The notes under the pieces were generated by a model. The model saw nothing but the letters and a program-made list of their open reading frames with translations, ran no database searches and had not been told where the DNA came from. Of a stretch of 64,000 nucleotides of DNA, positions 1 to 64,000 are shown one piece after another. A program made the translations under genes and the position numbers. The stretch is from Podarcis cretensis. Taxonomy: Eukaryota. Each line of letters begins with the position of its first letter. Within the stretch, counting starts at the first letter, position 1. The stretch spans positions 5,022,001 to 5,086,000 of the forward strand of contig OX638161.1 of assembly GCA_951804945.1 (NCBI GenBank), written 5' to 3'.

Positions 1-408
1 ATCCCATGAGCAGGGACCCTGTTCTTTCAGCCAAATCCAAAGGGTGTCTTACCCGTGTTGTGCATCGTTTACCTGTTGTATTCAGGTTTTTTCTTGTTGC
101 ATTTGTGTAATAATAATAGCTTGCAGAACAGTGCCAAATCTCCCACATTGGATCTCAGTGCACTGTTGAATCTTTCAGTGCCAGGACTTGGTCTGAAGGC
201 ACAGGATTCAAAAGCTTTTCTGAAGCTGAGCAGTTCTTGGTCTAGTCAGTGCTTGGATAAGAGACTGTCTGGCTGCTACACTTGGTCTTGGCCAATGGAG
301 GAATGGTTTGGAGTTGGCTGAGATGGCAAAATTCACATGTCATGGTTAACATTTACTGAAGATTGGAAACCTGTTATAGACTTCTTGTGTGGAAAAGAAA
401 ATGAAGTA

Positions 409-650
409 CAGTGGTACCTCGGGTTAAGTACTTAATTCATTCCGGAGGTCCGTTCTTAACCTGAAACTGTTCTTAACCTGAAGCACCACTTTAGCTAATG
501 GGGCCTCCTGCTGCCGCTACGCTGCCGGAGCACGATTTCTGTTCTCATCCTGAAGCAAAGTTCTTAACCCGAGGTACTATTTCTGGGTTAGCCGTGTCTG
601 TAACCTGAAGCATATGTAACCTGAAGTGTATATAACCCAAGGTACCACTG
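409..650. mobile_element. Tc1/mariner (Tigger-like) MITE
   Basis: TIR CAGTGGTACCT(C/T)GGGTTA, TA TSD. Homologous copies at 38467 and 57247. Confidence 0.85.
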
Positions 651-851
651 TAATGACATTTGGGTTTGAAGGCTGAAGATAATGTTGGTTTATAGAAAGT
701 AGTTTTGCGGGGTGTTATGTTGGAGTGGATAAGTTGAATAATGTTTATATATAGCTGACAGGCAAAGAGTCTAAAGTTCTTTAGTTTCTTAACTTTATTT
801 TTTCCTTTTAATCCTTTTTCTATCTCTCTATCTCTACCTCTTTCTCTTTAT

Positions 852-912
852 TTCTTCTTCTTCTTCTTCTTCTTCTTCTTCTTCTTCTTCTTCTTCTCTC
901 TCTCTCTCTCTC
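852..912. repeat. (CTT)n followed by (CT)n microsatellite
   Basis: Seen directly. Confidence 0.95.
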
Positions 913-1921
913 TTCCTCTGGATCTGTGTTGGTTGTTTTTTCCATATTAACACTTTAGTTTGGATAAAAAAGATACTGGATAATATTCTCTGTAGCTCTC
1001 TTTTAAAATTCTAATAAAATTTATTTTTTAAAAAAGATAAAAGTGCCTGGGAACTCACCTTTGGTTCCCAAAAGAAAGAGGCAGGATATAAATGAAATAA
1101 GTTAATTGAAAGTTATTTCCCTTCTTTACACAAAAGCATCAAACATTGTTGGAAATAAATTTTAATCCTGAATCCAAATTAAAGTCTTGTGGATTTTGGA
1201 GGTTTCTGCATGAGTTTGTTCCTTGTATCTAAGTGATGGTGACAAAAAGTACTGTATTTAGGGAAATAGAGGAAGCCACATTTTTTTCTTGCCAAAACAA
1301 ACGTACGCAGACATGTGTAATCTACGCATTTCAGTGCATGTGAAAATATTTGGTGCTGCAAAGTAACTTCCTTGGGTGAAAAGGAGAGGAAATCAAAACT
1401 ACTTTAGTCATTGAACATAGGGAATTTGTTTATGAATATCATTTCCTGGCAGACACATTCAGCCCAGGACTAAGTGTTGCAAAGAGTGGGGGAGGGATGT
1501 GAACATTTGAAGCTGCCTGATGCTAAGCAGTAAATGTCTGCTCTGATGGATGGTGGCTCTCCAGCATGAATATCACAAAAATACAAGCGCACATTGCAAG
1601 AAATATTTCGAGAGCAAAGCACCATACCTGGGGGTTGTACAGGAAAATGTACAGAAAAGAGTAGAACAAATTGAGGAAGGCAAATCTCCTACCACTTGCA
1701 TAATGATATACATGATGCAGAACTAAGTTATATAGTGTACTTGTCATGTACTAAGTTGCATGTGTGAAATGGAACAAGACTACATTCTGCTTATTGAGTT
1801 AAGCTGTGATGGCCATACGAAAAAAAACTTCGTGACTTTGTGACCTTGATTAGATAAGTTAGACTTCTCAGTCTTTTAACTAGAGGTGTCACACAGAAGT
1901 ATGCAGACTCTGTCATGCAAT

Positions 1922-2150
1922 GTTGTTGTTGTTTAGTCTTCTCCTTGTGCCCTCCATCTTTCCCAACATCAGGGTCTTTTCCAAGGAGTCTTCTTTTCTC
2001 ATGAGGTGGCCAAAGTATTGGAGCCTCAGCTTCAGGATCTGTCCTTCCAGTGAGCACTCAGGGCTGATTTCCTTCAGAATGGAGAGGTTTGATCTTCTTG
2101 CAGTCCATGGGACTCTCAAGAGTCTCCTCCAGCACCATAATTCAAAAGCA
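1922..2150 (-). mobile_element. 5'-truncated, internally deleted RTE-BovB LINE
   Basis: Minus frame AFELWCWRRLLRVPWTARRSN..QYFGHLMRKEDSLEKTLMLGK. (CAA)n tail. 12-bp TSD CTGTCATGCAAT at 1910-1921 and 2151-2162. Confidence 0.9.
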
Positions 2151-2216
2151 CTGTCATGCAATAGAGCATAGCATTTCTATAGCGCTTTTGCAAACTACTC
2201 CACATACTTCATCTCA

Positions 2217-2860
2217 ATGATCCTTGCACCAGCTGTGCAAGGTAAGCTAGAATTATCTCCATTAGCCTTTTTGGACTCCACCAAGATAAAAAACTCTGGG
2301 TTTTCCTACTGGTTCCCACGAGTAAAAGCAGTCAAAATCTGTGCCAACTACCTGGTGGAGATCACTGATCCCACCCTTCGGAGAGCTTTCACCATGGCAC
2401 GGTTTCAAACATTGCCAACTGCTTATCTGTCCGGCAGATACACAAAAACCCCAGTTGAACATCGTTTATGTCCTTGCTCTATGAAAATTAAAGAGGATCT
2501 TACACATTACTTCCTCTATTGCCCCATTTACTCGGGCTTTAGAGACGCATTGCTGCAAATTATACCCAACTCTATAACCAGTCCTGAAGATAGAGTAAAA
2601 TTTTTGTTAGTTGATGCAAACCCACGCATTACCCATGTGGTAGCGGTCTTTGTGATGAAGGCCATGAAAGCCAGGGAAAGATTTATAGACGACAATGTAA
2701 AGACTCCTTCACCGTCCGTTTAACTCGCTGCTTGTTTTCCCTCCTTTTCTTTCTTGTGGGAAGAAGGTTTTGTTGGCATAGTATGTAATGAATTTTAATA
2801 TTTTTAACTACTGTAGTGTTGATCTTTGTGCACAGGCATGGTCCTCACAATAAACGGATT
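2217..2860 (+). mobile_element. Non-LTR retrotransposon 3' end with C-terminal zinc knuckle (RTE-X-like)
   Basis: 168-aa ORF with RRAFTMARF...RLCPC...EDLTHYFLYCPIY..R, then a short UTR and AATAAA near 2849. Clade assignment tentative. Confidence 0.65.
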
Positions 2861-3369
2861 TGTTGTAATTATCTCCAGACTCATGACCTCCAGACCTAAG
2901 GACTACATTCAAGTAACCACACATAGAAAACCCCTTTTGGTTTAACATGTTGTGTTTAAAGGCTTCCCATGTTCACTCAAGCTCCAGAATGCTGGGAAAC
3001 TGCAGCTGTTAAGGGCAGACATCCCCTTATCTGTCATGTTAGAGAAATTGCTTTCTTGGAACGGAAGGGCTATTGGGATCGCAGCCCATGTACCCAGGAA
3101 AATAGTCAGAAATCTGCACTGCAGGAAATACGTCCCCAAAGTTTCAAGAAATAGATTCCCAATTCACGAGGAGGTGAATGGTCTTGAGAAACTAGTACGT
3201 ATATATGACAGATATATTTAATAGCTAGGTATGCTTCTAAGGTGATTTAACTGTGCGCCTAAAAAACCAATGTGATGTGACAAATGTGTGTCTGCAGGCA
3301 TGGCCATCATTGCAAGAATGGCAGTGCACACCTCCAATATGTACATTTGGTGGCAAATAGCTTTCTATT

Positions 3370-3570
3370 GACACAAATAGGCACCACTGACACATTCCCA
3401 GCACTGCCCACCAGGCTACATAGACAACGTGCAACATCCAAAACCTTTTCACCAGGCAGGCAACTCACCATGTGGTCTGCACACCCTTTGCACACCCAGC
3501 TAACTATGTCCATAATGATTTAATCACCCACAACTAGGATCCCCCAAGAAATCTCCCCAAGTCTTTATCA
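3370..3570 (-). mobile_element. CR1 LINE ORF1 (SGNH esterase) remnant
   Basis: Minus-strand ILVVG..IIMDIVSWVC..DHMVSCLPGEKVLDVARCL..LVGSAG..SVV resembles CR1 ORF1 LVVGDS..V.CLPGAKV.D. Confidence 0.65.
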
Positions 3571-3845
3571 TGGTCATTCCGCAAAGGGTAGGAGACAGCC
3601 AGCACTTGGAGTGTGAATTGTGTCATTGGGGAAAAGAGTCTCTGCTATTCTATTTGCTGTAATACGTACCTTTTTTTTTCCAAAACAGGCAACATTTTTG
3701 GCAGATTTACAAAACCCCATTTTGTGGCCCATAATGCCATTTTGAAACATACACACATATTGAAAGTGTTGAAGATAATTGTGGTTCTCCAAAAGCAATA
3801 GTTCAAATACTTAGTACAGTTTTCCTCCCCTCACATCTTTGGCAG

Positions 3846-3966
3846 ATGTCCCCAAGCGAATCGCAAAATGATTTACAGAAGAAAAAACGGCGCGCCCCTC
3901 CCCCACCAACCCCTCCAATACAGAACAGGACAGAAGAAATGGAAGACAAGAGGAAAAGCACCGTTG
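3846..3966 (+). CDS. COBL: COBL coding exon with KRAP motif (MSPSESQNDLQKKKRRAPPPPTPPIQNRTEEMEDKRKSTVG)
   Basis: Acceptor tcacatctttggcag|, donor G|gtaaga. 121 nt, phase 0 to 1. Peptide resembles vertebrate COBL QIDLQKKKRRAP..NRTE..RKST. Upstream exons lie outside the window. Confidence 0.93.
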
Positions 3967-4984
3967 GTAAGAACAATTTGTTATGATTGCGCCTGATGCA
4001 TGTGCTTTATGCTGATCTGCCAGTTGTGTGATATATTGGTACTAATAGTAACATATTCCCACATGGACAAGAAACAGTGTAATCTGGAAAATTATTAACA
4101 TGACAGAATGAAAGTCTGGAAATAAGAAATAATCTATATTTTATGAATTGGTTGAAGAGCTCTGCTGGAGTAGATAGATAGAGTGTGTAACATATAGTGT
4201 ATATTAAATAATTGGTTATATTCAGTTTTCATTGTAATGTTGAATATTAAACAGCACTCTCCTGGTGCTTTAACATTCCTTTCTTAGGTACTCAGACAAC
4301 ATTCCTCCACCTTTATCTAGCTACAGAGATTACTTATGAAAAGTGGTGTATATTGAATATATACAAGTACAATAAAACCCAACTTAATGGTTGTTGTTTT
4401 ATGAGTATATATCGGATATTATGGGCAAAATTGTCCCATGTCTAGAAATAATAAGTTGTAAATCAGTCCAGGGCAAAAAAAGACATACTCTTCCAAATTC
4501 CGAATTAATTTGGTTCAGCTGAAAATTCTTCACAATCAGTTGGTATTCTACTTAGTCACATCCTTAGCAAGCTGCCATTTGATGGATTGCTAAAACCTAT
4601 GAGAGAAATCATACACAGCAGCAATAATCAACCAGTACATTAAATTAATCAAGTTACAGCTTCTGTGATGCATTTAAGATTCCATCTGATGGCCTCATGT
4701 TCCCTAAAGCAGCCAGTACATGCATAAATGAACACTCTTAATTGCTTATATTATAAATGCCTCCCATTTTGGAAGAAACCGTTTGGCTTTATGTCTATAT
4801 TTATTTTCACTAAATTACCTCATATTTAGTGTTCCAATTTTTAAGTAGCAATAGAAATCCATTAGCTTGGGTATCACTGATGTGCTTGTTTATATATCTA
4901 GAAAGAATATTGTTATGATGGACTATTTTAAGAACATTGAACATCTCTTTAATCTCTCTGGATGTTATAACCTTACTGTTCTCA

Positions 4985-5173
4985 CAAGGGGTACCATCTT
5001 GAATAATATATTGAGGGGGCCCAGGTAAGCCCTGGCCTGCGCAATCAGTCACAGGATGCAGCACACACACACCATTTGAATGGCAATGCCCATCAACTGT
5101 GGGGGTCTCCGGCCCCCTCAGATATTTTATTTGGGGGGCAAACGAACCTTGGCCCCTAGGAGTTGACTCCTAT
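4985..5173. mobile_element. Non-autonomous DNA-transposon-like repeat
   Basis: Clearly homologous to 55228-55397 (shared caccatttgaat, ggcccc-tcaaat-tttta, ggcccta-gga..tgg-ctcc-atg). Confidence 0.5.
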
Positions 5174-6302
5174 GGGTTCCAACCATCCCCATTCAACCTC
5201 TGTATATTTACTGGTGACAATGAAAGTTTTGAATTATACCCTGATAATTGCATGCCACTGCACAGAACATGTTGGATGAAAGAGAATCAGTCATGTGGTT
5301 TAGTGAGCAAAGTGTAAGGCTTAGCCTGAGGAGATCTTGATTCCAGCACCTCCTCTCAGCCATGGAGCTCACTGGTGTTGTTGGGCCTGTTGGTCTCAGC
5401 TAATTTGCAAGAAAAAATATGTGGGGGATTTGCCACCCCACCATCTTTGGAGGAAGGTAGACGTCTAACAAAGAACATGTCCACAGCTGTACAAGTGATG
5501 ACTTGTTGACTTATGCCCCACTTAGTGTGTGTTGGCAGAAATGTTTTACGTAAGTTTAAACCACTACAGCAGGGATGGGGAACTTGTGACATTCCAGACG
5601 TTTCTGGAATCCTTAGTCAACATGGTCAGGGTTATGAGAGTTGTAGTTCTGCAAAGTCTGGAGAGAAATGAGTCCCAGTGCCTCCATTATAACTTCTAAG
5701 AATGTATGCAGACTTTAACAGCATTTACATAAATGGGTGTTTGGGTGATATCCAGTTAAATAGTAGAGTAGACCCATTAAAATAAATCAACTTTACATCA
5801 GGCATTTTTGAATGGATCTACTCTAAGTAGGAGAGGTGGAGGAAAGAGAATAAAACATGATACAAGGGAAGAATGATGGGTCATCTGACCTTATCAGACA
5901 ACGCAAGACCACAAATAGGGCTTGAAGTAAGGAAAAATATATTGCAAGGCAGTACCTTGTGGTTTTGTGAGCACATGCTTTGAAGTTTTTGTTTATCATA
6001 AAAAAAATACTCCAAAGCATGCCTACACCATTACCATACTTGCAAATTATACCATCCAGCAGGCTTTTTCACAATTATGAAAAACGGTGTTTGATTGATT
6101 TTCCTAGATGCCCACTACTTAAAACAGACAATATTTATTAGTCGACACCTATACACTTTGGCATAGCCAGCTTCCCAGATGCTAATCAGTGGATGGCAGC
6201 TTGGAAAAAGTGGTTTTCACATGCAGTCAGAGCAAAACTAAGCAATAGATATTTGACTTGATGATCAAAGTAACTAGTAAATTCCAATTGATTCCCCTGT
6301 AG

Positions 6303-6473
6303 GTAATGGACGACATGTGCCACAAAAGCCTCCTAGAGGCAACCCACGTGGCCCACCCCAGTTAGTGATTCCCCCACCCCCACCATACCCTCCTCCTGAC
6401 AGAGATACTATGGATCCAAGCGTATTGTACAGTGAAGCCGATGTTACAGACCCACCCAAGCTGGTACCTAAAC
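6303..6473 (+). CDS. COBL: COBL proline-rich cassette exon (GNGRHVPQKPPRGNPRGPPQLVIPPPPPYPPPDRD...)
   Basis: Acceptor attcccctgtag|, donor AAC|gtatgt. 171 nt, phase 1-1. Resembles the VPQKPPRG..RGPPQLVLPPPPPYPPPD segment of longer mammalian Cobl isoforms. Confidence 0.88.
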
Positions 6474-7336
6474 GTATGTTTGAATAATTGCATATTTCAT
6501 TTTCTTTACTTCCGTGGGGTGGGGCTTTTTCCAGACTTTCCTCTGTTCTCTTTCCAGTCATACATGTGTTTTCCTCTCCACCCTGTCTCCTTTTTAAAAA
6601 ATGCACAATGCATTATATTAATTTGACTAATATATTTGTTTCAAGAATGTCAACTCTTTACTGATAACAATCATGATCTTACTTCATGCGTTTGGATACT
6701 AAAATGAGATTCATTATTTGTTTCTTGTTTCTTTTTTATAAAGTTTTTATTTATTTATTTAGGGCTTTCTTGTTGTTTCCTCTCATTTCAACATAGCTTT
6801 GTTGTTTTTTCCTCGCTTTCAACGAACGTTGTAGCCCATTTTCCACAACAATAATTTTTTGAGTTAGAATATTAAATAGTGCACATTTATTCTCGTATCT
6901 GTCTAGTATTTACAATCTACAGCTCTGCCTTTTTCGAAAGCACCTGACTTATAGGTATAAAACTGTGTTGGGGGGGATGGGAGACAGCATTTTTAAATGC
7001 TTAAAAATTAATAATGAAGAACAAAATCCACAGTTTTTCAGTTAATTTTGTCCGTTTTTTAATAGAAGTTTTATAAGTTTTATAAAATTTCTTTCTAAGC
7101 CTTCTGGCAAATATCTCTTTGTCCATGTAAAGAAATCATTTAGGGATAATTGAGGGAAACAACCATATGTGGGAAGGCTGAAGCCCAGGATAGGTTCTTA
7201 GGTTATTGTCCAGTGAAGAGAAAGAATTCCCATTCCAGTTCAGTCTCTTAGCCCAGACCTTTGTCCCAGTGCCAAGTGGCTTGAGGGTTGTCTTCCTGCA
7301 CTGTGATGTAGCAAAGCCATCAAACCAGCCGCTTCC

Positions 7337-8253
7337 TGTCAGCTGCCACCCAATCCCCTTTCTGCACTTTTACATTTCATACATCGTGAAAATACAAAAT
7401 ATAAACGTGGTCATTGCATGGACAGGCGGAGTCCCCCAAATTCCCCATGTGGAATAACGACTCAAGACAACGTGCTATGGGATTAAACTTTATTATATTT
7501 CGGATGTGGGTAGACCTTGGCTGAGGCATTGGGTGTTTATCCCTCCCAGTCCTCCCCCAGGGATCTGGGGAACATCAGGGTTATCGGGGGGGGGATGGGC
7601 TGGCTCTGGAGAACATATGTTCAAGCAGAGAAAGCCCACCCCCATTTTGCCACCATTGGAGGGGAGAGCAGTGACAACCTCTTGGCGTTTGTCAAAGCCT
7701 CCCCTCAAAAACTCCTTTAATGGGGAACCCTGGTATCACCACCGCAAAGAGGAGGGGGGCATGGGTCACCGCTGCACGCCCCCCCATTCATGGAAGATAG
7801 ACTAAAGGATTCCACCCAAGGCCTGATACCGCCAAAGTTGCGATGTTTTGCTACGGGAAAGGCAAACCTGCCTATGCAGGAGAATACCTTTCTGGCGCTT
7901 CAACAGCAACCTTGACGTAGCAGCGCCTGAGTACCTGTGGAGAAAAGGTTAACCTGCTTAACTGAGGGTGGGCAGGGTGGGAGAAGCTCTGGAGCCAACT
8001 GACGATTCCCAGGTAAGATCCTCCCCCTATTGTGTGGGCAGGTAGTCCCTCCCCCTACCTGGCCTGGTCACCTTGGCAACGCCTCCCCAGGGGGGATTGG
8101 GCAACTGGCTGAGGTAGGCGGAGACCTCCAGGTATCCCACCTGGGGAAGGCAAAGCCAAGCCTGTGCTAATGGGGCCGCATAGGGTCCAGGGGGGTGCAC
8201 GCGACCACGCAAAAGGCGCCCCCCCCGTTTAATGTGGGGAGCGGTCATTAACA
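7337..8253 (-). mobile_element. Putative solo LTR or other GC-rich interspersed repeat
   Basis: GC-rich block in an AT-rich intron. Minus strand begins TGTTA, ends TGACA and has AATAAA near 7490. No convincing TSD. Confidence 0.4.
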
Positions 8254-9369
8254 GAGTTCCATTGTGTGTTTCACAAAAAACTGAATTCAGTTGTTGCTTT
8301 TTAAGTACTTTGCAAATGCATTTATTTAAGCCTTCCCTAGTCTGATGTCTTCCGTATATTTTGGGATGCAGCTCCCATAATCCCTGACTGTTGGCAATCT
8401 TGGCTAATGCTGATAGAAGCTGTAGCCCCAAACATCTGCAGGGTACCACACGGGGAAAAGGCTGCCCTATGAGCTTTCGCCTGAACTCTTAAAGGTGAGA
8501 ATTAGGTCTATGTCAAAGGGCTATTTGAGGTAGAAAGGACTTTGATTTGGGGGGTGGGAGATGTCTTCCATAAAGTGTGTCTTACAGAATTGATCCACAG
8601 ATGTTAATAAAGTGTCAGAATAGAAGACTCATTATGCTAGAATTGTTTCTGTGAAGTTTCCCCACCAAATACTGTCCCAAGTAGACCTCTGATTCAGAAG
8701 CACCAGCAGCGTTTCTGTATGTGTGTGTATAATAAAAACTGTGGCTTTCCAAAGCTGTGTTAAATAGATAAATTGACAGTTGTTAAATATCTAACTTAAG
8801 AACTTGTCACTGGAATTCTTTCAGTATCTAGAACTTGCCTCTTGAGGGTTTTGGTTTTTTTTAATGTTGCTTGCTGGGGAGAAATCTTAGGACTGCCATA
8901 TCTCAGTCCCACAGATAGGAATGGCCTGATATACATATTATGCAAACTATTTGCTGATTATTCAAATCACATGGTAGGTTGCAAAATAGCTGTGCCGCTC
9001 CCTTCTGCTCACTTCCCATTCCAAATAATCACTTTCAAAAATGTTTTTATAGGAATAAAACTGATGGCAGAATTTTCTTAAATATATTTTCATGCAAAAT
9101 GTATTTGAAACTTCAAAACCTAAATAACAAATAATACCATCTTACATATTGTAAAAAAGTCTTCTGTCTTCAGTCTTTACCTAAGAGTAAAACACAGTGG
9201 ACCTTATTTCTGTGTAGGAGTGTACCTTTAGTCTTATAAAGTATCCGTCCATTCACTTGCAAAGGCTGCAATATCCTTCATAATCTGTGCTGCCATTTCT
9301 TATGCTTGAAAATCCCATACTATATTCTTCTTTGTATGTAGTTTGGTGCTTTCTTCTTTTGTCAGCCTT

Positions 9370-9792
9370 AATACTGCTGGCAGGAGTGACGCCTTGTGAG
9401 CATGTAACATCTGTGCTCACATTGGCACTAGTTGCCAATTTCCTACCGGGCCAAATTCAAGGTGTTGCTACAGTGGTACCTTGGTTCTCAAATGCCTTGG
9501 TTCCCAAACACCAAAAACCCGGAAGTAAGTCTTCTGGTTTTCAAACGTTTCTCGGAAGCCAAACGTCCAATGCGGCTGTCAGCTATTGTTTCCGGGGTTC
9601 CTGCACCAAACAGAAGCCATGCCTTGGTTTTCAAACATTTCGAAAGTCGAATGGACTTCCGGAATGGATTAAGTTCGAGAACCAAGGTACCACTGTATTT
9701 GGCGCTCTTGGTTTTGCTATTTATTTTGCGTTTTTGTTTTTGAGGCTTTCTCGGTTAATTTGTTTTTGTGACTGTGTGGAACCCAGTTCAGC

Positions 9793-9827
<35 letters not shown>

Positions 9828-10580
9828 GTGACTGCGGAAATGGATAAAAGTCCCCGCTCCAAACAATGACTATCATCAGAGCAAGTAAGGAAAAAAAATA
9901 ATTTTTATTTTCATCATCTACAATACTGTCTTATTTATTTTATAGTACAGTACATTGATGATTTCTTTCATTTTATGGATCAGTGGTCTCAGAGAGTAAA
10001 ATTCATACTAAATTGCTGTTTTAGAGATTGTTTTTAAAAGTCTGGAACGGATTAATCCGTTTTGCATTACTTCCTATGGGAAAGCGTGCCTTGGTTTTGG
10101 AACGCTTTGGTTTTGGAACGGACTTCCGGAATGGCTTAAGTTTGAGAACCAAGGTACCACTGTATTGGTATAGAAAGCCCATAACAACTTGGGACCAGTT
10201 TACCTACGAGATGGCCTTGCTCCACGTATGCCCACTTGACCAGTTTGATTGGTTAAAAGTGCCACATAATACCTATGCTGCCTTGGTAAGAACTTGATCA
10301 TTTAGAGTGGCAGCACCTGAACTTTGGAACTCCCTGCCTATTGACATCAAGCAGGCATCTTCACTGTACTCTTTTTGATGTCTGTTAAAAACATACCTGT
10401 TTAGATAAGCCTACCCAGATGCTTAGAAAGATGAGGTAATTTTAATCTGTTTTAGTATTTTGATTTTTGCATGTCTTAAAGTATGATTGTGAATTTCTCT
10501 TGATTTTATCATTTTATTACTTTGTAAACTGCTTTGAGATGTTTTGCAATCAAGCAGTGTATACACCTTAATAAATAAAT
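9370..10580 (+). mobile_element. L2 LINE 3' fragment, split by a MITE
   Basis: LH*LPISYRAKFKVLL | LV*KAHNNLGPVYLRD .. FRVAAPELWNSLP, ending in an AATAAATAAAT tail. Confidence 0.75.
9471..10162. mobile_element. Composite Tc1/mariner MITE with one left and two right TIRs
   Basis: TA|CAGTGGTACCTTGGTTCTC at 9471. GAGAACCAAGGTACCACTG|TA ends at both 9695 and 10162. Internal (GATT)n. Confidence 0.8.
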
Positions 10581-12169
10581 ACTTTTAAGTAGCATTTCTT
10601 TCTCTGACACAGATACAGATACCACTCCAGAAAAACAATTAGTGCAATCCTATGTTTGTCCACTTGGTTTATTCCCAGGCAAGTGAGTATAGGATTGTAG
10701 CCTCAGGTTAGTAAATGTTCTTGATCTCAGTGGGACCTATTTCCAAGGCTACTGTCTGCCTCAGATTTCTGGGGGTAAAGAGCAAGTTTTGGCTCACCTA
10801 GAAGTCTCTAGAAAGGGTAACAGTCTTCCCCTCAGACCAAGCTTAGGGGTGGTGGCAGCATTTGAGGAAAAGGAGATCAGGATTGGCCCCTGCCCTGACA
10901 AGACCCACTGCTACTCATTCAGTGTTGCAAAGCTCAGTTTTATTTTTCTATCATGATTTTGTTGTGTTAGTTTTGTTTCCGGACATCAACCATGTGTCTT
11001 ACTTTGGAAATCCCAAAGCAAAGTTTACACATTTCCAAAGATTTTTTATTTGGAAACGGAAAATAATATCTGTTCTCCTGCTATGTGGAACATAGATCAT
11101 TATTGAATTCTGTTATAATGGAGCCTATAGCGTTTCAGTATTCTTGCTTGCCACTTTGTGCTTTGACCTATTTATTCTCCTTAAATGATCTATCCTTTTG
11201 GACCACTAAGCATACAAATATATGTATTGTGTGCATTTCTAACATTACTGATCCATGGATGTCTTTGTCTTTAATTTATTAATCTGCTTTTCTCTATTAC
11301 GTTATTTTGAGATTGGTTGAACTTTCATTCTCTGTCAGCCATGATTTGTCACATGCCACATGTGTCAGCAGAATGATTTGTCACATGCATGGTTTGCAGA
11401 AATTTTAATGAGTTAACATCCTCATCAGAACATATTTACTGGAGAATAAGTTTCCACTGTGTTTGTGGGAATTACATACCTGTTTTCAATAATGTAATCT
11501 ATTCAGCAGTAAGTCAAATTGAGATCAGTGAAACTTACTGCAAGACAAGTGCGCATAGGAGTGTCGTCAAAAGATTGCATTGAATTCTGGGTGGTGCTTG
11601 TATGCGTAGATAACAATATATTACGCAATCATGAAATGTTTTGAAATATAAGCCTGTTCATATAGTACTTGGCCATCAGGGTGAGATTGGGAGTAGACCT
11701 TAGGCCTGCATACTCTCTGATTTGCGCTGGTTCACCAGATGGACTCGTACTAAACATGTCACTCTAATGCAGGGATGGGGAACTTCTAGGCTGCTGGCGT
11801 TATGTGGCCTGACAGTCCTCCACATCCGGCCCTCTTCCTCAGCCACGCCCTTGCCCCAGCCACACACTCTATGGGCCCACCACACACCAGATGGAAATGT
11901 GCTGTCCCTGGTCTCCAGATGATGGATGCTGATCATCTGATTTCTGTCCCCATCCCAGCAAGCATCCCAAACTCAGCATCATAATGGGGATGAAAATACC
12001 CTCCCCTGAAAGCTGATTCGCTGATAAACCAGGGCACTGAATAAGGAAGAGTTGTGTGCAATTGCATGTATGATCGTATGCATGTCTGGCCCTGACTGTT
12101 TTTGGGAATGCAACCTTCAATAGCTTTCCACTGGAGTAATCTGCCCCAAAGATTCCCAACCATCTAATG

Positions 12170-12305
12170 CAGGCATGGCCAAACTTGGCCCTCCAGCTGT
12201 TTTGGGACTACAACTCCCATCATCCCTAGCTAACAGGACCAGTGGTCAGGGATGATGGGAATTGTAGTCCCAAAACAGCTGGAGGGCCAAGTTTGGCCAA
12301 GCCTG
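12170..12305. mobile_element. hAT-type palindromic MITE
   Basis: Near-perfect 136-bp hairpin CAGGCATGGCCAAACTTGGCCCTCCAGCTG..; 8-bp TSD ATCTAATG at 12162-12169 and 12306-12313. Confidence 0.9.
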
Positions 12306-15004
12306 ATCTAATGCATTGTTTTATTACATGCAGGGAGCTTTTTGTATATGGGGAGCAATAAAAAATGCTATCACCATTCATGAACTAAGTGCTTAATAGA
12401 AAACATCCTTCACTTCTCTGTGGCTGAATGCAATGCATTCTGAGGGAAAACGAAATAGTGGCTGGACTGATGAGGAAGGGTTTCTCTGCTGTTGATGGCA
12501 GCCAATTTTTTTAAGTTAGTAAAGAGCCATCCTCACTGCTGCTAATGCTGATCTCTCCGCAGCTTGGGAATGAATTTCATTACCCACCCCAGTTGCTGAA
12601 ATAATTCCCTATTGCAGGGACCCGAGGTTAATATTTCTATCTCCCATTCAAGTTGCAAGTTCTTGTTTGAGGGCCATGATTTCATCCTTAAATAGGGTTC
12701 CGTGATCTTAGTTTCAAAACCAGAGGTCTATCGAGTAGGGTCGCCACTGAGAATACCAAAGTGGGACATCTGTATATTAGAACAGTTGCAATTTTATTTA
12801 CAAAAACTACATTAATTTTGCTCCTGCTGGCAGCAGTCATAAAGGAATGTGTTGGATGTTTAATCCTATGCACGTCTACTAAGAACTAAGCCTCATTGAG
12901 CTTAATGGGACTTACTTCAGGTAAGATTGCAGCCTAAAATATTTTGCTCAGTCATTAATTATATTGTTTGTTTTCCCTCCCCAACAGTTTATTGTTGTGC
13001 ATCATTCCCTTCACGTTCCAAGCCCGTCTGACACAACTTGTCTCTTCCTATGATCTTCATACCTCTGAACCTCGTTGCCTTTCTGCCTTCATTCTTTATA
13101 TGTTCCCTTTTCCCACACTGAGGAAAAAATGGTGTGTGAATGGCATCTTTCTGACTTTTTCTCCTTCTTCATTGGCATCTTTCTGATTTTTCCTCCTTCT
13201 TCGTTGAACAAATAGAAATATCTCACCTTTGTGAGATAAATTTTCTTCAATAGTGAAAAGAAATTCTGCGACTTGCTCAATATGTTGATTCAAAATAATC
13301 CAGTATTTGTATTGCTTCTTTGAGTCTAATATTTTGTTTTATTTAGATTTGGGATGAGGACCATTTAGCCCTACAGATCTTGTTAGACAACAACTCCCAT
13401 CATCCCTGACCACACTGTCCGAAGCTGATGGGAGATGGAGTCCAACGCCATCTGGAGAGCTAGACCTCACCCACAATAGAGGTGTTCAACTTTTTCATAT
13501 ATGCAACATTTTGTTGAAAACACATTATTTTCGGTGTAACTCCTCATTTTCCACCCATTTTAGTTATAGAGCAGAGGAGACTTTTTGGCTTCACAGGCCA
13601 GATCTTTAGCAGGGCTGGGCTTGCAGGCTGAATTTGACTGGTGGGTGGAGCCAGCCATCCGTCCATCACCTGTCACCACCATCATGTGATTTGATACATT
13701 GAAGTGCCAGTTGGAAGCACCCGCAAAACCCCTGTCAACCAAGCTCCACTACAAGCCCTCACCTGACGCCATGTCAGTGGGCCAAATGGAGAGGCCTAGC
13801 GTGCCAAATTTGTCTCACCCCTGGTTTGTAGGACAGCACTTTTTTAAATATGCAGAACATTTTCTTTACTTCTATGGTCCTGTAATATCTGCCTAAACAG
13901 GTGTACTTGGTGTTAAAATACAAGGTGCTTTTTGTTGCTTTCCCCATAAGCAGCGTGTGGTGCAATTTTTATACATGTCTGTGAAAAGTAATGATACTTA
14001 CTCCCAGGTAAGAGTGCAAAGGATTGCAATGCCATACACGCTTCTAGTGAATAGGCCATTGAGAATGAAGATTTTATTCTGATGACACAAGTATGCACTC
14101 TTAAGGTCTATCAGACATAATAGGAATACATAAGGCACATTTAAAAACATTCATATTTTCTCTACTTTTCATACTATTGCTGTCTTTAACTATTTTGTTG
14201 TGATTCTATAAGTACACTATATACTGTTTAGTATGTATCAAATTATTTTAAACCACTGTTTGTGTCATGGTAAATCTGATTCCACAATTTTGTTTTTATA
14301 TTCCCTTTAAGAGTATTGCATTCTTATGTGGGGGGTGGGTTTTTTTTTTTAAAAAAATCAGCTCCTAGATAACAGAATTGCAGGTGTTTTGGAAACAGTG
14401 AAAATTGATCATGAATGTTGATCAGCATGTATTTTTTACTCAAGCTAATGGTTAAGCGTGTGTTTTATGAGATGAAATGATGTTCACAGCCAGAGCTGTA
14501 TTATGCACAGAAAAGGCTGTAGGTGTTGGAACTTTTTTTTATCATGTAATACATTGTGCTGGATTGAATAATTAGTCCTTTTTGCAGAACCACTTGCACC
14601 TTGGAATCATTTCTCTGTGTGCAAATACACACAAGCATTCACATGGGTGAGAAATGCCTAAACAAGTTAAAACAAGTTTATAGCGCACACATTTGGCTTG
14701 GAAATGTGGCCCACTGTACTATTTAGTTATCGTACGTTTATGACAGGATAACAAATCTTGAAATCAATGCTATCGGTACACTATTATACATTACCTCCCC
14801 AGCATTTTTCCAGTAGCTTTAACCTTTTAAGTTTATTGTTAAGAATAATTATTCTTCAAAGGAAGTCTAAACGTTTTCTGAGATATATGGTTAAACTGAA
14901 CTCTGGTATTGAAACACAACTTGGGGTTCGTCCACACTTTTGCTTGCCCTGTGCTTAGACAGCACAGGCCTGAGTGGTTTTCCACTTGTCCCCTGCTAAT
15001 GCTA

Positions 15005-15170
15005 ATAATAATAATTTATTTGTACCCTGCCCATCTGTCTGGGTTGCCACATCTGTCTGGGTTCCAACATATATAAAAACATAATAAAACATTACACATT
15101 AAAAGCCTTCCCAATACAGGACTGCCTTCAGATGTCTTCTAAAGGTGATATAGTTCCTCATCTCCTTCTA
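15005..15170 (-). mobile_element. L2 LINE 3' end fragment
   Basis: Homologous to 21459-21580 and 33220-33370 (tttatttgtaccctgcccatctg..ctgccttcagatgtcttctaaa). Confidence 0.7.
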
Positions 15171-16186
15171 GGCATGGGTCTGAGCTGTTTTGCCTTTCTC
15201 CTGCCAGTTTCCTTTGGAAAATCCACTCTTTCGCACTAAATTGGAACAAATGGCAATCCATGGAAAATCTGGTTGCTGTTTGTTCCAGTTCAGTGCTGAA
15301 GCACAGGTTTTCCTGGGGGAAGGCATCAGGGCAAACGGAAGTGTGCATGATCCCTCCGTTCACTTTCTTGGGGCTATGCTTCCCAGGACCAGGGGATGAT
15401 TCCCATGTCACCTGGTTGAGATAACACACATATTGAGTCCCCTATGCATGTTCACACAGATGTGGCTTTAAATGGGGCTTACTCCTAGGTGTGTGGGCTC
15501 TTGTCTTTAGGAGGTCAAAGATTCTGTTATTCACTGGTGGCAGGGTTATGAAAAACACCTGCCTGTTGGTCAGAGTCGGTGTTAATTCATATTTAGAGAA
15601 GGAAGTGAAGTCAATTCATATTTAAAGAAGGAAGTGAATCAGTGGTGGGGAACTGGATACAACTTGTGACCTCACCTGCAAGCCATATGGACAGGTGGGT
15701 AGGTCAGCCCACCTGCCAGTCACCTATTGTCATTATGATACCAACTTCAAAGGGACTTTCTTTCAGCACCAAGCTGCACTACTTGCCAAGGAACTATCTG
15801 GAGCACACTTCAAACTCCTGAATAATCTTTTGCAACAGCACCTTTACCTACTGCACACCGGCATCAGGTGTGGGGCAGGTGGGCATAGTTTGGTGAAAAC
15901 AGAATTGTGGGCCAAATTAGAATCCCTTCCAGGCCTCATTGCACCCACAGGGCAGATATTCCCCATCACTGCACTAAACCAAACCATCCTCAGGGCAGCA
16001 TTACCTAGCTCATTCAAAGATGCACTGGTGGTGATTTGCTGAATGAGAAAAGAGCAGCTACAGAAGGATGAAATTCAAGTACCCCTTTTGCCACTGAGAA
16101 AAAGCTAAGTTCAACCTCCACAGAGTTTCTATAAGTTACACTTCTGGGTGGGGAATGAATGCAACTTACTTTTAGTGTACATGTAT

Positions 16187-16538
16187 AAAGGTAAAGGGAC
16201 CCCTGACCATTAGGTCCAGTCGTGGCCGACACTGGGGTTGCGGCACTCATCTCGCTTTACTGGCCGAGGGAGCCGGTGTACAGCTTCTGGGTCATGTGGC
16301 CAGCATGACTAAGCCGCTTCTGGCGAAACCAGAGCAGCGCACGGAAACGCCGTTTACCTTCCCGCCAGAAGGGTACCTATTTATCTACTTGCACTTTGAC
16401 GTGCTTTTGAACTGCTAGGTTGGCAGGAGCAGGGACCAGGCAACAGGAGCTCACCCTGTCGCGGGGATTCGAATCGCCAACCTTCTGATCGGCAAGTCCG
16501 AGGCTCTGTGGTTTAACCCACAGCGCCACCTGTGTCCC
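16187..16538 (-). mobile_element. Sauria SINE, subfamily A
   Basis: tRNA-like head and (ACCTTT)n tail on the minus strand. Homologous to 21596, 29053 and 38087. Confidence 0.9.
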
Positions 16539-16550
16539 AGTGTGCATGTA

Positions 16551-16868
16551 TAAAGGTAAAGGTAAAGGTACCCCTGCCCGTACGGGCCAGTCTTGACAGA
16601 CTCTGGGGTTGTGCGCCCATCTCACTTAGAGGCTAGGGGCCAGCGCTGTCCGGAGACACTTCCGGCTCTGACATCGCTGCATTCCGGCACCTTCCCGCAC
16701 ATAAGCGGTCCCTATTTATCTACTTGGACCTGGAGGTGCTTTCGAACTGCTAGGTTGGCAGGCGCTGGGACCGAGCAGCGGGAGCGCACCCCGCCGCAGG
16801 GATTCGAACCGCCGACCTTTTGATCGGCAAGCCCTAGGCGCTGAGGCTTTAACCCACAGCGCCACCTG
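16551..16868 (-). mobile_element. Sauria SINE, subfamily B (internal deletions)
   Basis: Homologous to the 45189 and 60259 copies (gagtctgtcaagactggcccgtacgggcagggg). Confidence 0.9.
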
Positions 16869-17371
16869 CTATTCTGCCCCAGTAAGGGGTTCTAGCGCAA
16901 ATGGTGTCTTGTGCTAGGCAAAGAGTCTGCATCATATTCTATTAGCATCTGGAATGTTCAGGAAGCAAAGTCGGTTAAGAAAGGTCAGGTTCCCCCAGGC
17001 AAGGTCAGACAAAGCAGATAGTAACCAAGATAACAGAAGTTGAAAAAGGCAGAGGTCAGAGCCCAAAAGGCAAAGAAGCAAGATAAGTAACACCCAGGAT
17101 AGCTCCAGGTAGCACCTGGATGGAAAGACAGATTTGAGTGTTGCTGCAACAACAAACAAACCGAGGGCTTAGACACACTTTCCTTCCACCTGTTCTTTCC
17201 AAGCATGGTCCATGGCTTATAACTTTGTGTCCAAGCGCCCTTCTTTTTGCTCTGGAGCTTTCCCTGTGAAAACCTGCTCTTGAAAGCTCAATAGGAGCAA
17301 ACGTTCATCTGCGGAAAACCCGAATTGACATTTGCTCTGATTCAGCTTCAAATTATGATGATGGTGATGAT

Positions 17372-17508
17372 GATAAAATTTTGTATACTGCCCTCCATCC
17401 AAAGACCGGAGGGCAGATCACAACATAAAAATACAAAATGAGAACACAAAATACATAATCACCATCATAATAAACAAACCAGTAACCCCCCTCCCACAAA
17501 CACATTTT
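17372..17508 (-). mobile_element. L2 3' tail fragment (same family as 47025)
   Basis: Shares acataaaaata..aacacaaa..cctcccacaaacacat with 47060-47180. Confidence 0.55.
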
Positions 17509-18602
17509 TATTATTCATTGATTTTGATTATTATTATTTTTTAAAAAATTAAAGAGTGTGTTTTCATGGGGAAAGCTCAGGGCAGAAAACAACAACCATA
17601 CCCCCACACTCAGAGCATTAACGTGCCTGTAAAGAGCTGGGTAAAATCTCCAGGTATAGGATGGTATATAAATTCAATCAATAAGTGTGGCTAAGCCCTG
17701 AGCCTTGAACAGGACTGCGGATTCCTTTGAGCAAATAGCATTATCCCTCATGAGCCGTAGTCTCTACCCTGTTTTATGAGCTGCATAAATCTCATTTTCA
17801 TAAATAGATTTCATAAACACAAATAAATTTCATCAATACAAAGAGAAGTAAAAAGAAGCAGGCCGCAGAATGCCTTCCAATGTTGCTGCCCTGGGCTAGT
17901 TAGCTTGCAGTCACCTTTCCCACAGTTGCAGCAAAGCCAGGAAAAGGCTGCGTGGCACGTAAGTGCAGGAAAGGAAAAGGGGGGGAGGCGTGCCACATGC
18001 TTTGAGCCACCGGTGAATGGCGAGGAGCAGCCAGGCAAGGCTGGAAGGGAAATAATTGTAGTTATTCTACATTCAACATGCAAAGCAATTGAAGAGTGAG
18101 AATTTGAGCCAGCTCACCACCATCTATTGCCACACAAGGAAGAGGTTTGGGGGGCAGGTGCCTCAATGTGGCACGTTTTAGCTGCTCTGCTGTGCTCTGG
18201 ACACTGCAATAAGTGATTTCTTTTTCTTCCAATCTTGCTCTTTGGCCGCCTGCCCTCCCTCGCTGCCTCACCCGTGACACCGCGCGCACCACTCGCTCTT
18301 GCTCTCCCTCTCCCACCCTCTGCCCATGCAAACTCTCGCTCTCCCCCAACCCCAACCAGACCCACACTCAGCCCACACAGTTTTGATGATGACTTCAAAT
18401 ATGGGACGAACTGCGCCCCGTATTAAATCAGTACACGATTCCGTATTTTAAGGTTTAGGTAGCAACCCTAGAAGTAGACCATGAATTACCGTAATCTGCC
18501 TGGGAGGGGGAAAGAGAGAAACTGGGAGCCTGGTTTCATCAGCAGTCCTCCACACAGGGCACTTGGACCCACTCCTGCACCGCCTTTCCAAAATATGCTT
18601 TC

Positions 18603-18971
18603 TGAAATATACTCAGAGTCGCAAAGTGATTTCATGCTCTTTATTCAGCTCATGGTGGTGAGGAGGAATGAATGCTAGTCCCCTCAAAGTATCTGCTTTA
18701 TATACATTATTTACACAATGGGCTGCACATGATTGGCTAATTCCGGAATTCTACTGTAAGCCAATCAGGTTGTGGATTCACTTCAATCTGGAGCATGATT
18801 GGGTGGCTCCTGCCAACCAATCATACTGCTGCATTGTTCTAGGACCAATCAGACTGCTGCATTCTGAATCCTATTTTCTAGGACCAATCAGACTGCTGCC
18901 TTTTGGATCCTATTGTTCTAGGACCAATCAGACTGCTGCAGTTTGGATCCTATTCGACTCAGTACATAACA
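18603..18971 (-). mobile_element. Solo LTR with tandem CCAAT-box repeats
   Basis: TG...CA termini and 5-bp TSD CTTTC (18598-18602, 18972-18976). Minus-strand AATAAA near 18640. About 40-bp units containing GGACCAATCAGACTGCTGC. Confidence 0.8.
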
Positions 18972-19627
18972 CTTTCATTTTTGTTTGGATTCATAGTTGT
19001 TTTTCTACTGCTCTTATACTTCAGGATGTCAGGGTTTTGCAAGCAGACGGGAACCTAGAACAAAGTTCCAAATAGCTTGTACAGAGGTGGCACAGGGTCA
19101 TCCATTTTGAACCATCATGGCTGCTGTAATGTGTGTTTTAAACTACCTGGTTCTACGGGTTAACAGCCCCCCCTCTCGAAAACCTGCTAGGCTAAGGCCT
19201 AACACAGACATCAAATTATCTAATCTGTTTTCAGTGAGCAACACACAAATGAATTAAACTGTGCTGATATATTATGTTGCTTGACTATAAGTATAATAAA
19301 AATGAGATATGAGAATATATTCATTCTTCTAAATATTAAGTGCCATAAAGAGCCACATACAGGAATCTTACACAGCCACATACAGAAAATGTCATGATAT
19401 TCATCATTACAGTTCTCTATTTGAGAAAGTTGCCTGTGTCTGGAGTCTTTATGGCTCATTCAGTATTTGCTTCTCATCAGTCACATCAGGCCATTCTTCA
19501 GGAACCAGTACCCCTTGGACGGGAAGGGGGGGCAGTAAACAGGAGGGAGGAAAATGACACAACAATGTTATAGAATTGAAAATGGCCACAACTTTATTTG
19601 TCACAGATGTAGGTAGGCTTTGGCTTC

Positions 19628-19765
19628 CAGTGGTTCTCAACTTGTGGGTCCCCAGATGTTGTTGGACTACAACTCCCATCATCCCTGAGCTCTGGGCTTG
19701 CTAGCGAGGGGTGATGGGAGTTGTAGTTCAACAACATCTGGGGACCCACAGGTTGAGAAAGGCTG
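19628..19765. mobile_element. hAT-type palindromic MITE
   Basis: Hairpin TTCTCAACTTGTGGGTCCCCAGATGTTGTTG..CAACAACATCTGGGGACCCACAGGTTGAGAA. Shares the core ggactacaactcccatcatccct with 12170. Confidence 0.8.
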
Positions 19766-20600
19766 GCTTAGACAGTGGGTTTGTATCCTAAATCAGCCTC
19801 CTGACTGAAGGCTGATGTTTGAACAGAGTCATGCCTGGGTTAAGGGTCATTTCAAGATGCAGGTCAGCTAAGCTGCCCCTCCACCAGGCCTCCATTGAAA
19901 GTTCTAGGCTCACCTGCTCCACTTTTCGGCTCCAGGACAGAATCTTCCACGCGGACGCCTTTGGAGGGGTACCCTGACATACTGCATCAGCTCAAGGGTG
20001 GGCGGAGGTGGGGCACCAACTCTCGCCCACGTCCCAGGAATAGATTGAAGATACAACCCATTGCCTTATACATCAGAAGTTGTGTCAATTGCTACGATGA
20101 AGGCCCAATTTGTTTGCATGCAAATTCCTTCCCAGCCCTGAATATGGCAACCATTTATATCCACTGCAAGGTCTTCCAAACATAGTGCCCGCTGACCTGC
20201 TTGTAGGGAGGATGGGTGCATTGGCGTAGCGGGGTGGGGGGGTGGGGCTTCCACCATGGTTTGGCTGGAATGCTGCCACAGTAGTCCCCATATAAAACCA
20301 CAATCCTATTTGCATGCTGCCTTTCCACGGTTAAAAAACCACGCTTAAGGCAGTTTACTACATGAAAAGATTAACTTTAATTACAAAGATAACAAAAGTA
20401 ATCAAAAACAATAAAGCACATAAAAAGCACACAACCAAATTGCACAAGTTCCACATAAATCATAACATCTAAAAATAAAGATAACAAAAAAAAAAAAAAA
20501 ACCAGTTACAGATAGGTTGCCGTGTTGGTCTGCCATAGTCAAAACAAAATAAAAAAATTCCTTCCAGTAGCACCTTAAAGACCAACTAAGTTAGTTCTTG

Positions 20601-20638
20601 GTATGAGCTTTCGTGTGCATGCACACTTCTTCAGATAC
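20601..20638 (-). ncRNA. Minimal hammerhead ribozyme motif, antisense copy
   Basis: Exact reverse complement of 20944-20981. Confidence 0.75.
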
Positions 20639-20943
20639 ACTGAAACAGAAGTCACCAGACCCTTCTATATAGTGAGAAGGTGGGGAGGGGTATTACTCAG
20701 AAGGGTGGTGGGATTGGGTGATTGGCAGATAGCTGTGATGAGCCTGTTGCAGTCGTTAAGAGTCGTCAACATTACCTAGAAGTAAATGGGACACAGAACA
20801 CAGAGGGACTTACTGCTGAATATTAACGACTGCAACAGGCTCATCACAGCTATCTGCCAATCACCCAATCCCACCACCCTTCTGAGTAATACCCCTCCCC
20901 ACCTTCTCACTATATAGAAGGGTCTGGTGACTTCTGTTTCAGT

Positions 20944-20981
20944 GTATCTGAAGAAGTGTGCATGCACACGAAAGCTCATAC
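20944..20981 (+). ncRNA. Minimal type I hammerhead ribozyme motif (sense to COBL)
   Basis: GUAU-CUGAAGA-A-GUGUGCAUGCACAC-GAAA-GCUC-AUAC: 4-bp stem I, palindromic stem II, palindromic AGCU in place of stem III. Predicted cleavage after C20977. Confidence 0.8.
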
Positions 20982-21458
20982 CAAGAACTAACTTAGTTGG
21001 TCTTTAAGGTGCTACTGGAAGGAATTTTTTTATTTTGTTTTGAAAAAAAAAACAATAACAGCAACAAACCCCGCTAAACAAGAGTATCTTCAGCCTCAAT
21101 TTTTGTAGCTGGAGTCAGTCCAGGCCCCGCCCTCCCAGGCCAGGTGGGAAAAGGCCTGCAAGGCAGGGAGCAGGTCATCTAGGATTCTTCCTACAATAAC
21201 CTTTACATGCGCTGCCTGGCCTGAGGGCACTTAAGCCCTCCTGGCCAGAAGTACCATAAATAGAATAGATTAAATCATCCCTACTCAGGCTCCCTAGGCA
21301 GGTGAGAAGGAATGGTCCCCTCACTTCAGCTGGAACTGGGCACACACCCCATTAGCTAAGGTTTCTATCTTAATTTCCAGTCAGTGACACAATTGCTAAT
21401 TTGTTGGATTTTTGTTGTTGTTGTTTGAATGACAGGCTCTCAGCAGCAGCAGCAACTA

Positions 21459-22162
21459 TTTATTATTTATTATTTATACCCTGCCCATCTGGTTGGGTTT
21501 CCCCAGCCACTCTGGGCGGCTCCCAACAGAGCATTAAAAACACAATAAAAGATCAAACATTAAGGACTTCCCTATATAGGGTGATCAGACATTAAGGACG
21601 CGGGTGGCGCTGTCGGTTAAACCACAGAGCCTAGGGCTTGCTGATCAGAAGGTTGGCGGTTCAAATCCCTGTGATGGGGTGAGCTCCCGTTGCTCAGTCC
21701 CTGCTCCTGCCAACCTAGCAGTTTGAAAGCATATCAAAGTGCAAGTAGATAAATAGGTACCGCTCCGGCGGGAAGGTAAACGGCGTTTCCGTGCGCTGCT
21801 CTGCTTCGCCAGAAGCGGCTTAGTCATGCTAGCCACATGACCCGGAAGCTGTACGCCGGCTCCCTCGGCCAATAAAGCGAGATGAGCGCCGCAACCCCAG
21901 AGTCGGCCACGACTGGACCTAATGGTCAGGGGTCCCTTTACCCTTTATACATGGTTGCCTTCAGATGTCTTCTAAAAGTCAGATTGTTTATTTCCTTGAC
22001 ATCTGATGGGAGGGCGTTCCACAGGGCGGGCGCCACTACCAAGAAGGCCCTCTGCCTGGTTCCCTGTAATCTCGCTTCTTGCAGTGAGGGAGCCGCCAGA
22101 AGGCCCTTGGATCTGGACCTCCGTGTCCGAACTGAATGATGGGGGTGGAGACGCTCCTTCAG
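21459..22162 (-). mobile_element. L2 LINE 3' fragment, interrupted by a Sauria SINE
   Basis: Minus ORF ..TRQRAFLVVAPALWNALPSDVKEI..FRRHLK. Homologous to 33220-33605. Confidence 0.8.
21596..21946 (+). mobile_element. Sauria SINE, subfamily A
   Basis: GGACGCGGGTGGCGCTGT head, GGTTCAAATCCC box B, CCTTTACCCTTT tail. Confidence 0.92.
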
Positions 22163-24639
22163 ACGCATTAACTGTGGTTAATGCCTAAGATGTCATGCAC
22201 TAGAATGGCACTATCTCACACTTGAATTTGTGGGACGCTTGCCAAACTGTTTGCCCACCACTGTAAGAGGAGAAGCAGCTGCAATAAGGAATTGGGGTAA
22301 AAGGTTTTTCATTGCACACTTCCAACGCTACCATTTCTTGATACAGCTTCCGCCGTGATTTCAACAAGAGGGGAGTCAATACAGTTACTAAGTATATCTG
22401 AAAGCGAAGATAATAAATGTAAGTTCATAGATGCAGCTGTCATATTTTTTATAAATTTGTTAGATTATAAAGAGCAACACTGCCATTCTGGGAAGCTGTC
22501 CCAGAGCTGGCCTAGCCCCTTTTTAGGTTGCTCCTTCAAGAGGCTGCATAGATAATAGTACTGCAAATCATCCTTTGCTCTGACATTTTAATGGAAACAG
22601 AGAGAGCCATTAGGTTTTATATACACACCAATGAACATCAGCATGTAATGCATTGTGCATTTATTAAAAAACGACTGTCTGCTTTGTGTACTTTCCTGCT
22701 CTGCTATTGTATCTCTTCTGGCCTTCATGCATTTTATTTTTTTAAATGGCTAGAAAGTTTTGTTTATAATTTTAGCGTGGGTTTTTTTTCTGATCATGTT
22801 TTCTACTTGTAATACGGGTGGTTATGTATTTTCTGCCTTTTATCTGTGTTTGTATAGGTGCTGTTCTGAATCTTTTTCTTTATTATTTGTATGTGTTGCA
22901 TTTGATTTGATAATACTATATTTTACTTTTTGTTTAAATAGTATTTTACTTATTTATTGTAAATCACCCAGATAACTTTATGTTATGGGTTGGTACTCAC
23001 ATGTCATAAATAAATAAACAAATCATATGTAACTTGATTTTAATTTGGTGGGGGCACACAATAGTAGTGCTGGAAATTGGGCGAATTTTCATTGCCTCCC
23101 AAATTCTAGGCAGTGCCAGGAACCTTTAGCAGCACCCACAGTCATTAATTTTGGAATTTGCAGAGCTTTAATTGTGATTTGCAACCTTTTAAGTTTTACT
23201 GATTGTGCTGCCAGAAATTGAGTTGTGTGCTTAATGGGTACTGCATGATTTCAATCAAGGAGACTTGTCCTTTAATTTTATTTAATATTTCACTGACAAA
23301 GATGCAGGTATCTCCAAACATTTTACTCAGAGTTTAAACTTTGGATATGTAACAAATGCATGCCCTAAACACATGAATCATTTTGAGTATTCCAAAACAG
23401 GAAAAAACCTCAATTTGAAAAACATGTTCACTGTGAGATTTTTTATTTCAATAGTCATTACTCCCTGTCACCTCCCTCCAAAATAAATGTTTTCTTAAAA
23501 AAAAAACCAACCCATTTTCCTTTATAATCTACTTGTTTCTTTGCAACAAGCTTGCTGAGGTTCTGTAGAAACTTGTAATGATCTTTATCTAAGTTAACAG
23601 GCACACGTAGCTTAAATACAACAGTGCCTTCACTGCTGAAAACCTATTGTTCCGTTAAAAACTTGATTCATTTCAGTAAATGTACAAAATGCTGAAATGT
23701 ACACTTCAATAGATTTACGCTTTCAGAACTGGTGGTTGTGATGTTCTTTGCAAAGTTTTTCAGTTTTTATATTGTTTTAAACGAAAGCTAAAAAGTTTTG
23801 CATCTGATCCTGTATGTCCAAATTCGTCTTAAAATAAAAAGAAATTAAGACTGCAATCCTAGCCCCAATTAACTGGGAATAAGTCCCTTTGAATTCAATG
23901 GCAATTACTTCTGAGTAGATTTAGGATTGCCCTGTAAAGCATCCTTGAACCATCCTGTGCATGTTTATTCAAAAGTAAGTCCCTCTGTGTTCTGTGTCCC
24001 ATTTACTTCTAGGTAAGTGTGGTTCGGATTGCTGCTTATTGACAAAGTCTGTTCAAAACTGAACACTTTTAATTGGTGCGGATTTCAATGGGAGGATCAC
24101 TCAAATGGTTAAACATTTGGGGTTTTTTAAACTTTATTTACAATTTTATTAAACCACCCTTTCATAAAGGAAATAACAAGGCAGAAAAGAACCTATTAAG
24201 CAAAATAAACCAATATATCCATAAAAACCATATTGAAACATCAATAAATACCGATTGGATTAGTGAACGGAGTTGGCGCACCATCTAGCTAGGAAAACGC
24301 ACTCCTGGCCACAGAGGTCCCTGAGGCATCTAGTGACAGGGATGGGTCAAGGAGTCTCCTTCAGAGGGAGTGCCACCCTGTCCAGTACATGCAGTTGACT
24401 AATCTCATGGACATGGGAACCACCCACCCTTAACAGAATTCAAGCTCAATTCAGAGAGTTGATCTCTTTAAGAACTCTTGAGATGTTTGCCATGAAGACC
24501 CAGTGACATGTTCATTTGTGTTTCACCAATTTAGCTCTAGAACATCATCTCTTGTTTGATGAAGTTTGTCAGATGCTCATTGCAAAATTACTAGTTGAGG
24601 CATGAATATCTATCAAACATCTTCAGCAGTGAAGGCCGA

Positions 24640-25420
24640 TTCAAAGAATTACCGTAATTCACCACATAATCATTTTACAGTCTGACTCCCTTTATCTGGT
24701 TTCCTGCTATTTGGATAAAAAATGTTGTGTCTAATAGTTTCCTCATTCTTTTTCATTTGCTTTTTTAAATTCTTTTTTCAATTTAAATGTTACCATATTG
24801 ACTTCTGGACAGCTTTTCACTCATATATATTTTTGAAGCTAAGAACATCACGTTCCCAAGTAGTCTGACAGTTTATATCTTATCTTAAGTTCTGAGCACC
24901 ACTCAGGATTAAGTCAAAGGTTGACTCCCCTTTTCGTCAGCCAAATGTGCATTTGTCAAATCTAGAAATATGGCCCTCTTTTCATATCCTGACTATACAT
25001 TTACCCAGTCTGTGTGAGAGTTTGTTGATCACTCATTATTACAATATTTCCGACCTTTGGCTGTGTCCCTCAGTTCTTTCTCCATCTTGAGATCCCCCTC
25101 CATATTTTGGTCAAGGGGGCACTGGAATATTCCAGTACAAAATTATTTTGAAGGTGTCTGGTCTTCTGCCCACTGTGATTCTATCAAAGATATTGTTCAT
25201 ATTAATTTCCTAAATTGGGGTCTCTTGACATATAGAGCAGCTGCACCCCAGTTTATCCTCTTTTTTGCCCTTGTTGGGCATTTTTTATTAAACTATAACA
25301 ATTATCTATATTAAATGCATAACCACTATTGTTTCGCTGTATATACTATTTCTGAAGTATTTCATTTATTCCTGGTCAGTCCAACAGAATTCCGCCATTT
25401 TTATTCAAATTCACTGATTT
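24640..25420 (-). mobile_element. Ancient CR1 ORF2 endonuclease remnant
   Basis: Decayed minus frames ..GAAALYVK..GIFQCPLDQ..E.D.. resemble the CR1 APE motifs GGGVALYVK and GVYYRPPDQ. Boundaries approximate. Confidence 0.5.
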
Positions 25421-25515
25421 TTTATGTAAGAGACAGGTGCAGAGCATTATTTTAAGTACATGGAAATCTGACATTTCACCATAGAGAATTTACTATTCTA
25501 TTCACTGCCCACACG

Positions 25516-25556
25516 AAAAGAAAAGAAAAGAAAAGAAAAGAAAAGAAGAAAAGAAG
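25516..25556. repeat. (AAAAG)n microsatellite
   Basis: Seen directly. Confidence 0.95.
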
Positions 25557-25667
25557 CCACATTGTGGTGCATTCTGCTAAACAGAGGAAGAGGGGCTTTT
25601 TGAATGTGTTATTTATTTCAAAAAAGTGACAAATGGTATTTAACTGTTTTTGCCATGTTTCGTCTAG

Positions 25668-25974
25668 GCAATTTACACCTTTCGCGTGATATTTCTAGCA
25701 TGGAAGATGTAGCTCTGGAACTGTCAGAAACAGAGGACACGATCTCTGTTAGCAGCTGCTTTACCTCAGAGGACACCACAGAAGATTCAGGTGTTATGAG
25801 TTCCCCCTCTGATGTTGTCTCATTGGAGTCTCAGAATGACAGCGTGAGGTCAAGAGACAAGTCCATCGGGGCCCAGGAGACCTTGACCGAGGTGGATTCC
25901 ATGTATGTTGAACAGACGTGCTCTGTAAGGAATGCATTCTCCAGTAGTGATGAGTCTGGAATTGTTTCCCAAAG
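25668..25974 (+). CDS. COBL: COBL coding exon (..[33 protein letters not shown]..)
   Basis: Acceptor tttcgtctag|, donor AAG|gtaggt. 307 nt, phase 1 to 2. Contains the COBL signature [16 protein letters not shown]. Confidence 0.95.
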
Positions 25975-28456
25975 GTAGGTCTCATCTGTGAGGCAATTTA
26001 GATAATGTTAGTATTTATATCGCTTTTTATTTTTCTGCTGAATCTGAATGATCTCAGTGATCTTGTAGAGGAAACCAGGATTGCATAAGTGAAAATGTGA
26101 CTTAGGTTGATGGGAACTTGCCTTTGGTCACTTGTTGAGGTGGCAATGCAGATCGCTTTTAACAACTGCTTTGCATAAGCTTTCATCACTGTTTTCTTTT
26201 ACATTCTATTAATGAGCTTATTTCAAGTATTTCAGATTCATTCTTTTTGTACCACCTGTTATGTATTATAGCATCTACCCATAAATTGCCAATAGGACTT
26301 TCATTTTTGTAGTTTTACTGTTGCCTTTTGCACACAATTTCTCTCATAAAGACCTTGCTCCTACGATGTTGATTTGTCAAAGTGCTATTTTAACCCATGC
26401 TTTTGCATATGGCTGACTGCAGTGGAGCAACAGTACATAGTGGCCTTGGTTTAACAAATGCAAAGGTCAAAATTTTTGTGCTTTGGGGTCTTTGATATTC
26501 CTGTTGTGTGAACCTCTGCTAATCCATCTGTTACTTCAAGAAATTTCCAAGTGGTGTGATTTCAGCACCTTCTATTTTAGAGGGGAAAGGTCTTAAGTTT
26601 ATCGTGTTGTTTCCTATATTAAAAAGAGTGTGTGAAAAAAGCCACTGGTAATAGTTATCTGACCTGTGGAACACTATCAGGAAAAGACCTTGTGTTTTAC
26701 TTGAATGTAAGCCAGAGTAGGCCTATCAGAAACAAAAAGGTCTAGAGGAGAAGGGAAAGGCTCTGGAGGAAAGTTATGGGTTTGTTTTTAAGTGTGCTGT
26801 GTATTGCTAAATATGCTTGTGCAAAACATAGCATTTTGGTGTCACATGGCTTGTTGGAGTTGTGTTTCATTTAGGCTGGGTCATGTGTATGTACGTCATT
26901 ATTTCGGTTTGCCCGTTTGTCTGCCTTCATCCATCCATCCATGAACACTTTAAATTTTATGCCTTCAAAATCTATCGCTGTGTTTCCCTTCCACACTAGT
27001 GGGTGGCACCTGATGTAGCCACACAGTTTGTTCTCATCCCCTTCCGTTAGTATTTCCCCACCCACCACAAGTGGGAAAACTTATAAGTGCAAGTTTTCCC
27101 AGTGCTCTAGATTTGCCTAAAACTGCAGGTATTCATTTACCCGTCCTGACACACACCTTTTCATTTTTTAAAAAATTGAAATGTATTTTTCCACTATTCC
27201 AGATTTGCACAGTACTGCAAAAAAGGAAATGTGTCACTCCAAGTTTGGAGTCACTCACATTAAAGGCTGCTACCTCCCTTCCCACTGTACAAAATTCAGC
27301 TGAGATATGTACATTTCCCATTGAAATTGTGTATATTGACTAGGAAATGTGCACAATTCCCTCTTCATTGAGGCCTGGTGAATGTGCACAATAGCTGGCT
27401 GTTATGCACATTAACTGCTCAGCTCAGAGTCTCATGCACCTTATTTCTACCCTGCTGCCAACATCTTGGGCAACAAGAAGACAGTAGAGTTCTGTTTGTT
27501 TTTGTTTCTCTTCCCCTTAATTTATTTGGTTTCTCTTTTCCTCCCCTTTAGGCTTCATTTTCTGCCTGACTGTCAGTTTCATGGGCTGAGCTTTTGACAC
27601 TCCTTTTAATAACCCATTTTATAACCCAAAACACAAAATTGCTGGAAGAGTTTCATCTTCAGAATTGTGCTTGTCTGTATAAGACCCAGGCTAAACCAGC
27701 GGTAGCCAGTGTGGTGCACTGCAGGTGTTGTGTGACAACAGTTCCCATCATGCCCTGTCACACGTCATGCAAGATGGAGAGTTATAGTCTAGCAACATCT
27801 GTGTGGTTTAGCCGACCAGTCAGAGCCATTTCCCAGGGTGTTTGGCCGCTGCTGCATGCTGACAGCAGAGTGCAGGGTGAGGCCAAAGCTGGACAAACTA
27901 CCTCAGAAGGAGCATGATGTGTCTCCTCCCTAATATGTGCACAGTTTGATTTGGGGGTGGATTATGTTAATCTGGGTTTGAGCCAGTGACAAGCGAACTT
28001 GGTCAGGCAGAAAAAAATATTTACAGAATTTAAGCATTTCAAAATGCGGGAAAGCATTCTCTCTTGCACATTTTAATGAGACACTTTCAGGTCTTTGATA
28101 GGAGATTGACAGCACAATCCTAACCATGCCTACTCAGAAGTAAATACTGTAAATACTTAGTGGGGTTTACTCCCAGGTTTACAGCCATATTCAGATACCT
28201 TACAGGTTAAGTCCTTGCATTTCAGAAGAAATTGAAACAGTTTGCCATTTCTAAATTTTATTGAGATGTCTGGAAAGTGATTAATCAAGTAGCTACTTTG
28301 TATTCTCGAAAATAATTTGAACATTATGCTATTATTTTTCTCTCCAGTACAAAGAATTTCATTACAGAAACTGCAGTTAAATTTTCACTGAGTGCAGACA
28401 TTATCTAAACAAATGTAATCTGGTTTTCCCAGCTGTTAAAAGAAACAGTCAATGTT

Positions 28457-28458
<2 letters not shown>

Positions 28459-28494
<36 letters not shown>
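28459..28494. repeat. (CA)n microsatellite about 90 nt upstream of a COBL acceptor
   Basis: Seen directly. Confidence 0.95.
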
Positions 28495-28495
<1 letters not shown>

Positions 28496-28586
28496 GTTGA
28501 TGTTAAATTGATTAAATTTGATTATGCAGTGTCAATAGAAAAAAAGGAACAACCTTTTCATTCCTTTTCTTTTGTTTTGTTGTCAG

Positions 28587-28684
28587 TAGCAGGGATGAGG
28601 ACGAAATGATGGAAGCTAAGTTTGAAAACGCAGATGTGTTCATAGCTACTCAGGCCTTGGCTGCATTGGACAAAGACCTAATGG
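28587..28684 (+). CDS. COBL: COBL coding exon (SSRDEDEMMEAKFENADVFIATQALAALDKDLMA)
   Basis: Long polypyrimidine tract, then cag|tag|cag; donor G|gtaggt. 98 nt from the first AG, phase 2 to 1, which exactly bridges the flanking exons. LAALDKDL resembles COBL LAELDEDL. Confidence 0.85.
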
Positions 28685-29052
28685 GTAGGTTGAAGTTTAA
28701 ATTTGCACATCTGTATTGCAAAAAGAATGCAGGAAAAAGGCAAATGGTGACAATCCATCAGTTAGGCAGATGAGAGAGCAGTCAAACTGGGAAACTCCAT
28801 AGAGGTGGGACAGATCTCATAACTCAGGCTCTATCTAGTAGCAGCATATACCTCATCAGATTGTTCAGCTTCCATTGCCAACTTGTCTTACCTTTTTGGG
28901 ACAGTGTTGTGGGAGGTTATTCACAGTAGACAACAATCTGTTACTAAATATTATGAGGGTATAGTGAAAAACTGAAACAAGCCCATGAATTTCTTAATAT
29001 TGTTATTTACTTTGGTCATTACATTGAAAGGATGTTGAGTAGCCCTTGATAG

Positions 29053-29406
29053 GTAAAGGTAAAGGGACCCCTGACCATTAGGTCCAGTCATGACCGACTC
29101 GGGGTTGCGGCACTCATCTCGCTTTATTGGCTGAGGGAGCCGGCGTACAGCTTCCGGGTCATGTGGCCAGCATGACTAAGCCGCTTCTGGCGAAGCAGAG
29201 CAGTGCACGGAAATGGCGTTTACCTTCCGGCCAGAGCGGTACCTATTTATCTACTTGCACTTTGATGTGCTTTTCAACTCCTAGGTTGGCAGGAGCAGGG
29301 ACCGAGCAACGGGAGCTCACCCCTTCGTGGGGATTCGAACCGCCGACCTTCTGTTCGGCAAGTCCTAGCCTCTGTGGTTTAACCCACAGTGCCACCCGCA
29401 TCCCTA
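29053..29406 (-). mobile_element. Sauria SINE, subfamily A, full length
   Basis: 13-bp TSD TAGCCCTTGATAG at 29040-29052 and 29407-29419. Confidence 0.93.
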
Positions 29407-30297
29407 TAGCCCTTGATAGTAATATAATAATAATTAATAAATCCAGTAGTACTGGCTACGCAAATTTTCTGTTATCATACTTTTCATGGAACTATGTGCT
29501 GAAGAAATTCAGTTCAGCAGATTGTTGCTGTTTTAAAAACAAGTTTAGTTATCTACAGCATTGATGGGAGAGAGCATACTTTTCCTTATTTTATCTGGTG
29601 ATTGCATATATATATATATTATACAGAGCTGGGGGGAAAGCACTACAGTATCATTCCTATTCAGTTACTAGGCTAGATATTCAGTATTTTATATGTTTCA
29701 GACAAGTGGAATTTTCTCTAATAGCTTCTCACAAATGTGTCTCACGGCCTGCTTGGGGAATGCTATATTTTCCAGTTTATAAATTATTATCAGTAATTCC
29801 CTTTGTGTTGATATTTGGGAAAACATAATGTGCAAATGCATAATACACACAATTTGCTTTCATGAGGACTATGTTCTCTGTTTTATACCCAGTGATGTAA
29901 ACTGTGTAGCTGGCACATTCTCAGAGTACATTTTCATGATTAACCAGATATCAGTGTAGCTCCATTTTCTGGGATACACTGCACAGTAAGCAGAAGACAT
30001 ATTGGCAAATGTTTAGCATGAATGTGTATAAATTAAAAAGTGCTTACAAGATTATGGATGTGTTCATATAATACAACCAACTCAACACACCCAGTGGAGA
30101 TTTTATTATTTTATTATATTTATTTTCTAACCACAACCCTCTACACTGCATCTGAAGCAGCTACTGCAGCTGGAGTTTGTAATATAAGGGGTGCTGCTGT
30201 TAAAACCCCTTGGTTTATTATCCCCTGATTGTGATAATATTTTGGGATAATGTCCATGGTTCATAGTTTTGAAAGATGTTGTTTGTATTCTTTGCAG

Positions 30298-32285
30298 CCA
30301 TGGAGAGTATGCAGGATGATTCTGAAAGCGGATCTGTATCTAGTGAGACGAATGGTTCACCCCTCCCTTTTTCACGGGACGCTGAGACTGCCCAAGATGT
30401 TCCAGTTCCTGTGCCAGTGACGATAATAGATGAAATTCCCGAAACTGACATTATAATCCAGCCCACTAGAGAGGAAGGAGAACCTTTGTTTTCTGAGTCA
30501 GGGGCTAATGAACATATTTCAGCTGACCCCATTATCCCAGGGAAGCTTACTAATGAAAATAATAATGCTGGTTCTTTGAGCAAGGGATCTGTGGATGGTA
30601 TATCCTCCAATTTATCCAAGAGCTTATTACAACAACAGTCACCTAAAGAAGAGTTTGGACGCCAATCTGAGAAAGAGCAGATATATATATCGGAGACACA
30701 CACACCTTCCTGTGAAAAAACGAACATGAAGGATGTGTCCCCGGAAATCCTCACAAAAAATGGTACTGAGTCTGAAAGATCCAAAGTGATTTCTTCCAAC
30801 TTTACTGTTATGAGTGAAAGAAATAGAACAAAGGAGAAAGTAAAACAATTGAAAGAGGATAATACCAAGGAAGGACTTCCAAGCAAAATAAAATCTGAAT
30901 TGGAATTCAGGTATGCATCAACAAAAGACCCAGAGGAGCAGCAAAGTATCTCTACCCCATCTTTATGGTGTTACCGTGTTCGCAATGGAATCACAAACTA
31001 TGAACCTAAAATAGGTCTGACCACCTTTAAAGTTGTACCTCCCAAACCTGAAGTGAAATATTTTGACAGAGATGCCTCCCTTTCTACTGGTGCCATTAAA
31101 ATAGATGAATTGGGCAACATGGTGGCTCCAAATGCTGGTATTATAAAAAAGGTCACAGTAAATACGACTTCAAGTGAACCAGAGGAAACTCTCATTGGGA
31201 GAGCCAAAGCATACTGGAGATCAAATTCTCTGAAAACACCATTGGGGGAGTCCCCAGTAGGCTTTCCCACCAAGCCAGCAGTCATCACCAATTTCAAACC
31301 TCTCAGTAAAATAGGGGAAACAAAGCCTGACTCCCTTGCAAGTCTGAAGGCAGCAACAGCACCACTAGCTGGTTCCAGGACAGTTGACAATAATGTTGGG
31401 CCTTGCGGGGGGAAGCCACTCATTTCTGCCACACCGTCTTCGGTTAAAATGCTAACGACTCCAGTGGTCAAGACAGATAAGATGGAGCTCCCATTTCAGA
31501 AGCCCCAAAGAAGAACATCAAGCCATTATGTAGCCTCTGCCATTGCAAAATGCATCGATCCACTCCAGTTTAAAACCAGTCAAGAAAGGCATGACAAAGT
31601 AGAAGAGATGAGGGATGGAGAAGTGGGAAAAACTGAAACAGAACCACTTCCCAAAAGATGCATTATTTTGGCCAAAACCTGCCCAGTAGAAATGCAGCCA
31701 GCAGAAACAAAAAAATCCTACGTAGATATCTTCAGTTGCAGCCAAAATGCATCAAACACTCTACCACTTGGTGCTCATTCCAAGATAAGAAATAGCACTC
31801 ATTGCTACAGGGAGCCATTTGCCACAATACCGTCTAAAGATGGTGGTCTCACAGGAGAGAAGCCCAGATGGGGTTCAATAGAAAATGTAGTTGTTAGAGA
31901 GACACCTTCTATATTTAATCAAAGGAGGGAGCAAACAGATGAGGCTAACTGTCCTTTCTTCCTTCGTTCATCCAACAATTTATCATCTTCCACCACTTCC
32001 AGCTCTTCTGGGAAATCAGCCGATGGGCATCCTATCAACAGTAGACCATCAGAGTTAGATGGAACAACTATTGTTAATCATGTAGTTTCAGAAAAAGATG
32101 AAAAACTTGGCAGTGCATGTGAAAGCAAAAGGGTAGAGTCTGATGTGGGAGGTGATAATAAAGTTTTTGGGCCAAAGAAGAAGTTTAAGCCAGTCATCCA
32201 GAAGCCACTTCCAAAAGATACATCTCTACACAGTGCTTTAATGGAAGCCATCCAGAATGCAGGAGGAAGAGAAAATCTCCGAAAG
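30298..32285 (+). CDS. COBL: COBL large exon ending in WH2 domain 1 (SLHSALMEAIQNAGGRENLRK)
   Basis: Acceptor gtattctttgcag|, donor AAG|gtaaaa. 1988 nt inside the 679-aa ORF. Motifs YEPKIGLTTFKVVPPKPE, SLSTGAIKIDELGN, RRTSSHYVASAIAK and VFGPKKKFKPVIQKP are typical of COBL. Confidence 0.97.
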
Positions 32286-32444
32286 GTAAAAAACAAAACC
32301 AAAAAACTTAGCTGAAAGCATATCTGGATGTTATAGGAAATGCCTCTTACTGGATGCATGAAGTTTCTTGTAACATAAGGAACAGCTCTTAGACTTCTTA
32401 AAAGAAGAGGGGCTGAGAAAACCCAGCTGGATGGTTGGAAATAA

Positions 32445-32492
<48 letters not shown>
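32445..32492. repeat. (ATT)n microsatellite
   Basis: Seen directly. Confidence 0.95.
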
Positions 32493-32494
<2 letters not shown>

Positions 32495-32927
32495 ATAGTG
32501 AGCCCTGCCTTTCAACCTTAGCAGGTACCAGTCTGTTTTATAACAGTTGTTGTTTCTATTTTAAAAAAAATATATAGTGGCAAGATACTGAACCAGGCTG
32601 CTATCACTTCTGCACTGTGTGCTTTTTGCTTCTTTAGCAAGAAAGTGCAGAAGTGTCTATTGAAGCTAATTATGAATGGCATATAGTATAAGACTAATAC
32701 TGTACTCATTAAAAGTAATGAGATCTAGTTGAACATAATCCAGATGGCAAGATTGATTATTAGGCCTACTCCTACAAATCCCATTTAATTTTCAATGTAC
32801 TCAGGATGGATAAAGGCCAAAGAGAGGTAAGCCAACTTCCAACTGAGTGACATTCCGGATGCTCAAATTACCTTGCTTCCTAACTAGGTAGAAATAAATT
32901 GTTTATATCTGTTTTGTCACATGCTAG

Positions 32928-33047
32928 ATTTCACCCAGCATGGCGAATGGACCTCAGAAGAAGCCACTGTTCGCAGAACAAGAGAATGAGCGCTCTGCCC
33001 TTCTGGCAGCCATTAGAGGTCACAGTGGAGCCTCAAAGTTGAGAAAG
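32928..33047 (+). CDS. COBL: COBL exon with WH2 domain 2 (ERSALLAAIRGHSGASKLRK)
   Basis: Acceptor catgctag|, donor AAG|gtaaga. 120 nt, phase 0-0. Confidence 0.95.
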
Positions 33048-33185
33048 GTAAGAACAGAGACCTTGCATCTTTTCAGTAGCTTGTTCATCCTTTGCACTAT
33101 GTCATCCCTGTCCTGGAAATGCTATAGATGAAGCTCTGCTTCAATTAGCAAACCGTAAGTAAAAAAATAAGCCAGAGTAGACATG

Positions 33186-33219
<34 letters not shown>

Positions 33220-33605
33220 TTATATCCCGCCCATCTGGCTGGGTTTCCCCAGCCACTATTGGTGGCTTCCAACAGAAAATTAAAATACAGTAGTCTATGA
33301 AACATTAAAAGCTTCCCTAAATAGGGCTGCCTTCAGATGTCTTCTAAATGTCAGGGAGTTGTTTATCTCTTTGACATCTGGTGGGAGGGTGTTCCACTAC
33401 CGAGAAGGCCCTCTGCCTGGTTCCTTGTAGCTTTGCTTCTCACAGTGAGGGAACCACCAGAAGGCCCTCGGCGCTGGACCTCAGTGTCCGGGCAGAACGA
33501 TGGAGGTGGAGACGCTCCTTCAGGTATACTGGGCCAAGGCCGTTGAGGGCTTTAAAGGTCAGCACCAACACTTTGAATTGTGCTCAGAAACGTACTAGGA
33601 GCCAT
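33186..33605 (-). mobile_element. L2 LINE 3' fragment with (CAT)n tail
   Basis: Homologous to 21459-22162 without the SINE. (CAT)n at 33186-33219. Confidence 0.8.
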
Positions 33606-34489
33606 GTACATTCCTAGCAGAATGTATCACTTATGATTCACTGACAGAGTTGTACCTGAAGCAGCTGATAATAAACATTTATTTACTTAAAAATCAATCT
33701 AAACGTTTTTGAGGGATGGGACCTTAGCTCTGTGGTAGAATACATGAACGACCTCTAGCTGAGACTGGATAGCTGCACTCAGTCCGAGTGTGCAACACGA
33801 GGCTAGATGTGCAAATGGTCTAATGTGGTAAAAAGTAATCACTTAACGTTCCTTTGTTCTGTTCGTATGAGATGATTGTCCTATAGCTGCTGAGAGGAAG
33901 TCATCTATGGTTGGCACCTGAGAGTGGTCTGAAACTTCAACAGTTCCTGCACTCTGCCTTTGCAGTATAGGAAATAGAGCTGCCCAGATATGGCATCTAG
34001 CAATTATAAACTGAGGAAGAACTCAATACTTATGCTTCTGTCAACCATTGCGTGAATATTTAATTTTTAATTTGCTTGACTGCAGTTTGAGAGTGAAATG
34101 CAGGCGTATGCACTTTAAAAAGCTAATTATTCTGGAAGAATCCCTCATTGATTTGCGTAGTCCTTTTTCCCTTTTAAAATAGGATTCAAATGATACTTTT
34201 TTGAGATAAAAAAAAATCAAGCAAATTTTGAAGGCACAGAGTAATTATCACCGTTTCTAGTTTCTGATAATGCTTCCGGGGAAGGCTAATAAATCATGTT
34301 AATTCCAAACTCCTTGTTGTCATTTCCAACCTAACTTAGTGGCCAACTGGCAACATTTTTCCCTTATGTGCCAAAATAAATTCCAGGATCCCACAGTTCA
34401 AACAAATAAATCAGGATTGAATTTCTGAGCATGCTTCAAGGCCAAATCTTAATCATCAGTTCATTTAAATGATGTGGGAGGGGAACAGA

Positions 34490-34560
34490 TGTTCCTGCAT
34501 TGTAGGGAGTTAGACTAGATGACGCTTGGAAGTCCCTTCCAACTCTACAATTCTGTGATT
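34490..34560 (+). mobile_element. CR1 3' terminal fragment
   Basis: gttagactagatgac..gtcccttccaactctacaattctgtgatt, a typical CR1 3' end. Confidence 0.7.
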
Positions 34561-34641
34561 TACTAGGGAAATTAGAGCTGTCATAAGGTTTACATCTATG
34601 GAACAAGGCAAAATTGTCCAGAAGGGAAGAGATTAAAATAT

Positions 34642-35249
34642 CATTATGAGTTTGCGCATGCCAGACCCTTCAAAGTCAAACACAAGCCAGGCTAGCTTCC
34701 TGTGTTCAGGTGTTGGGTATTAAGAAAACAAAGGAAAGGTGATGGGCCATTAAGAGAGCAAAAGAGAGGGGTTCTGTGACAGACGACAAATGGGTAGGAT
34801 CCCTCCTCCAGCTCTTAGACAAAGCTGGAGTTTGAGTGCAGGGTTTGCTGTGAGATGAAAAGCCACAGGCTGAAAAGGCAGAGAGAAAGCCATGGCTGAT
34901 TTTTTATTGAATCCCAGGCTGTGGCTGTGGGAGAAGCAAGAATAAGGTTACCAGATTTTTTTCAATGAATCCGGGGACACTTTTCAACTTCAATAGATTT
35001 TGTATGGGAGCTTATTTGCAAATCTGGGGACTGTCCCTGGGAAACGGGGACATCTGGTAACCTTAAGCAAGAACTTCTTGGGGTGTTGATGCTCTGAAAC
35101 CCTCCATAGTAGGCTCAGGTTGTATATATCTGTAAATAAACCATATATCCTAAAAACACCCCCGTCTCCGCTGTGCCTCATTCCCAAAAGGAAACGTGGA
35201 CCCTGGGTGGAATCTCACACCGCTTGGAGACTGGGGAGGTGTGTTAACA
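34642..35249 (+). mobile_element. Probable solo LTR hosting a hAT MITE
   Basis: Ends GTTAACA, has tatata..AATAAA internally and a possible ATAT TSD. Related sequence at about 44170-44260. Confidence 0.55.
34943..35065. mobile_element. hAT MITE
   Basis: TIR TAAGGTTACCAGAT; 8-bp TSD AGCAAGAA at 34935-34942 and 35066-35073. Confidence 0.9.
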
Positions 35250-35321
35250 ATATGCACCCAGTATCATGGTTCCTTTAAGCCTACTATAACCTCCCCGCAA
35301 CTTCATTTTTCTCCATGGTAG

Positions 35322-35573
35322 ATTTCTTCATCTGCTTCTGAAGAGCTGCAGAGTTTTCAAAAAGCAGAAGCAGCTTTGCAAAACAGAGAGGCCTCTACAA
35401 CAGAGCAACGGGGGAATCAGCTGCTGCCACCGCCGCCGCCTCCTCCACCACCTCAAGTGACAATGAAAACTCCTAGGTACATTGCAAGCCCAAGAACAGA
35501 CAGCCCAGGGGATGCAAGGCAGGCGCTAATGGAAGCAATCCGCTCGGGAACTGGGGCAGCGCGTTTGAGAAAG
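35322..35573 (+). CDS. COBL: COBL exon with polyproline linker and WH2 domain 3 (DARQALMEAIRSGTGAARLRK)
   Basis: Acceptor ctccatggtag|, donor AAG|gtaagc. 252 nt, phase 0-0. Starts ISSSASEELQSF, matching COBL. Confidence 0.95.
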
Positions 35574-36878
35574 GTAAGCATCTTTCTAAGGCGGAATATG
35601 AACAGGAGGAGGCACGGTTTGGGGCCTGTGGTTGAATGCAAGATAGGGAAGCAGGTGTGCTTGTTTGGCACAAGTAGGAAAGGAGTAGAAGTGAAATAAC
35701 TGAGATTTCTGTGAAATGAAGATAGTCATAAAGCAGGCTAAATGACCTATTACGTGATTTCTGTGAGTGTTTGTCATGCAACTTAGTGTGGCTCCTCAGA
35801 AAATCTGGAGCATCCTGTGTTCAGTCTTATGGGACAATAAAATTAGGCTTTCATACAGACAGTATTCTCATATCGATTAGGAGCAACTCTTACAAATTGC
35901 ATACCATAACTGGTAAGACTTTGGGCCTTCTGTTCTCCTTCTGTCACAGGAAGACTCCCCTTTGTGGTCCAAATCTTAGGGCCAACTTAAACACTGGTGC
36001 CTCCCGTGCAGCTGTGCACCAGATGCTATTCCCAGTGATTTTTAGAGTGATTTGACCCTTTTGACTTTGCCTTTCAGCTTCCTTTTCCCCAATCTCCTCG
36101 TTTTGGGGAAAGCTTCCTATTTCAGAGCTTAATATGTTCATGTTGAATTTTCTTGGTAATTGGCCATTTACACGGCATTGTTATTCCATAGAAGTATAGT
36201 CACTGGTCTCAGTTGGCTCACACCAGGCCCCAGGAGCCACTCCCGATTAAGGCCAGGGTCACCGCCCCAGAAAGTGATCACGGGTGCATTTGCAAATGCA
36301 TATGGAATTTCCCCACCTCAGATCTTACCACAAGCATGCAAATACGTAAACTTATCTGCTTGCCCTCTACAGGAAAACAAACCCACAAAAGTTATAAACA
36401 AAATGTTACAGCTTTCAAGTCATTTCGTGAGACAGTACAAACCACAGAAAATCATTAGTCATTGGAGAAGAAATCTGTAGCTTTCAAAGCCTATTGCATT
36501 TCTGTAAACAACAATGCTGTACAAACCATGACGTCACAGGTCATGGGGAGATAATGCTGTTACTGGTGAGGTTGGTTTCTTGTTCAGCATGGGCCCCTTT
36601 GTATGTTTTCCCTCATCTGTTAAGGTCAAATATGGTGCCCTGTATTGGAGACCACAGAATTCAATAAAAGGTGTGGAATGGACGACAGGGGGAAAACGGT
36701 ATTTGCAATGATCAATGAAATTGTTTATATATTTCATATTTTATTATTATACATCACTTCAGTACACTTCTGGGTGTATGAAGAGATAGATAAACATAAT
36801 AAACTAAACTAAAAATTCACTTCCTGCTCTGTTCTTCTATAAAGGTGCTCCTTACCCATGGAAAGTTTGATTGTATAT

Positions 36879-36999
36879 AGGATGGTATTCAACTAAGTTT
36901 ATTTCTGAGTAGACCCATTGAAGTTAATGAACATGGCTAAGTTAGGTTCATTAATTTCAATAGGTCTATTCTGAGTAGAACTTGAATGAATACCACCCT
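36879..36999. repeat. Short palindromic dispersed repeat (hairpin family)
   Basis: ggatggtattca..gagtagacccattgaa..ttcaataggtctattc..tgaataccaccc. Related hairpins near 5745, 10643, 12857, 23851, 23950, 28110 and 57865. Confidence 0.6.
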
Positions 37000-37293
37000 T
37001 ATTTATTTACTGCAATATTTAAAATCCTTCATGTTTAGTTGCCAGATGGTAAAAGAGTCCATACTGAACAATAGAAATGAGCGTGGAAGGAGATGGAGTT
37101 ACTGAAGAGAGAGAGAAATAATTTTAAATCAGATTTCCTAATTAAGTACATTTGTTGCGCTTCTGTTCAATATTTTAGCAAGGAAAAATGCGATCAAATG
37201 TGAAAGATAACAATTTGTGTGTGAAATTGAGGCCACATTTAAACTTGCTTCAAATTAGGGTGTATGCAATTTTTAATAAATATAATGAGGGTG

Positions 37294-37295
37294 TA

Positions 37296-37343
<48 letters not shown>
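37294..37343. repeat. (AAT)n microsatellite
   Basis: Seen directly. Confidence 0.95.
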
Positions 37344-37473
37344 TTATTTGTATCCCGCCCTCCCTGGCCAAGAAACACAGTCTGACAACTAGACATACAA
37401 AGATAGGTTAACATCATAATGTCATTTTTGAGACTGAAAATATAAATTATAATATATATTTATTTTATTTCAG

Positions 37474-37491
37474 GTCCCTCTGCTTGTTTGA
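37474..37491 (+). CDS. COBL: COBL terminal coding segment VPLLV-stop
   Basis: Acceptor tattttatttcag|GTC CCT CTG CTT GTT TGA. Matches the known COBL C-terminus LRKVPLLV. Confidence 0.95.
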   Translation, partial: VPLLV

Positions 37492-38086
37492 ATACTAAAT
37501 GCTCCAGTCATCCGTTTCGTATGCAATTTCTCATGCGTTTCTTACTGGTTTGAATGGACACCCATGGCAAAAGGATTCCAAGAAGTTTACAGGCCAAAAA
37601 TAAGCTGCATTTTCTGTCTTTCTCTCTATTTTTTATTTGGTTCACAGGTTGCTACACAGCTTCTGTGCCAAGGATTTGTGGGTCCCTTGCCCCCAAATAG
37701 TCAAACCGTGCCAATAAAACTATTCTCAATGGCAGGTTAATTAGCTGGCGAACACTTTGTGCTGTGTGTACTCAGCACCAACATATTTTTGCTTGTTCAC
37801 AGTTAAAAATACGTAGCTGTTCTGGACCATTTAGTTAATTTCTTTTTTTAAAACAAAAGCAGTTTAAAACCTCAGAGTATACAGACTATAGATCTGTTAA
37901 AATGGGATGGAGGGATTATGACAGAAACTCAGTGGTTCAAATTACCACATGCTGAAGTCACTGCTTCTTACAATCAAGCAAGATTGATTATCCACAACGT
38001 TTTGACCAAGCTAGTTATCACTAGAGATTCAGAGATCACTAGGGATCCATTTGACAGGCTATTTAAGGGGATATAAAGTACATTAA

Positions 38087-38452
38087 GGGACGCGGGTGGC
38101 GCTGTGGTCTAAACCACTTGCTGATCAGAACTTGCTGATCAGAAGGTTGGCGGTTTGAATCCCCGTGACGGGCTGAGCTCCCGTTGCTCGGTTCCCACTC
38201 CTGCCAACCTAGCAGTTCGAAAGCATGTCAAAGTGCAAGTAGATAAATAGGTACCGCTCCGGCGGGAAGGTAAACGGTGTTTCCATGCACTGCTGGCTCA
38301 CCTGAAGCAGCTTAGTCATGCTGGCCACATGATTCGGAAAAACTGTCTGTGGACAAGCGACGGCTCCCTCGGCCAGTAAAGCGAGATGAGCGCCGCAACC
38401 CCAGAGTCGTCCACGACTGGACCTAACAGTCAGGGGTACCTTTACCTTTACC
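38087..38452 (+). mobile_element. Sauria SINE, subfamily A, in the COBL 3' UTR
   Basis: TSD TAAAGTACAT at 38074-38083 and 38453-38462. Confidence 0.92.
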
Positions 38453-38466
38453 TAAAGTACATAATA

Positions 38467-38679
38467 CAGTGGTACCTCTGGTTACGTACTTAATTCGTTC
38501 CAGAGGTCTGTTCTTAACCTGAAACTGTTCTTAACCTGAAGCACCACTTTAGCTAATGCTAAATCGCTGCCACCGCGCAATTTCTGTTCTCATCCTGAAG
38601 CAAAGTTCTTAAACCGAGGTACTATTTCTGGGTTAGCGGAGTCTGTAACCTGAAGCGTATGTAACCCGAGGTACCACTG
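38467..38679. mobile_element. Tc1/mariner MITE in the COBL 3' UTR
   Basis: Same family as 409-650; TA TSD. Confidence 0.88.
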
Positions 38680-39727
38680 TACTAACATCTGCAGATATGC
38701 TGAGCCCCAAGAAGAGGTAGCAGCCCAGCAGAGGGCATGTGGGGCTGCCTTAGTAGGGGAACTCCCCACAGAGCTGTGCCTGGCACGTTCTCTGCACAGC
38801 TACTGGCAAATGTGGAAGGCAACAGCGCTCTATCCTGGCATTTGACACTTGATGTGTATATTTTTAAGACCCACCTTATCTTTGTAGTTGTTTTGAACTG
38901 TTATTAATATTGTATTTTGTTGTGTATCCCACCCACCCTTCACCCTAAGGGAGCCGTACAAGATTATCATTACTTTATTATTATTCTTATTTTGCACAGA
39001 TCCAGTAGATGTGCCCCACGTCAAAGTGCAATTAAAAGTGCTATTAATACTGCTTCCTGGGAACTACTGGCTATAATTTGTTTCCAAAACTGCTGCTAGT
39101 GGGTCAGGATTCCAGCCTCTTCAGTGGGCTTATGCTCATCTCACATATCAAGCCTGATTTCTCATCAGTTAAGCCCCGAAAATTTTTAAATGGCATGTTT
39201 TTAAACAAATTAAGCTACTTTCATAGATGATGTACATATTTTGAAAATATTTTCTTATAAGAAAATTAGCATAAAAAATTATAATTGTCTGGGTTTTACA
39301 CATTTATTGTATGTTGTAAGAGTTTTTAAAATGCACCTTAATACATGTTTTTGGTTTAATAATAATTACAGCACTGGACGTAGTCCAAAATGATTTTTAA
39401 AGGCACTGTGTAATGTTGCTAACCTTTCAAAGTGTACTGCTAGCCATCTGCAATCCTGTGGCTACATATTATATAACTTAAAATACTAATTGAATTTAGT
39501 GCCACAAATAAAAGAAACACAAGTTTTATGTGTCATACTTATCTCAGTTTTGTACAAATGAGGCTGGCAAGGTATAATAATACTTTCTTTTTTAGAGAAT
39601 TAAAGGTGCTACGAAAGAAGCAGCGTTGATTGTGGTGTGCCAGTTCCTCTCACTGTCACACCGGGTAAAAAGGTTTAACCATTTTGTACCATGATGCAAG
39701 AACCATTTTGATCAGCGGTGCCAGCAG

Positions 39728-39738
39728 AATAAAATAAA
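39728..39738 (+). terminator. Overlapping AATAAA poly(A) signals, candidate distal COBL poly(A) site
   Basis: AATAAAATAAA just before TE-derived sequence resumes at about 39850. Confidence 0.5.
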
Positions 39739-39847
39739 CAAGTGTGACAAAATACTTGCTTGTGATACCACCTTTATATCCCTTTAAAACTATACTCAAT
39801 CTCCAATCTTGATTGGAGGGATCCTGAGGGTTGTGTAGTTGGAAGCT

Positions 39848-39979
39848 TGTGGACTCTCCTTCTTTGGAGGTTTTTAAGCAGAGGATGGATGGCCATCTTT
39901 GTCATGGATGCTTTAAATGAAATGCCTGCGTTGCACAGGGTTGGACTAGATGACCCTTAGGGTCCCTTCTATGATTCTA
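39848..39979 (+). mobile_element. Older CR1 3' fragment
   Basis: gactctccttctttggaggtttttaagcagagg..ggttggactagatgacc..ttctatgattcta. Confidence 0.75.
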
Positions 39980-39984
39980 TAATT

Positions 39985-40734
39985 ATAGAATCATAGAATC
40001 ATAGAGTTGGAAGAGACCACAAGGGCCATCGAGTCCAACCCCCTGCCAAGCAGGAAACACCATCAGAGCACTCCTGACATATGGTTGTCAAGCCTCTGCT
40101 TAAAGACCTCCAAAGAAGGAGACTCCACCACACTCCTTGGCAGCAAATTCCACTGTCAAACAGCTCTTACTGTCAGGAAGTTCTTCCTAATGTTTAGGTG
40201 GAATCTTTTTCCTTGTAGTTTGGAACCATTGCTCCGTGTCCGCTTCTCTGGAGCAGCAGTAAACAACCTTTCTCCCTCCTCTATGTGACATCCTTTTATA
40301 TATTTGAACATGGCTATCATATCACCCCTTAACCTCCTCTTCTCCAGGCTAAACATGCCCAGCTCCCTTAGCCGTTCTTCATAAGGCATCGTTTCCAGGC
40401 CTTTGACCATTTTGGTTGCCCTCCTCTGGACACGTTCCAGTTTGTCAGTGTCCTTCTTGAACTGTGGTGCCCAAAACTGGACACAGTACTCCAGGTGAGG
40501 TCTGACCAGAGCAGAATACAGTGGCACTATTACTTCCCTTGATCTAGATGCAATACTCCTATTGATGCAGCCCAGAATTGCATTGGCTTTTTTAGCTGCC
40601 GCGTCACACTGTTGGCTCATGTCAAGTTTGTGGTCAACCAAGACTCCTGGATCCTTTTCACATGTACTCCTCTCAAGCCAGGTGTCACCCATCTTGTATT
40701 TGTGCCTCTCATTTTTTTTGCCCAAGTGCAATAC
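39985..40734 (-). mobile_element. Young 5'-truncated CR1 LINE
   Basis: 191-aa minus ORF with [30 protein letters not shown]. (TTCTATGA)n tail. Confidence 0.95.
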
Positions 40735-40744
40735 TTAATTAATT

Positions 40745-41560
40745 GTGAGGTTATCTTGACTACCAAGATGGCATTAGCAAAGCTTCCGGAACAGTCCACC
40801 TTTGGCTCAGCACCATGATGCAAGTACTTGACTGTTCCTCCTGGTTTGCAATAAACATCCTCAATCAGAGGTTTTGAGAGCAATTGAGTGACTGATTTAA
40901 AAATGTCCATGTTCCCTCCCTCAACTGAAGCAGTTTCTGCATGGCCTCTAAATGCTCTGTCCTGCGTGGCAAAGGTCAGGGTCACACTGGCAATACGTTT
41001 AAGGACCTGTCTCCAATAGTTTTCTTCTTTTCATGCTGAAGCATCCAACATAATATCAACAGTGCAGACCATGTTTCTTAAACTTTACGTGTTTTAATGT
41101 TTGCCTTTGATTCTTGAGTGCTTTTTCCTGGTAATTAAAGATCCTTTCCCAAAAATAAAGGTTTACAGTAAATTTTGTGGAAAGAGGGAGTGTAGCACAG
41201 CAAATAACAATTTTGGCTGCACATTTTGTTGTCATTTCATAGTAGCTTTCAGAAAGCCTCTAGCAAGTTGTTTTTTGCCTAAAATGGGCCATTTCCACAA
41301 CAGTTGTTGGTATATTGCCAGTGTCTTCAAAACGAAAATTTGCTTAGTCAGTGTCAGTGTCAGTTGCATTTTGCCATTTTGATTCTTCACAAGCAGCACG
41401 GTGGATATCATGGGTACAAGATTTGTGGTCCACTTTCCTCTTGCCATTTTTTGCACCCATCATTAATGGCAAATTTCTCACAGTAACATTTTCCCTTTTG
41501 GTTGTAAAGAAAACCCCTGGTGACTTTTGGCAATTTAGTCATGTACCTCTCAGTCTATGA
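40745..41560 (-). mobile_element. Decayed hAT transposase (TTF-type zinc finger / DUF4371-like region)
   Basis: Minus frame EENYWRQVLKRIASVTLTFATQDRAFRGHAET...NMDIFKSVTQLL resembles the hAT W..VL.RI...LA.Q.LAFRG.E....GNF motif. Confidence 0.65.
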
Positions 41561-42018
41561 GTTATTTTTATACTTCGTGACACCACTAGAATGAAAGTTA
41601 CTTACTTCACATAATGCAGCAAGAAAAAATATAAAATACTAGCAATAATGTAATATGAGACAAGGTAAATGTAAGTGTGCAGCTTTCATATTACATCATT
41701 GCTAGTATTTTATTTTTACTGCTTAAATTTATCATTACATCATATTTCAACTTACTGCTTATACCCTATGTCAAGACGTATGTCCCAAACACATGCAAGA
41801 GACAGCACACACAGAGCAAAGCAAATCTTACTTCCACGCGCTCTGCTCCACGGACAGCAGCATGTATAAATGTATACAGCAACCCAGGATTTCCAGAAAC
41901 ATCTACACAGTTCCACACTTTGGAAAGCTTTCGTTCTCATTCCCAAAAAAGTGATAAATAAAAATGCAGCAGACCAGCTGTAGAAGAGACTTTACGTTGC
42001 CACTCTGATCTTAAACAG

Positions 42019-42517
42019 CATAGCTGTCAACCGTCCCTTATTTGGCAGGAAAGTCCCTTATCCCAGCGCCGTGTCTCGCTGCTGTCCCTTATTGATGATG
42101 TCCCTTAAATTTCCTGGGTTTCAAAGGAAGCAGCTTCTCTCCCTCCCTCCCTGCTGACCAGGGAGGAGGGAGGCTCTAACTGTGTTGCTTAGCTGCGTTG
42201 CTCACCCAATAAGGAGTCTAAGAACGACTGGGGGGTGGAGTTTGCATGCCTTGTGCCGATCAAATCAGCTGCATTCCCTGGGGACTCGCCTTTGCTCAGC
42301 GCTTCCCAGCGGAGAGGTGACGGTGGTTTTCCTTGCTGCATCCCCTTTGCTGGGTTGCTGCGCTGTGGGAACCACTGCTTGAGGCTTCGTTTGGCTGCTG
42401 ACTGGGCTTTCTGCCTTTGGCTCGGAGGGGCTCAGAAGTTGAACATACCTGTGCTCTGAAAATCCCTTATTTTGGCTGATGATCCCTTATTTTCAAATCT
42501 GTAAATTGACAGCTATG
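42019..42517. mobile_element. Non-autonomous DNA transposon (hAT-like)
   Basis: TIR CATAGCTGTCAA; subterminal TCCCTTAT repeats at both ends; flanking direct repeat AAACAG. Confidence 0.8.
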
Positions 42518-44320
42518 AAACAGTAGATGGAGAAAGAAAGGCTATTGGGGATCTCCATAGCAAAGGCAGCAGAAAGTCGATATGATATGACATAACACAT
42601 GCGCAGTGACATCACTAGGTCAGTGCATGTCTTATCCTCTGGGAAATTCCCATTATGGAACTTCCAGAGGAGGAAATGGCCGACGGTCTGTCTTGCTGTT
42701 GGCTCAATTTTTCGTTACTGCTTCCTTTTCCTTTCTCTTTTTATCCCCTTCCCTTCCTTCTTGCTTCTTTCTCTTTTCTCCCCCACCCCTTCATTTCTTC
42801 CTTGGTGTCCTCTGCTTGGGGTCTGTCTTCAGAGATTGTAAGTAAATGGTTGGTGGAGGGACCTGGAAATGTTGGTGGTTGAGGGTAAGAGGAGATATCC
42901 CAGGTGAGAGCTGGGAGGAGCTGCTACCTTCTGCAAGTGGTAAGGGTTAAGAACTACCTTTGAGAGAGGACACTGTATTCAATTTGTATTTCCATTCATT
43001 TCCATTACATTTTCTATATCTTACTGTATTATGGAAAACTTTTATTAAAAATATTAACAAGTAAAGGACATTCCCATTATGGGTTTCCCTGATTGGAATA
43101 TTTAGACCTGTCATGTTTTTGTTGGAGAATATAACCAAGATGAGTACATAACAATCATGTATGTAAAAAATAATCATTTATGATTCCTTAAGAATATTCC
43201 TGGGTTTTGTGAGGTCCTTTGGGGCCCTTTTGCACCACCACACGTCCTGCTTACCATATGACTCCTTTCACCAATGTCCATAGGTGATAGACCCACCTCC
43301 CTCTCAGCACGAGCTAAAAGCAGCCTTAAACCACACGCACAGCAGCCATCACCTGGCAGAACCACATAATGACATGCTTACAAAAATGCTTTTTGACTAC
43401 AAGTATCCTTGGAGTTGTATCCTTATCTATATGATCCTTACATAAAGTGGTTCAGAAGTCATCATGTCTGTGAGAGAGAGGTTTGATTCACCTCATGGCC
43501 GCTGCATTGCAATGGAAATAAGATTCTACAAATAGCAATGATTTCCAAAAGAGCAAGTCTGTTATTCTCCCAGCAAGCTTTGTGACCTTGAAGCTGTATT
43601 GGGGGGGGGGGGAATGAGCTGCTCTGCCAGTAACCGCCTGGTTTGCAGAGCAATTTGATGCATGAAGGGTTAATCCTGCTACATCATCATTTACATTGGC
43701 TTTCCTCTAATTTGCACTAAGTCATACATATAAAATTATTTGTAATCCTTTATGTTGTCTCAGGCTAAGCTAAAGGAGAAAGAAAAGATAGAGCCACTTT
43801 AAAGTAGTGAGCTATCAGTATTCAAGGCAATTTCTCAGCCATTCCAAATTGTAAATAATGTATGCACCCACCCAAACACAAATGTCCTTTTGTCTTGCCA
43901 GGTTTCTTCTGTGCCTTCTCACATAATAATCAAATAAATTCAAAATGTACTATCAAAACCTAAAGCAACCACAAAAAGAGCTTCATCTCCTCTAATGAGG
44001 CTGCTGCTGAGCAATGCTACCAAAGAAAAAACCTGATACTGTAAATGTGATTGACTCAAAAATGAAAAATAGATAAACTTATAATTCTACAATTGGTCTG
44101 CTTTATAGTGCGGAGAGGTTCAAACACAATGTCTGGAGTCTCTTTGAATCTGAGGCTGCCTCAGTGGAAGGAATAGGACCCTCTTGAGGTGTAAATGCTC
44201 TAAACTGCCTCCATCTAGGCTCAGGTTGTACACATGTGTAAATAAACTTTATATCAGTCTAGCTGCAAAGTTTCAGAGTGAGTTTGTAAGGGCGAGGAGG
44301 GGAAGAGTTCCCCAAAGGTG

Positions 44321-44721
44321 TGCTGGGATACTGCCAGAGAGATGGGGGCATCAGGCAGGCCCCCAGCTGGCTCCAGCCACTGGCCGGCAGCCGGACAATC
44401 ACCGGAACAGCATCAATCAGTGACACGAGCCTCAGATATGTTTATAGACCTGTGCACGCTCTATCAGCAGAGTGAATAAATCTTCTCAAAGCAGAAGTGG
44501 TGGACAGAGAAATGTGTAAGCATATTTACAGCATTTATTTAGCATAGTTCAGGAACAAAGGAAAAAACATGTCTGCTTCCCTTCGTGTCCAGCAAAGCAG
44601 CAGGAATGCAAAAGCTATATACAAACGGAAGTTCCCAGCAAGTGCTGGAAGTAAACAGGCATGTGACACACAACAGTCATGCCTGTTCCCTTTTAAGGTG
44701 GAACGGAACTATATCCTAACA
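44321..44721 (-). mobile_element. Solo LTR nested in an older LTR-like fragment
   Basis: Termini TGCTGGGATA...TATCCTAACA; 5-bp TSD AGGTG at 44316-44320 and 44722-44726. Confidence 0.75.
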
Positions 44722-45188
44722 AGGTGTTCATTCTGAGGTGCAATATTTGATTGGCGCTGGAGAGATCAGAGTCAAATCCCACCCCCTTAAACATGAAACT
44801 TGTGGGCTGAATTTTGGTCCGTTTCTATCTCTTAGTCTAATCTACTTCACAGGGATGCTGTGAGGAAGAAATTGGGAGGACTGTGTACAGTGTCATAAGC
44901 CAAGGTGGGATATGCATGCAATGCGGGGGTGGGCGCAGGCTGTTCTGCACACTGCGGCCACTGCCAGCCTGAGCCAGGAAAAGAGGCGTGGCGGTGGTGG
45001 CCCTGCGCACCCCTGCGCCTCTTTCCCTGGCTCAGGCTGGCAGCAGCTTCAGCCGTCCTCGTTTTTTTGCTCTTCAAGATATGGCAACCCTATTTAAAGG
45101 TTAGAAGGATTCTCATGTGTTTGTGCAACTGTTTTTGACCATTCACAATAACTTACTGTTTTTTATCCTTATGTAATGTACAGTGGAA

Positions 45189-45546
45189 GGGACGCAGGTG
45201 GCGCTGTGGGTTAAAGCCTCAGTGCCTAGGGCTTGCCGATCGAAAGGTCGGCGGTTCGAATCCCTGCGGCGGGGTGCGCTCCTGCTGCTCGGTCCCAGCG
45301 CCTGCCAACCTAGCAGTTCGAAAGCACCTCCGGGTGCAAGTAGATAAATAGGGACCGCTTACCAGCGGGAAGGTAAACGGCGTTTCCGTGTGCGACTCTG
45401 GCTCGCCAGAGCAGCGATGTCACGCTGGCCACGTGACCCGGAAGTGTCTCCGGACAGCGCTGGCCCCTGGCCTCTTAAGTGAGATGGGTGCACAACCCCA
45501 GAGTCTGTCAAGACTGGCCCGTACGGGCAGGGGTACCTTTACCTTT
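45189..45546 (+). mobile_element. Sauria SINE, subfamily B
   Basis: 14-bp TSD TAATGTACAGTGGA at 45174-45187 and 45546-45559. Confidence 0.93.
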
Positions 45547-45552
45547 AATGTA

Positions 45553-45804
45553 CAGTGGATGCTTGGGTTGTGAACGGGATCCGTGCAGAATGCACGTTTG
45601 CAACCTGGAGCATTTGCAACCCGCGTCTGCGCACACGCGGGTTGCGATTTGGAACTTCTGTGCATGCGCAAAGCACGATTTAGTGCTTCTGCGCATGCAC
45701 AACTGCCGAAACCTGGAAGTAACCCGTTCTGGTACTTCTGGGTTTTGGCAGTCCGCAACCTGAAAAACGCAACCTGAAAGTGGCTGTAACCCGAGGTATG
45801 ACTG
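45553..45804. mobile_element. Tc1/mariner MITE (duplicated at 47917-48168)
   Basis: TA|CAGTGGATGCTTGGGTT...AACCCGAGGTATGACTG|TA with an internal palindrome. Confidence 0.75.
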
Positions 45805-47024
45805 TATGAGAAACATGAGCATACAGGTTGTGAGCCACTAGAGACCTTTTGTTAATTTAGAGAAATGTATTTCTAAGCATTAACATTTGGATTCTAGGCT
45901 GCTAAAACTAAGGGGCAGGAGGGACCTTCCTGAAGCAGCCAATGACTAAGCAGAAATTGAGCTGAGGCCATTCAGATGCAGTGGCTCTGAGGAGTTTTCT
46001 CTGCTGCCTTCTGGCTGGTTTTCTAGCCAAGGGCAGGGTAATGTTATTGGCCCCGGGGAACACTGCAAAGTCATTTGTGCTCACGTTCAACAGTATCCAC
46101 CTCCTGTAACAGAGAGAAATCCAGACTATGTACTATAGAATCAAACCAACATTTTCATTGTTCAGGCCAATGCGTTGCATCATCACAAAACCCCACTCAA
46201 CTGCCTGAACAAAAACAAAGTAGCATTGCTGCTCATTACTTTTAAAAATATTAATATTATTAGCATTAGTCTTGTGTCTTTACTTTCTTTTAACAGAGTT
46301 CCCATGGAAAGGTGGTGGTAGGGGCACGGGAGACATCTTAGCCCCACCTTGAGCCTCTTGGATGGACAAGCTAGACCTCTTAATAAATAGTTAAAAAAAT
46401 TAATATTGTTGCCCTATGTGGGGCAGAGGACAATGGCAGAACTGCTCCACTCATAAATCGTTCTCTTTCTTTGCCATAGTTCAGTAGGAAAACGTACAGC
46501 CAAAGCCTATTCATGTTTACTCAGAATTAAAGCCCGCTCTGTCATGTTTTAAACATCCATTCTCTCCATGCCATGCATAATTTTGTAAATTTCTATCACA
46601 TCACCTCTTATTTGCTTTCTTTCTAACTTAAAGAGTCCCAAAGGCCTTTCCTCATAGGCTGCCATCTTGGGTGCAGACCTCAGAAGGACACAGAACTGAC
46701 CTCTGAGGGGAAGCTTGGTACAGATTAGTTTTTCTAATATCTTAAAAATTGCTGGTAAGATTTTACTTTAATTTTATGTTTTGTCAGATTTTATCATTTT
46801 TAAGTAATTCATATATTCAGCAATATTTTTCTAGAAAAAGAGGTACAACGCTTCCTTGTTCTCATATAACGGCAATGGCACCAATGTGAGAGGTGCCGGA
46901 ACTGAGTTCTTGCAAGTTCCGACTGAAAAAAAGCCCTTCATATATTAGAATTAGGGTTAGGGTATATATATATATATATATATGAAGTAGAGAAGACCAT
47001 AGTTTTGGTTGGAGGCTATTATTA

Positions 47025-47512
47025 TTATTATTTTATTATTATTTATTAAAATTGTATAACACTGTCCATCTGTAGATGTCAGGGTGGTTCACAGCATAAA
47101 AATAGAAGATAAAAACACAAATAATAAAAACAAGAACAGAAACAAAACAAAACAATAAACTTCCTCCCACAAACACATGTAAAAGGGTATAGGATGTTAA
47201 TCAGCCCAAGGCCTGGTTGAAGAGGAACGTTTTCGCCTGGCACCTAAAGGTGTGTAATGAAGGCGCCAGGCAAACATCCCTGGGGAGAGCATTCACCAAA
47301 TGGGGAGCCACTGCAGAAAAGGCCCCGTTCTCGTGTTGCCACCCTCCGGACCTCTTGTGGAGGCACACGAAGAAGGGCCTCAGAAGATGATCTCAGGGTC
47401 CGGGGTGGTTCATATGGAAAGAGGTGTCCTTAAGGTATTGCGGTCCTGAACCGTTCAAGGCTTTATAGGTCGAAATGAGCACATTGAATTGGGCCTGGAA
47501 GCTGATTGGGAG
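47025..47512 (-). mobile_element. L2 LINE 3' fragment (second copy 49390-49960)
   Basis: Minus-strand AFSAVAPHLVNALP motif and AT-rich tail. Confidence 0.75.
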
Positions 47513-50001
47513 GCCTCTTAAGTGAGATGGGTGCACAACCCCAGAGTCTGTCAAGACTGGCCCGTACGGGCAGGGGTACCTTTACCTTTAATGTACAGTG
47601 GATGCTTGGGTTGTGAACGGGATCCGTGCAGAATGCACGTTTGCAACCTGGAGCATTTGCAGCGCCTGCCAACCTAGCAGTTCGAAAGCACCTCCGGGTG
47701 CAAGTAGATAAATAGGGACCGCTTACCAGCGGGAAGGTAAACGGCGTTTCCGTGTGCGACTCTGGCTCGCCAGAGCAGCGATGTCACGCTGGCCACGTGA
47801 CCCGGAAGTGTCTCCGGACAGCGCTGGCCCCTGGCCTCTTAAGTGAGATGGGTGCACAACCCCAGAGTCTGTCAAGACTGGCCCGTACGGGCAGGGGTAC
47901 CTTTACCTTTAATGTACAGTGGATGCTTGGGTTGTGAACGGGATCCGTGCAGAATGCACGTTTGCAACCTGGAGCATTTGCAACCCGCGTCTGCGCACAC
48001 GCGGGTTGCGATTTGGAACTTCTGTGCATGCGCAAAGCACGATTTAGTGCTTCTGCGCATGCACAACTGCCGAAACCTGGAAGTAACCCGTTCTGGTACT
48101 TCTGGGTTTTGGCAGTCCGCAACCTGAAAAACGCAACCTGAAAGTGGCTGTAACCCGAGGTATGACTGTATGAGAAACATGAGCATACAGGTTGTGAGCC
48201 ACTAGAGACCTTTTGTTAATTTAGAGAAATGTATTTCTAAGCATTAACATTTGGATTCTAGGCTGCTAAAACTAAGGGGCAGGAGGGACCTTCCTGAAGC
48301 AGCCAATGACTAAGCAGAAATTGAGCTGAGGCCATTCAGATGCAGTGGCTCTGAGGAGTTTTCTCTGCTGCCTTCTGGCTGGTTTTCTAGCCAAGGGCAG
48401 GGTAATGTTATTGGCCCCGGGGAACACTGCAAAGTCATTTGTGCTCACGTTCAACAGTATCCACCTCCTGTAACAGAGAGAAATCCAGACTATGTACTAT
48501 AGAATCAAACCAACATTTTCATTGTTCAGGCCAATGCGTTGCATCATCACAAAACCCCACTCAACTGCCTGAACAAAAACAAAGTAGCATTGCTGCTCAT
48601 TACTTTTAAAAATATTAATATTATTAGCATTAGTCTTGTGTCTTTACTTTCTTTTAACAGAGTTCCCATGGAAAGGTGGTGGTAGGGGCACGGGAGACAT
48701 CTTAGCCCCACCTTGAGCCTCTTGGATGGACAAGCTAGACCTCTTAATAAATAGTTAAAAAAATTAATATTGTTGCCCTATGTGGGGCAGAGGACAATGG
48801 CAGAACTGCTCCACTCATAAATCGTTCTCTTTCTTTGCCATAGTTCAGTAGGAAAACGTACAGCCAAAGCCTATTCATGTTTACTCAGAATTAAAGCCCG
48901 CTCTGTCATGTTTTAAACATCCATTCTCTCCATGCCATGCATAATTTTGTAAATTTCTATCACATCACCTCTTATTTGCTTTCTTTCTAACTTAAAGAGT
49001 CCCAAAGGCCTTTCCTCATAGGCTGCCATCTTGGGTGCAGACCTCAGAAGGACACAGAACTGACCTCTGAGGGGAAGCTTGGTACAGATTAGTTTTTCTA
49101 ATATCTTAAAAATTGCTGGTAAGATTTTACTTTAATTTTATGTTTTGTCAGATTTTATCATTTTTAAGTAATTCATATATTCAGCAATATTTTTCTAGAA
49201 AAAGAGGTACAACGCTTCCTTGTTCTCATATAACGGCAATGGCACCAATGTGAGAGGTGCCGGAACTGAGTTCTTGCAAGTTCCGACTGAAAAAAAGCCC
49301 TTCATATATTAGAATTAGGGTTAGGGTATATATATATATATATATATATGAAGTAGAGAAGACCATAGTTTTGGTTGGAGGCTATTATTATTATTATTTT
49401 ATTATTATTTATTAAAATTGTATAACACTGTCCATCTGTAGATGTCAGGGTGGTTCACAGCATAAAAATAGAAGATAAAAACACAAATAATAAAAACAAG
49501 AACAGAAACAAAACAAAACAATAAACTTCCTCCCACAAACACATGTAAAAGGGTATAGGATGTTAATCAGCCCAAGGCCTGGTTGAAGAGGAACGTTTTC
49601 GCCTGGCACCTAAAGGTGTGTAATGAAGGCGCCAGGCAAACATCCCTGGGGAGAGCATTCACCAAATGGGGAGCCACTGCAGAAAAGGCCCCGTTCTCGT
49701 GTTGCCACCCTCCGGACCTCTTGTGGAGGCACACGAAGAAGGGCCTCAGAAGATGATCTCAGGGTCCGGGGTGGTTCATATGGAAAGAGGTGTCCTTAAG
49801 GTATTGCGGTCCTGAACCGTTCAAGGCTTTATAGGTCGAAATGAGCACATTGAATTGGGCCTGGAAGCTGATTGGGAGCCAGTGCAGTCAGAACAGGATC
49901 AAGTTAATATGCTCAAACCGTCTTGTCCCGGTGAGCAACCTGGTCACTGAATTCTGCACTACCAAGTCCTCGCTCCTACCTTTGTTCATTGTCATCCTCT
50001 G

Positions 50002-50591
50002 TAGAATCATAGAATCATAGAATCATAGAGTTGGAAGAGACCACAAGGGCCATCGAGTCCAACCCCCTGCCAAGCAGGAAACACCATCAGAGCACTCCTG
50101 ACATATGGTTGTCAAGCCTCTGCTTAAAGACCTCCAAAGAAGGAGACTCCACCACACTCCTTGGCAGCAAATTCCACTGTCAAACAGCTCTTACTGTCAG
50201 GAAGTTCTTCCTAATGTTTAGGTGGAATCTTTTTTCTTGTAGTTTGGAACCATTGCTCCGTGTCCGCTTCTCTGGAGCAGCAGAAAACAACCTTTCTCCC
50301 TCCTCTATGTGACATCCTTTTATATATTGGAACATGGCTATCATATCACCCCTTAACTTCCTCTTCTCCAGGCTAAACATGCCCAGCTCCCTTAGCCGTT
50401 CCTCATAAGGCATCGTTTCCAGGCCTTTGACCATTTTGGTTGCCCTCCTCTGGACACGTTCCAGTTTGTCAGTGTCCTTCTTGAACTGTGGTGCCCAGAA
50501 CTGGACACAGTACTCCAGGTGAGGTCTGACCAGAGCAGAATACAGTGGCACTATTACTTCCCTTGATCTAGATGCTATGCTCCTATTGATG
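50002..50591 (-). mobile_element. Young 5'-truncated CR1 LINE
   Basis: Nearly identical to 39985-40570; 123-aa RT C-terminal ORF. Confidence 0.95.
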
Positions 50592-51369
50592 TAGCATCAG
50601 CTGTGCCAGCTGTTGGGAGATGCCACAGGGACCAGCCTCTGCCTCCTCCTTCACTGTGGCAGACATACTTCCAGAAGTGCTGTGATGGAAGGAGAAAGAA
50701 GAATGGCAACACACAGGGTTTCCCTTTTGTTTTTTGGTCCCACACTCCAGTTTGAGCCAACTGACTTGTGCAACAGCACAGAACCAAAAAGCGCCCGTCT
50801 TTTGGTCCTCTGCTCTGGTGCAGACAGAGCACGGGACTCAAAACGGGACATCCAGAATTGGGATCAGAAGGCGTCTGTCAATCCAGGATGTCCAGCTTAA
50901 AATGGGACACCTGACATTGCTACCTCTGTCCCCCTCAGTAGGGAGTCACCACCACACGTCTCCTCCTCCTCTGGGGAGTTGTTGAAATCGTTTTGTACAT
51001 TGTCCCTTCCACAGCCAGCTCTGTATGTTCTGCAACTGCTTTACTTGCTCCTCTGGCCCAGAATAAGAAAACAGATTGCCAGCAGGGTAGGAGTTTTGCA
51101 CCTCTAACCTCGGCATATTTTCCCCGAGTCTCTGCATTTGGGCCAATATCTGGAATCTTCCCCTCATGTCTACTGGAGCATATCTGGATATTATTGAGAT
51201 AGGTTACAAAGCAAGAGTCTTATGGCTCGAGAACTTCCTACTCCTTCCTCTCAACTTGCCTTCTCCTGACTGCAATTCCCTTTCTCCGATATCATTTGCT
51301 TTGAAGGTAGTAAGTGGATTATCAGCAGACGCGTCAGCTATCAGTAGTCTTGGATCTGAAGGGTATACG

Positions 51370-51850
51370 ACAAGAATGGAAAACGACTGCTCCAAGTCCA
51401 CCTCCTGTGTTTGTTTTTGCTGTAAGTTGTTCAGCTAAAAAATGGTGAAACAGCCCTAGAAGAAACAGGTTCAAAAGACTGGAAGAAGCATCGCCACTTG
51501 AGTTGAAGGAACTGGTGATAAACTTTGCAAAGCAAAAGGCACACAAAGAGAGGTTATGATGTGCCTGAAATTGAAACTTTCAAGAGACTTAAATTTTAAC
51601 ATCACAATTCACAGTATTATTCAGAATTATTTGTGTGCTAAAAAACTTTAATTTGTATTTGATAAATATAACCAAAGATTGCTGTATTACCTAGTATTGC
51701 AATTTGAGATAAATTTAGCAGTTTCAAGTTTTGTGCATTTTTTCTACAAGAAATCCATTTATTTATTTTTTAAATTGAAGTTAGCCATTTTGAGGGGCGG
51801 CGGGTGCAAGTAGTTAGCCTTGCCTAAGATGCAATAGCCTGGCACCAGCA
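51370..51850 (+). mobile_element. Decayed hAT element with TTF-type zinc-finger remnant
   Basis: CSKSTSCVCFCCKLFS followed by a frameshifted GSKDWK-like segment. GC-rich terminus-like sequence near 51790-51850. Confidence 0.5.
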
Positions 51851-51895
51851 CAACTCCTGGGAAAGTTGCTTCATCATGTCAATGAGGGAAAGTAA

Positions 51896-52446
51896 ATCAC
51901 GAAATTAAAAGACGCCTGCTTCTTGGGAGTAAAGCAGTGACAAACCTAGACAGCATCTTAAAAAGCAGAGACATCACCTTGCCAACAAAGGTCCGTATAG
52001 TTAAAGCTATGGTTTTCCCAGTAGTGATGTATGGAAGTGAGAGCTGGACCATAAAGAAGGCTGATCGCTGAAGAATTGATGCTTTTGAATTATGGTGTTG
52101 GAGGAGACTCTTGAGAGTCCCATGGACTGCAAGAAGATCAAACCTCTCCATTCTTAAGGAAATCAGCCCTGAGGGCTCACTGGAAGGACAGATCCTGAAG
52201 CTGAGGCTCCAGTACTTTGGCCACCTCATGAGAAGAGAAGACTCCCTGGAAAAGACCCTGATGTTGGGAAAGATGGAGGTCACAAGGAGAAGGGGACAAC
52301 AGAGAACAAGATGGTTGGACAGTGTTCTCAAAGCTACCAGCATGAGTTTGACCAAACTGCGGGAGGCAGTGGAAGACAGAAGGTCCTGGAGTGCTCTGGT
52401 TCATGGTTGGTCACGAAGAGTCGGACACAACTAAACGACAACAACA
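51896..52446 (+). mobile_element. RTE-BovB LINE 3' fragment
   Basis: HEIKRRLLLG..KSRDITLPTKVRIVKAMVFPVVMYGSESWT..QYFGHLMRREDSLEKTLMLGK..RWLD; (CAA)n tail. Confidence 0.93.
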
Positions 52447-52853
52447 TAGTTACTTGCTGGGTCAGGAACCCTGTCAAATTTGATTATTAGATGTTCCACC
52501 TGTTTTTGGTATATGTCATATTGGAAACCCACATTAATCCTTTTCCAACACATAGATTTCTCCTGAGTACAACACGAGCATTTATGCCCAACAGTTCTAA
52601 AAACGTGTTCCAGTTCACATTTCTTATTGAGTTTTCCCAAACATATACTGTGGAATATTATCTGCAGCCCTTGTTGCTGTTTCAGTTATGTTTTCCTTTT
52701 CTCATATTAACATTTGAACTGGCAAGCTTCTTTCAAAGTTGCCATTAAACATACAAAGAAAAAATATTCTTTTATTAATGAGACAAATATGTCTCCTGCT
52801 TTATTCATATGTTGGCTGACTACAGAAAACCAGTATCTTCTCCAATGTTATTT

Positions 52854-52987
52854 TAGGGTTGCCATATTTTGAAGAGCAAAAAAGAGGACACATTTGCCAA
52901 CCTCTACTTTTAACTATGGATCTCTCTGGCCACTCTCATCATGAAAAGGTGGACGTGTCCTAGAAAAAGAGGACATGTGGCAACCCT
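52854..52987. mobile_element. Small hAT MITE
   Basis: TIR AGGGTTGCCA..TGGCAACCCT with AAAAGAGGACA subterminal repeats. Confidence 0.7.
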
Positions 52988-53964
52988 TGTTTTTTTCTCT
53001 TCTGCAGTTGGTTTACCTACCTTCAAGTTATTTAGCAACTTGGCATACTCTTTATCTTCACTGACATTTGTGGTTAATTCTTCAAACTTGAAACAAAGCT
53101 GCAGATTTAAGTGCGCGATACTGCCCATTATGCTTTTGTGTCTCTGCTTGTTAATATTTGAAAGACAAAATTGGCCTTTTACATGAGTCAAGTTGCATGT
53201 GGTCTCCAAATGCCACATTGTTCCATCATTCTGTCTTTACCATTTTTTAAAACATCAATGGATAAAAGGAAGCATGATGCTGGATATCATGGTAATCTAA
53301 TCTATGACTGGAAGTAAAGATTTAATAAGTTTGCACAGAAGCAGAGCAGGTTCTTCACTCAGGTTTCAATACTCCGTCTTCTACCGATGCCCCACTAGAA
53401 GCACAAGTAACCGGGTGATGGTCAGACCTCCAATATTTATCCTGCAGGAACAACAATGCAACAAGACTCAGCACAACCTGTTCTATTGAACACAAAAGCT
53501 CTAATTGCATGGATCAGGAGGTGTTTACCTGTGCTTTCACATCCACCCAACCAACAAACAAGAGCCACTGCTGAGCATTACTGCGCGTGACCAGTTATTA
53601 TCACAGCACTAAGGATTTGATACACAGCTTTCTTTTCAGGATTGATTTAATAAAGCATCCTCATTTGGCCTTTGTTCCGCTTGGACTTTCAGAGCACTAG
53701 TGAGCAATTGCAAATCACCCGGCCCAGCCGGCTACAGCAGGGCAGCCCAACCTCTCAGACTGTGTAGGCCGCAAGAGCACTTCCCCACAGAAACAGCGAG
53801 CCAGTAACACACCAAAATAAATGCCCATATTGTGAATTAAAGTGTTCACAATACAGTCAATACCATTTCGTGTACAAAACTGAATATATATGATTAAATA
53901 TATACAATTAAAAGGAGGTAAAAATAAAAATATTTTAGGCTTCTAGTCAAAATTATACAATACA

Positions 53965-54568
53965 TATGATATCTTTATTGTCATTGTCCCATACAGAACA
54001 ATGAAATTGAAAAACTGCATAAAACATTCAAAAACCCCTAAAAACTCTGAAACCCCATTTTAAAATACACTATACTATAAAACCCCCTAAAAACTCTGAA
54101 ACCCCATTTTAAAATACACTATACTATACTATAAAATACACTATACTAAAAAATACACTATACTATAGAGACCCCTTATGCTGCGTTTAGAACCAGAATT
54201 GCATTTGTGTAGAAACTGTTTTTCAGGCAGCTAGTCCTGGCCTTTATAACCCTATACCTTCTTCCAGAAGGCAGAAGCTGAAAGAGATCATTTCCGGGGT
54301 GCGTACAATCCTGCGCTATCTCTGCCGCTTTCTTATGGCACCTGGAAGCATAGATTTGATCCGAGGTGGGAAGTGTGCACCCAATTATTCTCTCCGCAGT
54401 CTTTACAACCCTGGACAGCATTGTTTTTTCCCTGACCATGCAGCTCCCAAACCACACACACAGACCATAAGTTAATACGCTCTCCACAGTGCAATGGTAA
54501 AATGCCATCAACAGGTCCTATGAGAGATTGTTTTTCCAGAGGATTCTCGTAAAATATAACCTCTGCTG
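53965..54568 (-). mobile_element. Rex1/Babar LINE 3' fragment
   Basis: Minus ORF FYHCTVESVLTY..VWFG..L.RVVKTAERIIG..HPGNDLFQLLPSGRRYR..KNSFY..AI..LN, the Rex1-type RT C-terminus. Minus-strand ACAATAAAG near 53975. Confidence 0.85.
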
Positions 54569-54674
54569 TGCTCTCTTCATCAGGTCTTTGCTGTTTTCTC
54601 CCCAGGTTAGGTCATCTCTCAACTCCATTCCCAGAAATTGAAACACTTCGAGACTCTTGTGAAGCCAGTAAATT

Positions 54675-54997
54675 CAGTGGTGCCTCGCAAGATGAAAAGA
54701 ATCCGTTCCACGAGTCTCTTCGTCTAGCGGTTTTTTCATCTTGCGAAGCAAGCCCATTGATGGCTTAGCGGATTAGCGCTATTAGCGGTTTAGCGGCTTT
54801 TAGCGGATCAGCTGATAAGCGGCTTAGCGGCTTAGAAAAAGGGGGGGGGGAACTCCCGCAGGAACTCGCAAGACATTTTCGTCTTGCGAAGCAAGCCCAT
54901 AGGGAAATTCGTTTTGCGAAGCGCCTCCAAAACGGAAAACTCTTTCGTCTAGCGAGTTTTCCGTCTTGCGAGGCATTCGTCTTGCGGGGCACCACTG
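54675..54997. mobile_element. Tc1/mariner MITE with internal TTAGCGG repeats
   Basis: TIR CAGTGGTGCC(T/C)CGCAAGA(T/C)GAA; right end followed by TA. Confidence 0.8.
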
Positions 54998-55227
54998 TAA
55001 ACACAGAAGACAAGTGCACAGTGGGGGTAGGGGGAGGTGGCTAATGGCCACTTCAGCCTCCTCACCACCTCTCTCCCCCCCCCCACCATACACAAGGCCC
55101 CTTTGGGCTGGTCATTAACTAAGGGCAGCAAGAGATCTGTAGAGTTGGAAGGGGACCCGCTAGAGTTATCTAGTCCAACCCACTGCACTCGCTGACAGGT
55201 AGCTGCCACCCCCAAGTCCACCTGCTG

Positions 55228-55397
55228 GGGGTGCCAACATAAATAAAATATTGGAGGGGGGCAGGTAAGACCCACCACATATCAATCATATGATGTGGCG
55301 CATGCACACCATTTGAATCAACTTTGAGGGGGCCTGGTCCCTCAAATGTTTTATGGGGGGTCGAAGACCCCTCAGGCCCTAGGATTTGGCTCCCATG
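55228..55397. mobile_element. Non-autonomous DNA-transposon-like repeat
   Basis: Homologous to 4985-5173. Confidence 0.5.
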
Positions 55398-57246
55398 CCA
55401 TCTGCTGAACAGGGCAGCTAGCAGCAGAGCCTCCATGCCCAGGGCAGCCCACCAGCCCTGTGGAGAGCCCCACCAAATCCCCCCCTGCCTGCCTACCATG
55501 CACCATGTCTCTGCCGGGGGCCAGGCTGCACTTGCGAGAACTGATGGCCTTCCCACCGCTCTCTAAGGCTTCTCCTCTCCAGGGTGTTTCTCAGTCGCCA
55601 ACTGCTTCTGTGCACAACCATTCTCTGCTCTTTTCATTTCTCTCAGTGTCCTGCGAGACCAGGGGAGAGGGGAGCTGGTTGCAGCACAAGGGGGAGACCC
55701 CCTGGCTTCTTCACCAGCCTCTGGTCCCCCCCCCTCCTCTCCAACTTTCGCTTCAGCCCTGGAGTCTGAACTGCTCTCTGCCACAGTTTCTTCCTGCTCA
55801 CTAAACCTTACCTCTTCTGCTTCCAACACCTCCTCCTCCCGGTCTGTTCCCTCTCATGAGCACCTTTTAATGTGCTTAATGAGAGCTTCTTCTTTTCCCA
55901 GAATCTCCTTGTGCTTCGTGAAAATAGAACCGTCAATTGTTTCCTCACTTGCTTTGTACCTCCCTTTGTAAAATTTATGAGGGCCAGCAGATCTCTCTTA
56001 TCTCTCCAGGGCTGAAACAGCAAGAGCGAAGGGGGATGGGGAACAGTTCTTTCTTTTTACTGGTTTTAAATCTTAAACAAGGATGATTTATTGGGGAAGC
56101 TTTTTGTCTCTTCATTGAGCACCCTGGCATGCCATGTACATCTATATATCTTCTTGAACCCAAGAGTGTCGGTCATGCCACCAAGCAACTTCATACAGGT
56201 ACAAATTATCCAAAAGAGAAGTGTGTTTGGGACACGCTTGGTTTGAGAGTATCAGTCCTCTCTGGTTCCATTAGTGCTAGAGCATCATATTCTTTTGTCT
56301 CCCTGCCCCACCCAGTTCTCCCTCAAAATAGTTTCTTTTGCAGGGAGGGGGAGGGATTTCAAAGCTATCCAGCCCAATGCTGCCAGGCCTATTTAGCAGG
56401 GCTGCAATGCCTCACAATTTTATCCACTTCTGTAAAGGGATGGGTAGTTATAAGTGTTTTAAAAAATCCCATAACAGTGAATGGAGAAGCACAAAGTTTC
56501 AGTTTTTTGAAGTGGGATTTAGATTCAGACCCTGAGTTGAATCAGATAGCCTTTAACTTGGTTCAGAATGAATCAAACTATTTTTTGAAGCGCCAAATCA
56601 GAATCTGAACCAAATATTGTATTCAGTTTTTCTCCCTCTCATAACAATCTTGTAGACATTCAGCAAAGCTGAAGATTAGGGACAGACAAAAGAAAGTACA
56701 TCATATATTTCGGGACTCTCTCTTTCTTCTTCTTTTGTTTATTATTAAGAACACTTACTGTTTTAGTTCTCCTGGCTGCTAGTATGATAAATTTATTATT
56801 TTATTGTATATGTTGTGCTCTGATTTTATGTACGCTGCTTTAGGACTGTTGTTACAATGAAGAGTGAGTAATAAATATTTTAAGTTAAATAATTTAAAAA
56901 TACAGATGGAAATTAATTGCTTCCTTTCCTTACCACACTGTTCTTAAAACTTCAACAAGGCCGTTGGGTTCTAGAGCAGTTGCCTTGAATGGCAGCCCAG
57001 ATGAATAGGCAGCCCCATTCTGCATGCTGCAGCATCACCAAAAAACATCAACCCCTTGAACTGGGTTTCATCTATATCAATATATGTCTCTCTCTTTATA
57101 CATGATAGTGGTAATCTTCCTTCCAATAAGCTGCAGCTTATTTTCTAATTAAGTGTTGTTTTCCTGAAGTATTCTGCCTTTATTCACTCAGACACTGGTA
57201 AGATCTTTGTAGGCTGCCGGGACAAAGCTCCATTGCTACGGCTATA

Positions 57247-57473
57247 CAGTGGTACCTTGGGTTACATACGCTTCAGGTTACAGACTCCGCTAACCCAGAA
57301 ATAATACCTCGGGTTAAAAACTTTGCTTCAGGATGAGAACAGAAATTGTGCTCTGGCGGCAGCAGCAGCAGCAGGAGGCCCCATTAGCTAAAGTGGTGCT
57401 TCAGGTTAAGAACAGTTTCAGGTTAAGAACGGACCTCTGGAACGAATTAAGTACTTAACCCAAGGTACCACTG
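57247..57473. mobile_element. Tc1/mariner MITE (opposite orientation to 409-650)
   Basis: Same TIRs and internal sequence; TA TSD. Confidence 0.88.
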
Positions 57474-58556
57474 TATATAACAAGTTTTGCGGTGAACCTT
57501 CTCACTAAGTTTTTTAAATCACAGAACAGTTTTGTGTCAAACAATGCAGCTGTTGCACACAAAAACTAAATATATCTACAGGCCCATTTCAGGATGCCCA
57601 AGAAATATCCCTCATACACTTTTTATCAACTGCTGAATCAGGCAAAGCATTTGTACTCCCAAACATCAGTGTATCCTTTCAGAACAGGCTTTTAAAATTA
57701 CAAGGAAATGTACACACAGACACCTTTAACAGTTGTTCAAATGGAGCCTGTTTTTCATTGTCACAAGCAACTGTCCAAAAACCCACCAGCTATCCCGATT
57801 CCAGTTCAAGTGATTTTATTTTCTATAAAATGTATGTCATTAATGTCATATTGTACACAGTTTAGCCTGCAATCCTAATCCCATTTACCTGGGAGTAAGT
57901 CCTATTGACTCATGAATAGTGGCAAACAGGCATCTCTTTAGTCTTTAATAACCTGAAAGCCAATTTTAGATGATTGTGCAAGGTCAGCTGTTTTCCTGGA
58001 ATGGAATGGAGATACTTACCCACTTACCCTTGGAAATGAGCCACAGTGGAGCTAACATTTGATGAGTCAAGGAAGACCCCAGCTTCTTGTTGCTCAATTG
58101 CTTTTAATTCTCCAGTGGCGGTGTCAAAAAGCTTTTTCGAACTACAGGGAATAAAGATCTACATTTGGATCTGCTACCCTATGGATCCTGCCACCTGAGG
58201 CAGTTGCCTCACTTTGCCTCATGGGGGCCGGCCCTGGCCTTAACATTTTCATCCTCAAAAAGAGAGGCTGATCACTTTTACCACATCTTGATTCCAGAGG
58301 GGTGGGGCAACAAGTTCCATAGAAGACCCACGCTGCCTGTGGTGTCTTTCTGCATGTCAGATATTTAAAATTGAAATTCATTTCCAGGGTCCCTTGGAGA
58401 AATGTGCTGGGGTCTCTCTCCCACCCCCATAGGGAGCACAAAACCCCAGCAAAGACCACTTTAGCTCTGGCCCTTTTGCTCATGCCAAAAGCCTTGCCAC
58501 TCTGGCAAAGCCGAATTTTCAAGGCTCCCTGGAGAGGAGGAGTATGGGCACCTCAA

Positions 58557-59090
58557 GATCTACCCACCCTGGAAGAGTGGCAGATGAAGGTGATGGAATA
58601 TATGGAATTAGCGGAAATGACTGGCAGAATTCGAGATCTGGGAGAAGAGTTGGTGGAAGAAGACTGGAAGAAATTTAAAGACTATCTGCAGAAGTATTAC
58701 AAAATTAATGAATGTTAAAATGATGTTGGATTGAAAACAAGTGGTATTAGCAACAAAGTTAAAAAGAGTATGCAAATAAGTGAATTGATAATGGGTGAAA
58801 ACATAGAATTTTGATACGTTAAGATATAGAGTTAAGATAAATAAAAGAAGGTAAGGATTTGCTGATCTGATTTTGTAAATGGGAATACAAAAAGGGAAGG
58901 TGTGAGGAAGTCAGGAAAATAAGGATAAGAACTTTAAATAGCAAAAGAATAATGGTTGTTTTTCTTCTTTTTTATTTTTACTTTTACTTACTTTTTGTGT
59001 TTTGTGTATTTTTCTGTTTTGTGTTTTTTACTTTTCTGTTGTATTTTGTTAAAAACTTTAATAAATATCTATTTAAAAAAAAGAGAGAGA
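58557..59090 (+). mobile_element. 5'-truncated L1-like LINE
   Basis: Open frame DLPTLEEWQMKVMEYMELAEMT..EDWKKFKDYL..*, T-rich UTR, AATAAA and A-tail. 20-bp TSD GAGGAG(T/C)ATGGGCACCTCAA at 58537-58556 and 59091-59110. Confidence 0.85.
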
Positions 59091-60189
59091 GAGGAGCATG
59101 GGCACCTCAACAAGTTCCAAGTGGAAACACACCTTGGCCCATGCCCAGCCTGCCCCCCACTGGGGGCAGAGACCGAATATACTCTCCCCATGCAGTTTGT
59201 AGAGAAACACTGTGCTCCATAGCAGATGCTTCTTTTATTCCATGTGCCCAGGCTGTGATCCTGCAAAAGTACCGGGTACTTGGGTTTGGCAGAAGTGCCA
59301 ATGGCCATAGGGGAGTGCCTGGTCTTGGTTGGCAGAGAACTTGCCTGCAAGTGTCTCCAGGGTGTCTGGGACATCGCTCTGTGCCACTGAGGGTGGGGGG
59401 AAGGGCGCCAGAGCACTGCACTTTAGACATGGTCTTCACGTACGACAAAAGGTGGTGTTGGGCGACATACAGAATCACAGGTTGCCCACACCTGGGTCAA
59501 AACAGTGTTGTGTGGTCTTAATAAATTTGTGATCCACTAGACCACTCCCTCTCTCTCTACACACACACACCACGAAAAGATTCAGGGGCAGCACTTTCTT
59601 GGGGGTTTGGCTTCTTTTGAAGGGAATGGTCATTGGAGACATTTGGTGGTTTTGCAACGTTTAGGTTGATTTATAGTCCTACAAATTTGAGCACAGATGG
59701 ACACAAACAGCAGAGCACTCCTGTAAGCCACAACTTTGTTGCCTTGCACCAGATCTCTCAAGATACCCCCAGGATCCTTTCAGTTCACTCCCTGCCCCCC
59801 TTTCTCTTCTCCATTTCTGTTCCAAATCTTGCCTTCCCCCTTTGCTGCTTTTCCCTCGCACGACCTCAGTACCTGCCCTGTGCTGTGCGGCTGGAGATGG
59901 GGATAGGGATCGAGGAATGTCTTATCTGAAATGGTCCTTCCAGCCCAGGGGGATGTCCAGCTATTCCAAGGCCTTTGGGGACCCTTTACCTGTCATTTCC
60001 CCTTTTTAAAAAAGGGATCTGAGCGACATGTTTGGCCTTACGTTGCCTCTCAAATACTATAATCTCATAATAAAATGCAGTCACAATTCAGAAGCCACTA
60101 TCACGGTAGGTCAAATCCAGTGACCATCTATCGAGAGCAACCGGCGGAGAGGCGACCTGAAGCTGTGCAGAGAGGGCTTGGGAGCAGAC

Positions 60190-60405
60190 CAGTGGCGTAG
60201 CGTGGGGGGTGCAGGGGGGCCGGCCGCAACATCTGGGGGTTAGAGTTAGGGATAGGGTAAAGGTAAAGGTAAAGGTACCCCTGTCCGTACGGGCCAGTCT
60301 TGACAGACTCTGGGGTTGTGCGCCCATCTCACTTAAGAGGCCAGGGGCCAGCGCTGTCCGGAGACACTTCCGGGTCACGTGGCCAGCGTGACATCGCTGC
60401 TCTGG

Positions 60406-60436
<31 letters not shown>

Positions 60437-60734
60437 CGCACACGGAAACGCCGTTTACCTTCCCGCTGGTAAGCGGTCCCTATTTATCTACTTGCACCCG
60501 GAGGTGCTTTCGAACTGCTAGGTTGGCAGGCGCTGGGACCGAGCAGCGGGAGCGCACCCCGCCGCGGGGATTCGAACCGCCGACCTTTCGATCGGCAAGC
60601 CCTAGGCGCTGAGGCTTTAACCCACAGCGCCACCTGCGTCCCAAGGGATAGGGTTAGGGGGCGCAAATCCACGGGTTAGGGGGCGCAAATTACTTGCCTT
60701 GCCCCAGGTGCTGACAACCCACGCTAGGCCACTG
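60190..60734. mobile_element. hAT-like MITE hosting a Sauria SINE
   Basis: TIR CAGTGGC(G/C)TAGCGTGGG; flanking direct repeat AGCAGAC at 60183-60189 and 60735-60741. Confidence 0.8.
60259..60643 (-). mobile_element. Sauria SINE, subfamily B, with (GCCAGA)n expansion
   Basis: 11-bp TSD AGGGATAGGGT at 60248-60258 and 60644-60654. Confidence 0.93.
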
Positions 60735-60749
60735 AGCAGACCTGTTTCC

Positions 60750-62400
60750 CCCCCTCTCCTGTTATGGCAAGCCTGGGGGTTCGGAGCCCAGCCGGCGCAG
60801 GGAGCGGGCCTGCCCTCGCCTCGCCTCGCCTCGCCTCGCCGGCCGCCAGGCGTCCGCTGCGCCCCGGAGCGAGGGCCCTTGGCAGCGCGCAGCCCGGCCG
60901 CCCCGAACATGGCTGCCCGGAGGGGGAGGAAGGGGCTGGCGTCGGCGCCCACCCCCCGGTCGCCGTCCCGCCAAGAAAGTCCGGCCCGCGCCGGGTCCCC
61001 GAGGCGGAAGGCTCGCCTCGCCAGGAGCCCCGTCGGCGGCGGCGGCGGCGCAAGACGCGAGGGCTCCCTCCCCGCGCGCCTCCTGCCCGCTGCCTGCTCC
61101 CCGCGCGCCCAGGGCGCCGTCGGTTGCGGCTGCGCGCAACAAGCGGCGGGAGGGGGCGGCGGCGGCGGCGGCGGGGGAGGGTTTAAAGCCCGGCGGAGGC
61201 GGAGGCGATGCCTGGGAGCGGGGAAGGCGAGTCAGCTGAGGAGCGAGCGCGGGCAGCAGCAGCAGCGGCAGGAGGAGAAGGCGGCGGCGGCGCGCAGCCC
61301 GGAGTTGCCGGAGGACGGACGCCTGGAGGGCAGCTCCTGGCCGGCCTCGGCCGCAGGTTGGGCTGCCCTTCTCCCGCTTTCGGTGCATCCCCCTCCCCTT
61401 CCTCCCGGAGGAAGAGCTGCCCCTTCCCGTCTCGGCGGGTCCCTCCCTCCTCTCCCTCTTGCCCGGCCGCTCCGAAACTTGCTGGGAGGGCCGCGCCAGG
61501 CAGGCGAGCGGGAGCCACGCGGGGGACGGAGCCCGGACCCGGTCCTTGCTGGTGAGCGGGCGGGCGGGCGGCGGAGAGGCGGGCGCGCGGCGGCCCCTCT
61601 GCCTAAGCCAGGCGAGGAAGTTTCTGGCCGTCCCGGGAGCGGAGAAGTCCTGGTCGCCCCTCCGCCGCCGCAGCTGCGGATCCGGGCGGCGCGGGCTGGG
61701 AAGGACTTTCCGGCCAGTTGGCGAAGCGCGCGCAGGATGGCTCGCCCGCCGCCTCCCTCCTCCGGGCAACTTGGCGCGCCCGAGGGGGAGCTGCGCGCGG
61801 GGGGAGAAGCAGCGCACCAAGCGCGCGGCCGGGGGATGCGGCGCCCGGGCTTTCGGGTCGCTTTCGCCGCCTTCTTCTTCCCTTCCTTCCTTCCTTTCTT
61901 TTCTCCTTTCAAGGCGGGCGAGACTTCTCCGGAGCCTCGGTGCCCTTTCCACATTGCATCATAAAACCAGGGTGGAGCCAGCGCGCCCGCCCGCCCGCCC
62001 GCCTGCTCCTCCTCCTCCTCCGCCGCCGCCGCCTGCCCTTCTGCAAGTAACCCCAGCGGAGGGGCTTGCCCGGCTCTCCCAATCGCCGCCGCCGCCGCCG
62101 CTCCGGCGCGCGCTGCCCTTGGTGCGGGTCGGGGGCCGCGCTTGTCCCGGGAAAGTGCCCGAGAGGAGGCTGCTTTGGCCGGAGGCGGAGGCGGAAGAGA
62201 GCTCGGGCTCTCCTGGTCCGGTAAGAAACGAGGCTCCCGGCTGCGGGCGAGAGACTGAGCTGGGAAGGCGCCGGCTTCGGGGCTGCGCCGACGGAGTTTG
62301 CCAGCCACGTTGTGGCCGCTGGGTTGCGGCGACTGTCTGTTGGCGACGATTGCGCGCGTGGCACTGGATCTTTTGGGCCAAAAAGGATTCCCCCAAACTT
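60750..62400 (+). promoter_or_regulatory. CpG island; probable GRB10 promoter and non-coding first exon(s)
   Basis: Very GC- and CpG-rich with GGC repeats and GC boxes. TTTAAA near 61182. Donor-like sites CTG|gtgagc (61552), CAA|gtaacc (62047), CCG|gtaaga (62221). Gene identity is inferred only from COBL-GRB10 synteny. Confidence 0.7.
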
Positions 62401-63411
62401 TTGGTTTCCCTTCGCCGCCTTTTCCGAAGGGTGGCTAGCCAGAGCAGTGGTGGAGGTCGCGGAATTATGGTGCATCTTTTTAGAAAAAAACCTCCCCCCC
62501 CCCAAGGGAGGTTCTTGGCATGAATGCAAGGGTGAAAAGTGCTTGGTTTCCCTGCACAATGCAGGGCCATCAACTGGCCTTAAATTATGTAAGGCACTTC
62601 TGAAGGTTACTGCTGCTTATTACTGTTTTGTAGGCACTGCTTGCAGAAAGATATCCCAATCCTTTGGCAGCTGTTGCTTCCCTCTTCATTTGTTTTGATG
62701 ATGGTATCCATGGGGGTGTGCTCCGAGCATCATCTTACAACCCCCCTTCCACTTGTCTATTTGTTGAACATTACCTGCTTTGGCACAGGGAAAACGTTGC
62801 TTCCTTTTGCGCCCTTGCATTGGTGTGTTGGTACAGTTGGTACAGCAACTGTTTTACATTAGCACAGTTTCCAAACTCGTTTTATGAACCCCTTTCTTGG
62901 CATCTTATTGGACCACTTAAACTTCTCATTCTACTAATCAAAAGTACCTTTGCAACTCATTATATTAATTGTGATCTTGTTGTCCAGTGTGGTGGGTGCA
63001 AATGTTTTCTGAGCAAACGTCAGGCGTAAGTAATCTTTGTAAGCTTTAGCCTTGGGGTTGGGTTCAGCAGTCATCTTATTTTTGTATTGGGATTTGAGGG
63101 TGGCAAGTGATGAAAATCCCATCTTGTACAGGGATGTGAAAAGCAAAGCATTCTTTCCCATTGTCATCAAAACCAGCGCTGCATTATGAGAACCATGGAG
63201 CCTGGCCTAGGGGCTTGTTGACCTTTTGATAATTCAGTCCTCCATCATCACATTGAGGAAAATAAGTGCGGCCTTTCCACAGGCCACAGTTTAAAAACCT
63301 TTGCCATAGTTGAGGTCATTTCTATTTCCATTGTATGTGTTTCTCTTTCTTGCATACTGGGGCAAGTGACTTGCTGTAAGAGCAAGCTGCAGTAAACAAG
63401 TGTAGTTGAGA

Positions 63412-63543
63412 TCATAGGATCGTAGCATTGTAGTGTTTGAAGGGACCCCGAGGGTCATCTAGTCCAACCCCCTCCAATGCAAGAATCTCAACTAAGGCAT
63501 TCCTGACAGATGGCCATCCAGCCTCTGCTTAAATACCTCCAAG
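63412..63543 (-). mobile_element. CR1 3' terminal fragment
   Basis: gaagggaccccgagggtcatctagtccaacccc..gatggccatccagcctctgcttaaatacctccaa, the reverse of a CR1 3' end. Confidence 0.75.
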
Positions 63544-64000
63544 GTAGATTCTAGCCAAAGTGAAGGTGGCAAATCTACATATTAAACTTGTATAGATCAT
63601 TTAGGAGCAGTTGTTTCTGAATAAACTATTAGGTTAAATGGGGCTTTCTCCACGAATGTGTACATAGCCTTAGGTCCCCCTTACTAATTTCAGCAGAGCT
63701 TAACAAATACTTAACTCCTTTCCCTCCTTTCTTGCAGAAAATCATTAGGACTTGAAAATATTTTTCTGTGGTTGGATTGTCCTCTTACCTATCTTTCTGA
63801 TGCTGAATTATTGGCGGATTTGGAGCTTTACATGATGTTTTATGGCATAATATTACCAGAATGCTGATGCAGCAGTTGGATGTGCTTGCCCATCCAGCTT
63901 CAGGATGGTCTGTTTCTTGATTGCTTAGGTTGGGAAATGTCAGTTGGTGTCTAACTGCAGCAGTGAGTAAAGACTGGTAGTACCAGTTTCCAAACTTTCT

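Follow-up and report, generated by a model that had tools for sequence, protein, structure and literature searches.

The window analyzed here is a 64,000-nucleotide stretch of the Podarcis cretensis genome (contig OX638161.1, positions 5,022,001 to 5,086,000), and positions are counted from its first letter. It contains coding exons of COBL on the plus strand; a 664-residue exon product finds its best matches in ‘protein cordon-bleu’ of Podarcis at 95–96% identity, which rules out COBLL1 as the host gene. Searches with tblastn place the coding exon 5′ of the intron of interest at 6293–6508 (queries P0003 and P0004; right edge approximate, 6484–6508) and the coding exon 3′ of it at 25664–25972, both on the plus strand, so that the intron spans ~19.2 kb. 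Within this intron, 20539–20759 is the exact reverse complement of 20823–21043, giving arms of 221 nt around a 63-nt loop, and a repeat search of the window extends the arms imperfectly to up to 226 nt; a chance origin for a 221-bp exact inverted match is far out of reach. The original prediction had described these arms and this loop within a 19-kb COBL intron and had placed the antisense arm first in the pre-mRNA. Sequence comparison and exon placement agree on each point, the last because the COBL exons lie on the plus strand. The window holds other repeats as well. Copies of a SINE-like repeat, 91% identical and in opposite orientations, lie at 16180–16537, 21596–21953 and 29055–29406; the first two form an inverted pair in the intron at 91% identity, and the pair 21593–21945 and 29055–29406 brackets the COBL exons at 25664–25972 and 28585–28686. 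Two short MITE-like self-inverted repeats (85–90% complementary) occupy 12170–12305 and 19627–19766 of the COBL intron, and a GC-rich island (69%) at 60000–62600, downstream of COBL, is probably the promoter of the next gene.

The inserted element is larger than its palindromic arms. An A16 run (20486–20501, plus strand), the probable target site, is followed by a 37-nt Penelope ‘tail’ that adds to the left arm only (20502–20538, minus strand, 0 to −36 on the element when counted from its tail end). Arm 1 (20539–20749, minus strand, −37 to −247) is antisense in the COBL pre-mRNA and meets a sense piece of the element (20750–20771, plus strand, −264 to −243) at the element’s CCTATTG/CAACAGG quasi-palindrome. 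Beyond this piece lie 51 nt of host DNA (20772–20822, minus strand) and a 10-nt inverted copy of 20750–20759 that is non-collinear with the element and forms the inner end of the palindrome (20823–20832, plus strand). Arm 2 (20833–21043, plus strand, −247 to −37) is sense in the pre-mRNA, lacks the tail and abuts an A9 run (21044–21052, plus strand). Element coordinates were set against the long family copy L070. With its tail, the left arm covers 0 to −247 in minus-strand orientation, and the right arm, in plus-strand orientation, covers −247 to −37. Collinearity with the element extends over just 211 bp of each arm; the 10 bp on the inner side are a junction product, and both arms are 5′-truncated at about −247 to −264 in head-to-head order. 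The original prediction had recognized the arms and the inverted insertion, whereas the tail and the origin of the loop had been overlooked. Target duplications of ~7–13 nt are visible at most sister loci; here the flanks are A16 and A9, and any duplication would be hidden within the left A run.

Comparison of 20502–20771 with the genome (40 of 478 candidates scored) gave 39 other loci in which the last 242–248 bases match at 97–100%, and among the matches listed at least five other copies are 100% identical over 248 shared bases. The window arms are 98.4–98.6% identical to the 3′ end of L070. No ORF is retained in the window copy, and longer family copies encode RVT_1 (E 4.8e-11) and GIY-YIG (E 2.4e-5) domains, above Pfam cut-offs in L069; the family is therefore an endonuclease-bearing Penelope-like element, which substantiates the class originally proposed. 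In L069 a Cys-rich linker, CNKPRCELCCH, was found by eye between the reverse transcriptase and the nuclease, and such a linker is described as a Neptune feature in PMC8557442, which suggests a Neptune-type family. PAc, the Poseidon element of Anolis carolinensis (PMC11167929), is likewise a lizard element with reverse transcriptase, GIY-YIG and a hammerhead in its pLTR, it uses AT-rich targets, and two reverse-transcription start sites bound its tail; the COBL family differs from it in the Cys-rich linker that points to the Neptune type.

The same layout recurs at many other loci. The hammerhead pattern carried by the arms has 7,958 exact matches in 1.5 Gb, and when neighbouring motifs <3 kb apart are counted as pairs, head-to-head (−/+) pairs occur at 20 of the 79 loci formed by the first 100 matches (95% interval 16–36%), with no tail-to-tail (+/−) pair and one +/+ pair among the same 100. 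A second marker gave 18 −/+ pairs in 80 loci and no +/− pair (99 of 100 listed matches entered; one singleton missed). Extrapolation from these first 100 matches, which lie in the first 9.3 Mb of one contig, a chromosome end at twice the mean density, gives a rough genome-wide figure of ~1,600 (1,000–2,300) head-to-head units. An animal non-LTR retrozyme, whose units stand in tandem, head to tail, and each carry a type I hammerhead (10.64898/2026.07.22.740005), was ruled out, as the copies here are inverted, with 1 tandem against 20 inverted pairs in the first 100 matches. Any head-to-head pair reads antisense-first on either strand, hence the order seen in COBL; the self-masking layout therefore needs no special explanation, and a reading of it as special to COBL is not supported. 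Two further short inverted units lie in the COBL span itself, C13:4960271–4960486 (L087) and C13:4973184–4973372 (L085, a perfect 152-nt palindrome), both between the first and second coding exons. The first coding exon lies at C13:4956274, and a solo sense copy is found ~1.1 kb before it at C13:4954988–4955129.

How does one insertion come to have two opposed arms and a single tail? A lizard Penelope protein has been shown to cut and extend each of the two target strands, with the tail bounded by two reverse-transcription start sites (PMC11167929). Both nicked strands of the A-rich target could thus have primed reverse transcription at the element’s two start sites, 37 nt apart, and two cDNAs, one per strand, that met at the CCTATTG/CAACAGG quasi-palindrome and were joined mid-way would account for the arm ends. 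This route is drawn from end positions, as the accessible text of PMC11167929 does not itself derive inverted copies from the two-strand reaction. Arm ends were compared in 24 other inverted units, all selected for the presence of two arms; L053, L069, L075, L077, L078 and another unit within L061 were excluded, being complex or unparsed. The tail arm finishes between +1 and −15 relative to the tail end (median −2; here 0), and the tail-less arm ends at −28 to −66 (median −38; here −37), within −32 to −44 in 19 of the 24. Moreover, the arms reach unequally into the element, by >30 nt, in 18 units (≥300 nt in 9), as fits two independent cDNAs; reach is near-equal in the other 6, and where it is not, the tail-less arm goes deeper in 14 and the tail arm in 4.

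The same element could also have produced the locus by another route, in which self-primed DNA synthesis, folding back over the whole of arm 1, made arm 2 in place of a second reverse transcription. Self-priming has been proposed for head-to-head Penelope repeats in PMC3846280, in several short units the pivot lies at corresponding positions in the two arms, and near-equal arm reach was also seen in several of 20 further units. In the window both arms stop at −247 and have in common a rare 10-nt non-native junction, which counts against two cDNAs and which whole-arm fold-back would fit: a 20-mer across this junction has 3 genome matches, against 1,799 for the native junction. The inner 10 nt had been considered as proof of such a fold-back, a use that was dropped when arm 2 was found to end at the usual second start site. 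A fold-back copy would have no reason to stop at −37, unequal reach in three quarters of the units is not what it predicts, and self-copying is needed for only ~15 nt. For these reasons whole-arm fold-back is judged unlikely, and two-strand priming remains the preferred reading. The formation of inverted Penelope ends is still described as undefined in PMC8557442. Two side observations concern element ends elsewhere. Target bases beside the duplication match the element end by ~3–7 nt at L058, L059, L060, L062, L063, L065, L066, L068 and L073, which may hint at primer-template pairing in vivo, although PMC11167929 found no homology in vitro. In L096, L101, L108, L112 and L115, the two arms break off between −134 and −140, just ahead of helix I (−136) rather than at the cut site (−103); these units come from a biased sample, as each arm had to carry an intact motif for a unit to be selected.

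The closest known counterpart of this layout is Pen2a_Av (PMC3846280; layout in PMC8557442), in which a 5′-truncated copy likewise adjoins an inverted copy head-to-head, the inverted pLTR being 37 bp shorter. Insertions of this type carry a 30–40-bp tail on one end only, a short target duplication and, occasionally, captured host DNA. The COBL unit differs in that it has no ORF, its target duplication is unreadable in the A run, and its captured piece is 51 nt long and traceable to a site 3.1 kb away.

That piece is of local origin. The loop segment 20772–20822 is an inverted copy of 23966–24016 (plus strand), with 49 of 51 positions identical and 43 nt exact. This donor lies 3.1 kb further downstream within the intron and belongs to an old dispersed repeat. 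A 24-mer from it occurs, with ≤1 mismatch, only in the loop and the donor (1.5 Gb searched), and other copies of the donor’s repeat are 75–85% alike over long stretches or 87–92% over 38–46 nt, far less than the donor, so that a generic old repeat was ruled out as the source; element sequence was ruled out too, the longest exact match to element copies being 9 nt. Read along the plus strand, the centre runs from antisense element ending in CCTGTTG, through 22 nt of sense element ending in CAACA, into the captured 51 nt, then through the 10-nt inverted copy of 20750–20759 to CAACAGG and sense element, with CAACA occurring twice, at 20767–20771 and 20833–20837. A subfamily with this inner rearrangement was likewise ruled out: the junction 20-mer has 3 genome matches, the third of which reflects an independent join made at this quasi-palindrome. 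At locus C1:1146746 the ends are joined at the same spot without an insert. During fill-in, the growing strand would have paused after CAACA and copied 51 nt of the donor, 3.1 kb distant; a snap-back onto itself, covering 10 nt plus CAACA, and rejoining would have followed. Two observations count against this account: the loop carries two adjacent mismatches to the donor (donor 23972–23973) although the arms are unaltered, and the captured piece shows no evident microhomology at its ends. Local copying from 3 kb away during insertion is nonetheless the likely source of the loop.

Inverted local capture is uncommon. Within ~4.5 kb of flank on each side, it was seen in 1 of 44 other units, namely in L065 among the 24 compared above and in none of the remaining 20, and the traceable capture is the only uncommon feature of the COBL locus. 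In L065, 30 nt of right-flank DNA from 267 bp away (donor L065:5388–5417) was captured in inverted orientation with the same geometry as in the window, and it appears twice, at 4540–4569 and 4667–4690. In synthesis-dependent end joining (SD-MMEJ), locally templated and snap-back pieces that resemble the COBL loop reportedly arise. Templated insertions at L1 junctions (PMC11702581) are similar in being short and locally templated with snap-back copies; the COBL loop differs from both in lying at the central junction of a Penelope inversion, with a donor 3.1 kb away. A literature search of main texts, mostly open-access, found no published local capture at Penelope inversion junctions. On a bolder view, central junctions would record what the cDNA ends touched, and here the reverse transcriptase would have jumped onto nascent COBL RNA; on the strand synthesized from the tail end the captured piece reads antisense, which such a jump would predict, and this view is judged unlikely.

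How old is the insertion? The original prediction had taken arm identity to imply either a very young insertion or gene conversion. The arm carries the family majority letter at all 211 collinear positions (80 copies, 47 loci), and the family is young. The right junction with arm sequence is also found in contigs of three other organisms: in A (X1 record 8) with 33 arm letters and 57 on the flank side, in B (X5 record 23) with 25 arm letters and in C (X6 record 23) with 24, of which A alone passes the 31-letter rule for a junction crossing. Contigs of two further organisms, D and E, lack the arm: they align from 21046 and 21044 rightwards, and their 596 and 754 letters leftwards do not fit it, so that these are apparently empty sites in related organisms in which the insertion is absent. 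A loop-bridging piece or an empty-site joint was not among the contigs listed (four sets on 20000–24200, mostly repeat contigs). The X5 contig differs from the window flanks at 24 of 2,727 positions (~0.9%), an age at which 1.9 arm differences are expected. The insertion is young, then, but it likely predates these lineage splits and is not brand-new, which tempers the ‘very young’ of the original prediction. Elsewhere in the intron, contigs of four sets split in two at 22313–22316 with 29–182 extra letters between the parts, and the window therefore has the shorter allele there.

An older insertion whose arms were kept identical by gene conversion or hairpin repair would accommodate both the junction common to three other organisms and the ~1.9 arm differences expected from flank divergence, and in one unit, L062, the two arms have in common 21 variants that no other sampled locus shows. 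That unit (L062:4139–5359) is inverted, 92% like the family, and has a 428-nt spacer whose ends are themselves inverted; it is either a divergent source copy or a case of real arm homogenisation. In the window there is no sign of conversion because the arm equals the family majority at every collinear position: no private variant is common to the arms, and none exists to have been copied. Arm-arm differences pooled over 19 other pairs number 46 in 6,299 positions (five pairs with self-overlapping or very short matches left out), with no substitution in 3 of the 19, and L053 and L085 are two more perfect arm pairs. The probability of no mismatch in 221 positions is 0.20 from the pooled pairs and 0.14 from the flank-divergence age. 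Homogenisation of the arms is thus highly improbable. An assembly artefact is more remote still and can be practically discounted: such structures can trouble short-read assemblies, as PMC8557442 states, and the loop is unbridged by any contig among those listed, but the assembly consists of 51 contigs, the junction of arm 2 with its flank recurs in an independent contig (the 33 + 57 letters of X1 record 8), and the difference in arm length is exactly what the family rule predicts.

Each arm carries the motif GUAU CUGAAGA A GUGUGCAUGCACAC GAAA GCUC AUAC, with cores starting at 20948 on the plus strand and 20634 on the minus strand. The motif was assigned feature by feature against the published minimal hammerhead (PMC4209133). 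In the sense copy (20944–20981, plus strand), a minimal type I hammerhead, helix I of 4 bp pairs 20944–20947 with 20978–20981, the CUGANGA box is CUGAAGA (20948–20954), and an extra unpaired A (A20955) precedes helix II (20956–20960 with 20965–20969), in which G20956–C20969 is the 10.1–11.1 pair. The GAAA box (20970–20973) overlaps the palindromic AGCU (20973–20976), and the NUH cut site is CUC, with the cut predicted, by counting on the sequence, after C20977 (C17). Its mirror (20601–20638, minus strand) is antisense in the COBL pre-mRNA. Core boxes, 4-bp helix I, the extra nucleotide before helix II, G10.1–C11.1, palindromic positions 15/16 and the lack of loop 3 are all those of the minimal hammerheads of metazoan Penelope-like elements (PMC4209133), in keeping with the original prediction of a minimal type I hammerhead with palindromic AGCU in each arm. 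One difference is helix II, which has 5 bp and a 4-nt loop within a 14-nt palindrome, against 7–8 bp in the Schistosoma minimal hammerhead, and PMC4209133 already mentions hammerhead pairs 100–700 bp apart on opposite strands. The Rfam hammerhead models, the check originally proposed, gave no match at gathering score in the whole window or at E≤10 in 20400–21150, probably owing to the absent helix III and loop 3. MIR2118 matches over 20400–21150 fell below gathering score and were rejected as a mere reflection of the long hairpin.

In the 542-nt plus-strand RNA (MFE −451 kcal/mol), forcing the hammerhead to form costs +69.7 kcal/mol, the core is predicted to pair with the other arm at P≥0.997, and prefix folding puts the duplex in place before the core is made. 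These predictions accord with the earlier claim of a ribozyme buried in duplex. Alone, helices I and II reach −6.8 kcal/mol against −9.9 for an alternative fold, the monomer has no helix III, the AGCU dimer helix contributes −2.5 kcal/mol, and the pairing predicted for two copies runs through the helix-II palindrome instead (ViennaRNA; a pseudoknotted active dimer lies outside the model). Masking probably changes little, because single minimal hammerheads showed no cleavage in vitro and their dimers cleaved weakly (PMC4209133), and the Anolis hammerhead needed the element’s protein and was dispensable for insertion in vitro (PMC11167929).

On COBL transcription, the arms would zip into a 221-bp duplex, be edited by ADAR and leave with the intron. 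In vertebrate nuclei the usual fate of intronic duplexes is editing and degradation, and no regulatory role is predicted for this one. More than 40,000 hyper-edited sites are reported in lizard Penelope in PMC5625713, which lends class-level support to the original suggestion of an ADAR substrate and makes editing of the COBL hairpin plausible. The hyper-edited repeats of that study resemble the hairpin in forming long near-perfect intronic duplexes from inverted repeat copies; here both arms come from one insertion, a link that the accessible text of PMC5625713 does not make. Could the hairpin be a selected RNA switch, in which editing, helicases or the element’s protein release a hammerhead that cuts the COBL pre-mRNA, or in which small RNAs from the duplex matter to the host? 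The core is intact and in sense orientation in the intron, the two arms hold 126 adenosines, heavy editing could open such duplexes (PMC5625713), and the Anolis ribozyme is protein-assisted (PMC11167929). Against this, the sequence is the commonest family form among the 7,958 motif matches, the weak AGCU pairing and helix-II palindrome described above disfavour an active dimer, and the insertion is apparently absent in the two related organisms with empty sites. Moreover, a scan of 4,822,001–5,086,000 found just one further sense motif within the COBL span, at C13:4960393; it lies 82.6 kb upstream and is partly covered by its own antisense arm. A selected switch is accordingly a very improbable reading.

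The locus very probably holds one 5′-truncated head-to-head Penelope-like insertion, likely primed from two strands, whose hammerhead is predicted to be paired and inactive in the COBL pre-mRNA. It adds one more case to an established insertion type; its ribozyme motif is known, as is the consequence for editing at the level of the class, and as one among an estimated thousand or more units of this layout in the genome it carries little weight by itself. The pattern of arm ends fits two-ended priming, and the traceable loop piece indicates that the joint can take up copies of nearby host sequence. In related lizards, a comparison of filled with empty alleles would offer a clean test of the effect of an intronic hairpin on its host gene. 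If central junctions do record what the cDNA ends touched, the head-to-head units of lizards, on the order of 1,600 per genome, would allow two-ended priming, and insertion while the host gene is transcribed, to be tested directly, and their self-made hairpins could explain the heavy Penelope editing reported in lizard.
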